Positions 1 through 10,309 of a stretch of DNA of 10,309 bases are shown here, one piece after another. The notes beneath the pieces are model-generated. The model worked only from the letters and a program-made list of their open reading frames with translations. It made no database searches and was not told the origin of the DNA. The DNA is from a bacterium (GTDB lineage: Bacteria > UBP7 > UBA6624): contig PBAU01000002.1 of the NCBI GenBank assembly GCA_002716355.1, positions 96,373 to 106,681 of the forward strand, in the 5' to 3' direction. The translations under genes were made by a program, and so were the position numbers. Position 1 is the first letter of the stretch; every line of letters starts with the position of its first letter.

Positions 1-464
1 TCTGGATAGACTGATGCAAAGCCAGCTCCCCAGATCAGATGGTGTATTTCTTCTTGGGAGGCGTCTCTTTGGTTTGGGTTGTTTGTCTCCTCCGCATAAA
101 GATCCTGGATAAAGAATCCACCTTTTTCGATTTCTGCAAAATTCTTTATCATGAAGATTTCCGAAAAGCCCATTTCGCTCATAAGCAAAGTGGCCTTGTT
201 GCCTTTGAGCTCTTCAAGCACTGCAGGATTGTCCACCACACCATCCTGGTTGTTGTCAATCCATTGGGCTGCAACATTTGCCGCATGGGCAATCTTCTCT
301 TGCGGAACCATTGATGTTCCGCATATCAGGACGCTTTCAAAGACCACAGCTCCCTTATCGAAAATCTTGGTCGGACATTGTTGAAGATGGCCGTCTTGGG
401 CCTTGAATTCATCACTGCATGAGGATATGAGGAAAGCAATAATGAATACCCCGTATATCCTCAT
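1..464 (-). CDS. Hypothetical lipoprotein, N-terminal part (the 3' end of the gene runs off the window's left edge)
   Basis: My own translation of the minus strand from the ATG at 464..462 gives MRIYGVFIIAFLISSCSDEFKAQDGHLQQCPTKIFDKGAVVFESVLICGTSMVPQEKIAHAANVAAQWIDNNQDGVVDNPAVLEELKGNKATLLMSEM... and stays open to position 1. It has a signal peptide with a lipobox-like FLISSC. It is absent from the ORF track, presumably because it is truncated by the edge. I recognise no family. Confidence 0.6.
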   Translation of the reverse strand, partial: MRIYGVFIIAFLISSCSDEFKAQDGHLQQCPTKIFDKGAVVFESVLICGTSMVPQEKIAHAANVAAQWIDNNQDGVVDNPAVLEELKGNKATLLMSEMGFSEIFMIKNFAEIEKGGFFIQDLYAEETNNPNQRDASQEEIHHLIWGAGFASVYP

Positions 465-507
465 TTAAGCACCAAATTTTTTGCCTGCTAAAAGAGCTGA
501 ACTATTT

Positions 508-1548
508 TTACTTAAGACCAGCGGCATTTCCTTCAGAAAAAGTTGCGCCTGCAAGTGTGATGGAGTTAATTCCATCTGCCGCTGTCCACCAAAACACATG
601 CTCTTCAGTACCGTCATCGCTGTTACCAACAATCATCCCATTGTTGCTTATGGCAAATGGATATGAAGCTTCATGCCCTGGGAGAGTTGGAAGCAGGTTG
701 TAATAACCGATCGTAATCGGATCCCAATACCATCCAAAAACACCGGTACCACTGTTTGAGTTTCCAACAATTGTGCCAGCATCATTAATAGCTAAAGCCC
801 TTGAGTCATTCCCATTTAGCGGAAAATCAATATCGACCGCTCCGGTAGTAGCGTTTTGCCAGTACCATCCAACGGTGAGATTGCCGAAAGCACCTCCTCC
901 ATCCCCATAGCCGACAATCGTACCTTGGTTATTGATATCTTTAGCCATTGCCCAGGTTGCTAACGGGAGTTTGTCGATAACAGTCGTTGTCGGATTCGAG
1001 GCAGCAGTGTCATAATACCAGGAATCATATGGCCCAGTACCGCTCCACCCGACGATGACCCCATAATCGTTGACCCCTTCTGCTTGACTCCAGAACTGTC
1101 CAGCAGCATGCGGGATTATGACAAATCCAGCTGATGGGTTTGATATTTCATAATACCAAGGAATCAACCCTTGTGACGTATACCCCACAATCATTCCATT
1201 TTCATTGATGTCAACAGCCCAAGTGTCTCTCCAGCCATCCACCTGTCCGACATTGGTCCAACCAGTGCCTTCTTCCCAATAGGCAAGGCTGAAGTCATCA
1301 CCGGAGACGGTGTTGAATTCGGCTCCGACAATGATCCCATTTTCATTGGCTGCTTTGGCAATATATGATGTTCCGATATCCACAGCGCCTTCAGTTGGAG
1401 TCCAATAGAAAGCGTACTGCCCCGGATTCTGGTCATAGTTAGCCTGGCCAACAACCATATTCTCTTGTGAAACCGGAGTTGGTCCCCCTCCACCTCCACA
1501 AGACACAAAAAACAAGACCAATCCAAAAGTCATCAATAATTTTTTCAT
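508..1548 (-). CDS. Secreted lipoprotein with about seven HAF-like extracellular repeats (N-x-x-G-x-IVG ... aromatic-W), probably a beta-propeller
   Basis: 346-aa ORF. The N-terminus MKKLLMTFGLVLFFVSCGGGGGP is a signal peptide plus lipobox Cys plus poly-Gly linker. The repeated motifs are ENMVVG, NENGIIVG, NENGMIVG, NDYGVIVG, NNQGTIVG, NDAGTIVG and NNGMIVG. Each is followed about 12-22 residues later by AFYW, LAYW, PWYY, SWYY, GWYW, GWYW or VFWW, which resembles the TIGRFAMs HAF-family extracellular repeat. A G-rich SD (AGGGGGG) lies 7 nt upstream of the ATG. Confidence 0.8.
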   Translation of the reverse strand: MKKLLMTFGLVLFFVSCGGGGGPTPVSQENMVVGQANYDQNPGQYAFYWTPTEGAVDIGTSYIAKAANENGIIVGAEFNTVSGDDFSLAYWEEGTGWTNVGQVDGWRDTWAVDINENGMIVGYTSQGLIPWYYEISNPSAGFVIIPHAAGQFWSQAEGVNDYGVIVGWSGTGPYDSWYYDTAASNPTTTVIDKLPLATWAMAKDINNQGTIVGYGDGGGAFGNLTVGWYWQNATTGAVDIDFPLNGNDSRALAINDAGTIVGNSNSGTGVFGWYWDPITIGYYNLLPTLPGHEASYPFAISNNGMIVGNSDDGTEEHVFWWTAADGINSITLAGATFSEGNAAGLK

Positions 1549-1552
1549 AAAA

Positions 1553-1606
1553 ATACCCCCCTAGTTAAAAAACATTATACATAAAGGGGGGATTATAGGG
1601 GGGTAT
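1553..1606 (-). promoter_or_regulatory. Possible SD-sequestering stem in the leader of the HAF-like lipoprotein gene, with two TATAAT boxes embedded
   Basis: ATACCCCCCTA (1553..1563) is the exact reverse complement of TAGGGGGGTAT (1596..1606), giving an 11-bp stem with a 32-nt loop. On the minus-strand transcript the 3' arm contains the G6 Shine-Dalgarno of the gene starting at 1548. On the minus strand, TATAAT boxes occur at 1592..1597 and 1574..1579. Confidence 0.3.
1582..1606 (+). repeat. G6-N6-G6 module (variant) within IR-L
   Basis: The sequence is TAAAGGGGGGATTATAGGGGGGTAT. The spacer ATTATA reads TATAAT on the minus strand. Confidence 0.8.
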
Positions 1607-1713
1607 ATATAAAGGTTAAAGGAGGATTCCAAAGGAGGACTAGGAAAAGCATGCATGCCGGATGCCCATCCCTTTCTCGCACGCATTATGTGCGCACATG
1701 CGCATCGCGCATC

Positions 1714-1742
1714 TAAAGGGGGGAGACTATAGAGGGGGGATT
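1714..1742 (+). repeat. G6-N10-G6 module within IR-L
   Basis: The sequence is TAAAGGGGGGAGACTATAGAGGGGGGATT. It matches the IR-R modules apart from one inserted C in the spacer. Confidence 0.85.
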
Positions 1743-1791
1743 AGAAAGGGATGGTATGGAAGGGGGAAGGGTAGTATAATTTGACTCGAAA

Positions 1792-2706
1792 TTGAGATAC
1801 CTTTCTTTGCTTTTGGCTTTTTTCCTATGTGCTGCTGCGCCTAGCAAGGTCAACCCGTCAAGAGGTCCGTCCCAGGCAAGAAAGGACTATTCAGCAGTTC
1901 AATCGTTAGTCAGGAAATCGCTGAATTCTGAAATTGCAAATGAGAATCCAGGTGAAATTGATCTTTTTTTCCTAGGTATTGCTCTTTACGGTGACCAGGA
2001 TGTGTTCATGAGGGAAACACTCTATGCTCACAACCTCTTTGAAGACAGGTATCACGACCTGTACGGATCCGGAAAAAAATCTTTTGGCTTATCGCTGGTC
2101 AACAACATCAAGACAGCAAACAGGTATCTTTTCGCAACCAAGGAGAATATTGCTGAAATTTTGAAGCTCTTGGGCAAGAAAATGGGTGAAGAGGATATTC
2201 TGTTCATCTATTTCACATCGCATGGCTCAAGAAGTCACAAATTGTCGATGACATTGCCGAGACAGTTCAGAAACAATTTGGATTCAGAAGAAATAAGAAC
2301 AATGCTTGACGATGCGGATATACCCTGGCGCATGCTTATTGTTTCTGCATGTTTTTCTGGCGGATTCATCCCAGGATTGGAGTCACCAAAGACTCTTGTT
2401 GCTACAGCTGCAGATCCAAACCACAGTTCTTTTGGCTGCACAGACACCAGAAATTTTACCTATTACGGAGAAGCTTTGTTCAAAAGACAGTTGAACGAAG
2501 GTACAGGCTTGCTTGATTCCCTTTACAGGATGCCCCCGATCATCAAGGTGATGGAGGATGAGCAGGGTTATAAAAATTCCAATCCACAAATGGTGATTGG
2601 GGATGATTTTTTGGAGCATTGGCAAAAATATCAAGACGATTTAAGGGAAAGATTGACATATCGCAAGGAAGAAAGGCCCAAAAGACCGCCTAAAAGAGGC
2701 TGGTAG
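1792..2706 (+). CDS. Secreted peptidase C13 family (legumain-like, clan CD caspase-fold cysteine peptidase)
   Basis: 304-aa ORF with a TTG start. The signal peptide is (M)RYLSLLLAFFLCAAAP. The segments ILFIYFTSHGS (catalytic His context) and MLIVSACFSGGF (catalytic Cys context), followed by TAADPNHSSFGC, match the pattern of bacterial Peptidase_C13 (PF01650) proteins. The first in-frame ATG is at codon 73, so the TTG at 1792 is needed to retain the signal peptide. Confidence 0.8.
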   Translation: MRYLSLLLAFFLCAAAPSKVNPSRGPSQARKDYSAVQSLVRKSLNSEIANENPGEIDLFFLGIALYGDQDVFMRETLYAHNLFEDRYHDLYGSGKKSFGLSLVNNIKTANRYLFATKENIAEILKLLGKKMGEEDILFIYFTSHGSRSHKLSMTLPRQFRNNLDSEEIRTMLDDADIPWRMLIVSACFSGGFIPGLESPKTLVATAADPNHSSFGCTDTRNFTYYGEALFKRQLNEGTGLLDSLYRMPPIIKVMEDEQGYKNSNPQMVIGDDFLEHWQKYQDDLRERLTYRKEERPKRPPKRGW

Positions 2707-2753
2707 TAAAAATTTAACTAGAATAGTACAAATCATTACACAAGGAGATACAC

Positions 2754-2963
2754 ATGGCAGACAGAGTAAAAGGCACTGTAAAGTGGTTTAACGAAAAGAA
2801 AGGCTTCGGCTTCATATCAAGAGAAGACGGAGGCGATGTTTTTGTTCATTTTTCCGACATTCAAAGCGATGGCTTCAGAACATTAGCTGAAAACCAAGCA
2901 GTTGAATTCGAAATAACAACAGATGACAAAGGCGAAAGAGCTACTAACGTTTCAACAGCTTAA
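2754..2963 (+). CDS. csp: Cold-shock protein, CspA family (CSD / OB-fold nucleic acid binding)
   Basis: 69-aa [19 protein letters not shown] (RNP1-like KGFGFI) and VFVHFS (RNP2-like) are the diagnostic motifs. An AAGGAGA SD lies 6 nt upstream of the ATG. Confidence 0.95.
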
Positions 2964-4213
2964 CTATTTGGTTTAACAATTTCCTTAATTGATTTATCTT
3001 GGTTGTTTTTGCAGCCATTCACCATTGAAGCTTGAATTGCAGCCCCTAGGGAAGCTGTGTCAAATTCAGATAGTACCGAAATATCGGAATTGAACGTATT
3101 GGCAATCGTTTGAACCCACAGTTTGTTTTTGGCACCGCCACCAACCACTCTTATTTCTTTTGCACCGCCGCAAGCATTGCGAATTTTGTCATATCCTCTT
3201 TTCAGAGACCTTGTGATGTTTAGGATTTTGTTCAAATAAATCTTACCTTCTTTTTGATTTGGATTCTGAGATGAAATTTTGGCCAAATCCTCATGGTTTA
3301 AACCAAAACGATCAGTCAGTGCATCTAGCTCTAGTGCACAATCGTTTAGGCAAAAAAGAGGCAGCCAACCACCTATGGCATCACAAAAAGCAGAAATTTC
3401 CGGATCTGATTGCTGGATACACTTTTCACTATGACAAAAAACCGTACCACTAGTTCCAAGACTGATTGCCAATGTGCCACTTTGCAAAATCCCTGAACCC
3501 AGTGCGCTCATCATGTTATCGCCACTGCCTGGAGACACTATGGTTTGTTTACTGATTCCAAATAGTTCTGAGATTTCCCTTGTGATGCTGCCTATGGGCT
3601 TGAATTGATCAACCAGCTTAGGAATCGAGCCCTCCAGATCATCATCTATTGCCATCATTGTTTTTTTATCAAAATTTCGATTTTCAATATCAAAAAAACC
3701 AGTACCACTTGCATCACCAGCCTCCATAACTTTCTGGCCAGTGAGATAAAAATTAATGTAATCATGTGGCAGTAAAACAGTATCAAGTCGCTTGAAACTG
3801 TCCGGTTCTTTTCTTTTCATCCATAATATCTTGCTTGCGGTATAGCGAACAGAAATTTCTTTTCCAGCTATGTTGGAAAGGTCTTCCGCCTCATTGTGCG
3901 TTTCTGTATCGCACCATAATTTTGCAGGCCTTATGACTATGTTTTTTTTGTCCAAAGCCACGAAACCGTGCTGTTGCCCGGAAACCCCAATGCCTTTTAT
4001 TTTTTGCCTATCTGTGATGTTCTTGAGCGCTTTCGCAAGTGATTTGTTGACAGCTTCAATCCATACAGATGGATGCTGTTCTGCCTTGCCATTTTCATCT
4101 ACATCCAAGCCATAAGAATGATGTCCCCTGCTTACGACAGTCTGAATCTCAGCATCCCAAATAAGAGCTTTGGTGCTTTGTGTTCCGACATCCAGACCGA
4201 TATATAAAGACAC
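2960..4213 (-). CDS. xylB: FGGY-family carbohydrate kinase, xylulokinase-like (unusually short, 417 aa)
   Basis: GTG start 2 nt after the xylA stop. The N-terminus [15 protein letters not shown] is the FGGY phosphate-1 motif. Other motifs present are [43 protein letters not shown] and [17 protein letters not shown]. Its position directly downstream of xylA supports a xylulokinase call. Confidence 0.8.
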
Positions 4214-4215
4214 GA

Positions 4216-5418
4216 TTATCTAGTGCCCATGATGTGCTCAACTGCGATTTGGTCAAGCTTTTCATATTGCAACCCTGCTTTAGACAGTTTTTCTGGGTTT
4301 GCATTCATGCTCCGGATTGCTTCAGCATTTTCTTTAGAGTAAGAAAGAATTCCACTTAGGTTGTTTGAATCGCTATGATTCTTGAGAAGAATCTCTTTTA
4401 CTTCGGGGTCATTATTGAATGAATTTGCTTTTTCGGCAAGCATTTTGTAAGTCCTCATGCAACCTTTTGCAAAATCCCAAACGCCTTCTTGGCTTTCTGT
4501 GCGATAGGCATGTGCATCAAAATGTTTTGGGCCATCATATTTTGGATATCCACCACAGCCTTCAAGCAAGCGTACCAAAAAGAAGGCACCCTTGATGTCT
4601 TCGCTGCCAAACCGCAAATCTTGATCGTATCTTCCTATCTTTTGTGCGTTGAGGTCAATATGGAAAAGCTTGCTTGCCTCCATTGCTTGTGCAACAGCAA
4701 AAACCATTGAAAGTCCAGTCATGTTTTCATGGGCAACTTCCGGATTGACACCACACATTTCGGGTTTGTCTAGGGTCGATATGAAATGAAGCATTGACCC
4801 TGTGGTTGGATAGTAAATATCTCCCCTAGGCTCATTCGGCTTGGCTTCAAGTGCAAATTTTAGATTCCAGCCTTGGTCGTTTACCCAGTGACTTAAAAAA
4901 TTGATTGCATCTCGATACCAGCCAATCGCATCCCTTGGATCCTTGCCAGAATCCGTTTCTGCACCTTCTCTACCCCCCCAAAAAACAATTGTTTCAGCTC
5001 CCAGTTCAACACCCATGCTGATTGATTGCATCGATTTTTGTAACGCAAATGCTCTGATTTCTGGATTGCTAGATGTGAATGCTCCATCTTTGAATACGGG
5101 ATGATGAAATAGGTTTGTGGTTGCCATGGGAACCTTCAATCCGGTTTCCTTCAGGGCTTCCTTGAATTTTCCGACAACTGCTTGTTTTTCTTTTTGGCTG
5201 CATCCAAAAGGGATTAGGTCATTGTCATGCAGGTTTACGCCATAAGCGCCACACTCGGCAAGTCCGTGAACTATTTGGACAGGATTAATTTTTTCCCTTG
5301 TAGGCAGTCCAAAAGGGTCTCCACCAGGGTTGCCGACTGTCCACAAGCCAAATGTGAACTTGTCATTTTTTTCAGGTTGGTACATTTCATTCATTGGGTA
5401 TAGATTGTATGTGCGCAT
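4216..5418 (-). CDS. xylA: Xylose isomerase, class I (short actinobacterial/Thermus type)
   Basis: 400-aa ORF that is collinear with Streptomyces-type XI. The matching segments are YQPEKNDKFTFGLWTVG, LHDNDLIPFG, VPMATTNLFHHPVFKDGAFT, WGGREGAE, EAKPNEPRGDI, NPEVAHENM, FHIDLN, YDQDLRFG and HFD. All metal and catalytic positions I recall are present. By homology the true start may be an internal ATG at 5394 (MNEMYQP) or 5385 (MYQPEK), because class I enzymes begin about M-x-YQP. Confidence 0.95.
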   Translation of the reverse strand: MRTYNLYPMNEMYQPEKNDKFTFGLWTVGNPGGDPFGLPTREKINPVQIVHGLAECGAYGVNLHDNDLIPFGCSQKEKQAVVGKFKEALKETGLKVPMATTNLFHHPVFKDGAFTSSNPEIRAFALQKSMQSISMGVELGAETIVFWGGREGAETDSGKDPRDAIGWYRDAINFLSHWVNDQGWNLKFALEAKPNEPRGDIYYPTTGSMLHFISTLDKPEMCGVNPEVAHENMTGLSMVFAVAQAMEASKLFHIDLNAQKIGRYDQDLRFGSEDIKGAFFLVRLLEGCGGYPKYDGPKHFDAHAYRTESQEGVWDFAKGCMRTYKMLAEKANSFNNDPEVKEILLKNHSDSNNLSGILSYSKENAEAIRSMNANPEKLSKAGLQYEKLDQIAVEHIMGTR

Positions 5419-5442
5419 ATGGCTAAAACCATCATGCGCACA
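5410..5442 (-). promoter_or_regulatory. 9-bp perfect inverted repeat (hairpin or operator candidate) spanning the annotated xylA start codon
   Basis: TGTGCGCAT (5410..5418) and ATGCGCACA (5434..5442) are exact reverse complements separated by 15 nt. The ATG at 5418..5416 lies in one arm. The half-sites TATGTGCGCA and CATGCGCA also occur adjacent to each other in the IR-L core (1687..1705). Confidence 0.35.
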
Positions 5443-5449
5443 ATACTCT

Positions 5450-5617
5450 TTACTTAGAGGATCTTTGGGCTCTGGACATTAAACCCATAGCAAAAAGGGT
5501 CCATGCCAAGAAAGGCTCCACGGCATCATTCCAGGTCCAACTGTTGTTTACGGCTTCCATTCCAAGCATCCATCCGATGCCCGCCCAAACACAAAACCAA
5601 TCAAGATCAATCTTCAT
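5450..5617 (-). CDS. Candidate small Trp-rich membrane protein (55 aa), first cistron upstream of xylA
   Basis: My own translation gives MKIDLDWFCVWAGIGWMLGMEAVNNSWTWNDAVEPFLAWTLFAMGLMSRAQRSSK*. A strong SD (AAGGAGGTG) lies 5 nt upstream of the ATG. There are two hydrophobic stretches. It is absent from the ORF track, whose shortest listed ORF is 61 aa. It ends 31 nt before the annotated xylA start. Confidence 0.5.
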   Translation of the reverse strand: MKIDLDWFCVWAGIGWMLGMEAVNNSWTWNDAVEPFLAWTLFAMGLMSRAQRSSK

Positions 5618-5695
5618 AATCGCACCTCCTTAAACATATATACCTTGAAATCTATCATAAAGTTGCTCTTTCCCCCTTCCAGACCATCCCTTTCC

Positions 5696-5723
5696 AATCC
5701 CCCCTCTATATCTCCCCCCTTTA
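5696..5723 (-). repeat. G6-N9-G6 mirror-repeat module within IR-R (copy 1)
   Basis: The plus strand reads AATCCCCCCTCTATATCTCCCCCCTTTA. On the other strand, GGGGGGAGATATAGAGGGGGG is a perfect mirror repeat. It is identical to 5832..5859. Confidence 0.9.
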
Positions 5724-5831
5724 GATGCGCAATGTGCATGTGCGCGCATAATGTGTGCGAGAAGGGGATGGGGATCCGGCATGCATGCTTTTCCTAGTCC
5801 TCCTTTGGAATCCTCCTCTCACCTTTAATTT

Positions 5832-5859
5832 AATCCCCCCTCTATATCTCCCCCCTTTA
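5832..5859 (-). repeat. G6-N9-G6 mirror-repeat module within IR-R (copy 2)
   Basis: This is an exact 28-bp direct repeat of 5696..5723, offset by 136 bp. Confidence 0.9.
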
Positions 5860-5925
5860 TATTGGAAACGCTGCATAAAATAATAGCCTAAATATTTTTG
5901 TAGAATAGGGCTTGGAGGTTTTGTT

Positions 5926-6576
5926 ATGTTTTTATGGTTGATAATTTTCATGATCATTTCATCAGTGGTGCAGAATTCAGTGAGGAAATCCATGGATCGT
6001 GGCCACAGGATTCCCGAAGGCACAGGGATGACTGGAGCGCAGGCTGCAGAGGCTGTTCTTGAAAAGAAAGGCGTTTCTGGAATTGTTGTTGAGGAGGGCC
6101 GCTTTGACCATTATGACCCTAGGGAAAAGGCGATACGCCTGAGCCCGGAGAACTTCAGGAACTCCAGCGTCACTGCAGTTGCAGTCGCATTGCATGAGGC
6201 AGGACATGCACTGCAGCATGCCGAGGAAAGCGCTTCACTGAAAGTCAGGACAGCCTTTGTACCGGTTGCAAGCCTTGGAAGCTCAATGGCTGGGCCACTT
6301 CTGCTTTTCGGGATCTTCACTGGTGCCATGAACCTTGTCTGGCTTGGGATCATTGGTTTTGCGTTTGCGGTTGTTTTCCACATTGTGACATTGCCTGTCG
6401 AGTTTGACGCTTCCAACAGGGCGTTGACCATGGCTGAGGGTTACGGTTTCCTTAAATCTCCTGAGGAGATGAGGGCAGGGCGCAAGGTTCTGGGTTCAGC
6501 GGCATTGACATATGTTGTTGCGGCATTGATAGCACTTGTTCAGTTGATCCATTGGATTGGGATAGCCAGGCGATAA
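5926..6576 (+). CDS. Membrane Zn-metallopeptidase, YugP / Zn_peptidase_2 family
   Basis: 216-aa ORF with a GGAGG SD 8 nt upstream. It has an N-terminal TM segment. The segments MTGAQAAEAVLEKKG, DHYDPREKAIRLS and the HExxH motif in VALHEAGHALQH, plus C-terminal TM segments, match the layout of Bacillus YugP-like proteins (PF04298). Confidence 0.85.
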   Translation: MFLWLIIFMIISSVVQNSVRKSMDRGHRIPEGTGMTGAQAAEAVLEKKGVSGIVVEEGRFDHYDPREKAIRLSPENFRNSSVTAVAVALHEAGHALQHAEESASLKVRTAFVPVASLGSSMAGPLLLFGIFTGAMNLVWLGIIGFAFAVVFHIVTLPVEFDASNRALTMAEGYGFLKSPEEMRAGRKVLGSAALTYVVAALIALVQLIHWIGIARR

Positions 6577-6612
6577 GCCGGCCACCCCGCACCAAATTTA
6601 CCTAGATATTAC

Positions 6613-7290
6613 CTAATAGTCAACGCCGTAAGGTCGGCCATCCTCCCATTCTTCGCGGATGTTTCTTGTGAATTCGCTGAATATGTTTCTGAAGAGCCTT
6701 AATTTTCTGCCCCGCATCCTTTCAAAGAGCCATGTGGGAACCTCTATGTAGCAGCCATCGCCCAAATGGAATCTTCTCATCCTATAGTCATCACGATCCC
6801 AGTCATAGGGACGACGCCTCCTCCAAGGCGGTGGAGGGGGTATGGACCTCTCGTGGCGAGGAGTGTGGTCTCTTCGTTCATATACATCCATGCTTCTCAT
6901 TTTTTTTGGATTCGGTGCCTCCATGATCATCATGTCTGTTTTTGCCAACTCCCTTTCATCCTTGTAGTGTTCCGGAAACTCTCTTTTCATCTGCATCTTT
7001 ACCTCCTTGTTCGAGAACCCTTGATCCTGCCTTTTCAGGATCAGTTTTGCCAAGCTGTAGTGCTTGTGCCCATAACCTCCGCTCCTGCTGCGTTTTGGCT
7101 TTGGGAGAAGTCCTTCGACCACCCAGTAGCGAATCTTCCTCCCAAGCTTGCCTATTGCGGAATCTGTCATTGCAAGATCCTTTCCAATCCTTTCTGCAAG
7201 GTCTTTAAGTGTTATCTCCCCTGTTGGAAAGTCTTGCTGCAACCCAGTTGCCTGGTTTGCGAAAAATGGGCTTAATTCTTTTTTAGTCAT
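6613..7290 (-). CDS. Hypothetical DNA-binding protein with a MerR-like N-terminal HTH and an uncharacterised Arg/Pro-rich C-terminal region
   Basis: 225-aa ORF. ITLKDLAERIGK...RKIRYWVVEGLLPKPKRSRSGGYGHKHYSLAKLILKRQDQGFSNKEV resembles the MerR pattern (HTH, R-Y-W/Y-E-x-x-G-L-L, then Y-R-x-Y). The C-terminus contains PPPPPWRRRRPYDWDRDDYRMRRFHLGDGCYIEVP, which I do not recognise. Confidence 0.6.
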   Translation of the reverse strand: MTKKELSPFFANQATGLQQDFPTGEITLKDLAERIGKDLAMTDSAIGKLGRKIRYWVVEGLLPKPKRSRSGGYGHKHYSLAKLILKRQDQGFSNKEVKMQMKREFPEHYKDERELAKTDMMIMEAPNPKKMRSMDVYERRDHTPRHERSIPPPPPWRRRRPYDWDRDDYRMRRFHLGDGCYIEVPTWLFERMRGRKLRLFRNIFSEFTRNIREEWEDGRPYGVDY

Positions 7291-7303
7291 TTTTTGTGTT
7301 TTT

Positions 7304-7332
7304 ATTATATATTATATAAATGACAGTGTCAA
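7304..7332 (-). promoter_or_regulatory. Consensus sigma70-type promoter for the MerR-like gene, overlapped by a TGACA-N-TGTCA palindrome
   Basis: The minus strand reads TTGACA (7332..7327), a 17-nt spacer, then TATAAT (7309..7304). The -10 ends 13 nt before the ATG at 7290 and there is no SD, so the predicted mRNA is leaderless or has a very short leader. The palindrome TGACAGTGTCA at 7321..7331 overlaps the -35. Confidence 0.5.
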
Positions 7333-7434
7333 TTAAATAATATATATCATATAAATATAAAATATTTTCTATGAATATTGACAGTTTAAATATTTAAGTG
7401 ACACTATTAATTTAGGAATATTGTTTTAAGGCGA

Positions 7435-8379
7435 CTATTTAACGAGAGTGTTCTTGCCTTCTTTCCATACTGCTGCTTCGAAGTTGCCCGTTGTTGATCC
7501 GTATCCGGTTTTTCCATCGCGTCTCATTGCGACAAAGCCGACCATCCTGTCAGGCCTTGATGTATCGCGCCGTATTATCCTTTGGCAAACCCTTTTTATG
7601 GCATCATTGGGGTCCATTCCCTGCCTCATGAATTCCACTACTTGATAGCTTCCTGCAACCTTGATGACCTCTTCACCTACACCTGTTGCAGCCGCTCCGC
7701 CAGCTTCGTCGTCACAGTACAGCCCATGTGCAATTAATGGTGAATCGCCAACACGTCCAGGAATCTTCCAGGCAAGCCCGCTTGTTGTGCATGAGGCTGC
7801 CATCTTTCCGTCTTCTCCCATGAGAACCATCCCTATCGTGTCATGGTCCTCCCTTAAGGGGGCTTGTTTTTTCCAGGCCTCTTTGGCTTGTGGGGTTAGT
7901 AGATTCTCTTTTTTGAACCCATATTCAATAGCAAAATCTTGTGCTCCTTGTCCAACCAGGAGGACATGGGGTGTTTCTGAGAGGACTAATGATGCCACTG
8001 CAACGGGATGCTTGATCCCCTCGATTCCCGCCACAGCTCCAGCCTCCAAATCTTCTCCCCTCATGATTGCTGCATCAAGCTGGACTATGCCATCTCGGTT
8101 TGGCCAACCTCCATATCCCACGCTTGTGACATTTGGATCAGCTTCCGAAACCATCACGCCACGCTTTGCGGCTTCAATCGGATTGCCTGTGGTTTTTAGG
8201 ACCTTCGCAGCTTCTTCATTTGCTGCCAGGCCATGGTTCCATGTCGATATGATGATTGGCCCTTTGCCTTTTTTGACAGGTGAGGAATCTTGTTTTGACG
8301 GTTTTCCGCGAGGTCCAAGGAAACCCAGACCCGCTACTGTTGTCCCTTTCAGAAAATCCCTTCTTGAAAATTCAGTCAT
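7435..8379 (-). CDS. Tat-exported Ntn-hydrolase of the Asparaginase_2 family (glycosylasparaginase / isoaspartyl peptidase type)
   Basis: 314-aa ORF. The twin-arginine signal is SRRDFLKGTTVAGLGFLG. The segments TWNHG, SVGYGGWPNRDG, the autoprocessing site HDTIGM, and CTTSGLAWKIPGRVGDSPLIAHGLYCDDEAGGAAATGVGEE are classic for PF01112 glycosylasparaginases. Confidence 0.9.
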   Translation of the reverse strand: MTEFSRRDFLKGTTVAGLGFLGPRGKPSKQDSSPVKKGKGPIIISTWNHGLAANEEAAKVLKTTGNPIEAAKRGVMVSEADPNVTSVGYGGWPNRDGIVQLDAAIMRGEDLEAGAVAGIEGIKHPVAVASLVLSETPHVLLVGQGAQDFAIEYGFKKENLLTPQAKEAWKKQAPLREDHDTIGMVLMGEDGKMAASCTTSGLAWKIPGRVGDSPLIAHGLYCDDEAGGAAATGVGEEVIKVAGSYQVVEFMRQGMDPNDAIKRVCQRIIRRDTSRPDRMVGFVAMRRDGKTGYGSTTGNFEAAVWKEGKNTLVK

Positions 8380-8435
8380 TTTTGTTTATTAATTATACAG
8401 ATGTTAATGTCTATAATTAGGCTAGAGGTATTTTC

Positions 8436-9848
8436 ATGAAAAGAGTATTTTTATTGTTTGTTTTTTTCGCATTTTATGCTTGTGGAGGAGGGGGTTCAGG
8501 CAGTTCTGGTGCTGAAGACAATGAAAGACCAGACACGCTAATAACCAATCTTGGCTTGCTGGATGATCCAACCTCGGAAACTACCAGAACATATCAATTT
8601 ACCTGTAGCGATGGTCCTGTCCCGAATTCAAATTGCACTTATCAATGTAGATTCAACGGAGGGCCTTGGGGAGAATGTTCAAGCCCTGAAACATATGAAC
8701 CATTGACTCTTGGTTCGTATCTTTTTGAGGTTGTTGCAACTGATTTATCAGGCAACACAGACCTTTCACCTGCTTCTGACTCTTGGTCAGTTGTGCCGTT
8801 ATGGTCTCAGGAAATTTTAGATTCAGCAGATCCATGGGAGCATATGTGGACAAATTTAACATTTGATAATAATGACAATGCTCATATTGTCCTTTACAAC
8901 GATGTGGCAACAAGCGTCAATCATGTTTACAAAAACCTTATGGATGATACATGGAATGAGGTTGCAATTGACTTCAGTGGCGATGTTGGGGGATGGCCCA
9001 GCTCTGTTTTTGATGGTGTTAATCTCCATGTTTTTTATCATGATTTTGACAATGCTGATCTAAAGCATGCTGAACGAGATGTAATGGGGAATTGGTCAGT
9101 GAATGGTCCTGCAGGATACACCGGATTGGCAAACAATACCGGGAAATTCTCGAGTGCAGCATTGAATACAGTTAATGGTTCTGTCTATGCAGCGTTTCAA
9201 TGGGATGCTGATGCTTCGTGCCTGTTGAATGCTTGCAAAGATGAGATTAGGTACACAGGAACACCTTTATGGGAAAGCCCAGTTATAAAAGTGCAATCAT
9301 CAACAAACACCAGTCAAATGGGAGATGGACTCAGTCTGATTTTTGTAGGAGGCGATGAGCATATTGCCTTTCATCATGCGGGAACCTTGTGGTTTCTAGA
9401 CGATGCGTCAGAACTGACAGTGATTGATGATGTCAGTAGTGTAGGGACAAGCCCTTCACTTGGTTATGATGCCGATAATAGTAGGTTTTATGTTGCTTAC
9501 TGGGCACAAAACAAAATCAAAATTGCATCATCTGCAACAAATGGCGTCTCCTGGGAAACATTCATCTTTGGCGATGGTCAGTCTGATTTTGCTGGAATCG
9601 ACATGAAAATTGATAATGGTACAGTGCATGTATGCTGGACAAATCCCGTATCTCCATCCCAGCTCCTTTATCGTTCTGGTACATGGGACAACTGGAATGT
9701 TGAGGAGGTTGTTGACACCAATGTAGATCCCGACACCGAATTCAGCTATTGTTCTATAGACACGGACTCCTCAGGCGTTATCAAAATTTCGTATGTTGAA
9801 TCGAATTCAACTGATTCTCATTTGAAACTTGCTACAAGGGGAAGCTAA
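8436..9848 (+). CDS. Lipoprotein with an N-terminal Ig-like Cys-rich domain and a C-terminal ~7-blade beta-propeller-like region (one Asp-box/BNR-like motif)
   Basis: 470-aa ORF. MKRVFLLFVFFAFYACGGGGSGSSG is a signal peptide, lipobox and Gly/Ser linker. The recurring blade-like pattern is (h-h-Y/W ... L ... W): HIVLYND, LHVFYHD, SVYAAFQW, HIAFHH, RFYVAYW, TVHVCW, IKISYV. SSATNGVSW approximates the S-x-D-x-G-x-T-W Asp-box. I cannot assign a precise family. Confidence 0.8.
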   Translation: MKRVFLLFVFFAFYACGGGGSGSSGAEDNERPDTLITNLGLLDDPTSETTRTYQFTCSDGPVPNSNCTYQCRFNGGPWGECSSPETYEPLTLGSYLFEVVATDLSGNTDLSPASDSWSVVPLWSQEILDSADPWEHMWTNLTFDNNDNAHIVLYNDVATSVNHVYKNLMDDTWNEVAIDFSGDVGGWPSSVFDGVNLHVFYHDFDNADLKHAERDVMGNWSVNGPAGYTGLANNTGKFSSAALNTVNGSVYAAFQWDADASCLLNACKDEIRYTGTPLWESPVIKVQSSTNTSQMGDGLSLIFVGGDEHIAFHHAGTLWFLDDASELTVIDDVSSVGTSPSLGYDADNSRFYVAYWAQNKIKIASSATNGVSWETFIFGDGQSDFAGIDMKIDNGTVHVCWTNPVSPSQLLYRSGTWDNWNVEEVVDTNVDPDTEFSYCSIDTDSSGVIKISYVESNSTDSHLKLATRGS

Positions 9849-10309
9849 ATGTCAAAATTGAAAATTGGAATGGTTGGAGGAGGTCCTGATGCCTTTATAG
9901 GAGGGGTCCATAGGATCGCCCTCAATATGGATGGTGATTTTGATCTTGTTGCTGGAGCCTTCAGTTCAGATCCTGATAAAAGCAGGCAGACTGGAGATGA
10001 GCTTGAACTTGACCCTGAAAGGGTTTATGGTTCATGGATTGAAATGGCTGAAAAGGAGGCGCAGCTTCCAAGCGATCAACGCATTGATGCTGTTTCCATT
10101 GTGACTCCAAACCATATGCATGCGGGACCGATAATCGAATTCATAAACAGAGGCTTTCATGTCATCTGTGACAAGCCATTGACCACATCTTCAGAGAACG
10201 CTCAAGACATTAAGGATGTTGTTGATGCAAGCGATAGGATTTTTGCTCTAACCCATAATTACATTGGCTATCCGATCATCCGTGAGGCAAGGGATTTTGT
10301 CCAGGGTGG
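9849..10309 (+). CDS. Gfo/Idh/MocA family NAD(P)-dependent oxidoreductase (N-terminal part, truncated by the window's right edge)
   Basis: My own translation gives MSKLKIGMVGGGPDAFIGGVHRIALNMDGDFDLVAGAFSSDP...IDAVSIVTPNHMHAGPIIEFINRGFHVICDKPLTTS...THNYIGYPIIREARDFV. It has a Rossmann G-x-G-G-G start and the TPNH.H and C(D/E)KP motifs typical of the family. The ATG directly abuts the upstream TAA (TAAATG), and an AAGGGGA SD lies upstream. Confidence 0.9.
   Translation, partial: MSKLKIGMVGGGPDAFIGGVHRIALNMDGDFDLVAGAFSSDPDKSRQTGDELELDPERVYGSWIEMAEKEAQLPSDQRIDAVSIVTPNHMHAGPIIEFINRGFHVICDKPLTTSSENAQDIKDVVDASDRIFALTHNYIGYPIIREARDFVQG

Follow-up and report, generated by a model that had tools for sequence, protein, structure and literature searches.

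Two copies of an intergenic repeat of about 190 bp lie in inverted orientation on either side of a 3.9-kb gene segment in an uncultured marine bacterium, and the locus raises the question of what such a pair represents. A preliminary description of the window (the whole stretch of 10,309 nucleotides analysed here) offered three explanations: a dispersed family of intergenic repeats carrying a bidirectional regulatory cassette, a substrate for homologous inversion of the segment, or the footprint of an ancient insertion.

The Inverted Repeat Pair

The pair itself was confirmed, and copy A aligns with the reverse complement of copy B (Table 1) at about 90% identity. Exact inverted matches reach 44 nt in the window, compared to 12-18 nt in 20 shuffled sequences. 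A repeat search reports the pair as two sets of inverted arms, 1598-1726/5711-5839 (129 nt, 90%) and 1716-1768/5670-5722 (53 nt, 87%). The eight substitutions and the single 1-nt indel reported for the 149-bp core were also obtained by global alignment of 1620-1768 to the core of copy B. The outer ends are, as stated, more diverged; the full alignment of 188 nt with 191 nt contains 19 substitutions and five gap columns, clustered at the outer end. The distances of 32, 23, 52, and 65 nt to the flanking start codons are correct, and refer to the open reading frames 508-1548(-), 1792-2706(+), 5450-5617(-), and 5926-6576(+).

The repeat is non-coding, as the differences between the copies are mostly non-synonymous in both candidate frames and the indel breaks the frame. 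The small open reading frames placed inside the element by gene callers (44, 56, and 78 aa) differ between contigs. The names xylA and xylB given to two of the enclosed genes are less exact than stated; the domains found are an AP_endonuc_2 TIM barrel and a short FGGY kinase of 417 aa. Two features had been missed: an internal repetition within each copy, and a third, truncated copy on the same contig about 390 nt upstream of window position 1 (L011:7818-7915).

Table 1. Repeat copies, their parts, and adjoining promoter-like hexamers in the window.
Feature	Position	Strand	Remarks
Repeat copy A	1581..1770	+ (G-rich strand = +)	nhmmer E=2e-65
G-box A1 (outer): TAAA-G6(1586-1591)-ATTATA-G6(1598-1603)	1582..1603	+	G4Hunter 1.92, among the top four windows
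Purine-rich P module with two AAAGGAGGA	1604..1649	+	kept in copy B and relatives
C-rich segment (GGATGCCCATCC, CCATCCCTTTCT), complementary to tail	1650..1677	+	
GC-rich alternating purine/pyrimidine palindromic Z block, with ATGTGCGCACAT at 1688-1699	1678..1713	+	
G-box A2 (inner): TAAA-G6(1718-1723)-AGACTATAGA-G6(1734-1739)	1714..1739	+	
Purine-rich tail, repeating the start of the P module	1740..1770	+	
TATAAT, -10-like hexamer adjoining tail, 11 nt 5' of the C13 peptidase TTG start	1775..1780	+	putative; in all lineages
Extended -10-like TGTATAAT adjoining box A1, toward the HAF-like lipoprotein gene	1574..1581	-	putative; conserved in L005, L035, L091, L095
Repeat copy B	5669..5862	- (G-rich strand = -)	
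G-box B2 (inner): + strand C6 at 5699-5704, 5714-5719	5699..5723	-	
Palindromic Z block of copy B (ATGTGCGCGCAT at 5738-5749)	5724..5759	-	
G-box B1 (outer): + strand C6 at 5835-5840, 5850-5855	5835..5859	-	
Extended -10-like TGTAGAAT of the YugP-like gene	5899..5906	+	putative; in every strain, whichever gene is inserted upstream
TATATA, -10-like hexamer 5' of SD and ATG of the 55-aa ORF	5637..5642	-	putative; conserved in all lineages

Each copy is made up of about 1.4 units of a module of about 136 nt, consisting of a GC-rich palindromic block, a G-box (TAAA-G6-[AGA]YTAT[AGA]-G6), and a purine-rich tract. A G-box of 22-28 nt is found at either end of a copy, the two lying about 134-136 nt from each other. 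The number of units varies from one (L023) by way of the 1.4 of the window to at least 1.6 (L018). The G-box is the most conserved part of the element, and each of its arms is exactly G6 in all copies of the family, including those that were found by protein look-up and not by the box pattern. Phase variation by slippage in the G-runs could be ruled out, since their length is constant in every copy of every lineage, and the box-to-box spacing of 134-142 bp likewise rules out helical phasing of paired boxes.

A Low-Copy Family at Envelope Genes

Among the three original explanations the dispersed family with a bidirectional cassette fits best. Copies are found at further promoter-adjacent loci and are conserved across lineages; the family is, however, low-copy and not widely dispersed, with four known loci. 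The box has only one or two matches in each of three GTDB species-representative MAGs of the lineage, which indicates a gene-associated family of low copy number and not a proliferating repeat. Diverged relatives carry the element at the same loci (L091/L313, L104, and L316, and for the SPFH locus L018/L023/L029). The box has its C-rich strand directed toward a gene start 36-127 nt away in each of the four loci (lipoproteins, YugP, MerC, and SPFH), while in two loci the G-rich side faces just the 3' end of a gene. The neighbouring genes encode envelope proteins: lipoproteins with similar signal peptides, a Zn peptidase, MerC, an SPFH protein, and a secreted C13 peptidase. Four known loci are too few to speak of a regulon, and the only regulator gene linked to the elements is an unrelated-looking MerR.

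Orientation of the 3.9-kb Segment

If the repeats served as a functional flip-flop, with homologous inversion of the segment they enclose, both orientations would be expected. The pair offers 93-190 nt of inverted homology that demonstrably recombines, and many 4-kb contigs terminate in both repeats. Nevertheless, at least 12 independent assemblies, relatives with 61-70% protein identity among them, and two diverged lineages all have the same orientation. The only contig to the contrary is L311, in which the HAF-like gene is joined to the small-ORF side, but it carries an A-type copy at both ends and is internally inconsistent. A reciprocal crossover cannot yield such a molecule, and L311 is therefore not a clean inversion product. 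A flip would furthermore re-wire no promoter, because each gene keeps its own half of the cassette; the repeats are 190 bp long and flank 3.9 kb of genes, they are not short repeats around a promoter. A Pfam search found no recombinase in the window, in line with the preliminary description, or in the 18.5-kb locus L011, and the loci contain no transposase either. The recombination that is seen between the copies is gene conversion, and a functional inversion is very unlikely.

An ancient insertion, for instance a composite transposon that brought in the genes for the C13 peptidase, Csp, the kinase, and the isomerase, is if anything less probable still. Inverted repeats do bracket the segment, and its G+C content (0.36-0.44) is slightly below that of the right flank (about 0.50). 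Against this, neither a transposase nor an allele lacking the segment was found, and terminal inverted repeats and target-site duplications are absent from every copy, the ends being ATAAAGGGGGG... and ...GGGGGAAGGG. The extra copies bracket nothing (L011C, the SPFH locus), and the arrangement is old and stable. The claim of an inversion substrate thus holds only in part, as the copies do recombine, and that of an insertion footprint is unsupported; the 3.9-kb segment is most likely ordinary chromosome and not a mobile or switching unit.

Concerted Evolution and Exchange of Lipoprotein Genes

Copies A and B evolve in concert, being 100% identical in four assemblies, compared to 76-80% identity between lineages. 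Judged from these sequence comparisons, gene conversion is the most likely process keeping the inverted copies alike. The outer halves have been swapped along with the adjacent lipoprotein genes; two upstream types exist, each common to two different lipoprotein genes, and in one case a gene of 507 aa has been cleanly inserted beside box B1.

Concerted evolution is also what would be expected of a functionless low-copy repeat that spreads by ectopic recombination, persists by gene conversion, and lies close to promoters only as a by-product of its intergenic location. The modular, tandem make-up with 1, 1.4, or at least 1.6 units agrees with this, as does the frequent breaking of contigs inside the element. 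Conservation of the element between lineages (64-83%) does not exceed that of the coding DNA nearby or of intergenic flanks elsewhere, so that evidence of selection is confined to the boxes. Such a repeat would, however, hardly be expected to have so low a copy number, to occupy the same loci in lineages with 61-70% protein identity, or to point toward gene starts in four of four loci. Nor would its boxes be expected to stay invariant, with G6 never slipping, while the remainder diverges to about 65% identity, or a similar box to be independently conserved in many phages. A lack of function is accordingly possible but rather improbable.

A Proposed cis-Regulatory Cassette

The repeats are here proposed to be paralogous copies of an upstream cassette that is non-coding, modular, and specific to the lineage, and that is situated between divergent genes, i.e., a shared regulatory region acting at the DNA level and kept alike by gene conversion. 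This is the most likely of the readings considered, at about even odds; it builds on the observed anatomy, the contexts of the copies, the fixed orientation of the segment, and the concerted evolution of the copies, from which promoter activity, factor binding, and co-regulation are predicted. The outer half (G-box 1 and the purine-rich module) would travel with the outward gene, encoding a lipoprotein, YugP, or MerC, while the inner half (the C-rich segment, the palindromic GC block, G-box 2, and the purine tail) would travel with the inward gene, encoding the C13 peptidase or belonging to the operon of the 55-aa ORF. The -10-like hexamers adjoin both ends of the element and are conserved between lineages with 61-70% identical proteins; the cassette would thus fill the -35/upstream region of two putative back-to-back promoters. 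The copies are inverted, on this proposal, because each faces outward to its own gene. The invariant G-boxes, and perhaps the palindromic block, might bind a putative factor or adopt a non-B structure, and the expression of a few envelope genes could thereby be coupled.

Against this reading, candidate -10 hexamers lie at variable distances from the box (about -20 to about -100), which is hard to reconcile with an activator of fixed geometry; the spacing between boxes is not constant either, and no canonical -35 is conserved. A sigma-70 promoter within the box itself (TATAAT/TATAGT on the C strand) was also considered and rejected, as only box A1 has a plausible -35 (TTAACC, 16-nt spacer).

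Structured RNA and Non-B DNA

The element could alternatively be transcribed as a structured RNA, either a C-rich 5' leader, an antisense RNA, or a sponge made from the G strand, which is rich in GGA/SD sequences. The C strand of copy A folds better than shuffled sequences (z=-4.4), with the stem CCAUCCCUUUCU/GAGAAAGGGAUGG enclosing two hairpins, and in an alignment of eight sequences 93.8% of the cells are paired and changes on one side of a pair still permit G-U pairing on the C strand. On the other hand, neither copy B nor either of the G strands folds better than shuffles (z=-0.9, -0.7, and +1.3), and the stem partners differ between lineages. The covariation is not above that of controls (45-51 of 500 shuffles; a +2 slide still pairs 74%), and the eight sequences contain only two compensatory pairs, no excess over shuffles. 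No match to a known ncRNA family was found; an Rfam scan of the window (E<=1) was empty at the elements, and a scan of 17 related loci gave no match there at the gathering score. No terminator was found, and a tRNA/tmRNA scan was negative. A functional RNA thus seems unlikely. The only Rfam match is a weak one to the cspA thermoregulator and lies inside the csp coding sequence.

Similarly unlikely is an action of the box and the purine tracts through non-B DNA (a G-quadruplex, i-motif, H-DNA, or R-loop), which would make the element a supercoil- or transcription-sensitive switch between divergent promoters. The four boxes are the four top G4Hunter windows in the 10.3 kb (|score| about 2.0), GGGGGGAGATATAGAGGGGGG is a perfect mirror repeat with homopurine arms, and the element is strongly strand-asymmetric, with 66% purines. 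The phage form of the box described below, G7-N6-G7, can be written as G3-N1-G3-N6-G3-N1-G3, and it is exactly G7/G7 in 43 of 58 contexts. However, while this form fits a pattern of four G3 tracts, the G6-N6/10-G6 box contains only two, and G6 arms allow no canonical three-tetrad quadruplex within a single box. Nor would a role in structure alone account for the oriented, nearly invariant AYTATA loop. Z-DNA was ruled out, as the 19-nt alternating purine/pyrimidine run is within the range of shuffled sequences (maximum 21).

A Similar Motif in Phage Contigs

A near-identical oriented motif, G7-AYTATA-G7, is found in at least 58 unrelated contig contexts, which are mostly viral (phage). The runs on either side of AYTATA range from G6 to G9, and the usual form is exactly G7-ACTATA-G7. 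The motif is mostly intergenic, and in several phage groups it lies at the border of the terminase genes or at the genome end. It directly follows the terminase gene in contigs of MPP-C-like cyanopodoviruses, and the isolate P-SCSP2 has GGACACTATAGGAGA at the same place. When cultured phages carrying the motif were sought, the DNA search was empty, and searches by protein yielded only P-SCSP2 and uncultured records. A T7-type promoter was ruled out, since ACTATAGG is not enriched in P-SCSP2 (41 matches, 35 expected) and the motif shows no orientation bias relative to genes. A literature search found no description of the motif, the only matches to the motif string being T7-primer sequences, and the paper on the MPP-C cyanophage does not mention it.

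The G-box might belong to a widespread, strand-oriented, and apparently undescribed motif that would constitute a cis-element of a new class, recognised for instance by a polymerase or during packaging or replication, or acting as a G-quadruplex/R-loop switch. In that case the bacterial 190-bp repeats would represent arrays of the motif in the chromosome that control the promoters of envelope genes. This reading is possible but rather improbable.

Relation to Known Repeats

BOX repeats of Streptococcus pneumoniae and BIMEs are present in tens to hundreds of copies, are built from palindromic or stem-loop units, and are often found next to promoters, where they are thought to modulate the expression of their neighbours. 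The element described here is also non-coding, intergenic, and modular, has a variable number of internal units, and lies beside putative promoters. It differs in occupying about four loci, in its purine-rich strand asymmetry, in lacking terminal inverted repeats, and in its core G6-YTAT-G6 box. While REP/BIME units are imperfect palindromes of 20-40 nt, the unit here is strand-asymmetric and about 136 nt long, with a palindrome in the GC block only. The Correia elements (CREE) of Neisseria are small repeats that affect the genes next to them through promoters created by, or adjoining, their ends. They are, however, MITE-like and high in copy number, and they have terminal inverted repeats and a TA target duplication; these traits are all absent here.

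The 'upstream homology box' of Borrelia and the vlp/vsa promoter regions of Mycoplasma resemble the cassette in placing shared upstream DNA and similar signal peptides before different lipoprotein genes, and in that recombination shuffles genes behind a common 5' region. Here, however, G6 is invariant, there is no site-specific recombinase, and the other face serves non-lipoprotein genes. As in plastid inverted repeats, the copies are more alike within a genome than orthologues are between lineages; plastid inverted repeats frequently undergo flip-flop inversion, while only one orientation is seen here. Finally, the promoter core of T7/SP6-type single-subunit RNA polymerases is ACTATAG, and both this core and the mitochondrial CSBII pair of G-runs resemble the G strand of the box (G-run, ACTATA, G-run). 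The window differs from the T7/SP6 setting in being ordinary bacterial chromosome.

Significance

For the window the result is deflationary, and annotation of the 3.9-kb segment as a mobile or invertible unit is not warranted. The locus does provide a clean natural case in which gene conversion has kept inverted intergenic repeats alike with no inversion taking place, as seen in several strains of an uncultured marine lineage. The cassettes are also hotspots for the gain, loss, and exchange of lipoprotein genes that have their upstream DNA in common, and this hints at the way in which the repertoire of surface proteins varies in the lineage. Through the invariant G-box the element is in addition linked to a motif with a strong over-representation and a set orientation in many phage genomes. 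If this motif has one function, it would be a new and easily searchable landmark for phage genome ends, late operons, and regulatory DNA.

Structure of the Repeat Pair

The pair of inverted repeats noted in the preliminary description is confirmed, and its arms are listed in the table. Global alignment gave the count first reported for the 149-bp core, 8 substitutions and one 1-nt indel, and likewise placed most of the divergence between copies A and B in the outer ends. The spacing to each of the four flanking start codons was also reproduced. The longest exact inverted match in the window is 44 nt, compared to 12-18 nt in shuffled sequences.

The copies are described along the G-rich strand, which is the + strand for copy A and the - strand for copy B. 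Each copy begins with G-box 1 (TAAA-G6-ATTATA-G6 in copy A, TAAA-G6-AGATATAGA-G6 in copy B), followed by a purine-rich module containing two AAAGGAGGA, a C-rich segment, a 36-nt GC-rich palindromic block (ATGTGCGCACAT and similar), G-box 2 (TAAA-G6-AGA(C)TATAGA-G6), and finally a purine tail in which the beginning of that purine-rich module recurs. The box order and this repetition imply that each copy represents about 1.4 units of a ~136-nt unit made up of palindromic block, box, and purine tract. Related contigs contain one unit (L023 and L029) or at least 1.6 (L018). The four highest G4Hunter windows of the whole window are the four boxes, and one strand of the element is 66% purine. A non-B-DNA element is given little credence as a separate explanation, and could equally be the mechanism behind the cassette reading preferred below.

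Coordinates of features in the window and in retrieved contigs (L-numbers)
Feature	Sequence	Position (strand)	Remark
Copy A	window	1581-1770 (+)	
Copy B	window	5669-5862 (-)	
First arm pair	window	1598-1726/5711-5839	129 nt, 90%
Second arm pair	window	1716-1768/5670-5722	
Weak cspA-thermoregulator match	window	2835-2909 (+)	24.9 bits; gathering score 78
'xylB'	window	2960-4213 (-)	417-aa FGGY kinase
'xylA'	window	4216-5418 (-)	TIM-barrel protein
Hairpin	window	5408-5444 (-)	
55-aa ORF	window	5450-5617 (-)	
AT-rich near-palindrome	window	7289-7363	37-nt arms, 76% complementary, 1-nt spacer
Lipoprotein-exchange site	window	5856-5925	
Lipoprotein-exchange site	L001	4245-5890	
Lipoprotein-exchange site	L035	4150-5090	
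Lipoprotein-exchange site	L011	6640-7850	
Lipoprotein-exchange site	L039	330-420	
Nearly leaderless gene start	window	1775-1794	
Nearly leaderless gene start	L039	375-395	
Nearly leaderless gene start	L107	60-80	
Contrary junction	L311	1-760, 4658-4724	MEGAHIT contig
Phage G-box	L140	5248-5270	annotated; 39 nt past terL stop
Phage G-box	L149	7856-7875	upstream of terS
Phage G-box	L173	5080-5099	upstream of 141-aa ORF

Orientation of the Bracketed Segment

Homologous inversion of the 3.9-kb segment between the copies was one of the explanations first proposed. This is contradicted by at least 12 independent assemblies from the window lineage and an 82% relative (L001, L002, L007, L308, L309, and L322-L328), where the order is YugP-side/small ORF ... 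C13/HAF-side throughout. The HAF/C13 junction is also found in a 61% lineage (L312 and L313), where both copies are present and the contigs stop short of the outer flank of copy B. The sole contrary contig, L311, is internally odd. Here the HAF-like gene, with an A-type element, adjoins the small-ORF end, and the end beside C13 is likewise A-type, where a reciprocal crossover would give B-type. With A-type sequence at both ends, inversion becomes a less likely origin of L311 than either a mis-join, via a 55-nt stretch identical in that lineage's two copies, or a gene-converted strain; these seem the likeliest.

Several ~4-kb contigs end in both repeats (L310 and L314-L316), as assembly graphs of inverted repeats predict, and neither a recombinase gene nor a transposase gene lies within 18.5 kb. 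An inversion would re-wire no promoter, since each gene keeps its own cassette half. Functional inversion is considered very improbable, and the pair as the footprint of an insertion is hardly credible. The finding in its original form, a bracketed segment that might invert, has largely been explained away.

Copies in Other Genomes and Concerted Evolution

Further copies were sought in GTDB representative genomes and JGI metagenomes by pattern scanning, with BLAST and nhmmer used to filter the matches. Among the matches listed there are four distinct element loci. The first lies between the HAF-like (or a 261-aa) gene and the C13 peptidase, and the second between YugP, or an inserted lipoprotein gene, and the 55-aa ORF operon. 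The third, by a 357-aa lipoprotein gene or MerC, has its copy ~390 nt outside the window, while the fourth is found at an SPFH/Band-7 gene pair downstream of an MqnC-like gene. In every one of the four, the C-rich box strand reads toward a gene start at a distance of 36-127 nt; on the G-rich side, loci 3 and 4 have nothing but the 3' end of a gene. Three representative MAGs of the lineage, whose large contigs were scanned whole, gave one or two matches each, which indicates a low-copy family as far as representative MAGs and exact box matches can tell. The local copies themselves explain why contigs often break inside the element.

Over the 93-nt inner module copies A and B are 100% identical within L308, L325, L327, and L328, 97.8% within L001, 92.5% within the window, and about 90% within L312/L313, and orthologous copies from different lineages share 76-80%. 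Strain-specific variants, such as TCTCAAG, GAGA(C)TATAG with or without its C, and CAT(C/T)GCG, are common to both copies of a genome. Judging from these sequences, the inverted copies undergo gene conversion with each other.

The A-type outer half is found upstream of two unrelated lipoprotein genes, and a second upstream type (TTTATATYGGAAACCTTGCATTAAAATCAAGGGTATA) precedes two others. In L308 an A-type inner half is fused to an outer half of C type, and in L001 a 507-aa gene is inserted exactly between TTGGAAAC and GCTGCATAAAAT, beside box B1. These outer-half swaps and gene insertions mark the elements as junctions at which lipoprotein genes are gained and lost.

At the exchange sites compared (see table), strains differ in the lipoprotein gene directly beside the outer G-box (507, 280-303, or 357 aa, or none). 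The exchanged genes share upstream sequence of two types, and their signal peptides are alike.

Candidate Promoters and Other Natures of the Element

Hexamers resembling the -10 consensus adjoin both element ends and are kept across lineages. The C13 gene is preceded by TATAAT, 4-6 nt beyond the tail, and the HAF-like and 280/303-aa genes by TGTATAAT, which lies beside box 1. The corresponding sequences are TGTAGAAT for yugP, TATATA for the small ORF, and TATGAT-N7-ATG for merC. These hexamers may act as promoters.

Several genes appear nearly leaderless; for the C13 peptidase, TATAAT is found 11 nt before a TTG start that has no SD, and merC with its TATGAT-N7-ATG is a further case. This suggests that leaderless or short-leader mRNAs may be frequent in the lineage.

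Searches with Rfam, tRNA, and tmRNA models gave no match in the elements, and coding sequence was rejected after both candidate frames had been read. When RNA folding was compared to shuffles, the C strand of copy A gave z=-4.4 and the other three strands -0.9, -0.7, and +1.3. An alignment of eight sequences has a compatible fold (93.8% paired), and its covariation does not go beyond controls. A structured RNA is regarded as quite improbable. Across lineages the element identity is 64-83%, similar to that of neighbouring genes and flanks. Within the element the boxes alone stand out as invariant, every arm being exactly G6 in every copy, including those found through protein look-up, independently of the box pattern. 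A functionless repeat is on balance judged unlikely.

The gap from the 55-aa ORF to the TIM-barrel gene holds a conserved hairpin (GTGCGCAT...ATGCGCAC), which overlaps the downstream start codon. Sequences read by eye show apparent compensatory changes in its upper stem in L313/L316, and the stem resembles the palindromic block of the repeat, with 3 matches to ATGTGCGCACAT vs 0.4 expected.

Source Lineage and Neighbouring Genes

Identical proteins are found on Tara Oceans and other marine metagenome contigs, among them L011 (59 kb), a scaffold of 140 kb, and an NCBI MAG. For the FGGY kinase, homologues show identities of 100, 82, 65, and 61%, and the next step is down to 43%, a drop that points to an isolated, uncultured lineage. 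According to Pfam the neighbours are a DUF3466/HAF-like lipoprotein, a C13 peptidase, a CSD protein, a short FGGY kinase, an AP_endonuc_2 TIM-barrel protein, the 55-aa ORF, a YugP-type Zn peptidase, a MerR regulator, and an asparaginase. The kinase, first labelled 'xylB', falls ~65 aa short of its closest homologues (479-498 aa), with FGGY_C matched at its end only, and for 'xylA' the sole match is to the generic AP_endonuc_2 barrel, so that neither xylose label is proven.

The 55-aa ORF has no Pfam family; its identical protein sequence is indexed in 96 blocks of the contig collection, and the 61% lineage has a 55-aa ORF in the same position. The weak cspA-thermoregulator match falls within the csp coding sequence and is probably a coding similarity, not a 5'-UTR element. 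The near-palindrome is located in the low-G+C gap between the start of the MerR-family gene and the end of the asparaginase gene.

The G-Box outside the Lineage

The box pattern matched at least 90 metagenome and at least 74 viral contigs, most of them unrelated to the element. The unrelated contigs carry the 20-mers G7-ACTATA-G7 or G7-ATTATA-G7 (loci L024-L305). As a control, viral contigs were scanned for G7-N6-G7 with a free loop and poly-G artefacts set aside. Among the matches listed, ACTATA occurs 15 times, ATTATA 8 times, and each other loop at most twice; the reverse-complement loops TATAGT and TATAAT are absent from them. The motif has at least 58 distinct flank contexts, mostly viral, and 43 of the 58 are exactly G7/G7. 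It is mostly intergenic and shows no orientation bias relative to genes, as judged in phage contexts from the gene calls of a crude ORF caller.

In contigs of MPP-C-like cyanopodoviruses the stop of the terminase large-subunit gene (terL) is followed after 31-53 nt by the box, with ~600 nt of AT-rich non-coding DNA beyond it. The isolate P-SCSP2 has GGACACTATAGGAGA at the corresponding place, and ACTATAGG is not enriched in its genome. The motif is also located after terL in L141, as in L140, and the box is downstream of terL in a second T7-like group. At least one other phage group (L149) has it immediately upstream of the terminase small-subunit gene (terS, by PHROG match), while in the L173 group it is just upstream of an unannotated ORF preceding terL. 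Boxes of the phage type are found in the bacterial element as well, in A1 of the window (G6-ATTATA-G6) and its L308 counterpart (G6-ACTATA-G6). No description of the G7-AYTATA-G7 motif was found in the searchable literature.

Interpretation

The preferred reading, held at about even confidence, is that the element is a putative DNA-level bidirectional upstream cassette common to a few envelope-gene promoters. The two window copies would be outward-pointing paralogues homogenised by gene conversion, and some factor would bind, or a fold would form, at the boxes. The rivals, in descending order of confidence, are the functionless repeat, the structured RNA, the non-B-DNA element, functional inversion, and the insertion footprint. 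The element is most like BOX and CREE, which are promoter-associated modular intergenic repeats, and it also resembles the upstream DNA that members of lipoprotein multigene families have in common. It fails the tests that define MITEs, REP/BIME, invertons, and each Rfam family, and these were rejected. The invariant G-box, and why it is so abundant in phage genomes, is what remains of interest.
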